Shown here in pieces: positions 1 to 64,000 of a DNA stretch of 64,000 nucleotides. The DNA is taken from positions 37,386,001 to 37,450,000 of the forward strand of contig NC_083237.1 in assembly GCF_032191835.1 (NCBI RefSeq), in the 5' to 3' direction. Source of the DNA: Heteronotia binoei (Eukaryota). The notes below the pieces were generated by a model, which was given only the letters and a program-made list of their open reading frames with translations, searched no databases and was not told the origin of the DNA. The position numbers and the translations under genes were made by a program. The first letter of the stretch is position 1. The number at the start of each line of letters is the position of its first letter.

Positions 1-127
1 CCCTGAGTCAATTAAAGCCCGGGCATGAATGGAGCACTTGAGCTTCAGATTCAACAGTGTCAATGGGACAAAAAATAGGGATCCCATTATTCTCACCCGT
101 AACGGTGCCGTTAGTTCTCGGCACCTC

Positions 128-1628
128 TCAGTGCAGGCCGTTCTCATTTTCCGCCGGCTCGGTTCCCCACAACTCTTCACTCAGGTCATCCAAAATTATA
201 GTATCCTCATCAAGCACCATCGTGGTTGTGGTGCTGCCTTGACTTGACTCTTTGGGTCTGGTCATTGTCTTCTTCAGTCCCACTGCGGTTGGCTTCGGGG
301 TAAGGGGGGGCTCGAGGTTTATCGGGGCAATTGGCGGCTAGGTGGCCCGGGTCACCACAGCGGAAGCACTTGCGACCGGTGGTGGCCTGGGGGTCCCCCC
401 CGTACCGCTCCTTTCTTCCCCTTGGTCTTATCTCCTGACTGAGCCTCACGTCTCCCCTTTCCTCCTTGCTGCAACTGGTGTTGGAGGGCCACTCACTTCA
501 TGTTGGTTTTGACCTCCCTGGCTAGCTACACCCACCCCACTAGGGTCATAGGGCGGGCCTGTTGAAGGGCCCGCTCCAGAAGGCTGGTGTTGAGGCGCCA
601 CTGGTACGCCTCGATCTTCATCATTTCACTCCAACCACGCATTTTGGCGCACTGTGCTCTGAAGTCTGCTGTATACTCCCATACTGACTTCGACCCTTGA
701 TGCATGTCTCGTAGCGCCATGATGGCCAGGGTCTCTTGGAGAGGGTTCTCGTATTGGAGCAGCAGGGCCCGTAGAAATCCAGCCACGCTATTGAGGTTGG
801 GACCCCGTGTCTCATACAAACTCACGTACCACCATCTAGCGGCCCCCTTTAGTTTGGAGCCTAGATAGTCCACCCGACTGGGGTCATCTCGAATGTGTTC
901 CCCCAATAGTGCATATAACTATTGGCTTGTATGGTGAAGTATTCCACCTCTTCTGGATCGCCGTCAAAGGTGGCGTCCAGCTCACGGCCCCTTCTGAAAT
1001 CTCGTGGTCCCAGGAAGGCTGGCCCTAGTGCCAGGATCCCGGGTGGTGCTGGAATTGCCAGGGCTACTGGTGGAGCTGGCGCCACAGGAGTTGTGTTGTA
1101 GCGTTGTAGCAGCCAGTCGATCTGCCTCTGCGTTGTAGCAGCCGGTCGATCTGCCGCTGCATCTCCCGCACCATGAACGTGGCGTTCGCTTGGATCTCGT
1201 CCCGCAGCTCTTGGGTCATGGCCGTTTTTTCTCCCCTCATGGGTTTTAGGATGTTCGTCTCCTTCAGAGGGCTCCTGTTCTCCCCCTCCGAGTCCGACTC
1301 GTGGCCGCGGTCATCGTCGGACCTCGGTTCTTCCCGCTCGTCGTCATCCCAGATCAGGCAAGTCATCCCTCTCTCCAGGGTTCCCGGTCTTCCCCCCTTG
1401 TACTGGCCTTGTCAGGAGGGTTTCGTGGCGTGCAGAGGCCTCGTCCGTCAGGGTGGTGGAGGGTTGCGGCGCCCACTTCCGAGGAGTGATGAATAGTTGT
1501 TGTATGTGTAGTGGGGATCCGCATCCCCCGACTCTCCGGGCCCCAATGATGTGCCAGGGGGGAATCCTTACTCCTGCGGCTCCAAAGTGTTCAGTAGGTT
1601 CTCTGTTATCCCAAACCTTTTCAGCCAT
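128..1628 (-). pseudogene. Degraded gypsy gag (capsid + zinc knuckle), broken over several frames
   Basis: ORF pieces 1344-1628, 1064-1366, 861-1085, 526-906 and 210-449 are collinear parts of one gag. Confidence 0.8.
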
Positions 1629-1683
1629 CCGGCTTAAAAGTGACCGGTTCAGATAAACTCCTAATAGTGGATCAGTTCCAAAA

Positions 1684-2141
1684 TGTCAAGCAAGCAGATT
1701 TCAAAGTAACCAGTCCTTGAGTTGAAACAAAGTATGGCTTTATTGATAATCTATATGCTTCTATTGAGCTAGGTATTGGAACTGATACACAGTAACAGTA
1801 GAGAGCATATTTAAAGATGGCAAATCAAAGGTTCTCTAAACAAAGCTACAAATTCTAAACAAAGCTGTATTCACGTGTGAAGATTCACATGATGACTTTC
1901 TTATCTCTCCTGTGGTTTCTCTTCCTGGGCCCAGGCCTGGGAACCTGTCCCTGGAGGCGTTATCTTCAAAGAGCAAATTCCTGCATTTGTTAGTAAAAGC
2001 GAAAGGGGTGCAAAAGAGAGGCGCCTGTTATTCTCTACTTTGATATGCCCAACTTAGTTCAGGGTGAGTAATATCTATGAAGCATTGCAATTACATTCAG
2101 ATAACATTTTACCATCAGAAAAGGTTTAACATTGCTTGACA
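1684..2141 (-). repeat. 5' LTR of the gypsy element (458 bp)
   Basis: TG...CA ends with a 10-bp terminal inverted repeat (TGTCAAGCAA / TTGCTTGACA). AATAAA on the minus strand about 55 bp before the LTR end. Lies directly upstream of gag. Confidence 0.75.
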
Positions 2142-2212
2142 ACATGCACCATTAGAATAATGATGGCAGTCTTCTGCAAAGTTAATGTACTTTCCTAACT
2201 CTCTACTACTAC

Positions 2213-2394
2213 CAGGACTTTTTTTTTGTAACAGGAACTCCTTTGCATATTAGGCTACAACGCCCTGATGTAGCCAATCCTCCAAGAGCTTACAGGGCTG
2301 TTACAGGGCCTACTGTAAGCTCTTAGAGGATTGGCTATATCAAGGGTGTGTGGTCTAATATGCAAAGGAGTTCCTGCTACAAAAAAAAGCCCTG
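2213..2394. mobile_element. Palindromic hAT-type MITE (about 182 bp)
   Basis: Near-perfect hairpin with CAGG(G/A)CTTTTTTT..AAAAAAAGCCCTG termini. Same family as 50027-50209, which has an 8-bp TSD. Confidence 0.8.
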
Positions 2395-2951
2395 ACCATC
2401 ACCGCCCCCACAGGAACAAAAGTTCAGAAAGCAAAGTGAGCTCATTTTGTTCCCCACTCATTTTTTCCTGAGAGGGTTGCAGACTCTTCCAATGAACATA
2501 GTGGTCAGAGTGGGGGTCTGAACAGGAATCAGCAGCAATCACCAGCCCTTCTTTCAATGACTCAATTTCCTTTGTGTAAATTGGTTTATGTTCTTCATGG
2601 GGAGCAGGATTCTTCATGGAAAGGAAGGATTGCTGCCACTGGAATAGCATTTAGCCAGCACTGGCATAATGAAAAAAGACTAGTAGATGCCACACAATGA
2701 GGACATTAAATGCAGTATATTGGGATGAACAGGCAATGAATGGCAAATGCTTTATTTGCCTTGAGGTTCATAGGTGTCACTGCAAAACTGGGAGCATTGT
2801 TACTTAACCTATTGCACAGTGTTGTATCTAAGACAAATGAGAGAAATGGAATTTTAAACCATTTTCTACTGGGAAAAGTGGTATGGAAACCATAACATAT
2901 AACTTTTCCTTTCCTGTTCCTGTCCTCCCTCATACAGTTTTGTACTTATCG

Positions 2952-4326
2952 TCACACACATACACACTGTGGCTAATAGCCACTGATGGACCTCTGCTCC
3001 ATATTTTTATCTAACCCCCTCTTGAAGGTGGCCATGCTTGTGGCCGCCACCACCTCCTGTGGCAGTGAATTCCACATGTTAATCACCCTTTGGGTGAAGA
3101 AGTACTTCCTTTTATCCGTTTTAACCTGTCTGCTCAGCAATTTCATCGAATGCCCACGAGTTCTCGTATTGTGAGAAAGGGAGAAAAGTACTTCTTTCTC
3201 TACTTTCTCCATCCCATGCATTATCTTGTAAACCTCTATCATGTCACCCCTCAGTCGACGTTTCTCCAAGCTAAAGAGCCCTAAGCGTTTCAACCTTTCT
3301 TCATAAGGAAGGTGTTCCAGCCCTTTAATCATTCTAGTTGCCCTTTTCTGAACTTTCTCCAATGCTATAATATCCTTTTTGAGGTGCGGCGACCAGAACT
3401 GCACACAGTACTCCAAATGAGACCGCACCATCGATTTATACAGGGGCATTATGATTCTGGCTGATTTGTTTTCAATTCCCTTCCTAATAATTCCCAGCAT
3501 GGCGTTGGCCTTTTTTATTGCAAACGCACACTGTCTTGACATTTTCAGTTAATTATCTACCACGACCCCAAGATCTCTCTCTTGGTCAGTCTCTGCCAGT
3601 TCACACCCCATCAACTTGTATTTGTAGCTGGGATTCTTGGCCACAATGTGCATTACTTTGCACTTGGCCACATTGAACCACATCTGCTACGTTGATGCCC
3701 ACTCACCCAGCCTCAACAGATCCCTTTGGAGTTCCTCACAATCCTCTCTGGTTCTCACCATCCTGAACAATTTAGTGTCATCCGCAAATTTGGCCACTTC
3801 ACTGCTCACTCCCAACTCTAAATCATTTATGAACAAGTTAAAGAGCATGGGACCCAGTACCGAGCCCTGCGGCACCCCACTGCTTACCGTCCTCCACTGC
3901 GAAGACTGCCCATTTATACTCACTCTCTGCTTCCTATTACTCAGCCAGTTTTTGATCCACAAGAGGACCTGTCCTTTTACTCCATGACTCTCAAGCTTTC
4001 TAAGGAGCCTTTGATGAGGAACTTTATCAAAAGCTTTCTGGAAGTCAAGGTAAACAACATCTATCGGGTCTCCTTTGTCCACAAGTTTGTTTACCCCCTC
4101 AAAGAAATGTAACAGGTTAGTGAGGCAAGATCTTCCCTTACAGAACCCATGCTGAGTCTTCCTCAATAACCTGTGTTCATCAATGTGCCTACTCATTCTG
4201 TCCTTGATAATGGTTTCTACCAACTTTCCTGGTATTGAAGTCAGACTGACTGGCCTGTAATTTCATGGATCTCCTCTGGAACCCTTTTTAAAGATGGGGG
4301 TGACATTTGCTACCTTCCAGTCCTGA
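2952..4326 (-). mobile_element. CR1 LINE, 5'-truncated (RT and C-terminal region), one nonsense codon
   Basis: ORFs 3687-4223 and 2973-3542 with SGVPQGSVLGP, KFADDTKL and the CR1 C-terminus (RSHLEYCVQFWSP, KYFFTQRV). Confidence 0.95.
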
Positions 4327-4418
4327 CATAATGACAGAAATCTTAGTAAATGACAGACAGATCTTGTTCTGGCCCCTTTAGTTTTACTTTATGCACGTAT
4401 GAGGTCTTTTACATCAGC

Positions 4419-4631
4419 NNNNNNNNNNNNNNNNNNNNNNNNNNNNNNNNNNNNNNNNNNNNNNNNNNNNNNNNNNNNNNNNNNNNNNNNNNNNNNNNNN
4501 NNNNNNNNNNNNNNNNNNNNNNNNNNNNNNNNNNNNNNNNNNNNNNNNNNNNNNNNNNNNNNNNNNNNNNNNNNNNNNNNNNNNNNNNNNNNNNNNNNNN
4601 NNNNNNNNNNNNNNNNNNNNNNNNNNNNNNN
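4419..4631. other. Assembly gap (N run)
   Basis: Run of N. Confidence 1.
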
Positions 4632-4712
4632 TGATTCTTTTAACTGAAGATGGAATCTGGGATCTTCTGCATGCAAAGCTGAAACTCTACCACTGAGCCA
4701 CAGCCTCTCCCT
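4632..4712 (-). mobile_element. tRNA-derived SINE head (partial, runs into the gap)
   Basis: Minus strand GGCTGTGGCTCAGTGGTAGAG (A box) followed by a GCAGAAGATCCCAGATTCC B-box-like segment. Related to 38110-38285. Confidence 0.6.
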
Positions 4713-5034
4713 TAACAATAGCAAACATATGCTGCTAATTATCTGTTTACATTGGTTACAAACATTGAAGAAATGCTACAACTTATGAAAAGTCTTCCAT
4801 CAGGTACATAGAACCCTTGGGAGAACTTTCCCAGAAAACAGAGCAGACTTTAATTTAATGACTTTCAAAATCATACAGCTTTTAAGATTCTAGTTTTGAG
4901 AGAAATCAGCATGATACAGTGACGCAAGCTCTACCAGAAGATCTACTTGCATCAATGAATGAAGAGAGAGGTAAGCACTAAAGCAGCTGTAGAAGAAACT
5001 GAATCTGACATTGAAATTTTCAGTGTTATAAGGT

Positions 5035-6082
5035 GATTCCAAAGGCTCCTTAGTAAGCTTGGAGTCAGGGAGTAAAAAGACAGGTCCTCTTGTGGATCAA
5101 AAACTGGCTAATTAATAGGAAGCAGAAAGTGAGTATAAATGGGCAGTCTTCGCAGTGGAGGGCAGTAAGCAGTGGGGTGCCACAGGACACAGTACTGGGT
5201 CCCATGCTCTTTAACTTGTTCATTAATGATATGGAGTTGAGAGTAAGCAGTGAAGTGGCGAAGTTTTCAGATGACACTAAATTGTTCGGGGTGGTGAGAA
5301 CCAGAGAGGATTGTGAGGCACTCCAAAGGGATCTGTCGAGGCTGGGTGAGTGGGCGTCAACGTGGCAGATGAGGTTCAATGTGGCCAAGTGCAAAGTAAT
5401 GCACATTGTGGCCAAGAATCCCAGCTACAAATACAAGTTGATGGGTTGTGAATTGGCAGAGACTGACCAAGAGAGAGATCTTGAGGTCGTGGTGGATAAC
5501 TCACTGAAAATGTCAAGACAGTGTGCGATTGCAATAAAAAAGGTCAACGCCATGCTGGGAATTATTAGGAAGGGAACTGAAAACAAATAAGCCAGTATCA
5601 TAATGCCCCTGTATGAATCGATGGTGCGGTCTCATTTGGAATACTGTGTACAATTCTGGTCACCGCACCTCAAAAAGGATATTATAGCACTGGAAAATGT
5701 CCAGAAAAGGGCAACTAGAATGATTACAGGTTTGGAACACTTTCCCTATGAAGAAAGGTTAAAATGCTTGGGGCTCTTTAGCTTGGAGAAACATCAACTG
5801 CGGGGTGACATGCTAGAGGTTTACAAGATTATGCATGGGATGGAGAAAGTAGAGAAAGAAGTACTTTTCTCCCTTTCTCACAATACAAGAACTCATGGGC
5901 ATTCAATGAAATTGCTGAGCAGTCAGGTTAAAACGGATAAAAGGAAGTACTTCTTCACCCAAAGTGTGATTAACATGTGGAATTCACTGCCACAGGAGGT
6001 GGTGGCGGCTACAAGCATAGCCAGCTTCAAGAGGGGATTGGATAAAAATACGGAGCACAGGTCCATCAGTGGCTATTAGCCA

Positions 6083-6134
<52 letters not shown>

Positions 6135-6236
6135 ATATATATATATATATATATATATAGACCACTATGTGACACAAAGTGTTGGACTGGATGGGCCATT
6201 GGCCTGATCCAACATGGCTTCTCTTATGTTATGTTC
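5035..6236 (+). mobile_element. CR1 LINE, 5'-truncated, with 3' UTR
   Basis: ORFs 5090-5590 and 5603-6079 (RT, nonsense codon between them). 3' end GGCCTGATCCAACATGGCTTCTCTTATGTTATGTT. Confidence 0.95.
6085..6159. repeat. Compound (GT)n(AT)n microsatellite inside the CR1 3' UTR
   Basis: Direct reading. Confidence 0.98.
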
Positions 6237-6949
6237 ATATATTTTGCTTTTCTATTATGACTGTCCTATTGTCCAGAAAAGTTTGCCACATTCTTTAACT
6301 CTAATTAATTTAACTACTGATCCTTCTGCTGTCTCTCGCCCCTGGTGTAGTGCAATCCTATTTAGTGTTTCTACAGTTAAATCCCTTTGAAATTAATGGG
6401 CATAACCTAGATGAGCCCTGCTCTTCTAGTGTCCTTCATAGAGTCTTTTGTATAAAGGAGCATAGATTCATATGAGTCCTGACATATAGTTTCAAGAGGG
6501 TTAAATAACAAAACAACTTCAGCAACAGGTGAGAAAGGGAGGCAATAAAGGAAGATGTAAGAACAAAAACGTGTACAGCTTGCATTCTTGACTCCTTCAT
6601 GTTATTCCACGACTTGTGTGAGCAATATATCTGGGGAGGAGGGGCAAGAATTATTGCAGCATAATGCTAAAGTTATGGCTTCCTGTATTATTTACCCTTT
6701 TACAAGGTTGTCAGAAATGCTTTCATTAAGATAGTGTAACAGTGCAGCAAGAGGAGTAGATGTTGGCTGGCAGTGCCACTTTAAGAAGTTATACTTTTCT
6801 AAACAGATCCTACCAATTGTTTAAAATTGCATTTAATGGTTGAAGGGAGGTAGCTATTATTCCACAGCACCAACAATTCTCACTGAACTAATATAACTGA
6901 ACTAGGAACATCAGAATAATCAGAAACATCAACATACATCTGGTTTTAA

Positions 6950-7080
6950 GTACTGGAAAATGTATGAATGATTTTATTGTATATTTTGTTATAACATTTT
7001 ATGCTATTTTAATTGTTGTTAGCCGCCTTGAGCCTGTCAGGGGAGGGCGGGATATAAATGTGATAAAATAAATAAATAAA
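6950..7080 (+). mobile_element. L2-type LINE 3' tail fragment
   Basis: GTTAGCCGCCTTGAGCC..GGGCGGGATATAAAT..(AAAT)n matches the tail of the L2 at 24915-24990. Confidence 0.65.
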
Positions 7081-7525
7081 TTGCTAGTTAAAAAAAAAAA
7101 AGTGGTGGTCCTCTTTGACTACCCAATGTAGACATTGGAATTGCATGTACAGAAGTCTTGAGAGGTAGTAAGGCATAGAACTGGGTGAGAGTTAACAAAC
7201 AAGCTACTTACGGTAAATTCCACATTTCCTGTGACATAGCCCTTGCCTAAGGGGTCCTGGTTTGTCATATATGAAATGTTTTAGAGATTTATAGCAGACA
7301 GAGCACATATGTGCATTAAGCATTGCCATGTTTGGATCAGAGCATGTAAATCAGGCCAAAATCTGAAGACTGGAAAGGGGTGCTTGGGAGAACTTGATCA
7401 TTTCCATGATCTCTTAGGCCAACTCTGGATGATCTGGGGAACTGGGATTCTCAGAACAAGGTATACCGATTAAGTGATTCTCTGTTTTGACCAACAGGGA
7501 CCATGTGGCAAAATAAAGAAGTCAA

Positions 7526-8474
7526 ATGCCCAACTTAACTTCTTCCTCTGAGTTTTTGCTCTTGGGATTTTCAGACATCCGAGAAGTACAGATCTTAAAC
7601 TTCTTCATGTTCCTAGGACTATATTTGATAGCACTGACTGGTAATTTTCTCATTATTGTGGCTGTTACCCTTGACCATCACCTTCACACTCCCATGTACT
7701 TCTTGTTAGTGAATTTGGCTATTCTGGATCTTGGATTAGTTTCTGTCTTGGTGCCCAAAGCTATGGCCAATTTCCTCATGAACAACAGAACAATTTCTTA
7801 CTTTGGGTGTGCAACTCAAGTTTTCTTTTATCCCCTTTTTGGAGGGACAGATATTGCCTTTCTAACAGTAATGGCCTATGATCGGTATGTTGCTATCTGC
7901 AATCCATTGCAATATGAAGTCATTATGCACAAAGGATCTTGCCTTCGGATGGCAGCCAGTGCATGGATTACTGGTATCCTTTATGCCACTTTACACACCA
8001 GTGGCACTTTTGCCATCACCTTCTGCTCCAATGTTATCAATCAGTTCTTTTGTGAAATACCAGTTACTGAATCTGTCCTGCTCTGACTTATATCTAGTTG
8101 AAACTGGCCTAATTATTTTTAGCTTTGTCATAGTGGTGGGATACTTTATTTTCATTATTTTAACATACGTTGAAATCTTTTCAGCGGTACTCAGAATCCC
8201 TTCAGTGCTGGGTAGGAAAAAGGCCCTCTCCACTTGCCTTCCTCACCTCACTGTGTTCTCTCTGCTTGTTTTCACTGGATTGTTTGCTTATGTAAGGCCT
8301 TCCTCTAACACATCATCTGATCTTGACATTGTTATTGCAGTATCTTATGCTATACTCCCTCCTCTGCTCAATCCATTCATTTATACCATGAGGAACAAAG
8401 AGATCAAAACTGCTTTGTTGAAGCTCTTCAGTGCTGGGCATTTTTCTGTAATTACCAACAAAGCTATTCCATGA
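7526..8474 (+). pseudogene. Olfactory receptor (OR14-like) pseudogene with a single frameshift
   Basis: LHTPMYFLL, MAYDRYVAIC, KALSTCLPHL and PLLNPFIY motifs. The frame changes at CEIP (about 8060), consistent with a 2-bp loss (CCACAG to CCAG). Confidence 0.93.
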
Positions 8475-9559
8475 CAATGGTATTTTGCAATCTACCTCTT
8501 CCAAATGTTTCTCCTCCATGATTTTAAACTGTGGCTTATAAACACTGCCGTATATAAGAAACATTAGGTGCATTCACACTACATTAAATAATGTGTTTTG
8601 CAACTGGATTTTTACTGTGCAAGAATAGCAAAAATCCACTTGCAAAACCCATTATTTAGTGTAATGTGAGCACACCCATTAATTTGCATTTGCCACAGAA
8701 ACTCCTAGCTCAGCTTAATACATTTTATGCGTCTTTAAAAAAAAATGTTCCCCTGTGTTTGGCTATCTAGCTTGTCTCCATTTTTCAGTCCAATTTCCAT
8801 GACAGGATGTAATTAATTGTTGTGAGTATCTGAAATCCATGACCAATTTCATAGGATAGTAACTTTTTAAACAATTATTTAGACTGATCAAAGCACATTC
8901 TTAAAGGAATATTATGCATGCAGACTCAGATTCATTTTTCCTGCAGCCACTGTTGGGAAATTATTCGCATGACTTTGGACCTTCATAGACTTAGAATACT
9001 CCATCAGCATCACCAAAGTAAGTGAGATAACTCTTCAAGGAAGACTTTTTGGCTCAGAGGGGAAACAAATGGTGTGAGGAGGATGACAAGAACCCTTGTC
9101 TGCAAGCAAGCTCCTTTTTCCAATTAGAGAAACCACATGAAGGTGCAAACTGGACTCAACACCCCTTTCTCAGAGCAATCATGGATCTTCATGTCCTTTC
9201 ATCCTCCTGTTGTGCATGGCCCACATATATTGTTATGAAAAAAACTGAATATCTCAACTTACTCATTCAAGTTTCATTTCTGCTGTAGGATAATCAAATC
9301 TATGAGGGTTTTTGTTTTAATTTTGTACCAGTTCCTGTTTTATTAAATTGCACTTCCAATTTAATATTGTACTTATTTTTAAAAAAATTTTATGACAGCT
9401 GTGTATCAGTTATACAGGCTTATATGAATTGCTTCTCAAGCACATAAAACGCTATTAAAGAAAGGCAAGAAAGAACTGAGGGAAACTGAAAGAAATTAGA
9501 TGGGTAATATGTTATTTAAAAATAAGACAGCCAACCTATAGACTTATTCAGAATATCTC

Positions 9560-9765
9560 ATCACTGTGGAAAAGTGGTTTGAGTGTCAAGGTATTATTTT
9601 GGAGTCTCAGGTTTGAATTTCTACTCTTTCATAGAGTATGGACTTGAACTGGTCATTCTCTCTCTCTAACCTACCTCCAGAAACTGTTGTGAGGATAAAA
9701 TGGAAGAGAGGAGAATGATGCAACTGCTTTTGGTCCCCATTGAGAAGAAAGATGGAGTATCTTTA
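9560..9765 (+). mobile_element. Degraded tRNA-derived SINE
   Basis: A/B-box-like head and CTAACCTACCTC..GTTGTGAGGATAAAATGG core. Diverged. Confidence 0.5.
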
Positions 9766-10072
9766 TATAGGTACATAGAGAAACAAAGCCTGCTGAAGAA
9801 AAATTGGCATGGCTTCCACAAAAGGAAGTTCTGCCTCACCAAACTTTTAGAATTCTTTGAGAAAGTGGACAAGTAGGTAGACAACGGTGACCAAATGGAC
9901 AAAAGGCTTTTGCAAAGGTACCTCACCAATGACTCCTGGGTAAACTTAGCAGTCATAGGATAAGAGGATGAGTTCTTTCAGGAGATGCTTTGTAGCAAAA
10001 AGGTTCAGGAACTCAGTAGCATAACTTGTTTGCTTATGAGTTATGCTGATGAGAGAATAAAAGAGAAAGGAA

Positions 10073-10217
10073 NNNNNNNNNNNNNNNNNNNNNNNNNNNN
10101 NNNNNNNNNNNNNNNNNNNNNNNNNNNNNNNNNNNNNNNNNNNNNNNNNNNNNNNNNNNNNNNNNNNNNNNNNNNNNNNNNNNNNNNNNNNNNNNNNNNN
10201 NNNNNNNNNNNNNNNNN
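10073..10217. other. Assembly gap (N run)
   Basis: Run of N. Confidence 1.
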
Positions 10218-10257
10218 GAAGAGAGAGAAAGAATATGGGAATGGATGAAGAGAGAAG

Positions 10258-10330
10258 AAAGGAAGGAGGGAAGGAAGGAAGGAAGGAAGGAAGGAAGGAA
10301 GGAAGGAAGGAAGGAAGGAAGGAAGGAAGG
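10258..10330. repeat. (GGAA)n microsatellite
   Basis: Direct reading. Confidence 0.98.
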
Positions 10331-12904
10331 AACCACACTGCAAGAGAAACTGCACGCAGACCCCCTAGCTCAGGGGTGTCAAACTCTGACATAAATGAGA
10401 CCTTGTTCCGCCGTGGGATGGAGGATCTTCCTTCTGCCTCTGCAGGCTGGCTGCAGAAAAAACAGGGAAAGTCCAGCCACCCTGTACCTCCCAGACAGCT
10501 TGGGAATCAAGGAGTGGTGGTAGGGGGAATCTTCCCTGTGCCAGTAATATTTATTTCATTCATAAATGATTTTGAATGGAGAGTGAATACTGTAGTGGTC
10601 AAGTTTCCAGATGTCACAAAATTAATCAGTATGGTAAAAACCAAGGCTGACTGAAAAACTTCAAGGAGATCTCCACAAATCAGTTGAATGGGCAACAATG
10701 TGGCTTACAAAGTTCAATGTTGGTAAGTGTAAAGTGATTAGAGGCATGTGATCAGAGCTACTCAAACTGAAAATATACCTGAAAAATATCTTATTAGTAC
10801 CTTTGAGTATATTTTAGCAACCCAAACATATCCACATTTTCTCAGGAAAACCGGGGAAAAAATTCTGAAAAAAATCCCAGGTACATTTGGGTATCACAGG
10901 TAGATCTGAAAACAGTGGATAGGCGGTACCAGATTGTTCCTGCCTCTCAGCTGTTTGCTGGGCTCTTGCTGTAGTTCCTTTTAAAATTTAAAGAGACTGC
11001 AGAAGACAGTCCCAGGATCTGCTGTGGTAGGGGGAGCAGACTGTGCCCGCTGGCTTGGCTTGAGGCTCCAGGAGGTTTCAACCAGGCTGCAGGAAAAACC
11101 AGCTCCAAAATCTGCTGTGCTTCAGGGAGTCATTTGCTAGCTATGGCATGCAGATCCTGGGGCTGGTTTCTGCCACAGCACAAAGCCATGCAAGTGAGGG
11201 TCTGCATGCCGTGGGTTCCCCACATCATAGCAGATCCTGGGGCTGGCTCCTTGTGCAACCTGGTTTAAACCAGGTTTTCAAGAAGGGGAAAGAAGAAAAC
11301 AAATCTGAATATAGTACCAGTACTGGGAAATGGGGTTTTTTTTGTTTTTGTTTTTTTAAATGCCAAAAATTGTTCAGGTCCAAATTATTTGAACAACAAC
11401 AAAAAAAGTTTTTAAAATGCACTCCCAGAAAGGTGATGTACATTCAGACAATCAATAAATCAATCCCTACTTCAAATATAGGCTAATGAGTCTGAACTTC
11501 CTGAGATTGAGATCAAAAAAGATCTTGGGGTAACAGTGGATAGCTCAATGAAAGTGTCAACCCAGTGTGCTGCATTAGTGAAAAAAAACCCTCTTATGTT
11601 AGGGATTAGTAGGAAAAGGATTGAAAACTAAACAATTGATATTATAATGCCCCTGTAGAGATCTGTGGTGCAACCTCATTTGGAATACGGTATACCATTC
11701 TGGACACAGTTTTCTCAAAAAGGACATCACAGAGCTGGAAAAAAGTGCAGAAGTGGGCAACCCAGATGACTAGGGAATTGAAGCAACTTCTCTATGAAGA
11801 TTTTTCAGTTTGGAAAAAAGACAACAAAGGAAGGACATGAGGGAGATTTATAAAATTATGCATGAGGTGGAGACAATTGACAGAGAACTTTTTATTCCTC
11901 TTCCAAAATATTAGAACTCCAAGGGATTCAATGAAGCTGACAGGCAGTAGATTCAGGATGAACAAAAGGGAATATTTTATTTACAAAGAGGGTTATTCAA
12001 ATGTGGAATTTGCCACCAGAGGATTTAGTGATGGCCACAAGAATATAGATTCAGGTGCATAACTCTGTAGATCTGAAACAAGAATAGAAAATTTTGAGTC
12101 CAGTGGCACCTTTAAAACCAACAAAGTTGAGTTCTGTGTGTGCATGCACAATGCACAATGTATCTGAAGAAGTTTGCATACACATGAAAGCTTATATGCA
12201 AAATTAAACTTTATTGGTTTTATAAAGGTGCCACGTATTCAAACTTTGGCTACAGGAACAAACAACTTTTAATAGGGGATTTATGGATGATAGGCTTGTC
12301 AGTGGCTACTAGCCATGGTGACTGAGGGGAACCTTCACATTCAAAGGCACTAGACCTCTCAGTCCCAGTGCCAGGAGGCAACATCAGGTGAAGGCCTCAG
12401 TATCTGTGTCCTATTGTTGGCCTTCCAAAGGAACAGGTTGGCCACTGTGTGATACAGGACAAGATGGACCTTTGTTCTAATCCAACAGGGTTCTTCTTAT
12501 GTTCTCTAAACAAACAAACAGATAAATGAGGAGTAATTTGGAGTGTGTTGGGCCTTTCTGGAGCATAAAGATTAGGGGAAAGAGAGAGAAAAAGAAGATG
12601 GGGACAGAGAAAGAGGGAAGGAAGCAAGCAAGGAAGGAAGGAACCACACCGCAAGAGAAACTGGGGCCAGGATCTTCGTGCAGCAGGGAGATTTCTCCCT
12701 GCTGCATGCAGACCCCCTAGCTCAGGGTTGTCAAACTCTGACAGAAATTAGACTTTGTTCCACTGTGCAGAAGCACAGGGAAAGTCCAGCCACCCTGTGC
12801 CTCCTGGGTTTTTCTTATGTTCAGCAGGGTTCTTATGTTCTCTAAACAAGCAAGCAAATAAATGAGAAGTAATTTGGAGTGTGCTGGGCCTTTCTGGAGC
12901 ATAT

Positions 12905-14400
12905 AGATTAGGGGTGTCAAAAATGCAGCCTGAGAACCAGATCAGGCCTCTGGAAGGCTCCTATCAGGCCCACAAGCAACTCACTGTCATCTGCTTCCTT
13001 CTCATTCTCTTGCTTCCTTCTGCATCACAGCATGCTTTGTCAGGCTTGCTCAATCAAGCTACAGAAAAAAGCCTTTATTTTCTCCATTAGCTGGCCAGCA
13101 CATGAAGCAGTTCATGTACAAAAGCTCACAATGACCAGACATTTTATGTTTTTCCCTGGGTTTTAGGCTGAAAGCATTGACCATGAGATTTTTGTAATGA
13201 ATGTCAATAAATCAAAAAGTAGGTTTGCAACTTGCACACACACACTTGAACAGCATATTGAACAGCAGCACACACACTTGAACAGCATATTCCAGGAATT
13301 AGCTACAATGATCCATGCAATGGTCACTTCCAGTTTGGATTACTGTAACTCATTCTATGCAAGTTTGCCCGTGGAGCTGATCCAGAAACTCCAGCTGGTG
13401 CAAAATGTGGCAGCATGGCAGTTAACTGCATTGCCTTTCCAGGCAAGCATTCAGCCGGTGCTATGATAATTACACTGGCTACCAGTTAAGTACCAGATCT
13501 GCTTCAAGGTTTTAACATTTATAGCCTTATGCAGCCTGGGACTGACATACCTGTGGGAATGCCTCTCCTCATATATGCTATGGAGGTTGTTGTGATCTGC
13601 CACACAACACCTTCTGACCACCACTAGCCTGAAGGACATCTGACTTGCCTCAACCAGGGCTAGGGCTTTTTTGGTCCTGGTCCTGGCTTGGTGGAATCAG
13701 CTCCCCATGGAGATTCGGGCTCTATCTGAGTTATTACCATTTCCTAGGGCCTTCAAGACAGAACTATTCCACCAGGCCTTGGGTTGAGGCAGCGGGCATC
13801 CTATTCCATCTATTATTCTATCTGTTTGGCCTCCCTTGTTTTGACACCGTGCTGTGCTACTGTACTATCTTATCTATTATTACTATCATCATTCCATTCT
13901 TGGGCCGATAGTTGTTTTATTCTGTAAAATGTGCCCTTCCTGCCTATGATGTATTCTATTTTATTGTTTTTGGTTATGTTAATTTTATTGCATTGTTTTT
14001 AGTTTTAATCTGTAGGTTTTTATTGTCACTTAATTTATGTTGTGTGCAAGAATAAATAAACAAATCAAGACAGACAGAATCAAGATTGGTACAGCACAGA
14101 CATTTTCTCCAGAGCTTGATGAAATAATTGAGAGCAAGAGGTCTATTATCAGAAACTGTTAAGCAAACAAAATATTTCAAGAGTGCTAATTTTTAAAACA
14201 TGTTGTAAAATTTTAAGACATCTCTAATTGTGTATGAACACAATTACCTTAAAAAGTAATTTTAAAAAGTAACCTTTGTACCTTCAAAATTTTATATCTC
14301 TGTTACCTGGCATTACATTTTATGACACACATGGCCTGGCCCGACAAGTTGTCCTTTATGTCAGATACAGCCCTCATTGCAAATGAGTTCGACACTCCTG
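12905..14400. mobile_element. Non-autonomous hAT-like element with a nested degraded L2 fragment (about 13280-13950)
   Basis: Termini AGGGGTGTCAAA ... GAGTTCGACACTCCTG are approximate inverted repeats. The internal L2 C-terminal peptide reads SSLDYCNSFYASLP..LQLVQNVAA. Confidence 0.55.
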
Positions 14401-14971
14401 ATATAGATGATTAATAATGGCATTGGGACACAACTAGCCATTAAGATTTCATAAGTACTGGGTTTTGGAATTGTTGTAGTTTAGTTTGTGTTTTGTTGAC
14501 ACATCAGGGTAACTCATGTAGGTCATGTGATTATTTCATTGGGAGAACCCTTGGAGAAGTCAAGTAACACTTTTTTCCCCCAGCAGGGGATAAGGCAACA
14601 GCATCACTGGCAGGGTAAAGTCCCACTTCTATATTGTCCATGTCATGTAATAATTATTAAACAAAATGCCCAGATGCATGATGGTGGAATGACCAGCCTA
14701 TGAATGACAAATGAACGCTCTGAAAGTCCTGAAGATCTTGGTGTTCTGTAATCTAAGCTTTTTCATAGTGTTGCGCTTAAGATAGGAATTATAAATCACT
14801 TAATATTGTGAAAAGGCTTACATAAATTGTAATAATAATTAGAAGACCCATGTAGGAATGGAAGCAACAGTATATCTCAAAGGCTCCATTCGTACACTGT
14901 TGGACATGGTACTATCTTTGCGCTATAGCACTCATTCTCAACTGGTTGCCCTGTCCACTTAGAAAAATTCA

Positions 14972-15774
14972 GTTGCCCCCCCCCCCAAGTCGGAATAAAG
15001 AGACGGACACAATTAGACTGGTGAAACTATGGGCCACTTTATTAAATAACACAGCAACGGCAAGGGCAAACAAACTGCGGCCAGGTCAGGGCCAGGGGTG
15101 TCATCAGACCGCTCCCCTGCCTTTTCCAGCAGGTGAGAGACCCGGCCCCCCAGCCAGAGCTATGAGCCACAGCTCTCGTTAGGCAGGCCCAGCAGGGAGG
15201 CTCGCACCGGAGGGCCCAGACACCAAACGCGAGTCTCAGCGAAAGGCACCCATCCAATCGAGTCTCTAGGACAGTCTGCATTCACACACCTCAGGCCACA
15301 TCCAAAGGTTGATCCTGCCAGACCCCTAACTCCCCAAAAGGGGGAGGCTAACCGGTCCTCCCCAGGCCGCATGGTGCCATAAACCCCATAAAACCTGCCC
15401 TAAAAAGAGACCAAGCTATACAAAGGCACCAACCCGAGGCTATTTCCTCAATCCACTGATATGCTATGCAGGGTAGGCAAAAAATACCCCCCAGTCACCA
15501 GCCAAACAGCTGGGAGTAAAAAATTCCTACCCGGCCCCTCCACAAAAGAGGCGACCATCAATTTCCTACATAACAAACAGGGCGGGAGGGAGGGTCCGAG
15601 CACCAAGAGCGGACTGACGCGATGAGGAGTGGAGGCTTCGAGGCAAGCTCTGAAGCCCTGCCCCCACCAGACGCGCCTGAAAGCGTGCCGAAGTGTCCGC
15701 TTTCCCTCCGGGGGGGGGCAAAATCTCCCCTGCAGCCACGCCGTAATGCGGTGGGCTACAGGAGGCTCCGTTGC
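14972..15774 (-). mobile_element. Solo terminal unit of a second Ngaro (tyrosine-recombinase retrotransposon) family
   Basis: Segments resemble the B repeat (CGGAATAA..GGGCCACTTT(T)ATTAA..AACGGCAAGGGCA) and spacer (CAGGGTAGGCAAAAA..AAAATTCCTACCCGGCCCC) of the element at 17366-20514. Flanked by GTTGC at both ends. Confidence 0.7.
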
Positions 15775-18559
15775 AATTGATTGCTATGGGGCAACGATAG
15801 CAGGAGAAATAGACTTTGCTTTTGAAATCTAATTGTATTTAATGCATTCAAATACAACCAGCATGAACTAGTTATTTAAGTTTATGACAAGATAAACATA
15901 AAAATGTAGCTATGGAAAAAGACTTCCCCAGATGCTTGATTAGGGATGCTGGACTCTTGGGATCACTTTGCCAAGAGTGAACAGACTTCAAATGAATCTC
16001 TTTCCAGTGTTCAGATGATTCCCCAACCCCCTTCTACTTAAAACTTGTAATGAGAAATCAGTTGCATACATTATGGCAAGCTCCATTAGAAGATTCAATG
16101 GTTTAGATGAATTGAGGTATGAAGTAAAGCATCTAGTGGAAAAATTTAATCTGACATAGACATTATGTTTATTCTGTCTCAGTAAGTAATTTTAAAAACA
16201 AACAAACAAAAAAATTGTATCCCACCTTCCCCACCAAAGCAGGCAGTTCAGCATGTGATTGAAGTATTCCAGGAAAAGATTGTCAACCTTTTCTCTTCTT
16301 CTAATTTTCCTGTCTACTGCTGTATCTGATTTTTATCCATTTCTCTCTAATACTTAGTTTTGTAACAGAAAGAATGGCTTGTGTCCATCCACTACCATCG
16401 GAAGGCTGGAAGAAGGTTTCAAACCCAACTGAGTGGTGTGGTATCATACAATCTTCTGTTCTTTTATGGAGGAAAATTGATTAATGTACATTCCCACTTA
16501 TCTTCTGAAGGGATAATATCAGTTTTTAATCTTCTTTCCTTTCTTTGCAATTTTGGCCCCACATCATTCAGCAAAGTTTAATTATTTCCCTGGTATCAGA
16601 TTATCTGGTGGATGCAGGTGCCAAGATCCATGGAATAGCATTGTGAGTGGCAAAAGAAGAATCTCTCCTCTTGTTAACCAACAGCAGAAATTCTGACTGG
16701 ATCCAACCCAATTCTTTTCAAGCTGTCATAGAAGGTATTGCAGGTGGTCATCTAGTCATCCATTTTCCCATTAATCTGTACATGATATATGATAAAAACT
16801 GATCATATTCATTTGTAGCATGTTATGGACTTTGAATTTTACTCTTACATTGGCAATGTTGCCTTCTCGTGCTCCTGACTAAAGTCTGGCCAAATCCTAT
16901 CCCAATTTCAATCCTATCCTATCCCTATGTTTGTCATAAACTTTGATGATGTATCTGTATCTTATTCCTTTTCATCACCTTCATAAGCACAGGAAATGAT
17001 TAGCTTGGTGACAAAATGAATCATGACATTCCCCGAATCCCCACATACACTCTTTCTTGTGGCCTTGTCTGGAGATTCAGGCCCACAAGCTATATCTCTC
17101 TCTGCCTCTGAACAAATTGTGTGACTCTTCAAGACTACAGAAGCACACCACTGTGTATAGGGTCGAGTTCAATTTCTTTCAGTCTGGCACCCATGATTCC
17201 CTTTCCTCTTTTAATTCAGCACTGGATTATTAGGTTGATTGTGATTCTGATTAAATTAAAAGTTAGAGTTAAAAATATCTTGTGCTTTGTTTTAGAGGTA
17301 GCATGAAGATGGGCATAGAGAACAAAAATTCAAACCTTACCTCCACAACTGAGTTTCTGCTCCTGGAATTGCCCCCCCAGGCGGAATAACGAGGCAGACA
17401 ACAAGTTGGGTTAAAAGGGCCACTTTATTAACTTAACGGCAAGGGCAGAACACGGGGACAGGACAAGCCAGGGGTCATCCCGACCACCTCCTTGACCTGA
17501 AACTGGGCGAGCCCCTGAGCCCGGGTGTGAGCCAAGCAACCGGCTCAGACCCGGCCGGCCCGGCAACTAGATCACCGCTAACCGGAGCTCCGCCATCCCC
17601 ACAGGCAGCAGCCTGGGATGCGGACGCTCACCACGTGCCGGGATCCAACAGACTCCCTGGAGCCAACCTTGGGCCGTACAGCTTGCGGTTCCCCAGGAAG
17701 TCATGCACCAAATGGCGCGATGCTACGGGAGCTCACCGATCCCCAAAACATAATGCCAACCACAACTGCCAGTGACCAAACTATATAACGGCTCCGCCAT
17801 TCCAATTGCCAGCACCAAACATCAGCAGTCCAGGGTAGGCAAAAACACCCCCGGACAGGCCAATCATCCGAGGGCGAAAAATTCCTACCCGGCCCCCAAG
17901 AAACAGGCGACCGGCCTGTGCCTGGACTGCATGAAGGGCGGGCGGGCGGGCCGAGAGCGATTTCTTGCTGCGTGCTAGGGGGCGTGGGCAGCCTCTTAAG
18001 GCTGCCCATCGCCCCCACCCCTTGGGATAACCCATAGCCTCTGATCCGCGCGGGGAGGCAATGGGCGGCCCCCAGCCTCAGCAGTCTATGGACTGCTCGG
18101 CTGGGAAGGGGCCGAATTGCCCCCCCAGGCGGAATAACGAGGCAGACAACAAGTTGGGTTAAAAGGGCCACTTTATTAACTTAACGGCAAGGGCAGAACA
18201 CGGGGACAGGACAAGCCAGGGGTCATCCCGACCACCTCCTTGACCTGAAACTGGGCGAGCCCCCTGAGCCCCGGGTGTGAGCCAAGCAACCGGCTCAGAC
18301 CCGGCCGGCCCGGCAACTAGATCACCGCTAACCGGAGCTCCGCCATCCCCACAGGCAGCAGCCTGGGATGCGGACGCTCACCACGTGCCGGGATCCAACA
18401 GACTCCCTGGAGCCAACCTTGGGCCGTACAGCTTGCGGTTCCCCAGGAAGTCATGCACCAAATGGCGCGATGCTACGGGAGCTCACCGATCCCCAAAACA
18501 TAATGCCAACCACAACTGCCAAGGACAGCGCCAAGCCTCTGCTTAGGCCGCTGTACCCC

Positions 18560-19113
18560 CAAACATAAAAACCTAACCAGCCCTTGCCGCAAGTCGGTTA
18601 AGAACAACTCACTGCCCTTTTGCAATAAATGCACCCCCTCTTCACGATAGAATTGCGTACAGCTGGATAGAATCGAAATGGGGGACGTAATAGCAAGCCC
18701 TCCACACAGGGCCTTACGGCATGCAAGGTTGGCCTTTATTGTGGCGCGCTCCAAACCTACAGGTCCCCTGCAGTCCGCCTAACCCAGCGCGGCAGCATGG
18801 CTGACCACAGGATAAGGAGCCCTGCCGCCGTTACTTGATCAGAACCAAGTACTACTGGGACTGAGACCCAATCGTTCTCCCCCAGATGAATTACAAAAAT
18901 CTGCTTCGGGAGGGGGGGGGGAGCAACCCGCTCCCTAAACAACACGGCAGGAACGCAGGCCACCTCAAACATGGCAGCCTTGCATGTGATCACCGCTGTG
19001 TCGCTCAGGCCCAATTGTGAACAGGTCGGCATCCACCGGGCCTGGTGTGCCGCCCAAAGCACAACGCTATGGCCGAATAAGGATCCTCGTCCTCTCATCG
19101 CCAGCCACAGCAC
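18560..19113 (-). pseudogene. Ngaro SGNH/GDSL hydrolase-like ORF remnant
   Basis: GHSVVLWAAHQA..QLGL, FVIHLGEND, ILWSAMLPR and FYREEGVHL..GSELFL match the SGNH block pattern known from vertebrate Ngaro elements. Broken by stops and frameshifts. Confidence 0.75.
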
Positions 19114-19189
19114 CTAAAAGAGAAAACTATTAGAACTGGAAGCAGCAAATACCGGCACCAACAACGGTTCACTACGACTAGAAGAAAGA

Positions 19190-19350
19190 CAAAAACCTGC
19201 CGTAAGACCCAAAGGCCTAATATAAGCCCGGTAGGCCCCTAATTTCCGCACACAACCCGACGGATAACCTCTCCCCCAACCCAAGCGCTGCGGCTGAGGG
19301 AGCCCCTCGCCAGGCAGCACGCATACTACCAATGAGGGTAACATTCCAAC
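19190..19350 (-). pseudogene. Deletion junction: first about 25 codons of the RT ORF fused to the last about 30 codons of the tyrosine recombinase
   Basis: GPSPTHLRVLRRQLECYP (RT start) is followed by degenerate SAAALGL..IRRV..GAYRAYIRP (YR C-terminus with the catalytic Tyr motif). Confidence 0.65.
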
Positions 19351-19356
19351 TGCCGC

Positions 19357-20281
19357 CTAAGAACCCTCAGATGAGTGGGGCTGGGGCCCTTCTGGAGAGT
19401 GTTGCCCGGTCCCACCACCGGTCCCCTTTTTCGGCCCCCTCTGTTTTAATCTGGTGCATTCCGTGGAGGCGTGAGGGCCTGCGCAAATTGGGCACTCATG
19501 TCTATATTTACAGGCCTTTCTGGAGCAGGAACCTTGGGAGGTGAACTCCCAGCAAAGCAGCCGAGGCTGACCCGACTGCCCCCCGGCTGCATGAGCCGCA
19601 GAAAAGGTTGCACCTGTTGACTTTTGCACCAAATGCCCGCTGTTGGATCGCTCCCCAACATTCGGCTTTGCGGGCGCCATGAGCTGCAGCCAAAGCTGCT
19701 GGTTAATCTGATTCCACTGAAGGAAAGGATTAACTGCCGCACGCATGCGGAACTGCTCATCATACTGGAGCCACGCCCCTCCAGCAAAGTCATTATAGGC
19801 CCGATATATTATATCACAATACTGGAACATTGGGGCGGATCTCCATGGTTGGGCCCTAGCAATGACGCCCGCATAAATCAGAAAACCAGGGAGCCAGTTC
19901 GCCCATGTTCGATCAACTTTACGACGCTTGAGTTTTTCTTTATCCTTCTCGTCCAGCTCGTCCTTTGATTTTTTCTCAAGTTCTCTGTATAACAGGCTGA
20001 ATACATCCACGTATTCGCCTCTCAGAATTTTTTTCCCTGGTTGCTGCTGCGAGATGGTCACCCAGGGGCATGGCAGGATCCCCAAAGGGGACAGCATGGA
20101 AGTCCAAGGAACCGTAAGGGACTGGTGGGTGGGGTGGAAAACCCCAACTTGTACCATGCTGACCGTGCCAAGGTAAAGAAGCAGCTGCGGTTTGCAAGCA
20201 CGGCCTCGCCCGGGACTCCCTCCGCCCCGATGAAGCCGTCGACGCCTGCAGACAAACCACGCCGCTCTCCGACGACTCCAA
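19357..20281 (-). pseudogene. Ngaro gag-like ORF1 (one A-run frameshift near 20033, no in-frame ATG at the 5' end)
   Basis: PLGDHLAAATREK/KILRGEYVDVFSLL, W..YDEQFR and the C-terminal CWEF..QGSCSRKACKYRHECPICAGPH zinc-finger region. Confidence 0.8.
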
Positions 20282-23200
20282 AGTGCGCTAGGCAGCAACG
20301 GCTCGCTCTCAACGGCCCTCAGTCAGCCGGTAGGTGACTGAGCCAGCCGAGAGCGATTTCTTGCTGCGTGCTAGGGGGCGTGGGCAGCCTCTTAAGGCTG
20401 CCCATCGCCCCCACCCCTTGGGATAACCCATAGCCTCTGATCCGCGCGGGGAGGCAATGGGCGGCCCCCAGCCTCAGCAGTCTATGGACTGCTCGGCTGG
20501 GAAGGGGCCGAATTCTCGAACATTCAAGAACTACAGATCCTACATTTCTTTGGATTCCTGGCATTGTACTTGATAGCAGTGATGGCCAATCTTCTCATCA
20601 TCATGGCAGTGTCATTTGATTGTCACCTGCATACCCCCATGTACTTCTTCTTAATGAACTTGGCTGTCCTGGACATTGGCTCAATTTCAGTCTTGATCCC
20701 AAAATCTATGGCCAATTCCCTCATGGACAGCAGGACAATTTCTTATTCTGGATGTGTCGGCCAAGTTTTCCTTCTGTTCTTCTTTGTAGGGTCAGATTTT
20801 GCCCTCCTAACAGTGATGGCACATGATCGGTATGTTGCTATCTGCCATCCATTACAATATGAGAGAATTATGCACAAAGGAGCATGCATTAAGATGGTAG
20901 CTAGTGCATGGATCAGTGGTGTCCTTCATTCATCATTAAACACAGGAAGCACTTTTGCAATCACCTTCTGCTCCAATGTGGTCAATCAATTCTTCTGCGA
21001 AATCCCACAAGTACTCAAACTCTCCTGTTCTGACCTGTACCTTGTTGAAATTGGGGTTATTATGTTTACTTGTGGCATAGTGCTGGGATGTTTTATCTTC
21101 ATCATTCTAACTTATGTGAAGATTTTTGCAACAGTACTCAAAATCCCATCTGTGCAAGGTCAGAAGAAAGCCCTCTCCACTTGCATTCCCCACCTCACTG
21201 TGGTTTTTCTGCTTGTATTCAGTGGAATATTTTCGTATGGAAGCTCTGCTATTGATATTTCATCTGATCTGGATATAGTTTTTGCATTTTTTTATGCTAT
21301 ACTCCCTCCACTGTTCAATCCATTTATCTATACAATTAGAAACAAAGAGATCAAGACTGCCTTATTGAAGTTGTTCACTGTGGTGCATTATTCTAAAATC
21401 ATATCCTGAAAAATTGTTTTGTGACTATGTATTTGTATACTTTCCTGCAACTGAATGATTCACCATTACAATTTTTTAAGCCTTGGGTTTCTGAAGAATG
21501 CAGCACCAATCCCCAAATTGCTACAGGCATGGTAAGTTAATTTCACACAAAGACATGCCCATAATTATTTTTAATTGCATTTATTTATTTATTAAGAGTA
21601 TTGATATACCTTTTCTTTCTTCTGAGACAATCTGGATCCAAGGTGGGTAACCACAATAATGGACTTCACCAGATCATAAAAACAAGTAAGATAGACACCC
21701 TTTTAAGTTCCCCGTAAATTATTTTAAACAGTTTAACAGCTTTGTTGGCATACCCTAAGGATTGGTTTCTGCCTGACCTCTCTGGGATACTATTCAATGG
21801 AAAATGGCTTTGCCCGGGCCATTAAAAACATCATGTCTTTAGAGTAAAGCAACTGTTAGAAATTCCTGGATGAAGGACAATCTTGTCTTCTTTTACACAC
21901 TGGTTAACCCTTTCCCTGTTTTCTGGGCCCTCATATAAGGAATGAGGACTTCTTTGTTCTTTTCCAAACTGCTTCCTCTGTTTTATTTTTATTGATGGTT
22001 TTTATAGTGATGGTTTTCATATACATATACATACATACGCATATATTGCTCACAGACCATTTGGTCATAAGCAAATGACAATGAAATAGAAAATTCATCA
22101 ATAATCTAGATTTTACAAAATAAACATTTAGAATCAGCAAAGTGCACAACATAAAACATCATTTCCCATTTTCTTAAAATCCTCCTCTTGTCTCTTAAAT
22201 CTAAGCACTCCCAGAAGAAATTTTACAACTGAAACTGTGATGGTTAGATTAAAGCCACCAACCAAAAGCTGGAGCTTATTTGCCACAGGCAGATCAATAT
22301 CAGAAATCAATGGGTCAATAAACTGTTTTCTTAAGTAGTTATACCTTTGGCAAGAAAAAAAAAAAGCATGTTCTACAGTTTCAACAGAACTGGATCCAAA
22401 ACCTTTTGAAAATTATCTAAGTGAAAAAAATAAATGATAGAAATTTCTCAAATAAACCAGAACTACTAGGCCTTCCAAGTATGGTTTTTCAAATGTGCAT
22501 ATATTCAATATATATTTGATACCTCTGTTAACAATCTTATTTGCTTTGCTAGGACAATACCATATTGGTTTCAATATTTATTACTGTGCAGCATTGGAAT
22601 GAAATACAAATGTAGGACACATGTTTACATGAGTGAGATTTACTTAGGTTAGGTTATATCCCATTCTTCAAGGGATGAAACATACACAACTATGGATTCA
22701 TTTCACAACGTAATTGATTTTTTAATTGTTACAAACTTCAAACTGTGTAGAAATAAAATATAACTTTAATGGTGGCAAGTCTACTCATAAGCATCTAAAA
22801 AAGATTTCCAAATATCTAGAAATGTCCACATGCAATTGTCATGTATATGCTATACATTCAAATAATGTTAAGGTTGTAAGGTCCTCAATCCATTTAATTA
22901 TGAGTGATGTAATTTATCTCTCCAGTGCTGTAACGTAAGTCTTTTAGCAGCAGTAAGGACAAGGAGGATCCATTTTTGTTGACCATCCTCAAGAAGACAG
23001 GAAAATATTTTAAAAATATATAAGCATCCTCAAAGATCATTTGACAGTGAACTTAGTAATCAATTCCAAAAAAATACAAAGAAACTGGATATAGTGATTG
23101 GTGAGAGCTTTTATCAAAGAGAATATTCATACCCTCAAGCAGTCAAGACGATATAAAACATACTCCGAATACTAGAATGCCCACAATGAGATGCATGTAT

Positions 23201-23386
23201 TCCAAACATCCACATACATTTGTAAACTGTGCAATATGTATGAGAGAAAGATGGAGCTGATGAGGTAGAAAACAGAAGCTTCTATCTACTTAGTGTAAGA
23301 TTTCAGGTTAATGTTTAGAGTCTCACCTAGGGGTCATGCTGTCAAGCATCGATATTTCGAAATAATCAAGCTTTTGTTTTAAATCG

Positions 23387-24990
23387 TTAGATCCGGCCGA
23401 ATTGGCACACTATCGGCCGGTCTCATTAGATCCGGCCGAATTGGCACACTATCGGCTGGTCTTGAATTTGCCCTTTTTGGGCAAACTTATTGAGAATGCA
23501 GTGGCGTTGCAGCTACAGAGCTTCCTGGAGGATGCTTCTGTCCTTGACTCCTGCCAGTCTGGCTTCTGCCCGGGCCATGGGACGGAGACAGTGCTGGTCG
23601 CCCTGGTGGATGACCTTCAGCGGCATCTGGATCAAGGCGGCTCGGCGGTGCTGATGTTGTTAGACCTATCGGCAGTGTTCGATACAGTCGACCATCGGCT
23701 GCTGGCTTGCCGCCTTGCCGACACGGGGATTCAGGGGCTGGCCTTGCAATGGCTTTCCTCTTTCCTTGACGGTCAGGGACAAAGGGTGGCGATTGGGGAC
23801 GAACTGTCCCAGAGACACACGCTTGATTGCGGAGTGCCTCAAGGGGCGGTACTTTCCCCGATGTTATTTAACATCTATATGCGCCCCCTTGCCCAGATTG
23901 CCCAAAGGTATGGGCTGGGCTGTCACCAGTATGCTGATGACACCCAGCTCTATCTACTTATGGACGGCCGGCCTGCCTGCGCACCAGAAAATCTGGACTG
24001 GGCATTATAGGCAGTGGCTAGGTGGCTTAGGCTGAGCGGGCTGAGGCTGAATCCGGCGAAGACAGAGGTCCTTTGCTTGGGTCGTTGTGGCCCAGGAAGG
24101 GAAATCCCCCTGCCAGCTTTTGATGGTGCGCCGTTGATAGCGGCGCACAGGGTCAAAAGCCTGGGGGTACTATTGGAGCCTTCATTAACAATGGAGGCTC
24201 AGATAGCAGCCACTGCCAAGTCCGCATTCTTTCATCTTAGGCGGGTGAGGCAATTGGCCCCTTTCCTGGAGCACGACGACCTAGCTACGGTGATTCATGC
24301 CACGGTCACCTCTAGGCTGGACTACTGTAATGCCCTCTACATGGGGCTACCCTTGTGCCGGACCCGGAAACTGCAGTTAGTGCAGAATGCTGCTGCCCAG
24401 CTGCTACTAGGGCTTCCAAGATGGGAGCACATTCGGTCGGGGCTTCGGGATCTGCACTGGCTGCCAATAACATTCCGAGTCCGGTACAAGGTGTTGGTCA
24501 TTACCTTTAAAGCCCTATATGGCCTAGGACCTGCCTACCTTAGGGACCGTCTCTCCCCACACGTTCCCCAGAGAGTACTACGATCGGGTTCACAAAATCT
24601 CTTAGTAATCCCCGGGCCTAAGGAGGCCCGTCTGAAATCCACCAGGGACTGGGCCTTCTCGGTAATGGCGCCTTACTGGTGGAACCAGCTGCCGGAAGAG
24701 GTGAGGGCCCTGCAGGACCTAGGGCAGTTCCGCAGGGCCTGTAAGACAGCCCTCTTCCGGCAGGCCTATAACAACTAACTGACACTGAGAAATTTTAGAT
24801 GGAACTAAAATGCATTTGATAGACCACTGGTTTTTATGTTTTTATGTCTTATTAATTCATTGTTTTAATCTTCTTATATAAATGTTTTTAAGCTAAAATT
24901 ATGTAAGTTTATTATGTTGTAAGCCGCCCTGAGCCACTTCGGTGGGAAGGGCAGGATATAAGTCTAAATATAAATAAATAAATAAAAAAT
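23387..24990 (+). mobile_element. L2 LINE, 5'-truncated; RT plus C-terminal domain with one in-frame stop
   Basis: CGVPQGAVLSPMLFNIY, YADDTQLY, SRLDYCNALY and LHWLPI. The TAG at 24008-24010 is in frame with the next ORF. (TAAA)n tail. Confidence 0.93.
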
Positions 24991-26034
24991 AAATCAAAGA
25001 CTTATTTTATTGAAACTCCATGACTTTCTCCAAGGACAGATACATTGGAAGTAATACTGAATACAAATTTGCATAGTGTCTTATAGACTACTTCAAAAGG
25101 CAGGGTTACAGATAACTTCAAAAGAAAAACATAAGGATGTAAATGGGGATGAAGGTTCAAAGGCTACTCACTACTTTCTCTTTATGACTAAGGAATGTTC
25201 ACATCTCCATTTCTCACACATTCCCTGCTAGCTGATAAGACATGGCTGTGTGAATCAGGGGGAGAGGCACTTTACACTGTTTACTACAAGGTTAAGCCAC
25301 ACATCATGAGAAGAGAAGGTTTTATTATGCATCCACAGAGGGGAAGGGAAAGAGAAGAGTGAGAGTGGGGGTGGGGAGAAGAAAGGTATGGATAAACTAG
25401 CACTTAAAAATAGCATGCTTGACACATGCCACATCTGGACAGTCAATACCATGCAACCTCTCTTTGTCTGCAAAAAATACAATGAAAACATGTTCTATGT
25501 AAATGGGTTAGTGAATTGTCCTGATTACTTATATTCTAATTTTTATAAGGAAAAATATTCAAGTGCTGTTGTTTATTTTATGGCTGAATTAAAACTACTT
25601 AAATTCCTAACATCAAAGCTTCAAATGAGATATAATCCTCAAATATGTTATTGCTCTCTGCATTTTTCTTTATTAAACTACAGGGCTACTGCAGCTATTA
25701 ATTTAGCAGTATTTAATTTCCAAAATATGCTTTGCAGCTTTACAACTCTGGGTTGGTAAATTCCTGGAGATTTGGGAGTCAAGACTGGGGAGGGCAGGAT
25801 TGGGGAAGTAGGGGACTTCAGCAGGGCATAGAGTAAGAGAACTCACCATTCAAAGCAGCCATTTTTCCCAGGGGAATTAATCTATGTAGACTGGAGAGCA
25901 GCTGTAAATAAAATAAAATAATAAGAGGAGTTTTGTTGAACCAGACCAATAGCGCAGCATTCTGTCTCAGAGAGTGGCCAAACCAGTTCCTCTGAATGGC
26001 CAACAACAGAGCATGGAGACCAAGGCCATAGAGT

Positions 26035-26389
26035 TGTCACTATTATGTATAAACAGACAGCTTATAGCATGTGCTGCAAAACAGAAAGTAGATCTGAGAG
26101 GCTTAGATGATCTACCTGACAGCAGGTGGCTGGCTGCCAGAAGTCTTACATCAGCCAGCAGAGTCAGCATGACACAGCAAGTTGCTGATTGGCTGTCCCA
26201 TGTATAAATGTACAGAGCAACAGTGGTGATTGTGGGTTAAAAGGAGTTGGAGTGCAGCGGAGCATATTGTCAGTCAGGAGAGTGAGTTGGTGTAAATAAA
26301 TGTATATAGTGTTTTTACAGCTACTGTGTACAGCCTTCATTCTTGCATCGCTAAGCATCACCCTCTGGGTCTCTCTACGCGCATCGACA
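26035..26389 (+). repeat. Copia 5' LTR
   Basis: Direct repeat of 29565-29919. Confidence 0.97.
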
Positions 26390-26390
26390 G

Positions 26391-26404
26391 GGTTATGGGC
26401 CCAG
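26391..26404 (+). promoter_or_regulatory. Primer-binding site (copia-type, tRNA-iMet half-molecule primer)
   Basis: GGTTATGGGCCCAG directly after the 5' LTR; this is the known copia PBS sequence. Confidence 0.85.
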
Positions 26405-26498
26405 CACGCTTCCGCTGCACCTAGAACCTAGAAGTGGAAGACCTGAGAGAGAGGTGGTAGAGGAAGGATGCTGACTTGCTCCAGAGGCTGCCTAGGAG

Positions 26499-27929
26499 GT
26501 GAGACCAGCAGTGGCTGAGAGGAGTCTGAGCAGGATGGCTACAGCAGCAGCTTCAGTGCTGGTGGATAAGCTCACCACTACCAACTACACCTGGTCGCTG
26601 AGGTTAGAGCATTTCCTGAAGAAAGAGGGGCTTTGGGACTGTGTGTCAGCTCCTCCAGCTAATCCCACAGCGGCAGAGGCCGTCAAGGATCAAAAAGCTC
26701 TAGCCAACATCATCCTAAGTGTTGCAGACGACCAGCTGGTGCATGTCCGTGGGCACCAGAAAGCAAAGGAGGCTTGGGAAGCTCTCAAGGCTGTGTATGT
26801 GCAAAAGTCAGCCGGCATGCTGATATCCCTATGGAGGAGGCTCTACAGGAAACGTATGCTGGCCGGGGAGTCGATGAGGGACCACCTCGACGGTATGTCT
26901 AATTGTTTCCAGGACCTTGAAGCAAGAGGGAAGGCCGTGGTTGACGAAGATAAGGTGTACATCTTATTGAGCTCTCTGGATGAGAGATATGACATGCTGG
27001 TGTTAGCATTTGAAGGGCAGGATGCTGACAAGCTAACTTTGCCTTATGTGACCGGCAAACTCCTGGCTGAAGAGCAGAGGCAGCTTGAAAGCAAGAGAGA
27101 GCAGACTCGAGCCAAGGAAGAAGAGAAGCCGAGGTCTGTCGGGGCTGGTTCCAGCTGGCAAGCTAAGGAGGAGGAAAAAGCCTTACAGGTGCAGAGGAGG
27201 CGCTGCTATCTGTGTAATCAGCTCGGACACTTGAAAAGATTTTGTCCCCAGCAGCAGAGAAAGAGCCGGCAGCAGTCTTCAAGGACACCCCAGGTGACTC
27301 TAGTAAGAACTGGTCCGAGACTGCAGAGTCAGCCTTGGGTTGTGGATTCTGGGGCTACTCAGATATTCTGCTGCTGTGAAGAAGAGCTGCAAGACTGCAA
27401 GCCAGCTGAGCAGAAGACTGTCAGCTTAGCTGATGGGAGGCAAGCTAGTGTTCTTTGCCAAGGTGCAGTCTATTTTCCTGGACTTAAACACAGGTTTGAA
27501 AATGTATTATGTGTGCCCGAGCTAGAAACTAACTTGCTAAGTGTCTCTGTTCTGGCAAAAGCTGGGTTTACCATAGTATTTGATAAGCAGGGCTGTGCAA
27601 TTTTGAAACAAGATAAACAGCTGGCTAAAGGCACTCTGAGATCCAATGTGTATGAGCTCATGCATAATGTGGGAAAAGCTCATACTGTATGGAATAGACA
27701 GCCCCACAACAGGTGCATCCACAGGCTGCATAGAAGGCTGGGTCACGCCAGCTATAATACAATAAACAAAACTCTAGAAATATTAGAGGGAGTGAAGGTT
27801 GACAAATGCAATGCCTTTTTAGATCGCAATGTATGTAAAGAAGCCAAATCAAGGGCAGTTCCATCGACCAGGAGGAGTGTACGTGTGTCGGAGAGACCTG
27901 GTGGGGCCGTATGCACCCAGCATTTCTAA
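26499..27929 (+). CDS. Copia gag - zinc knuckle - aspartic protease - GAG-pre-integrase
   Basis: Copia gag (LANIILSVADDQL..W..LK), CYLCNQLGHLKRFC, WVVDSGAT and HRRLGHAS. Frameshifts at about 27900. Confidence 0.9.
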   Translation: MRPAVAERSLSRMATAAASVLVDKLTTTNYTWSLRLEHFLKKEGLWDCVSAPPANPTAAEAVKDQKALANIILSVADDQLVHVRGHQKAKEAWEALKAVYVQKSAGMLISLWRRLYRKRMLAGESMRDHLDGMSNCFQDLEARGKAVVDEDKVYILLSSLDERYDMLVLAFEGQDADKLTLPYVTGKLLAEEQRQLESKREQTRAKEEEKPRSVGAGSSWQAKEEEKALQVQRRRCYLCNQLGHLKRFCPQQQRKSRQQSSRTPQVTLVRTGPRLQSQPWVVDSGATQIFCCCEEELQDCKPAEQKTVSLADGRQASVLCQGAVYFPGLKHRFENVLCVPELETNLLSVSVLAKAGFTIVFDKQGCAILKQDKQLAKGTLRSNVYELMHNVGKAHTVWNRQPHNRCIHRLHRRLGHASYNTINKTLEILEGVKVDKCNAFLDRNVCKEAKSRAVPSTRRSVRVSERPGGAVCTQHF

Positions 27930-28983
27930 AAATAGGTTTGGCTTAATTTTGGTTGATGACCACAGCAGGTTTGCGTGGGTGTATGCTATTAAACACAAGA
28001 GTGATGTCTGTGCCACCTTCAAGTACTGGGCTAGGAGAGTGCAGAAACAGCTAAATGCTAAGATTGCCTCAATTCAGACTGACCAGGGGGGTGAGTTCCT
28101 GAATAAAGAGTTTGCTAACTATTTGAGACAAGAGGGCATAGAGCACAGGGTGGCCAATGTGTCCTCTCCATGGGAAAATGGGATTGTGGAATGGAGAGCT
28201 GGAGTGCTCCAAGGTATTTGCCATGCTTTGTTGCAAGATAGTGGTCTAAGGCAGGCATACTGGGGGGAAGCCTTAAAGGTGTCCTGTTATATTTCCAACC
28301 GCTTGTGGACAGAGGCTATAGATGATATACCCTACAGGGTCTTGTATGGGAGAAGGCCATCCCTAGATCACCTAAGGATATTTGGTTCAAAGGCTTGGGT
28401 GAACATCCCTCTGCATAAGAGGAGAAAGGGAGGTCCCAAAGCCAGAAAACTTGTGTTTATAGGGTACCAAAATGGCATGAAATCCTGGAGGTTTGTGGAC
28501 AATAATGATTTGATAAGGCTGAGTAGGTCTGCCTCGTTCTGCGAGGATGAAAACTGGTCAAAGATTCATGCCAATGAAATGCCTGGGGAAAATAAGCTGC
28601 AACTGTCTCTAGAGAGTGAGGAGGGGCAAAAGCCAGAAAGCTCACTGAAGCAGGAGGAAGACAGTACGGCAGACACCAGTAAACAGCAGGAGACATCTGA
28701 GGCTGTAAAAAGGGAGCCGGTCAGAGTCTCTGCAAGAGAAAATAAGGGTGTGCCGCCAAAAAGATATGGTTTTGACACTGATGTTAATTATCTGGGCAAG
28801 GGAGACAGTTTGCCAGATGGAAAGCCAAGGGGCTGTGTAAGTGCACCAGAGGTACACGTGGATACTTCCTTCACTAGGGAAGAAGGAGGTTATACTTATG
28901 TATATGATGACCATCCTAAAACATATCCCAGTGTGTTGGAACTGTTGAATGAGATGTCTCTTGGAGAGGAAGGAGACACCTGA
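27896..28983 (+). CDS. Copia integrase (DDE core + SH3-like) with an acidic tail, ending where RT would begin
   Basis: DLVGP, LVDDHSRFAWV, IQTDQGGEF, SSPWENGIVE and LRIFGSKAW. Confidence 0.9.
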
Positions 28984-29564
28984 GCAAAGCCTGGAAGAGA
29001 GGCTGTAAGCAATAACTGAATTAAAAGGGTGCAATGTACAATGCATAAGTGCTGGAATGTAAGAGACAATGCTGTAACGTTAAACAAACTTACTGTTTGA
29101 AAATGTATGATAAACTATGTGACTAAACTATGTGACTATTGTAAAACTGGATTGAGATGTAACAATTTCAAAACTGCTATGTGTAAGCTGAAATCTGTAA
29201 AAAATATGTGCGCTTATATTGACAAGATACGGTACTGTGTTAAGAACAAGTCTGGGAAACAAGCCAGCAAAAAGATAAGGCAAGTGCTCAGTCTGGGCAG
29301 AGAGCCAACTGAGGAGATATGGTCAGTCTGGGCAGAGTGCCAACTGATAACAATGTGCTTGCAGGTTAATTGGCAAGCTGGGCAAAATGTGTGTGCGTTA
29401 ACACAATGAGTTCAGGAGAATGGAAGTAACTGAACTGTAACAGTAATTGAACTGTGACCAATGTATATAAGCAATGTAATCAATGTATTGGTGAAGAAAT
29501 AATCAATATGTATAAGCAATGTTGTAATGGATAGATGCCAGCACCGCTATAACCTGAGGAGGGG

Positions 29565-29919
29565 TGTCACTATTATGTATAAACAGACAGCTTATAGCAT
29601 GTGCTGCAAAACAGAAAGTAGATCTGAGAGGCTTAGATGATCTACCTGACAGCAGGTGGCTGGCTGCCAGAAGTCTTACATCAGCCAGCAGAGTCAGCAT
29701 GACACAGCAAGTTGCTGATTGGCTGTCCCATGTATAAATGTACAGAGCAACAGTGGTGATTGTGGGTTAAAAGGAGTTGGAGTGCAGCGGAGCATATTGT
29801 CAGTCAGGAGAGTGAGTTGGTGTAAATAAATGTATATAGTGGTTTTACAGCTACTGTGTACAGCCTTCATTCTTGCATCGCTAAGCATCACCCTCTGGGT
29901 CTCTCTACGCACATCGACA
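29565..29919 (+). repeat. Copia 3' LTR
   Basis: Preceded by the polypurine tract GAGGAGGGG. Confidence 0.97.
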
Positions 29920-31432
29920 AGAGTTACCTATCCCCAGTTGAGGGCAGAGGATTCCTTGGTTTGGAACCCTTCCCCACACTTCAGGGCTATCAGAAAGGGG
30001 GGTGGGGATAGCTGTTGGGAGACTGGAGACCGGCTCCCATAGGGTATAATGGAGAATTGATCCGTGAGTATTGAGGGGGGGGGTGGCTTTTTTGAAGTAG
30101 AGGAACCAAATTTTCAGCATAGCTGATGGTGCATCTCCTCAAAAAAACTCCCCAGGTTTCAAAAAGATTGGACCATGAGGACCAGTTCTATGATACCCAA
30201 AAGAAGTTGCCACATTTATCCATTATTTTCAATAGAGGAAAGCATTTAAAGGGAACACGATCTCTTTAAATGTCATGGCAGCTCACTTCAGAGTTTCCTC
30301 TCCTAGAGCCTTCCTCCCATCTCTTGGAGCCTCCAGTAAAGTCTCCCACCCACTTGTTGGCCTCACGTGGCAACCATACCTTCCTGAAATGTTGCCTCTT
30401 AGCTCTGGGGTTCAAAAATTTACTGCTTCTAATATGGAGATTCCTCTCCATCACCTGGCTTGTAGCCATTGATATTTTTATCTTCCATGAATCTATCTAA
30501 TCACATTTGAAAGCTGTTTATTCCTGCGGCCATCACATCTTCTGGCAGTGAATTCCACATTTGAATAATTCTCTATGTAAAGTAGTATTTCCTTTTGTCC
30601 ATCCTGAACCTACAACCCATCAGCTTCATTGGATGCACCTGAGTTCTAATATTTTGGAAGAGAAAACAAAAGTTCTTTTCATCAATTACCATACATAAAC
30701 ATAAACCACATACATACCACATACATACATACCACATACATAAACTTTATAAACTTCTATTATGTCCCCACTTAGTCATCTCTTTTCTAAATGGAAAACA
30801 AAAACAAAACCCAGATTCTTAGCTTTTCCCCTTAGAGAAGGTGCTCCAGCTCCCAAATCAGACTCTGCGCAGACTCGGAGGAAGGCAGACGCTTGTTTCT
30901 TCGCTCCTAAAAACGCTCCTAAAACGCTAAGTTGTTTTCAATCTTCTAACTTTTATCTTGCCTTGTTATAATTGTTTTTAAATAGTCTCATCTTATCACC
31001 TCACTTTTAATTTTGGTGCAGCTGTTTCGTCTCTCCCAAGCTCTGGCTGTTTAATCAGTTAATAAGCTTCTCCTTTTGTTTTCTGACACAGAAGCTGCTG
31101 CAGCTAACGAACGACAGCTGATGTTTTATAAAGTTTTACAAAGTTTTACATTGTCCCTCAAAGACAGGTTTTTTTTTTTTTAAGAGTCTTTTAATTTGAA
31201 CTGTGAATTTAACTGAAGGTTGAAATTAAGTCAACTCCTGTAAAGCAACATGGCGGAGTGCAGTCGACTACAGCGTTGGTTCTGACAAATTTGGCTTTTA
31301 AAGACATTTCATGATATTCTTAGCAGTTGTTGTGGCTTTTATCTGTAATTTTTAAGATATCAATTGTTTGGTATTTGTTTTATTTATTTATTATCAGAAC
31401 AGTGCCAATTACCATCCAACAGAACTCCCTTA

Positions 31433-32887
31433 ATGGCATCGGGCAAGCGGCCAAGAGAAATGGAGGAGGAATCTGCTTCTTTGCCAGTTTGCAAACAGCT
31501 TAGGATAGAGGACTTTTTTACCTTAAACAACAAGTCCAAATCTGCTCTGCCGTCATTTGCTGTTGAAACATCAAATCGCTCTTCCCCTCTAGAGGACGTG
31601 TTGGAGCCAGCAGAAAAGGAGGAACTGACTAGTGAACTGACTAATGGAGGAGAAGATGGAAGAGAAGCTTGTCCTATGGGCCAGCCCTTTTGTAACACTA
31701 ATGAAGCTCTGAATGATAACATATCTTGCCAACTAAGTGACAAACAATCAAATAGGCATGCGGAGGGGCTGGAGTTGCTAGCACAGCAAACAACCCTGGT
31801 GGCAGAAGCCTTACAGACAATTTTTACTTACTTACGAGAAATAGTATCCTTGATAAAGGAGAGGGGTGGAGATTATGTAAAAGAAAATAAAGAACAGGCA
31901 CAGGAGGGGAATAAAGCAAACGTTGTTAAGAAAAGAGGTCCAATAGGTACTGGGATTAAAGCTACTTCGACATCAAAGAAACCAAAGGTTGTTAAAGAAA
32001 ATCTATTTTCATTAGTGTACAATCCAAAAAGTATTGTTGTAAATATTTTCCCATTGCAAGGGAGATTTATCGATTGGAGCGCCAAATGGAAAGCAAAAGG
32101 ACATTTAGCCAACTTACTTGGGATAGCTCCCCCTTTTGTTGACCTCATACAGATGGAAAGGCTGCCAGGTCCTATAAGATTTGAACGCTTTTTACTCCAT
32201 TTTAATACAGACAAAATTCCCTCGTACTTGTTTGCTTATGCCAACAGATATGCGGCGCTAGGGATTAGATTACAAAGACATTTCAAAAATGCTATAATTT
32301 CGAAAATAGTTGCAAAAACAAAAGATGTTGGTTCTAAGAAGGACTATAAAAAACAGTCGCTGGTGGCAGAACTGGAATCTACCAACACTGTATTGATCTT
32401 ACATCAACCAACTCCTTCTAATTTACCCCCTCCTTTGTTGGAATCAGCTCTGAAGCCCTCTATTAACTTAGACAAAGAGGCACCCCTAACAGGAGATATT
32501 GGGATTGGACAGAAAAATCTGGATTCCAGTTGGCCAGAGGAGGAACTCGAGAAACAACTGCTTGCAAAATTTACGTTGTTACAAGACTGTGAGCAAGAGT
32601 CCTTGATAGACCGTTTTGAACAATTGACATCTACCCTGAAGGGTCTCAGAGATTCTACTGATTGTAGGGAGATGGAAATAGAGGGAAGTACTAATGCCTG
32701 TGAGCTGAGGAAGAGTGAAGGTGAAGGGACCCATTCTGCAGAGGAGGCCCATCATTTCCCATTAGAACCAACTGTAATAATTAACAAAGGAAAGCATAAT
32801 TCCAACCTGATTGTGGCAGCTGATGACCCTGAAATATGCGAAATAAGGGATGTCCCCCATGCACCTGATGGAGGAAAATGCAAATGA
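31433..32887 (+). CDS. ORF1 of RTEX-like element 1 (484 aa from first ATG; no recognised domain)
   Basis: Open frame 5' of ORF2. Shares blocks with ORF1 of the element at 50384-55673. Confidence 0.8.
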   Translation: MASGKRPREMEEESASLPVCKQLRIEDFFTLNNKSKSALPSFAVETSNRSSPLEDVLEPAEKEELTSELTNGGEDGREACPMGQPFCNTNEALNDNISCQLSDKQSNRHAEGLELLAQQTTLVAEALQTIFTYLREIVSLIKERGGDYVKENKEQAQEGNKANVVKKRGPIGTGIKATSTSKKPKVVKENLFSLVYNPKSIVVNIFPLQGRFIDWSAKWKAKGHLANLLGIAPPFVDLIQMERLPGPIRFERFLLHFNTDKIPSYLFAYANRYAALGIRLQRHFKNAIISKIVAKTKDVGSKKDYKKQSLVAELESTNTVLILHQPTPSNLPPPLLESALKPSINLDKEAPLTGDIGIGQKNLDSSWPEEELEKQLLAKFTLLQDCEQESLIDRFEQLTSTLKGLRDSTDCREMEIEGSTNACELRKSEGEGTHSAEEAHHFPLEPTVIINKGKHNSNLIVAADDPEICEIRDVPHAPDGGKCK

Positions 32888-32905
32888 CTGTCCTCAACGC
32901 AAGAC

Positions 32906-35900
32906 ATGGGGATCACCAACAAACCTGTTGAAATTTTGTCATGGAACGTGGCGGGATGGCTAAGATGTCTTCATTCATACATAGAGGTTCCTTTTTTCCA
33001 GAGAGACTTTGATATTATTCTATTGCAGGAAACGTGGATGGCAGAAACTCTTTTGCTGGACGGTTATTCCTCCTATAGTTTACCAGCAGTTCCAGGAAAA
33101 GGTCCAGGGAGGTTAAGGGGAGGCTTGGGCATTTTTATTTCCAATGCCCTTAAGGTTCAATGCGTGTTGAAACCCTCGCTGTCCCATTTAGCTATGGCTA
33201 TATTGGTGAGATGGGATAGGGGAATCCTAATTATTATAAATGTATACCTCCCACCTCTAACAAAACAGACATCTATAGAAGAAAACTGGGCGTCACTAGA
33301 CCAATTTATAATAAATCTTTCCCTGGAACACCCGGAAGCTCAAATCTTACTGGCAGGAGATTTCAATGCCCGTATGGGAATGAATGATGCCTTCTTAGCA
33401 AATAAATTTAATTCCCTACTAAATGAGCAGGAACAAGGCCAGAATGGACTTCCCTTCACAAGAGATTTTAAAGATTGTAAGGCAAACTTTGCCGGCCTAT
33501 GTTTAGCTAAATTAGCAGGCAGAAGAGAGTTCCATATCCTAAATGGGGCATTCTATGGCGATCATCCAGGCGAATATACTTTTATGTCTGGGAATAGAAT
33601 GAGCACTATTGATTATATGTTGGTATGCAATTCTCTATTACCTCTGATTAAAAATTTCCAAGTACTCCCATACTTGGAGGGTGACCATCTACCTCTATGT
33701 CTGCAGATAGCTCTCCCATTAAATCCTAACCAAAATGAGGTATGTTATACAACAAGGATAGGAATTATGGGGAAAAGAGTAAGGTGGGGTGGGGAATTGG
33801 ATAAAAAAGTGAAAGAAATCTTAACTCCAGAAAATTTGCAGAAGCATGTGTTAGTGTTCACAGCTTTAGAGGAAAACCAAGACCCGTTAATAGTTTACCA
33901 AGATATAATCCAGGAGATTTACTCTATTATGACTGTGCCAGCAGGGAATAGATTACATCAGCATTATAGGAAAACAAAACGTTGGTTTGATTCTGAATGT
34001 GTCCAAGCAAAAAAAGAACTAAATCGTTTGTATTATCTTGCTATGAGGAGTAGCATAGAAAAAAGGGTAGAGACACAAAGTGCCCTAGTGAGCCATAAAA
34101 AAACCTATAAAGGCATTATTCAAAGGAAGAAGAAAGAGTATACTCGGAAACTATGGGAGGAACTTATACAGGCTGTAAAACTAAAAAATTCTGCGCTTTT
34201 TTGGAAATTAACAAAGATTGGGGGGTTTAAGATAGCCTCTCCCCTGGACATGTATATTCCGGCGGAAACATGGACTGTTTTCTTCCAGAATTTATATGAT
34301 GACAATGTCCAACCCTCTTTTCCAGGTAACATAGAGAACTTCCCTCAGTGGCCACCAGTTAGTACGCAAGAAATAAAAGCCCATATAATGCAACTGGAAA
34401 ATAGGAAGGCTCCAGGTATAGATGGCATACCAGCTGAGATGCTTAAAGAGAATGTAAATTGGTGGGCACAATTTCTGGCATCTTTTTTCACTTATGTTGA
34501 TCAAACAGGCCGAATCCCAAAGCAGTGGGGGACAGCTATAGTTGTCCCTATTTTTAAAAAAGGCAATCGAAATAATCCCGCCAATTATAGGCCCATAAGT
34601 CTTTTAAATATAATAAGTAAGATCTATACAAGACATCTTTTAGAAAAACTAGAAATATGGATGGAACAAGAAGAAATTATTCCCCTGGAACAGGCTGGAT
34701 TTAGGAAAGAAAGGTCGACAATCGAGCACTGCCTGATATTGCAACAGCTAATTGGGAAGTACTCTGCCAAAGGTACAACTGCTCTATATGCTGCTTTTAT
34801 TGATTTAAAGGCAGCATTTGATTCCATTTCAAGGCAACGATTGTGGCAAAAACTAGCGGCTTCTAATATTGATAAAAGGCTGCTATTTCTTATTCGTGGA
34901 CTCCATGAAGAATCATTTCTTAGAGTGAGATGTAATATGCAGGGATTACTTACAGAACCAATAAAAACTCAGAAGGGTGTAAGACAGGGTTGCCTTTTGG
35001 CCCCCATCCTATTTAACTACTATATCAGTGATATGGTGGAACATATGACTGATACTAAATTTCACCCCCCAAAGCTGGCTCTTCGCCATCTTTCAGTACT
35101 GCTATATGCAGACGATGTGGTACTGTTATCTAGAACACCTATTGGGTTGCGGAGAGCATTAGACAGCTTTGTTAAGTACTGCGAAAATGAACGGTTGGTA
35201 ATAAACTTTGAAAAAACAAAAGTGATGGCATTTGGCAAAAAAGCCAAGAAGAGGTATTGGACTATGAAAGGGAAAAAAATAGAACAAGTAACAAAATTTA
35301 CTTATTTGGGAATGGTAATTCAGAATACAGGTGCCTATACTGAACATTGTAATATGAGGGTGGAGAAAGCTGAGAAAACAATGTACGCTATCCTGAGATT
35401 TTTTCGCTCTAAGGGGGCCTTCTATGTTCCGGCAGCACTGAAACTGTTCCAATACAAAGTGTTAACACAATTGCTCTATGGTATTAACCTGGGCATTTCG
35501 GCTAAAAAACTGAAGGCTCTCGAGAAAGTGCAATCTAAATTTCTTCGTAACGTTTTGCAGCTTCCGCCAGGTGTGTCAAATGCCCTTTTGCGTTTAGAAA
35601 CTGGGCAAATGAGAATTGAGGCCAGAATTATGTTATCTTCGGCATATCAATGGCTAAGGATCCATAAAAACAAAAAAGGCCTCTTCCCTTTAATAACTCA
35701 AGACCCCTATAGGCCAAGGTGGCTGCAATTGGTCAGAAGCAACTTAGAAAGTATAGGATTCTCACTTGAAAACCTCTTGGCGCAGAGCTATGCCAAAGCA
35801 AAAAGTATTATCAAACAAAGAATCTGCGATATAGAGAGACAAAGGGATCTAGAACAGGCCCCCTCTTTTTTAGCATCTACTGAGACCAAATATGTTATGA

Positions 35901-36276
35901 GGACGGCCAAGTACTTTTTTTATTTGGAGGTACCAGCCCACAGAAGAGCCTTTACATTGGCTCGATGTGCAGCCATGCCCTCAAAGGTGCTAGAAGGGAA
36001 ATATAGAAAAGTCCCGTATGAAGACCGAGCTGTCCTTGTGCTATGGGAGAGGTGGAGTCGATGACCCATATGTTTTTTCGATGCCCTTTCCACCAAGTAC
36101 AGAGGGATAGGTTTGTTTCCCCGTTTGTAGTTAAACCAATGGCAGACGCGGATGAGGCATGTTTGGAGAAACTTTTGGTGGATGCAAGTCCAACTATCTC
36201 TAGACAGATAGCCAAATTTTGCCATTATCTTGTGAAGTTCCATACTAAGAAACAAGAAACTGCATGTCTTGTATGA
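32906..36276 (+). CDS. ORF2: AP endonuclease + reverse transcriptase + C-terminal CCHC; one 1-bp frameshift near 36030
   Basis: SWNVAG, LLQETW, GDFNAR, STIDY, GDHLP, GVRQGCLLAP and LLYADD. The tail (CPCAMGEVESMTHMFFRC) continues in ORF 36043-36276. Confidence 0.92.
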
Positions 36277-38109
36277 CCTCTTGAAATTTTAGTTTATAAA
36301 TGTTTTTATATACTCTGATTTAAAGGATTTATATAAATTGGAACTGACTTGAATTTTAAAATCGGTTAAATTATATTTTAGTTATCTTGGATTGTATAGG
36401 TGGGGAATGTTCAAGTATTTTATGTTTTTTAGGAGGGTATTTTATACTATCTTAGGTATTTTAAGAGGGTTTTATATGATGTGTCGTAGTTTTTATATTG
36501 GTCTATGACTGCAATAAAGTTCATTCATTCCCAAATCATCTTGGTTGCCCTCCTCTGTACTGAGATGCCTCTAGACACCTCACCTGGGGTTAGCAAACCT
36601 GACCATACATTTACAATATTTGTTTTATTTTCATATCTATACACTGAACCCATAGCTGGCAGTTTGTTGCAATCTATACCTGCCTTTTCTTCTCAGCTGG
36701 AAAGGGTCACTTTCTAAAGTTCTGATACTGAACATCTTTGAACAATTAACACATATTAAGAAAAATCACTCTGAGTCATGAACAACCCCAACATTGGGGG
36801 TGGAACCTACTTTTAACACCCATCCATGAACAACAAGCATCAGTATTGATGTCAGGTTCCTTAAAGTTCATTTCTGTAGAAAAGTATATTGTCTACAATG
36901 GCCCCATAAAAGCTCTGAAGACCCAAACAAAACCAGCAAGCCCATGATTCAAAGGGATGTCTGGTATCTTGAGTGGAGTATCTGAGCTTGCTTTTTTAGG
37001 GTGGGGGGCATGCTTCAGGTGCTCTGGCAGGAGAAACAGCTTGTGAGAAGAATCTTTTTCTCTCTCTCTCTAGAGATAATTTGATTGCCACAAGGAACTG
37101 CATTCTACAAACAGTCTCTTTGCAGTGATGTTTAGGCTACTTCCTTGTCCTTTTATTCTAAGGAAGAGAAAATAAACATATCTTCTTTTGTTGTGAAGGG
37201 AAGGAAGGTATTTGTGTAAAGTATTAAAAATGAAGGGGAGGGTGGAATAAGTAGACTTTAGCAGGAACTCATTTGCACATTAGACCACATCCTTTGTTGC
37301 CAAGCCAGCCAGAACTGCGTTCTTGTGTGTTTCTGCTCAAAAAAAGCCCTGGACTTCAGATTCCTTGGCTACTGTCAATAACAGCAGCACATGAACCAAC
37401 CCAGTTACTGATTAAAATTGCCTTAGTGATCACTCACAAACCTACATCAAGTCTAAATCAACTTGATCACTGCTATCAGAAGGTGTTATTATGGGGTAAG
37501 TGTGGAGCTGAGAAGGCAGATGGCCATCACAAGAGGTCCCTAGGCATGCCACATCTCTTGCAACATGCATCTTTGACACTTTAAATCATGCTCCACTTTC
37601 CTGTGAATTGGGAATTTCTGTATATATGGAATAAAACTCATCACTCTAGATAATTTATCCTTATCCATAAAGGATAAGATATGTCATTGTTCAAGAAGGT
37701 ACATAATTGTGGTTGGAATTCAGTGTGGATTTTGAAGAAATATTTCAGGGACAGTGTTTCAGAACCGCACACAGTTTGTGACATATAGTACGCCTTTGGT
37801 GTGCATTAGGAATTTTACTGATCAAAATGCAACTGAAGCAGATCCATTCATCCGGGTAGCCATGTTGGTCAGAAGCAGTAGAACAACATATGAATTCAGA
37901 GGCACCGTTAAAACCAATGAAGTTTTGTTCAAGGTATGAAATTTCATGTATATGTGCACTTCTTCAGATACTGCGAAGCACTATGCATGCACATGAAAGT
38001 CCATACCTTGAATAAAACATTCTGAAACAGACCCATTCTTTAAAAGCAGGAATTCCTCAAGTTTGACTAGAACTCAAACTCATACTCAGCTGCCATTTCA
38101 TACCATCTC

Positions 38110-38285
38110 ATCCAGTTCTCCAGAAGGTCCCAGATTCAATGCCTTGCATCTCCAGTTGAAAGGACCAGGTTATAAGTAATGTCAAAGACCTCTGCTTGAG
38201 ACCTGGGAGAGACACTACCAGTCTGACATGGGAGACAATACTGACTTTGATGGATCAACAATCTGAGTCAAGCAGTTTCATGTAT
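38110..38285 (+). mobile_element. tRNA-derived SINE (partial); paralogous copy at about 48810-48980
   Basis: CAGAAGGTCCCAGATTCAAT B-box region followed by the GACAATACTGACTTTGATGG tail. Confidence 0.6.
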
Positions 38286-38989
38286 CATAGCCTTCACCCC
38301 AGGTCCTGGACACACAGCTCCCAGGTTCCCCACCATAACCTTTTGGATCCCTTTCCCCTTTCACCAGGAATTCCAACCCCTGAACTGAAAAAAGAAAAAA
38401 AGAAAAAACACTTGACCTCGCTGATGTTCTGGAACCTAACCATTTAATTTCACTTTCCCATGGAAATTTTATTATCCTGCTTGGTTTCCTTTGGAGGAGA
38501 GAGTGCTGGAAACGTAAGTCATTTTGTAAGATGTTTATTTTCAAAGTATATATACAATACAAATGGAATCAAAGAAGAAGCATTCTTAGGGGGAAGCAGA
38601 TCTGCTAGTGCACAGTATCCCAAGGTTATCATCCAATTCCCAGTGGAATTTAAGCTAGAAATGTGATGCACACACACACACACACCCTTTGATCACAGTA
38701 TTCTGGGATCATGTGATCTGCCTGAACAAACAGTATGTTGGATGGGGGACAGAGTAAGAAGGAGAATTGGGTGACATGGAGTGAAAAGGCTGGCTGGATC
38801 CATTTCTACAGCTGCCTCCTTGCTTCAACTAGGAAGGGTCAGTGTCACAATTGTTCGAAGTACTGATGGGCATTTGGACATAGCGATCTGGAAACAACTA
38901 AAATAATGAGATATCGCGAGTCATTTAAAAAAAATTCTTTTGTTTGTTCTGTTTCCTCCAAGTAGCCTTCCTCTACCCTAAAGAGGACA

Positions 38990-39185
38990 ACTAGTGTAGT
39001 GAAGTGGTGCAGAGTAATACGGTGTCATGGATAAGAGCAGTGGACTCTAATCTGGAGAATGTGGTTGTAATCCTCACTCCTTCACAAGGTGCCTGTTGTG
39101 AGGAGTGGAAGGGAGCATGATTGTATGCCACTTTGAGACTCCTTAAAGTAGAGAAAAGTGGGATATAAATAACTATTTTTCTTCT
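38990..39185 (+). mobile_element. Squam3-like tRNA-derived SINE (internally deleted); paralog at 49870-50250
   Basis: GTGGACTCTAATCTGGAGAA head and TTTGAGACTCCTTAAAGTAGAGAAAAG tail. Confidence 0.65.
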
Positions 39186-39462
39186 AAGGATTCTTTTTCC
39201 AGCTCAAGTGACTCTTCCTCAAATAAAATATCTATTTAAATTAGAGGAAGGCTTCTAACTTGAGCCAAAAGGGAAGGTGAAGTATAAATATTTTAACACA
39301 CTAACTTGCTCCATGGAGTGTTAGGAAGCATCCACCTCACTATGAAGTCTCAACTATAAAGAATCAAATTATCACTGTACATTGGGTACTTACTGCCTAT
39401 GCAATCTTATGTTAGTTTTATTGGTGGGGAGAACAAAAATACACTTACAGTTTCCAAGTTGG

Positions 39463-40398
39463 TCATGTATTTCTATAAAAGGACCTAAAACCTAAAACCT
39501 TTGACATTGCTTTTTGTATCTCCTTGTTTCTTATACTGTAAATCACTGGATTCAACATAGGTGGAACCAAGGCATAGATCACAGTAAATATCAGCTCCTG
39601 CCACAATGGGGTGTTAGAGACAGGCTTCAGGTAGGCAGCACTTCCAGTAAATAAAAATGTGGAGACGACAATGAGGTGGGGGATGCAAGTGGAGAAAGCC
39701 TTCTGCCTCCCCTTTGCAGAAGGCAATCTTAACACCGTAGTGAAAATGTGGACATAAGTTACAAGGATATAGACAAAACAGCCCAGACCGAGGACAACTC
39801 CAACCCCAATAGTAGTAATTTCAATTAGATTTGGATCAGAACAAGTTAATTTTATAAGCTGTGGGATTTCACAAAAAAAATGATTGATAATGTTAGAGCA
39901 GAAATGGGTTGCAAAAGTCCCTCTAGTGTGCATCCCTGCATACAGAAAACTAGCAAACCATACACCAGCCAGCATTTCCATGCAAGCCGGTGAATTAATT
40001 ACCATATCATAACGTAATGGATTGCAAATGGCAACATACCGGTCATATGCCATGACTGTTAGGATACACAAATCAGATGTCATAAAGAAAATAAATAAGA
40101 AGACTTGAGCAACACACCCTGAATATGAAATGTGCCTGGTATTCATGAGGGAATTGATCATGGATTTGGGGATAATGACTGAAACTTGGCCAAGGTCCTG
40201 TACAGCCAAGATCATCAGAAAGAAGTACATGGGGGTGTGCAGGTGATGGTCTAAGGCAACTGAAGAGATGATGAGGAGGTTCCCTATGAGAGTTGCCAAG
40301 TACACCATCAGAAACACAGTGAAGTGTAGAAACTGCAGTTCCCAAACCTCTGAGAACTCCAGGAGCAGAAAATCAGACATGGTAGTTCTGTTGAACAT
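39463..40398 (-). CDS. Intact olfactory receptor, class II OR14-like, 311 aa
   Basis: Single-exon ORF with LHTPMYFFL, MAYDRYVAICNPLRY, KAFSTCIPHL and PMLNPVIYSIRN. A polypyrimidine/AG acceptor lies just upstream (about 40426-40445). Confidence 0.95.
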   Translation of the reverse strand: MFNRTTMSDFLLLEFSEVWELQFLHFTVFLMVYLATLIGNLLIISSVALDHHLHTPMYFFLMILAVQDLGQVSVIIPKSMINSLMNTRHISYSGCVAQVFLFIFFMTSDLCILTVMAYDRYVAICNPLRYDMVINSPACMEMLAGVWFASFLYAGMHTRGTFATHFCSNIINHFFCEIPQLIKLTCSDPNLIEITTIGVGVVLGLGCFVYILVTYVHIFTTVLRLPSAKGRQKAFSTCIPHLIVVSTFLFTGSAAYLKPVSNTPLWQELIFTVIYALVPPMLNPVIYSIRNKEIQKAMSKVLGFRSFYRNT

Positions 40399-43300
40399 TT
40401 TTCATTACCATGTTGTAGAATCCTTGAAAAAGGAAACACAAGGAAACTATTAAAATTATAGTCTCTTATAACAGTAGTTTTAATTGCTACAACTGAATTG
40501 GATGACAGCGACTTCATTTCCAGTCTCCACACTTAATTTCTGTCTTCAGTGTGTGTGTGTGGGGGGGAATTGCAGCTCAGTAACACTGATGTTAAAAGTG
40601 GCACCTGCATGCCAGAAATCCTTCTCCAGCTGCTCTTATTTGAACTATAATTGTAAAAGAACTACTTGAGGAATCATCTTTCATTGAATAATAGTCATCC
40701 TTTAGCAACTTTCCCCATTTGAAGCAAACATAAGTTCTTTGTAAGAGATTGTGAGGCAAAGAGAAACCGCTAAAAATCAGTTTCTCTTTGCCATGCAAAA
40801 ACGGCGACACAAGGTGAAGTCCCGGGGCAGATAGTGGGAAATCGGAAGGGCATCACGCTGAAAAGAGGAACGTCAGAGTGACATAGGATGAGTGTGAAAT
40901 TGGTCTGAGTTCCTTTGGATCATTAGAGTAACAGAGTTACCAACACTGAGCTGGAAAAAAATTCCTGTAGATTTAGGTGTGGAGCCAGGAGAGGGCAAGG
41001 ATTGGAGAGGGGAGGGACATCAGTTCACCCTCCACAGCAATATTATTTTCCCCTGTGAATTCAAAGATGAATTCTGAAGGTAAGGTGTAAATCTGGGAGA
41101 TCAGATCCTTCATGGAAGTTGGCAATTCTACTAACAGTACATTTAAATTATTTGTTTTACTTACAAATCTACATAAATCTGGCTGTTTGTTATAGACTAA
41201 ATCTATCTTTTCACAGGTGAAAGCAGTCTCCTTCTGCAAAACCTAATGCTACAAATTGCCTACAATTAACATCTGTTATATAAGATCAACTGATTTGTCT
41301 GGTGAAAAACTGTAACATTTGGGGGAGAAGCTCCTACTTTGAACACCCTATCCCTGGATGTTGATGTCAGTTCTCCTATCTAAAGTTCATTTCTGTAGCA
41401 GATTGTCTACAGAGATTTTTTCCCCATATAAGCCACCCCCCCCCCCCGCCACAAGAACCAGCAAATACTTCTAATTCAATTACCTTACTCATCTTTCCAA
41501 TGGAATGAGGAGGAGTGGAGCAAATGATGTAATTTCAAGAGCAAAGCTGCTTCAGGTGTTCCAACAGAAGATGATACTTGTGATAGGAATCAATTTCTCA
41601 AGACATAATATGACTGCAGCAAGAAACTGGAACTTAATTAATAGCCCTAAACTAAAAGATATAAAATTATAAGAAAACACAGCAGAATACAACAACAATG
41701 GTGGCAAACCTACAAATAAACCTCTAAAAAAGGGTTACAAATATCTAAAAATATGTCTATGCACAGAAAACCATACGCTCAAATGTTGATAAAGTTGTAA
41801 GGTCTTCAGTCCACTGAATTACCAGAGACAGACATTTATCTTTTCTGTGTTAAAATGTAAATCTTTTAGCAACATTAAGGGCATGGGGGTTCCATTTTTG
41901 TTGGCCATCAGTTAGTCTCCAAGAGACAGGCAAATAGTTTCAAAGTACATAAACATCCTCAAAGATGTTATACAAAATTGATCCGAATAATTACTTCCTC
42001 TCCAAGAAAGACCAAATAACTAGACAGATTCAAAGCATAGGCTTAAGAGATATAGCTTGTGAACTACCGTACCAACAATTGGATACTTAGGTCCTTTTTA
42101 TAAAGGCTCAGTGTTTGTTTGTTTTTTAAATTAAAAATAAACTTTATTGAGCTTTAATATTCTAGTTACATCCAAAGCTATGAGATGGAAGTTTTAAACC
42201 ACTTACACCACATAATTTCAGATCCCCTTAAAGGGAAGATCTTTGTCCGCATACATACATGACAAGCTTACTAATAAAAGTAACCAGCATATTCTAAACA
42301 TAATTTTCACTGAATAAATTACAGCTTAAATTCCTTAGAGACAACAGGTATAACATCTAGGGCCATATCCCATTGCTTAGGCCAAATAAGGCAGTCTAGC
42401 TCTGTATTACATTCATTTCTGATACTTTGTGTATCATTTTTTTTTTTACCAACATCAAATATTTCTAGAGAGATATATCAGGTTTCATTTTCTGGATAAA
42501 TTTAATCTGAGTTTCCAAGAGGAAGGGAGATTCTGAAACTCCCTTTCAGCATACTCTGTGTGTTCTGTAGATCATTAAAATGCCCTTACATCACTGAAAC
42601 AATTCATTAGGAGTGCTTTTAAAAATGAAAACAGGTTTGCACATCTGCAACAGGCTGTCTGTACAGTGTTATACAGCAGCTGAAAGTATGAAATTGGTTT
42701 TAGAAAATTTTGGATTAAATCCTTGGTTAGCTTCAAAGTTCATGATTCTGGTCAACTCATCATGTTCCAGTTTAGATTACCTAACAGGTCTGGTTTATTG
42801 GGTAAGATTAACATTTCTTCCCCAACAGGGCACAAACTGACTTAGAACATTTTTGTTTAGATCACTGACCATTGTTCTTTCCTCATCCATTTAATCTTCA
42901 GAACAACAACCCTGTAAGGTACCTTGACCTTGAATAGCCCAAGGTCACCCAGTGGACTTCTGTGACAGAGTGGAGATTCAAATGTGAGACTTCTTGATCC
43001 TAATACAGCACTATACCATGCTGGTTCCCTTCCTGGATAATTTCAGGGTAAGAGTAGGAAATAATAATATTCCGTCTACAAGTGTGAAATGAACATCGTT
43101 CACAGTAGAAACCATGGGAATGGAGGGCAACACACACTTAAATCTTTGAAGTGATTTCCAACCTGGGCATCTACCTTATATTCCCCATTTCCACTTATGA
43201 ATCTGAGACGCTTTATTGACAAGCCACCAATATGAGATAACTGGATTCATATCAATGTATTTTCACTAATACCATTACAGGAAAGACTGTGTTACTGAGA

Positions 43301-44411
43301 AACAGTAGTCACAGAGCCAAAGTAAGAATATTAAAAGAATAAAGTGAGTGGGGAACCTGCTCAGGAGATCTTTAGAATAGACCTAAATGCAACTTACCAT
43401 TTTTCTTCACATCGTCTTTGAATCTTCAGGTACAAGTTTCTTTGTGCTTCTCTGAAGTCACTCGTTTCACCCTGTTCTTTATAAACTAGCCATTAAGATG
43501 ATGACAGTACAGTGGAAAAAGGTATTCCCAAATTCTGCAGAATTATTCAAGAGGTTTGCTCTCATGAGTATAGGACAACTAAACTGAAATGTTTCTTCCC
43601 CTTCAAAAAGTTTACTGTTCTGCTACTGAAAGCTTCTTTTTTCCCCCCAGATTCTCTAAAGAAACTCAAATGGTTATTTGCAAAGTCTGGATCACTGTAG
43701 ATGCATGAGAACAGGAGTGCACTAGTATCAGATGTGCCTGCAATTGACACTTCCAGCTTATCTTGGTGAGGAATTCCCATAGCCTATTGCATAGGGGAAT
43801 TAATATTCCTGTGATAGATGGAGATGTGTACACACTGTGTAATACAGTGTCTATACAGTGTAACTATGTGTAGGCTGAATGCATGTAAAGGGGAACAAGA
43901 ACAAGAGTGCTGGCCCTGGTCTCTCTCATACATATAGTTATAGTGACTACATGCATACAAGGTATATGCATGTTGTTTCCATGCATCTGTTCTCATGCAA
44001 CCATGTGTAAGTGGGGACAAGGCCAGTGGCTTCTGAACAGGGCTGCAGTCAGCACGCCATGAGGTAGAGCATCGGCCAAAGTCCAGGGCTTCTGGTGAGG
44101 CCCACTGTGGTTGACTCCCCTGGCAGATATGGGAGTTGACAGACATGCTCCCATGATTTCCTCTCCTCTTCTCATTCAACACGCTGGACTATTAGGTTGA
44201 TTCTATTAGGTTGTGATTCTGATATGTGAGTTAAAAATGCCCTGCATATTGGTCCAGAGGTAGCATGAAGAGGAGTGTAAAGTGTAAAGAGGAGGGGGAT
44301 TCCAACTTCACCTCCAGAACTGTGTTTCTGCTCCTGGAATTCTCAAACATTCAAGAACTACAGATCCTACATTTATTTGAGTTGAATCCACACAGGCGGA
44401 TCATTAAAATT

Positions 44412-45165
44412 TTTCTCTTTTTTTAAAAAAATCCCTCTCTCTGTTGTGTGTTTTGTGCGCTTTTCTGCTTCTAAGTTTTGTGGTTTTTTTTAGTTTTGCA
44501 CATACGTAAGAACAGACAAAGAAACCAAGATAGGGAAAGATGGAAATTGCTACTTTGGCTGTTACAGCTGCAGCAAGAATCTGTCCTTCAATCTCTGCAC
44601 AGGCTTTCTTGGAAACCTGTTTTGGCAGCTCTGCTGGCTGGACTGGTGCTTCAGTTTGTTCCTCCCCACCCACACTTCTTGTAGCCACACTGGTAGGTGC
44701 TAACGCTGCTTGGATTTCTGAGCGCTTAGATTGTCCAAAACTTCTCACCAGAAAAGCTGTAGAATGGAGGTTTTTGCACCTTTGTACGTCTCTCTCTCTC
44801 TCTTTTTTTGAATTTATACTGGTTTGTGCTACGCTGAAATATCTATTGTATCAGCAGATAAACTTTTTTGTGTTAAGCATGTGGAGTATAAGCTGGTTAC
44901 AATACAAGGCACTGGTTTGTATATAAAGAGATTTGTATTTCTACTTTTATTTTTCTTGTTGACCAGACTAATGCTAGCTAATGCAATCTGAGATGAGGGT
45001 CTTCTTTCCCCTTTCCTTAAATGTGTACATGAATTATCTTTATTGTTTAATACCAAAAAAGACTGTAACTCCATCAATAATAGATGTGTGGACCATGTAG
45101 TAGACTAGTTGCAGTGTGTAGATCTCATGGAGTGAGATATAAACTAGTAAAATTGGAAAAAAAAA
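44412..45165 (+). other. Polyadenylated retro-insertion of unknown origin, 7-bp TSD TAAAATT
   Basis: TSD at 44405-44411 and 45166-45172. A9 tail preceded by AGTAAA. U-rich 3'-UTR-like composition. Confidence 0.65.
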
Positions 45166-45723
45166 TAAAATTGCCTTAATGATCACTCACAAACCTACAC
45201 CAAGACTAAAATCAACTTGATCACTGCTACTCACAAGGTGTTATGGGATGGGTGTGGAGTTGAGAAAGCAGCTGGCCATCACAAGAGGTCAATGGGCATG
45301 CCACAACTCTTGCCACATTCATCTTTGGCCCTTTAAATCATGCTCCACTTTCCTGTGAATTAGGCATTTTCATTTCTGTATATATGGAATTAAACCCATC
45401 ATTGAGTTAGCATAGTACTTGATGGCAGTGAAGGCCAATCTTATCATCATCATGGCAGTATGTTTTGCTTAAAGCATGTCCATCCCCATGTACTTCTTCT
45501 TAATGAACATGGCTGTCCTGGATATTGGCTCAGATTCAGTCTTGGGACTGAAAACTGTGGCCAATTCCCTCATGGACGGCAGGACAATTCCTTATTCTGG
45601 ATGTGTAGCTCAAGTTTTCCTCATGTTTTTCATTGTAGGATCAGATTTGCTGTCCTAACAGTGATGGTGCATGATCAGTATACATCACTATCTGCAATCC
45701 ATATGAGGGAATTATGCACAAAG

Positions 45724-45971
45724 GAAGAAGAAGAAATTAGATTTATCCCACCCTATACTCTGATTCTCAGAGCAGTCAGAATCTTCCTCTACCCCATAAC
45801 AGACACCCTGTGAGGTAGGTGGGGCTGAGAGAGCTCTTACAGCAGCTGCCCATTCAAGGTCAACTCCTTGGTGAGCTATTGCTGACCCAGCAGCTGCAGG
45901 TGGAGGAGTGGGGTATAAAACCCGGTTCTCCCAGAAAAGAGTCTGCACACTTAACCACTACACCAGACTGG
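45724..45971 (-). mobile_element. Squam3-like SINE inserted in the OR pseudogene
   Basis: Minus strand GCCAGTCTGGTGTAGTGGTTAAG head, CACCTACCTCACAGGGTGTCTGTT core and (TTC)n tail. Confidence 0.75.
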
Positions 45972-47487
45972 CAGGAACATGCAATCAGATGGTATCTAGT
46001 GCATAGATCAGTGGTGTCCTTAATTCATCATTAAACACTGGAAGGACTTTTGCAATCACCTTTTGCTCCAATGTGGTCAATCAATTCTTCTGTAAAATCC
46101 CACAATTACTCAAACTCTCCTGTTCTGATCTGCACTTTGTTCAAACTGGGGTTATTTTGCTAACACATGGCATAGTGCTGTGATGCTTTATCATCATCAT
46201 TCTAATTTACACGATTTTTGCAAAAGTGCTGAAAATGTGCAAGGTCAGAAAAAAGCCCTCTCCACTTGCATTCCCCACTTCACCGTAGTTTTCTGCTTGT
46301 ATTCAGTGAAATCTTTGCCTATGAAAGCTCTGCTATTAATGCTTCATCTGATCTAGATATAGTTTTTACATTTTTTTAAAGCTATACTCCCTCCATAGCT
46401 CGATCCATTTATCTATACCATGAGAAACAAAGAGATCAAGACTAGTTATTTAAGTTGCTCATTGTGGTGCTATTCAATCCTGCAGAGTTGTTTCTGAAAA
46501 TGGATTTGTCCTTCAACTGAATTATTTGCTATTACAATTTTGTAAACTTTGGGTTTCTGAAGAATGTAGCACTGATCTCCAAACTGCTGCAGGTGCGGCA
46601 AGTTAGTTTCACACAAAGATATACCCCTATTTTTTAAAAATATATATATAGTTATTAAGAGTATTGATAAGCCTCTTCTTTATTCTGACACAATCAGGAC
46701 CTAAGGTGGGTAACCACAATAAGTACAATCTTCAAAATAGTCATGGACTCCACCAGATCATAAAAAAAACGCACTAAGTCAGACCCCCTTATATAGTTTC
46801 ATTGGCATACCCTAAGTGTAGGTTTTTTTCTTGACCTCTCTGTAGTACTGTTTTATGGAAAATGACTTAGTATGGGCCATTAAAATGTCATGTCATTAGA
46901 TTAAGACAATTGTTAAGAAATCCACTGATGAAGGACAATTTTGTCTTCTTTCCCATGCTATATATATTTGATACCTGTGTTAAACCTCTTACTTTGCTCA
47001 GACAATACCATACTGGTCTCAATATTTATTACTGTGCAGTGTTGGAATGAAATCCGTATACTGGGCACCTGTTCACGTGAATGAGACTTACTTAGGTTAG
47101 GTAATACTCCCATCTTCAAGGAATAAAAGTTACAAAACTAACTATGGTTTAATTTGTCAAAATTATTTATTTGTTTAATTGTTGCAAACCTCAGCAAATA
47201 AAATATAACAACTACAATGATGGCATGTCTATCAATAAGTATCTTTAAAAGTTTTCCAAATATCTAAAAATAAGTCCATATGCAATTGTCATACATATGC
47301 TATACATTCAAATAATGATAAGGTTGTGTTTTCAATCCTTTTAATTGTGGGTGATGGGCATTTATTTATCCAGTGTTGTAATGTAAGTCTTTTAGCAGTG
47401 GAAAGGACAAAGAGGATTCATTTTTGTTGACCATCCTCGATTTTTTTTAAAAAAGCATATAAGCATCCTAAAATACCATTTGACAAA

Positions 47488-47773
47488 GGGCGTTTTCTCA
47501 CTGACCTTACTCCGGAGCAACGTCCCTCTTCACTGCGCAGCGTCTGCGCGGATTTCGCACCAATTGCTCCACAGAACCCAGAAGAGCCGCAAAGTCCCGC
47601 GGCTTTTGCGTCGCAAATGTAAACTGGTTTTTGGCAGTTTACATTTGTGACACAAAAGCTGCAGGACTTTGCGGCTCTTCTGGGTTCTGCGGAGCAGTTG
47701 GTGCGAAACCCGCGCAGACACTGCGCGGTGAAGAGGGACGTCGCTCCGGAGTAAGGTCAGTGCGAAAACGACC
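47488..47773. mobile_element. Palindromic PIF/Harbinger-like MITE, 3-bp TSD AAA
   Basis: TIR GGGCGTTTTC(T/G)CACTGACCTTACTCCGGAGC.. with the whole element near-palindromic. Absent at the paralogous site near 23045. Confidence 0.8.
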
Positions 47774-50026
47774 AAAGTAATAAGGTTAATAATCAAGTCC
47801 AGAAAGAAGACTAGGAGACTGGATATAGTGACATTGAAGAGAGCTTTTATCAAGGAGAATACTCATATCCTCAAGCAGTCAAGACAATATAAAACATACA
47901 CCAAATATTAGAATACCCATGGTGCAATGCATGTATTTCAAACATTCACACACATTTGTAAACTGTACACTATCTAAAAGGGAAGGATGGAGCTGATGAG
48001 GTAGAACAAGATATGAAATCAGAAGCTTTTAGCTAGTTATCAGTGTAAGATTCCACACCCCTATTCTACCTTGTGGGCTACCCACAAGAATAGCAGCACA
48101 TAATCCACACAGGCAGATCATTAAAATTGCCTTAATGATCACTCACAAACCTACACCAAGACTAAAATCAACTTGATCACTGCTACTCACAAGGTGTTAT
48201 GGGGTGGGTGTGGAGTTGAGAAAGCAGCTGGCCATCACAAGAGGTCAATGAGCATGCCACAACTCTTGCCACATTCATCTTTGGCCGTTTAAATCATGCT
48301 CCACTTTCCTGTGAATTAGGCATTTTCATTTCTGTATATATGGAATTAAACCCATCATTCTAGATACTTTATCCTTATCCATGAAGGGCAAGATATGGGA
48401 ATCTTCAAGAAAGTACATAACTTGGGTTGGAATTCAGTGTGGATCTTGTAGAAATAGTTCAGGAAGAGGGATTCAGAACTACACATTTCTAATGATAGCG
48501 ATGCTGTCACAGTTGTCTCCTGTACAGCTTTGGTGTGCATTGGGAACTTTACTGCTTAAGATTGAACTAAAGCAAACCCATCCAGGTGGGTAGCCATGTT
48601 AGCTGGAAGCAATAGAACAAAGTATTAATTCAGTGGCACCGTTAAGACCAACAAAGTTTTGTTCAAGGCATGAGCTTTTGTCTGCATGTGCAGACATACT
48701 TTGAATAAAACTTTTCTGAAATAAACCCATTCTTTAATAGCAGGAATTCTTCAAGTTTGACCAGAACTCTTAAACACATACTCAGATGCCATTTCATTCC
48801 ATCTCATCCAGTTCTCCAGAAGATCACAGGTTCAATGCCCAGCATCTCCAGTTAAATGGACTAGGCAGTAAGTAATATGAAAAACCTCTGCCTGAGACCA
48901 TGGAGAGCCACTGCCAGTCTGACATGGGAGACAATACTGACTTTGATATATCAACAATCTAATTCAGACTGTTTAATGTACTACAATCTCCACCCCATTT
49001 GAATTCTGGATTCAACTCTCATATTCCCCGGAATAATCTTTGAACACCTCCCCCTATTTCACCAGCAAGTCCATCCCCTGAACTGAGGGGGAAAAGAACA
49101 CTTGATCTTGCTGATGTTCTGGAACCAAACCATTTAATTTCAGTTTTCCAGGAAAATTTTTATATTTCTAATTCTGCTTGGTTTCCTTTGGAAGAGAGAG
49201 TGCTGGAAACTTAAGACATTTTGTAAAGTTTTATTTTCAAAGTACATATGTGATCCCATTTGACCACCAAAAACAGTATGCGAGGATCATGTGACCTGCC
49301 TGGACACACAAAATGTTGGCTGGGGATAGAGTAAGAAGGAGAATTGGGTGACATGGAGTGAAAAAGCTGGCTGGATCCATCTTGTACAGTTGCCTCCTCC
49401 CTCCGGCTAGGAAGGGAGCACTGTCACACTTCCTCCAAGCACTGATGGGCATTATGACATAGCCATTTCCTAATCATTCAAACTCATCAAGGAGATACCA
49501 ACAATAATTTTAAAAACATCACTATTCCTGTTGTTTGCTCTGTTTCCTCCAAGTAGCTTTCTTCAGCTCAAAGAGGACAACAAGGCTGGGTCCAGACTGG
49601 CATTTTGCATTGCCACATGGACGGAATGTGAGTGGACCAAAAAAGCACCACCAAATGCGCATGTCTGCCTCCCATCCACTCCTGCTCCTCACCTGTCCAA
49701 GGTCTATCCCACTCATGCCACAAAAAGCTACCACTTCAGAAGTGGTAGCTTTCTGTCACACGAGTGGAACAGCCCAGGGATTGGGAGTGGGATGGAACAC
49801 ATTTGGCTGTAATTTTTTGTCTGCCCACATCCCATCCCTGTGTAGATGCAAAATGCTGGTTTGAACCCAGCCCTAGTGTAGTGAAGTGGTTAAGAGTGTC
49901 ATGGTTAAGGCAGTGCAATGGACTCTAATCTGGAGAACGGGGTTGGAATCCTCACTCCTTCACAAGCTGCCTGTTTGAAGAGAGGAAGGGAACTTGATTG
50001 TATGCTACTATGAGACTCCTTAAAGG

Positions 50027-50209
50027 CAGGGCTCTTTTTCTATCAGGAGCTCCTCTGCATGTTAGGCCATGCCCCCCCTGATGTAGCTAATGCTCCTGGA
50101 GTTTACAGTAGGCCCTGTACTAACAGCCCTGTAAGCTCATGGAGGATTGGCTACATCAGGGGGGCATGGCCTAATATGCATAGGAGCTCCTGCTAGAAAA
50201 AGAGCCCTG
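50027..50209. mobile_element. hAT MITE with 8-bp TSD CTTAAAG(G/T) inserted in a SINE
   Basis: TSD at 50019-50026 and 50210-50217. The empty site CCTTAAAGTAGAG is in the paralog at about 39141. Confidence 0.9.
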
Positions 50210-50567
50210 CTTAAAGTCAAACAAAAGTAGGGTATAAATAACAATTCTTCTCCTAAGGATTCTTCCTCCAACTTAAGTGATTCTTCCTCAAAGGAGTATC
50301 CACTTAAGTCAGAGGAAGTCTTCTAACTTGAGCCAAAAGGAAAGGTGGAGTATTTAAAAATATTTTAGCAAACAAACTAACTTCAGTCAGTCAGTCAGTC
50401 AGTTTATTGCGGCTCTAGGCCAATCGACAGCAACAACACAACTCATCAATAACAGTACAACACAACACCAAGTTGAAATATAACATAACAATATAAAACT
50501 TGTACATCCATCAAAGTGGTAATAAAATTAGCTGACGTAGGCAACACTTAACTAAAAGCATCTTCTT

Positions 50568-53500
50568 TCAAATACAGACAGCATTAAATTTCTTCCTGTC
50601 AAGGTCGGTAACATATAGAAACTTAGCAAGATCCAAAGAAAGTTGATCACTCCCATCCCCTAAGAGGAAGTAAATGGTTTGGGCCTGATTTAAAGATTCA
50701 GCTAGCATTAGATGGTTCCGCAAAAGTCTGTACCTTGCCTCTGTATGGAAAAGACAGTTCAGAATAAGGTGGGAAACCGTATCGACCTCCTCCAGGCCGC
50801 ATGGACAGATCCTGTCTTCTAACGGGATCTTGTGGAAACGGCCCCTCAGTACTGCTGTGTCCAGAATGTTCAGGCGTGCCAAGGACAGCATCCGCCTGAT
50901 CTTAATTGGCTGTATCTTTTCTAGATACCTGGCACATTTAAGGTCACTTGTAAAAAAGGTTGGGATATACATCCTCCCAACTTTGGCCAGAGATTGTTTT
51001 AACTCCAATTCCAGTAATCGGTCTCTGATAATTTCTTTTGCCCCGTTCTTGAACATGAGGGCTAGGGAATCAATATTCAGATCACATTCCTCTAATTTGG
51101 AATTTAATTTCCTCAACCAATTGCTGACAAATGAGTCGTAGAAGATTTGGTGTACAATGTCATCCGGATTGGCCAGCACTCTTAAAAGGAGACTCAAACC
51201 TCTATTCCACATTACTGTGGAGAGGCTTGGAAGCCCCGTTTCCAGCCTGTTTGCAATAGATGAGGCATATTTTGGCACCTGAAGGATACATCGTACAAAC
51301 TTCGATTGAACCATCTCCAATTTGGTTATTTTGTTATACAGGAAAATCTCAGCTCCGTACATTAATTGGGGTATAACCTTAGCGTTATAAACCTTAATCG
51401 CCGCTAAGGCGTTATAAGCGCCCTTGGAGGTGTAAAACTCCTGCAGAGCGAGCGCCGTGCGTTGGGCGTTACAGTGTACGTTTTCAATGTGCCCTTGGTA
51501 AGATCCTGTGTGATGAAAAACAACCCCCAGATATTTGTATGTTTTAACTTGTTTCAGTTTTTCATCATTAAAACGCCAATTCATTTCTCTAAATCTTTTA
51601 GTGAAGACTATAATTTTAGACTTGTCCCTGTTAACGACTAGATCTGTGTCCAGACAAAAGAGGGAAAGCATCTTAAGCGACCTGCGTAAACCAACTTGGG
51701 TTCTTGACAGTAGTAACACGTCGTCTGCATACATCAAGATGGGCACAGCAATCTTCCCGATCTTAGGGGGATGCAGACCGGGGTCAGTAAAATACCCTAC
51801 AATGCTATTAATATATAAATTAAAAAGTTGCGGGGCTAGTATACAACCTTGTTTGACACCTTTACTTGTTTGAATTGGATGTGTCAGATGACCTTGAGGT
51901 GTGCATTTTACCTGCATACTAGAATTTTCGTACAGTTTCATCATGAGGAATAAAAGTCTACGGTCAATTGATGTACTGTACAGTTGGCGCCACAGCTTGT
52001 CCCTTGGAACAGAATCAAAGGCTGCTTTAAAATCTATAAACGCTGCATATAAACGAGAACCCTTTACTGCAGCCTGCTTATCGACTAGGAATTTCAGTAT
52101 TAGCACGTTGTTCAAGTGAGAACGATTACTTCTAAAGGCTGCTTGTACATTTGCCAGGATGTGATTTTCTTCCATCCAAGTTGTTAATTTCTCCCGTAGG
52201 TGCAAGGCATATAGTTTTCCCATAATATTTAAAAGGCTGATTGGCCTATAATTTTCAGGCTTCTCTCTCCCGCCTTTCTTATATATAGGAGACACTATGG
52301 CCTTGCTCCATTCCTCTGGCAATTTACCTGTTTCGTCTATAAAGGTAAATAGGGAAGCCAGAACAGGCGTCCACCAGTCCTGGTATGATTTTATCAGTTC
52401 TATCCGGACACCATCCGACCCTGGGGCTTTCCCGCTTCTAATCTGCTTTATCAGCAGTTCAATTTCTAAACAGGTAACTGGTTCCCACTTAGGGCAGTCT
52501 GTTAACTCTAGCTGTAATGGAGGGGAAACTTTGGAGTCTAGCCCGGCATTATATAGCTTACTAAAGTGGATCTCCCACTCTTTAGGGCTAATAAAATTCT
52601 TAGGACAATAGGGACCTTTCCGTTGTAACCGGTTTAATTTGTTCCAAAAACAGGACGGATTTTTATTTTTGGCAGCCGTATATAATTTTAGCCAATTTTC
52701 TTTGATATAAGCTCTTTTCTTTTGTTTAATCAAGAGCTTGTATTGTCTTTTTACTAGCTTATATTTAGCTCTAACTAGCCAATTATCGGACAATTTTAAC
52801 TTCAAAAACAAGTCATTGAGGGATTTCCTGAGAGTTCTACAATCCAAGTCATACCATTCGTTTGGGTGGCCTCGGAATCCAGACCCTAGGTGGAATTTTG
52901 CTTCTTGAATCAAATTGGGTTTCAAGATTTTAACTAGCTTGTTGTAACCATTCACTTTATCAGAATCTGCCTCTAGTATTTCCTGCTGCAACTCAACCAT
53001 TTCCTTGGATTCCAAAATATGCTTCATTTTAACACACACTTGCTGTGACCATGGAATACTCCTTCCATTGCTGTCTAAAAGCTCCGATGAACAGGGGCTT
53101 ATTGTTAGTCGTTTGACAGTGGAACCAAGGTTTAATTCCAGTTTTAGAGGGAGATGGTCACTTTCTGATCTAATGGGGACACTAAAGTCCTTAATTAGCT
53201 CGGCCAGTGAGTTTGATACTAAAAAATAATCAATTAAAGAGGGGCTGCGGGATCCCCAGTATGTTAGCTCTGCTGGTTGGTCATTCCAGGCTCCGTTTAA
53301 GATGTTTAAATTTAACCTTTGGCATATCTGAGCCAACCTTAGACCTCTAAGGTTCCACTTACTGTCTTTAGATATCCTGTCGCTAAGGGGGTATATGACT
53401 GGCCAATCCACTGGAGCCAATCCGGCTGCACTGAACAAATGCTCGTCTGAGAGCCCTAGCCTTGCATTAAAATCCCCTGCAACAATTGTGTAGTCTGCCA

Positions 53501-53960
53501 TATAGGTTTCGTGCAGCACATCCAAATACTAATGAAAACACTTCATTAGGATTTCTACCTCCTGCTTCAGGGAACGTGGGGGTAAATACACGTTTACCAG
53601 CAATAATGATTCAGTGTTGGTACTTAGTTTTAAAGTTAATGCATATTCCCCAAAGGAAGCTAACTGTTCTGAGCAGCAGTTAAGGGCGTTTGATATAAGC
53701 GTGATTAGGCCCCCCTTCCTACGTCCCATTCTTTTACTTTCTGAAGCCGGCAATGTATAGGAGGCATACCCATCAACAAACGGTTTATAAGCACACCAAC
53801 TTTCTTGCAGGCAGATAACATCAAAAGAAGAGATAAAGTCCAGGAAATCACTATGTTCCCTCTTTGAGTGCCAGCCTGCAATGTTCCAGCACAGAAGGTT
53901 TAAGGGAGAAGGTTGGGGAGCTTCTCCATTGCTGTTAAAGGTCTTTTTCCTCAGTACCCC
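50568..53960 (-). CDS. ORF2 (APE-RT-CCHC) of element 2 with one in-frame TAG at 53529-53531
   Basis: LCWNIAGW, CLQESW, GDFNAR, PSLIDY, SDHLP, GVKQGCILAP, LMYADD and RICPCG..SHLILNC. Confidence 0.9.
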
Positions 53961-55539
53961 CCATCACTTCCAAAGTGTTGCCAGATCCATGCGTTGCACA
54001 TTGGTCATCTTCCTTAGCAGTGAGAGAGGAAACCTCAATACCTGGAGTGGAGGATGGCCCTGCACTGTGGTCAGCATCCACTGGAAACTCTGTAATCACA
54101 TTTGGCTCTATCTCTCCTGTGAGCACAATCAGCTCTTGGTTGGAAGGCTGTGTAGGGGTTAACAGCGAGGATATCACCGACGGCTCTTCGACATCCATTA
54201 GGCACAGCTGATCTGAGTGAGTGACCTTAGAGACGGATGTCTGATTAATTGCCTCACCTTCCAGCACATCAAAGTTCGTGGGAGTTTCTTTCCAGATAGC
54301 CAGCGGAAAACTACAGGCAGAGTTGCATTCCAATGACTTTGCTTGGTCCAAGAATGTCTTTTGTTCAGTTTGTTCAAATTGACCCAGGCAGGCTTGCTGT
54401 ATTATTTTAGAGAAATTGCTAGACAGCAATGAGTCCGATTCTGTAGGGTAAGATGGATCAAGAGCCTGCACCAGAGCACCACCTGAGTTTCCTTGCAGCT
54501 TCTCAAAGTCCTTCACTAGCTCCTTTAGATTTGAAATTACAACCCCCTGGTCTGTCAGAGATAAATCCACAAAGGAGTCCCGTAGTTGCAACTCAAATGC
54601 CGGGTCTAGAAGCTGCATGTCTGGGCACTCAGGTTTACAGGAAGGGGTTTCAGGTTTACTAGCATGCTTGATCTTCCGAGTTTGAGTAAAGGAGATTATT
54701 GGAGGTTCAAAGTAAACTCTCCTGCATCTTATCCCAAAACTTTGCAAGAGAGGGAGAGACTTGAGTAGCATGCCTGGAATCACATCCTCGCGAAAAGATA
54801 GCATTATATTTAACCAGCGAGGGGGGGCACTTAGTCTTGTGACTTCCAGAAGGTCCACCGCATGAAAGGAACATCGCAACAAGCTTGACAAAGATGATTG
54901 AGCCCAGTATCTACTGTGCCACCTGCCATGATTCAGTCTGTTTTGAAAAATAGAGAGAAAAATCTTGCATGGTTGAATCTTTCTCTCAGTCTTCCTTGTT
55001 GTTTCCGTAGTTATACCGGGGGGCCCCTCCCCACTGGGACGCTTGTCTCTAGCTGATAATGACTGCATATGGGCGCACAGAGCTTCCAATTGCCTGGTTG
55101 TTTGTTGTTGCCTATTAAACATCATTGTCAAGGTTTTCGAGACCAGCACACATTGCTTACAAAACAAGTCCTTAAGCTCTAGGAAACTGGCCATTTCCAG
55201 AGTGTCAGTGCAAGTTGCTACATTTCGCACTGACCTGGCGTTCGCTGCCTCTCCCGAGTCGCTGGGGGAAGATGGCGTCGTATACTTCTCCCCGGGGAGA
55301 CAAGCTTTAAGGCACCTCTCCTCAACAGCCACAGTCCTTTCAGAAGTTAATTCCGGGGTCTTACTTACTTTTGTTGGCTGGAGTGGACAGGCAGTTAACA
55401 GTAGCTGTTTTGAAGCTTTGTGGCTGCGTGTTTTCTTTGGCACCGACTCCCCAGCAGCTGTTGGGCTCGTTTGCTGGTGTTTAGTCCGTTTACTCATGCT
55501 TGCGAGGAGATGTTTGTTTCTGGAACCCAGCAAGGACAT
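53935..55539 (-). CDS. ORF1 of RTEX-like element 2 (534 aa from first ATG)
   Basis: Open frame 5' of ORF2. Homologous blocks to 31433-32887. Confidence 0.8.
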   Translation of the reverse strand: MSLLGSRNKHLLASMSKRTKHQQTSPTAAGESVPKKTRSHKASKQLLLTACPLQPTKVSKTPELTSERTVAVEERCLKACLPGEKYTTPSSPSDSGEAANARSVRNVATCTDTLEMASFLELKDLFCKQCVLVSKTLTMMFNRQQQTTRQLEALCAHMQSLSARDKRPSGEGPPGITTETTRKTERKIQPCKIFLSIFQNRLNHGRWHSRYWAQSSLSSLLRCSFHAVDLLEVTRLSAPPRWLNIMLSFREDVIPGMLLKSLPLLQSFGIRCRRVYFEPPIISFTQTRKIKHASKPETPSCKPECPDMQLLDPAFELQLRDSFVDLSLTDQGVVISNLKELVKDFEKLQGNSGGALVQALDPSYPTESDSLLSSNFSKIIQQACLGQFEQTEQKTFLDQAKSLECNSACSFPLAIWKETPTNFDVLEGEAINQTSVSKVTHSDQLCLMDVEEPSVISSLLTPTQPSNQELIVLTGEIEPNVITEFPVDADHSAGPSSTPGIEVSSLTAKEDDQCATHGSGNTLEVMGGTEEKDL

Positions 55540-55814
55540 TACCGGATAAATTCTCAAGGCCAGATAAATTCTCAAACAATTCGTAATTATCTAAACATAA
55601 AGGAATAATGAGGTTTCGGACGGAGCTCTCTTAAAGCGTGTGCTGCCACCACTGCAGCCAAGCTCCGCCCCCCAACAAACTAACTTGCTCAGTGGAGTAA
55701 TAGGATCCACCTCATTATAAATACTCAACTGTAAAGAATAAAATTAGAGCTCTACATTGGATACTCACTTCCTAAGCAATCTAATGTTAGTTTTATTGCA
55801 CAAACATACACTTG

Positions 55815-56751
55815 ATCATATATTTCTATAAAGGTACCTAAACCCTAAAACCTTTGACATTGCTTTTTTTAATCTCCTTGTTTCTTATACTGTAAATCAC
55901 TGGATTTAACATAGGTGGAACCAAGGCATAGATCACAGTGAATATTGACTCCAGCCACAATGGGGTTTTAGAAACAGGGTTCAGGTAAACAACAGATCTA
56001 GTAAATATAAATGTGGAACAGACTATGAGATGGGGGATGCATGTGGACAAAGCCTTCTGTCTTCCCTTCGCAGAAGGCAATCTTAACACTGTGGTAAAAA
56101 TGTGCATGTAAGTTACTAGGATATAGGCAAACAGCCCAGCCCAAGAACAATTCCAATTCCAATAGTAGTCATTTCAATTAGATTTAGGTCAAAACAAGTC
56201 AGTTTTATTAATTGTGGGGTATCACAAAAAAAATGATTGACAACAATAGAGCAGAAATGAGTTGCAAAAGTCCCAGTGGTGTGCATCCCTGCATACAGAA
56301 AACTAGCAATCCATACACCAGCCAGCATTTCGGTGCAGGTCTGTCCATTAATTACCATCTCATAATGTAATGGATTGCAAATGGCCACGTACCAGTCATA
56401 TGACATGATTGTCAGGATGCATAAATCAGATGTTATAAAGAAAATAAATAAGAAAACTTGAGCAACACACCCTGAATATGAAATGTGTCTAGTATTCAGG
56501 AGGGAATTGATCATGGATTTGGGGACAATGACTGAAGCTTGACCAAGGTCCAGCACAGCCAAGTTCATCAGAAAGAAGTACATGGGGGTGTGCAGGTGAT
56601 GGTCTAAGGCAACTGAAGAGATTATGAGGAAGTTCCCTGTGAGTGTTGCCAAGTATACCATCAGAAATACAGTGACGTGTAGAAACTGCAATTCCCGAAC
56701 TTTTGAGAATTCCAGGAGCAGAAAATCAGACTTAGCAGTTCTGTTGAACAT
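55815..56751 (-). pseudogene. OR pseudogene (paralog of 39463-40398)
   Basis: DRY changed to DWY. 1-bp loss near 56130 and an extra A in the A-run near 55866. Confidence 0.92.
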
Positions 56752-57289
56752 TTTTCATTACTATGTTGTATAATCCTTGAAAAAGGAAACAAAAGCAAAC
56801 AGTAAGAATTACAGTGTCTTATATCAGTAGTTTTAATTGCTGCAACTACAATGGATGACAACAACCTCATTTCCAGTCTCCATACATAGCTTCTGTCTTC
56901 AATTTGAAAAAAAGAAATCACAACTCAGTAACACTACTCAAAAGTGGCAGCTGCATCCCAGAAATCCCTTTTCTGGTGCTCTTGTTTGTACTATAATTGC
57001 AGAAGAATTGCTCGAGGAACCTTCTCTCTTTGGGGAATTAATACTCATCTTATGTACTTTATTGACTTTCTCCATCTGAGTGGTCTGAATGATACAAGTT
57101 CTTTGATTGCTGTGGGACATTTTAAAAGATTAAAGTTAGGCTTTGAGACTTTAAGAGACTGAGTTTGTTTGGAGCAATAGAGTAATAAGTTTGCCAGATC
57201 TGGGCTGGAAAATTCCTGTAGATTTGGGTGCGGAGCCTAGGGAGGGCAAGGATTGGAGAGGAGAGGGACATCAGTGTGGAACATATAAT

Positions 57290-57985
57290 AGAAGAAGAGT
57301 TTGGATTTATACCCCATCTCTTCACTACTTGAAGGAGTCTCAGAGAGGCTTACAATCTCTTTCTCTTCCCCTCCTCACAACAGACACCCTGTGAGGTAGG
57401 TGACACTGAGAGAGCTCTGAGAAAAAGTGGTCTTGAGAGGAACAGCTCTGGGAGAACTTGTGACTGATTCAAGGTTACATCAGCAGGTGCATGTGGAGGA
57501 GTGGGTTATCAAACCCAGTTCTTCCAGGTAAGAGTCTGTACATTTAACCACTACACCAAGCTTGCTCTCAGTAGAGTGTACCCTCCAGAGCAGCAATGTT
57601 TTCCTGTGGAACTAAGCTTTGTCCTTTGAAGGCCAGTGTAAATTTGGGAGATCTTCTGACCCTACATGGAATTTGACAATTCTACTAACAGTACCTTTAG
57701 AAGAATAAGTAGACTGCAGTTTTATACCCCGCCCTTCTCTCTGAATCAGAGACTCAGAGCAGCTTACAATCTCCTATATCTTCTCCTCCCATAAAGACAC
57801 CCTGTGAGGTGGGTGAGGCGGAGAGAGCTCTCACAGCAGCTGCCCTTTCAAGGACAACTCCTGCGATAGCTGTGGCTAACCAAAGGCCATTCCAGCAACT
57901 GCAAGTGGAGGAGTGGGGAATCAAACCCGGTTCTCCCAGATAAGTGTCCAGGCACTTAACCACTACATCAAACTGGCTATTTCTC
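57290..57985 (-). mobile_element. Two Squam3-like SINE copies (about 57290-57575 and 57700-57985)
   Basis: Both carry ACACCCTGTGAGGT(A/G)GGTG and the TTAACCACTACA head, with (GAA)n tails. Confidence 0.75.
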
Positions 57986-58029
57986 TCCCGAACCTCCATA
58001 AGGCTGAAATCCCCTGCCCCCCTGGCTAC

Positions 58030-59765
58030 TGCAGTTCTGAACACCTTACAATCAACTACCAGAAAACCAAGATCTTGGCTTTGGATAAAAAATTAGACAA
58101 TTGATGATTTAGGGATATTAGCCTGATCAACTCACCAGTTTTAAATATCTAGGTGTAACCCTGCAAGCCTTGGGTTTCAGAACAGTTCACTATAATTTGG
58201 TAGCAGATGTAGGGGAGAAAAAAGCTAACAGTATTTTGAAATTCTATATGGCCTGGTACCGGCCTAGCTTCAGGACCACCTCTCACCACATGTGCCCCAG
58301 AGAGCATTCCATTTGGGGTCTCAAAATCTCTGTAAGATTCCCAGACCAAAAGAGGCTTGACTGTCCAGCACTAGAGTCAGAGTGTTCTCAGTAATAGCCC
58401 CTGCTTTGTGGAACACCCTCCCTGAAGACAACAGAGCCTTGCGGGACCTGCCACAGTTCTGCAGGGCCTGTAAGACCGAATTATTTAAACTTGCTTTTAA
58501 CAGGTAGCTTTTACTCCACAGTACTGTCAATCCCACTGAATTTTATACTGAAACAAGAACATCAGAGAAATTAGAAATGTACATCTTGGTTTAAGGACTG
58601 TAAATTGTATCAATGATTTTATTATGTATCTTGTTTTTAATGTTTATGTGGTTTAATTTGTTGTTAGCCGCCCTGAGCCCATTAGGGGCGGGCAGGATAT
58701 AAATTTGATAAAATAAAATAAAATACTGGTCATAAGGAGGGCACTACATTCTGGCTGCTCTCAAATTGTTCAAAGCAAAATCTCTGTCCCAGTTATATGC
58801 AACATTTCTGGGGCCATCATCTTCTGGATTCTCTTCAATTGAAAGAGTACAGTCTAAATTTCTTAAAGCCATACTACAAGTGCCAAAATGTGTGTCAAAT
58901 TCATGGGTTAGGCTAGAAACAGGAATGATTTGGGTGGAATTTGTATTCTATTGATTTTCAAATGGTTGATTGTGAACATAAATCCTCAAGGTTTGCTTCC
59001 TCTGGTATTTCAAGATCAGTTTCAATCTAGCTGGCAAAAGGAAGCATTGAAAACTATAAAAAAATTTAGGTTTATCTCCCCAGGCCCTTTTAGACCTTGG
59101 GTTAGAGCAGGCTAAATCATTAACCGAACAGAGAGTGATAGATAATGAAAGGCAAATGGAAAAGCTACTGATCTCCAGACTATATTTCATCTATAAACAA
59201 AAGATATATTGCTGTGTCTGCCAGATACTTATACTTTCTTGAATCTCATAACACCAGAAGGACATTTTACACAAGCTAAAAGTCTGTCCTTACTGTCGTT
59301 TGTGTTAGATGGGAAGAATAAAGCAATTCCTTACTCTAGGAGACTCTGTTCATTCCCATTACAAGAAACTGACACATTAGAACATATATTTTTCAGTTGT
59401 CCATATTATAGGAGAATGAGAGCAGAAATCATTAATTCCCTGATAGAAAGATTCCCAGGTAGATCAAACAAAACTGTGTTGGAGTGCTCGCTTTCAGATA
59501 ACAATCATGTGACAACACACCAGGTTGCGAGATTTACTAACAGGTTTATTAACATTAAACACTACAGGTGGTCATTTGAGCAAAGTCTGTTTCTTAGGTA
59601 GACAATTTAGGATTTTGTATTTTATATTTTATTCTATTACTATATATAATTTGTTTAGATTTTAATATTGAAGCTAAGATGTTAAATTTTAATGGATTTC
59701 CTAATATGACTTGTCCTGTTTGTTTGGATTGTACTGGTTGTTGACTGTAATAATAAAGTAAAATA
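58030..59765 (+). mobile_element. Degraded third RTEX-like 3' fragment with a nested L2 3' fragment (about 58235-58725)
   Basis: ERVQSKFLKAILQVPKCVSNSWVRLETG and RRLCS..DTLEHIFFSCPYY are homologous to the C-termini of both RTEX ORF2s. Confidence 0.75.
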
Positions 59766-59864
59766 AAAACAATATCTATTTTACTTGCAAACCTACATAA
59801 ATACAGCTATTTCTTGCAAACTAAACGTGCCTCTTCTTAGTTAGAAGGGGTCACTCAGTTGGAG

Positions 59865-60100
59865 CCTGCATGGTGTACTGGTTAAGAGGGGCAGACTCAA
59901 ATCTGCAGAATTAGGTTTCATTATCCACTCCTCCACATAAAGGCATTTGGGTGATATTGGGTCAGTCACAGTTCTCTCAGAGCTCTCTCAGCTCCACCTA
60001 CCTCACAGTGTGTCTATTGTGAGGAAAGGAAGGCAATTGTAAGCTGCTCTGAGACTACTTCAGGTAGTGAAAATTGGTGGTATAGGAACAACTATTATTC
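59865..60100 (+). mobile_element. Squam3-like SINE
   Basis: GCATGGTGTACTGGTTAAG head and CCACCTACCTCACAG core. Confidence 0.7.
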
Positions 60101-61937
60101 TTTTACAAGCCTTGATGCTTCAAATTTCCTACAATTAACATCTGTTAAGGAAGATCAACTGATCCCTCTGGTAAACAATTGCAATATGGGGGAGGGGGAT
60201 AAACTCCTACTTTTAACACCTTACCTCAGAACAAAAGACATCAATCTTGATGTCAGTTCTCCTACAAAATTTCCTTTCTGTACCAAATTGTCTGCAGATA
60301 TTTTGGCCCCATAAAAGCCCCCAGGTCCCCCAAAGAACCAGCAAATTCTCCTAATTCAATGACATTATTCATTTTACCAACAGGATGAGGAGTAGAGCAG
60401 ATGAGGCCGTTTCAAAAGCAAAGTTGTTTCTGGTGCTCCAACAGGAGCTGCTGCTTGTGGTAAGAATCAATTTTTCAACAGATAATTGATCACAGCAAAA
60501 AAACTCTGGAAATATATATTTTTAAAAAACACAATACAAGAACAGTGGTGGCAAGTCTACAAATAAACATCAATAAAGGGATTACAAATATCTAAAAATA
60601 TGTCCATGCCCAATATGCCATATAGTCAAATGCTGATAAAGTTGTAAGGTCCTCAATCCGTTGAATTACTGAAGGCAGGCATTTATATTTTCAGTGTTTT
60701 AATGTGATTTTTTTTAGCTAAGGTAAGGACATAGGGGTGTTTATTTTTGGTGACCATCAATTAGTCTCCAGGAGACAGGCAAATACTTTTAAAGTACATA
60801 AACATCCTCAAAGACCGATGTTTATTGTAATACAAAATTGATATAAGTAATTACTTCCTCTAAAAAAGACCAATTAACTGGACAGACCCAAAGTTAAAGT
60901 GCCAACAACTGGACACCCTGTCCCTTAGCTAAAAAGGCTCACTGGTGTCCAGCATGTTCTAAACACAATTTTCATTGAATAAAATGCAGCTTAAGACTCA
61001 GAGACAACAGGTGTAAAATTTAGGGCCATATCTCATTGTCTGGCCAAGTAAGACAATCTAGCTGCTTATTACATTCATTTCTGATACTATGCATACCATA
61101 TTAGAAGAATAAGGGAGGTACATCTCCTCATCAAAGCCGCATTCCAAAGTGACAGGTGCCCCGCCCCCACACCCGCCCCACCTCCACACCCACAAATAAA
61201 TGCAAGATATTTCCTATGGGAACTGAGGCAAAATGTCATGATAGGGTCTTGACCTCCTGATCGGTAAATGAATGCCATGTGTTTCCTAATGTAGTGGGAT
61301 TTGTACTTCTTTGGGGGAGGATGAGCTGATCCACTTTAAGAAAAAACTACTTTTGCTACCCCATTCTAATACATTAATTGTAAACATCCAGCATTTTCTT
61401 ATGCCCTTTTCCACATTAAATCCTAACATTTACTAGCATCTTCAGTGCCTGTTCTCAGAGGATTAAAAAAGCACCCTTTTGTTCTTTGCCAGCACACACA
61501 GCAAGATTGCCCAAAGGACTAGTTATTCCAGCATGCAGGTATGGACAATATGAATCAGCTAACAAAGAAAATTTAGATGTGCAGGAAAAGAGCATAGCAA
61601 AAAACTCCTTTTTATGCTTAAGATTTCCTTTGCATCCCTCCTCACACACACACCCCTCATCCACTATTTTGCCTTCCCTTCTGAGAAAAAAGGCTTACTT
61701 CTCCCTCCAGTGTGCAGGCAGTCACAAATGTAAAACACCTAACACCATTTTAAATGTGTCTATTTCCCTCACACTTCAATGCAAAAAATGTCGTTGTACA
61801 CTATATTTGAAATGTTTCAGGCAACTCCTGGTTGTCACAAGGCGTGTCCCATGCGACATTTAAATACACCAATGAGTGCAGGTGGTGCTTTCTCACGGAA
61901 CTCTTTAAAACAGGCGAGACCCCCCCAGCTCCACTCC

Positions 61938-63452
61938 ATGGCCTGTGTTTGTTGCTTTTGGTTTCCTGACTCTGTTGAACCATCATTTTATGAAGAAATG
62001 AATGCTGTGGAGGCCTACGGGGTTCCTGCTTTGGAACAGACTGTTCATGAGAATATGAACCCTGGTGAGGAACCTGTTTATGAGGAGATGATGCATCTTT
62101 CACCCAAAAGCTATGGCGAGGAGTCTGGACATGATGAGGGAAAAGATGAAGCCGAGGATGAGGAAGAAGAGGAATGGGCGCAGTGTGTTCAGAATTGGGT
62201 AGAGGATGTAAGTAGCACAAAGAGAACAGGGATGCTGTTGATAGCGGGGGTGGGGCTGGAAATATTTAGAATTGTGTTTTTCTCTTGCAGATGGAGGATG
62301 AAGGATTGTATTGGAGACTGATTGCTCAAATTATGGAATTGGCGCATAGTAGAGTGGGAGCAAGCTGTTGTAAATTCTGTACAACGATAACACATTGTCA
62401 AGAGAGTAGTTGTGTGAAAAATGTGACACAAGAAGACGGGACAGGATGAGGAAGAAGAAGATGAAGAAGAAAGTATAGTGTGTGTCGAATATTACCTAGA
62501 GATGGTAAGTAGTGGGGGAACATTGGAAAGATCACAACAGTGCGGGGGCAGCATAAACATCGTTTTTTCTCTTGCAGAACGACTATGACGATGTGAGGTG
62601 GGAACAGTTTATACAAATTGTGGAAGTTGCGCATGAGAAAGTGAATCCTTCATGCTGTGATTATTGTGGAGAAATAGCGTGGTATCAAGAACGCAGCTGG
62701 GTGAGAAAGAAAATGGAACGCCCACAACCTCCCTGCGTGCGAGATTTATATCCGGGTGTAAGTCTTTTTATTTAAGGGGTGGGGGGATGCTGATGTCTAG
62801 AAGGGAAATAGAAAGACTTAGCCACTTTTTCCCTGACAAGGTAGGGAAAACTCGAGCATATTCAGAGGTGGCGGATGTCGTCCCTGTGAAGCCAGAACCA
62901 AGTTGCTGCTGGGAATGCATGACCGTATATAACATGCAATCTGTAAAGAAGGATCGTGAGGAAGATTCCCTAGCAGATGCCGAGCACGGTACCGCCGGTG
63001 ATTCCGGACCGGACATGATGGATACCTCTGGAGATTCCGGAGCAGACACGGAGCATGAAGCCATGAAAAAGGTGAGGGAACCCCCGGTTGATGAAGCGCA
63101 AACACCTGAACAGCCAACGGATGCTGATCCAGCCAAGGAGGGGGAAGAAGAAGACACCCGCCCCTGTATTGAGGCTTTATTCCCTGATGTAAGTGTAATA
63201 AAACTGCACCAGCTGTGTGAATGTAACAAAGCGCTATTTGAACTAAAAATGTGTTTTCTTCTTTGAACACAGGTGTGGGACAGGCCCGTTGATTTCGCAC
63301 TACTGGCCAGATGCGTTAGCGAGGAGATAAACCCAGGCTGTTGCTACCGCTGCGGACTGGTCACCCTGTTTCAAAAGGAGGGATACGGTGCCCAAGGCGC
63401 ATCTGTAGATGTTCCAAAGTTTACGGTGTTTGAAGGGGGCAGACCTGTGTAA
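61938..63452 (+). CDS. Putative 5-exon acidic, Cys-repeat protein gene (exons 61938-62207, 62291-62504, 62578-62757, 62841-63188, 63273-63452); exon 2 has a 1-nt frameshift
   Basis: Four GTAAGT..YAG/AAG introns of 83, 73, 83 and 84 nt, all phase 0. Repeated CCxxC module. The start codon is uncertain because the frame is open back to 61779. Confidence 0.72.
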
Positions 63453-63614
63453 ATTTCTGCAAAGGAAAGCGATGGAGCGTGCTGAGAAACAGAAACAACT
63501 TGGAGAAAAAGATGAGAATCAGAACGAGTCAGAGTGAAGATCGCATTTTTTTTTTCTGTATATACGCAGCCTAATAAAAAAAACTTTCATTGTGGCAAAA
63601 GTGAGCAAAGTGTC

Positions 63615-64000
63615 ATGACGCGTCATGGGGATGTGTTAAAAGGGATTTATTATAATCCGCGGGAGGTTGGAAGTTTTGGGGGTATCGAGCCGTTATTTCA
63701 GGCAGCCTCTAAGAAGGGGTATAAGTTGAGCAGAAATGAGGTGAAAGAGTGGTTGACGATCAGGACGCATACAGCTTGCATAAACCGATCAGGGTGCGCT
63801 TCAAAAGGAACAAGGTAATCGTAGGGAATGTCGACGAGCAGTGGCAGGCAGATTTGGTAGATATGCAGCAATATTTGAATTACAATGGGGGCTATAAATA
63901 TATTCTGACAGTGATAGACATCCTGTCTAAATACGCGTGGGTGGTGCCTCTGAAAAACATGGGTGGTACTGAGGTTGCAACTGCTTTTAAAAGCATTTTC
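63615..64000 (+). pseudogene. Maverick integrase (rve/DDE), 1-bp frameshift near 63757, truncated by the window end
   Basis: IYYNPREVGSFGG..EWL, then in the shifted frame DAYSLHKP..QWQADLVDM..YKYILTVIDILSKYAWVVPLK. Confidence 0.92.

Follow-up and report, generated by a model that had tools for sequence, protein, structure and literature searches.

Adenovirus E1A is a left-end, spliced, acidic and Cys-containing protein that carries LxCxE and a CR3-type CxxC-x13-CxxC motif, and polyomavirus middle T is a YxxM adaptor in which splicing joins a Cys-rich region to the Tyr motifs. Bcl-2 homologues occur in adintoviruses, according to the accessible parts of two reports (PMC8502044; 10.1101/2024.03.25.586562). 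Mavericks of nematodes contain intron-bearing cargo between the left terminal inverted repeat (TIR) and the integrase gene, as described in the available text of 10.1101/2022.07.12.499685. In view of this published cargo, the premise of a preliminary description of the DNA studied here, i.e. that Mavericks have no known spliced genes, was too strong; splicing and position have a nematode precedent and are not new in kind for these elements. The accessible part of the vertebrate survey PMC8097293 reports that intact elements showed no introns in their genes, and its supplement gives the Gekko and Paroedura loci, among the rows listed, as fossils.

In the present study, we analysed a 64-kb stretch of Heteronotia binoei DNA (hereafter referred to as the window, to which all positions given without a locus name refer). 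It contains a Maverick-borne gene with four repeated Cys modules, which is compared below with its relatives and with the systems mentioned above.

Host element

The gene is situated between a Maverick's left TIR and its integrase. The left terminus of the element, which marks the TIR start (5'-AGAAGA), lies at 61103..61200 on the + strand, the right limit of this interval being approximate; siblings start with the same hexamer where the shared sequence begins. The gene for an integrase with an rve region (Pfam PF00665, E 4e-13) and a C-terminal chromodomain (PF00385, E 3e-10) starts within 63615..64000 (+ strand) and continues past the window. Beyond the window we detected the integrase, a minor-capsid region and a pPolB fragment, broken up by other repeats, and the right end of this copy was not found within the 30 kb examined. 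A Ginger transposon was ruled out by the pPolB and capsid-module genes downstream of the integrase. Past the minor-capsid region the element decays (L031:5300-7200; L032:693-1412 and 4921-9110; L033:1249-3452), and close to this decayed region we found a frame for an olfactory receptor, a LINE and a Ty3/gypsy element whose pol frame has 1162 aa.

A sibling element (L034/L035) of approximately 17.5 kb, with AGAAGA..TCTTCT ends, TIRs and a 6-bp target site duplication (TSD), has the layout of a vertebrate Maverick, in agreement with that given in the accessible text of PMC8097293. Its pPolB (PF03175, E 6e-36) and integrase pass the Pfam cut-offs, and weak Pfam matches below cut-off were obtained, in the expected order, for the ATPase (E 0.015) and the protease (E 0.0025). 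The ORFs that we take to be the capsid, PW, PZ and PM genes, judging from their position and known N-terminal motifs, had no Pfam match. The right arm of this sibling contains acidic frames that resemble exons and have splice-like ends (L035:6400-6857, minus strand), which may represent a further small spliced gene; imperfect tandem repeats of considerable length occupy L035:4300-6400. At another locus (L003/L004; G000:C3:70480824-70488138), two left ends with the gene are placed face-to-face in a large inverted repeat.

Structure of the gene

The gene is almost certainly real, spliced and Maverick-borne. Four mini-introns are present exactly where the preliminary description had placed them: intron 1 at 62208..62290 (83 nt), intron 2 at 62505..62577 (73 nt), intron 3 at 62758..62840 (83 nt) and intron 4 at 63189..63272 (84 nt), all on the + strand. 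Each starts with GTAAGT, ends with a pyrimidine tract plus AG and is in phase 0. Each donor is located 8 codons past a Cys, with the four proposed Cys+7 peptides in place, and each of the four downstream exons carries the CC-x2-C-x6-Q motif. The whole window contains 17 GTAAGT sequences on its + strand; four occurrences were seen in the 1.5-kb gene versus approximately 0.4 expected by chance, i.e. a roughly tenfold excess. In a sibling element, four were found in the 1.7-kb gene, two in the adjoining 6.8 kb when both strands are counted, and none in 3.5 kb of pPolB.

The five exons (all + strand) divide the modules between them. Exon 1 (61938..62207, 90 codons) includes the ATG, a Cys cluster, two YEEM motifs, an acidic stretch and the first Cys of module 1. 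Exon 2 (62291..62504) contributes the remainder of module 1, an acidic linker and the first Cys of module 2, and exon 3 (62578..62757, 60 codons; 180 nt in 18 of 20 genomic copies) the remainder of module 2 and the first Cys of module 3. The remainder of module 3, a long acidic linker and the first Cys of module 4 are found in exon 4 (62841..63188, 116 codons), and exon 5 (63273..63537) encodes the remainder of module 4 and a C-terminal tail up to the stop of the siblings. This is a spliced Maverick accessory gene: its module comes together only after splicing and has been multiplied as exon units, as had been proposed. A predicted polyadenylation signal, AATAAA, lies downstream of exon 5 (63573..63578, + strand).

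Some details of the first reading had to be revised. The gene had been thought to end at 63452 and to encode approximately 396 aa; because exon 5 has 89 codons in 15 of 20 copies, we place its end at 63537, which gives a product of approximately 435 aa. The frame of the window copy is indeed broken in exon 2, not by a single 1-nt frameshift but by deletions near 62425-62460, and a deletion near 63430 breaks it a second time in exon 5. The resemblance reported for introns 1 and 2 holds over the whole introns (z 5.7-7.3) but largely disappears in the cores: with the splice ends trimmed, z was 0.7, 0.8 and 2.6 in three copies. An introner origin of the introns (a process described in the accessible part of PMC11957031) was ruled out, since the intron cores are unlike one another.

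The start codon at 61938 is presumably the one in use, judging from an ATG that is retained in 20/20 copies. The RefSeq model P0001 (XP_060099311.1) has the same four junctions and a later Met start, downstream of the Cys cluster; this model, which is possibly an annotation of the same genome, was not taken as independent support.

Genomic copies and constraint

In a search of the same genome, 40 of 189 candidates were scored, which yielded at least 55 matches, including 20 full-length copies of 81-100% identity. All eight intron ends are intact in 15 of these 20 copies, and one GT or AG is damaged in the other five. The Cys at donor position -8 is retained in 18, 19, 18 and 17 copies for introns 1 to 4, respectively, and nine copies have an uninterrupted five-exon frame.

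The exons of the 20 copies are less diverged (0.090; 1161/12867 sites) than the intron cores (0.152; 352/2316 sites), which bears out the expectation that exons should be conserved over introns. Length changes in multiples of 3 account for 15 of 26 distinct events in exons, versus 7 of 24 in introns. Stop-creating changes make up 1 of 175 shared and 11 of 283 private changes (p 0.035). Pairwise dN/dS ranged from 0.50 to 0.74 in all 12 within-genome pairs; for shared changes without those of CpG type it was 0.94, with no difference between shared and private changes, and following this control dN/dS was dropped as evidence of selection on amino acids.

Transcription

Approximately 6% of each of four raw RNA runs, which represent at most three samples from two studies, was mapped to the sibling L006 (92% likeness). 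The junction reads anticipated in the preliminary description were obtained for two of the four introns. The junction of intron 2 (L006 2126-2205, GT..AG) is crossed by one X1 contig, two X4 reads and two X6 reads, and that of intron 4 (L006 2819-2905, GT..AG) by three X4 reads, one X5 read and four X6 reads. No junction was listed for introns 1 or 3 in the same runs on L006, where the local depth is approximately 1-3. X1 contigs also cross introns 3 (one contig) and 4 unspliced, which may reflect DNA or unspliced RNA.

Expression is low: 188, 38 and 173 reads were mapped, each from approximately 10 million. The read alleles fit older copies best (13 of 15 sites; the window copy agrees at 7 and L006 at 0); therefore, the reads do not establish expression of the window copy. 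The body of the integrase gene is mostly free of raw reads in X4 and X6, with the exception of one peak. This peak lies in the 5' part of the integrase gene (L006:3541-3782) and has many loose ends at 3706, which suggests a transcribed truncated copy elsewhere.

Related families and exon shuffling

The same genome (G000) contains a second family (family 2) with 64-75% DNA identity to the gene, in which GT(A/G)AGT donors occur at the same four Cys+8 positions, in phase 0. All four intron positions, including those of introns 1 and 3, are present in the copies L060 and L061, and the conservation of intron position that had been expected for a genuine gene was thus observed. Family 2 elements (L059-L062, L064, L066-L072) are older, long-armed, dispersed and four-module, and one of them has a relative of the small CxxC..HxC gene described below. 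No Maverick core gene was found within approximately 10 kb of them.

Modules have been gained, lost and shuffled as symmetric phase-0 exons. Besides exon 1, one subfamily (L030, L048, L053) has a single degenerate module plus module 4, and L051 and its relatives combine different 5' exons with a degenerate module, a further module type and the module-3 exon. In these shuffled subfamilies the donors still lie 8 codons past the Cys wherever the Cys is retained. In other geckos the homologues contain 2-4 modules, and exactly one exon unit is missing from the Gekko model P0008. The module follows the pattern C-x(28-35)-CC-x2-C. Among 29 modules from 12 proteins, 27 retain all four Cys, with the upstream Cys placed 29-36 residues ahead of CC-x2-C; Gln occurs at +7 in 21 and His at -7 in 10. 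This pattern, together with the variation in module copy number, supports amplification as symmetric exons. Degenerate modules are found in a CHCPYC variant subfamily and in the Eublepharis proteins P0002/P0006. In other Eublepharis relatives (P0022, P0034-P0041) the last module is swapped for a repeated, basic, Cys/Tyr-rich tail.

A high-copy non-autonomous Maverick derivative (L055:6645 to L056:5733 through L049; also L050/L057/L058) is approximately 15 kb long, with inverted arms of approximately 5.3 kb. It has AGAAGA termini and a 6-bp TSD, and lacks core genes (L049, L055/L056). Its spliced gene has one exon, encoding a degenerate module and a DSG motif, in common with the four-module gene. 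The derivative also contains a Bcl-2 homologue (L049:3747-4370, minus strand; PF00452, E 9e-22). A small CxxC..HxC gene is present at L049:5518-6000 (minus strand).

Taxonomic distribution

Homologues could be named from five geckos (Heteronotia binoei, Gekko kuhli, Paroedura picta, Eublepharis macularius and Sphaerodactylus townsendi), frequently with many per species. When 1.84 billion representatives were searched with a profile, 19 matches were obtained: 18 family members and a bacterial IPT/TIG repeat protein (P0028, E 3e-8), which was dropped as a relative. No relative outside geckos was named among the 18 family matches, six of which (P0021, P0023, P0025, P0026, P0027, P0029) carry no species name. 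A separate profile search aimed at long fused proteins of 469-2000 aa returned none, which is weak evidence. IMG/VR and the ESM Atlas, searched with P0001, gave no match; in the latter, P0031 gave unnamed clusters at 0.90-0.92, which were set aside. With the gene product, Pfam returned sub-threshold low-complexity matches alone, and a PDB sequence search returned 0 matches.

These data bear on the possibility that a captured host gene is carried as cargo and acts as a host counterpart, like the nematode wasp and krma genes. We consider this highly improbable: the canonical spliceosomal introns, the position shared with nematode cargo and the family 2 elements without nearby core genes would all suit it, but the search of 1.84 billion representatives named geckos alone (again with six matches of unnamed species), the matches in G000 are many dispersed, decaying copies, and all inspected loci (approximately 55) are element-borne or dispersed repeats.

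A prior description of the gene family was not found in the open literature, with Repbase and the supplements of PMC8502044 lying outside the scope of this search, and the accessible parts of PMC9341512, PMC11957031, PMC10812802, PMC6431247 and PMC11753138 contain nothing on the gecko four-module gene. The protein family, the exon-shuffled module and the motif set appear to be undescribed.

Motifs and predicted structure

An N-terminal CxCC cluster (61944..61955, + strand), present in 20/20 copies, is a candidate S-acylation membrane anchor. N-terminal Cys clusters can be S-acylated, and similar ones occur in P0008, P0020, P0030, P0033, P0034 and family 2. No transmembrane helix was predicted, the highest 19-residue hydropathy being ≤1.0 in 7/7 sequences. 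The cluster is followed by two YxxM motifs on the + strand: YEEM motif 1 (61989..62000) and YEEM motif 2, in the context EEPVYEEM (62079..62090). YxxM also fits a YxxPhi sorting signal. The acidic sequence EP(I/V)YEEM occurs once or twice per protein; of nine diverse homologues tested, eight have the Tyr motif. Its Met at +3 is nearly fixed, and two YxxM motifs per gene are found in 18 of 20 genomic copies. YxxM is conserved within a disordered acidic region, and a T-P motif is likewise conserved.

A candidate beta-TrCP phosphodegron, DSGxx(S/T), is located upstream of the last module (63033..63050, + strand). It is present in 6 of 9 diverse homologues, in 11 of 20 genomic copies and also in family 2, as DSGxxS in P0015, P0019, P0020 and P0043, and as DSGxxT in P0001, P0007 and P0016; it usually ends in T and is missing in 3 of the 9. 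In shuffled sequences the Tyr motif arose in ≤0.4% of trials, with a pattern narrower than the counted one, and DSGxx(S/T) in ≤1.7%.

A single-module AlphaFold2 model based on 22 sequences had a mean pLDDT of 71.3 and a pTM of 0.59, with pLDDT 79-89 over residues 21-80; a full-length model (pLDDT 37.5) was discarded. Fold searches with the single module gave no match at E 0.001 in the PDB (best E 2.0) or BFVD (best E 0.83), and the best Z in a comparison with 48,161 chains was 3.8, which is not proof of a new fold. Zn binding by the modules is plausible in view of the retained Cys residues.

Possible function of the product

The reading that we favour, at somewhat short of an even chance, is that the product is a membrane-tethered adaptor that would recruit PI3K-p85 and beta-TrCP through its short motifs. 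S-acylation of the N-terminal Cys cluster would hold the protein at membranes. Host tyrosine kinases would phosphorylate the acidic EP(I/V)YEEM, to which the SH2 domains of PI3K p85 could then bind, switching on Akt survival signalling. DSGxx(S/T) might engage SCF-beta-TrCP, either as a decoy or for turnover of the protein itself or of a bound target. The C-x(28-35)-CC-x2-C module would be a small folded domain, probably metal-binding, that binds a partner or oligomerises, and module copy number might tune avidity. The element would benefit through the survival of the cell where it is active, a function that fits the Bcl-2 homologue in the sister non-autonomous element. There are parallels for the individual steps in the accessible parts of the literature: a viral YxxM binds p85 and requires a membrane anchor (PMC5805360), EPIYA-like motifs are phosphorylated by Src and Abl kinases (PMC13457649), and the DSG motifs of several viruses (Vpu, NSP1, A49 and LMP1) target beta-TrCP (PMC4324316). 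This adaptor reading has to be tempered, as short motifs can be kept for other reasons, DSGxx(S/T) is missing from some relatives, the start of the RefSeq model would leave out the Cys cluster, and we infer every step from motif to activity.

The same DSG motif, found in six of nine homologues and in family 2 and used by Vpu, NSP1, A49 and LMP1 (PMC4324316, accessible part), would also suit a trafficking or degradation adaptor of the Vpu/Nef/NSP1 type, in which the Cys modules would bind a host restriction factor, DSG would bring in beta-TrCP, and YEEM would be a YxxPhi signal and not an SH2 site. Here, the features of the Tyr motif argue the other way: the acidic E-E-P-I/V that precedes the Tyr resembles kinase-substrate EPIYA-like motifs (PMC13457649, accessible part), the Met at +3 is nearly fixed, and the motif is better retained than DSG. 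We regard this alternative as clearly unlikely.

The preliminary description had suggested a positional analogue of E1A, and the position indeed agrees. As a functional proposal, an E1A- or Oncoid-like nuclear regulator would bind Rb-family proteins or coactivators through its Zn modules and acidic regions. This we find quite improbable. Besides the left-end position, splicing, acidity (net charge -60) and Cys motifs, it can draw on an IxCxE-like string in P0001 and P0020; however, LxCxE is absent from P0001 and most homologues, where P0018/P0030 and the P0022 group do match, the position is an unrelated one, and no LxCxE near a CK2 site is conserved among the homologues. Paired CxxC is likewise absent, whereas Oncoids, in the accessible text of PMC8502044, are defined by LxCxE beside paired CxxC and are as a rule located upstream of PolB. 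Neither Pfam nor the PDB sequence search gave a match to E1A. What the gecko protein has instead is the N-terminal Cys cluster, YxxM and DSGxx(S/T).

Finally, the main function could reside in the Cys modules themselves, as metal or Fe-S chelators or as a scaffold for the replication or integration proteins of the element, with the short motifs being secondary. To this we assign a very small probability, since in some subfamilies the modules degenerate while the Tyr and DSG motifs persist and the gene is also carried by elements without core genes, even though the module is the amplified unit and retains its four Cys in 27/29 cases.

The membrane-tethered adaptor may be extended to a broader proposal, which we consider on balance unlikely: that gecko Mavericks have their own middle-T-like oncoprotein family, a lipid-anchored PI3K/beta-TrCP scaffold built on an undescribed metal-binding module multiplied by exon shuffling and paired with a viral Bcl-2 in sister elements. 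These would form a cell-survival kit whose expression continues when the core genes, which have no introns, are silent.

Comparison with known systems

Because vertebrate Mavericks were surveyed by ORF finding and reported to be without introns, spliced genes for host manipulation may lie unnoticed in their accessory arms; the gecko gene is a spliced Maverick accessory case with RNA support. It is also a clear example of exon shuffling within a mobile element, and several gecko genes that are "uncharacterized" in RefSeq are copies of this four-module Maverick gene. If the motif reading is true, an amniote Maverick would, like tumour viruses, target PI3K/Akt and beta-TrCP, with implications for the question of whether Mavericks act as viruses and for the origin of the oncogenes of small DNA tumour viruses.

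The comparisons that follow refer to the accessible parts of the cited sources. Like the vertebrate Mavericks of PMC8097293, the H. binoei elements have the same set and order of core genes, a pair of accessory regions, a length of approximately 17 kb and a 6-bp TSD. In contrast, their termini (AGAAGA..TCTTCT; window 61103, L034:794) fall outside the three end motifs listed there. The gene resembles the nematode Maverick cargo (wasp proteases and krma kinases; 10.1101/2022.07.12.499685) in being spliced, placed between left TIR and integrase, modular, and swapped between elements by recombination. It differs from this cargo in its vertebrate host and unrelated protein, with no enzyme domain and no host paralogue found, and in that its modules are symmetric exons repeated inside one gene.

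With adintovirus Oncoids (PMC8502044) it shares the nature of an accessory gene with short linear motifs beside Cys clusters, and the presence of Bcl-2 in the same element group. Unlike Oncoids, it is located at the integrase end, is spliced and carries YxxM and DSG, with no conserved LxCxE or paired CxxC. The difference from adenovirus E1A is similar: the gecko protein has neither LxCxE nor CxxC-x13-CxxC, consists of a repeated module and shows no homology.

Among viral adaptors, alphavirus nsP3 (PMC5805360) also has an acidic disordered region with YxxM, and an adaptor of this type needs a membrane tether, for which the Cys cluster is the candidate here. No sequence or fold relationship to viral YxxM adaptors was detected, there is no transmembrane helix, and the gecko function is a proposal based on motifs. 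As in the beta-TrCP degron mimics (rotavirus NSP1, HIV Vpu, vaccinia A49 and EBV LMP1; PMC4324316), DSG-x-x-S/T lies in an acidic linker of a Cys-rich protein; in contrast to these mimics, with which it has no homology, the gecko motif often ends in T and is missing in some relatives.
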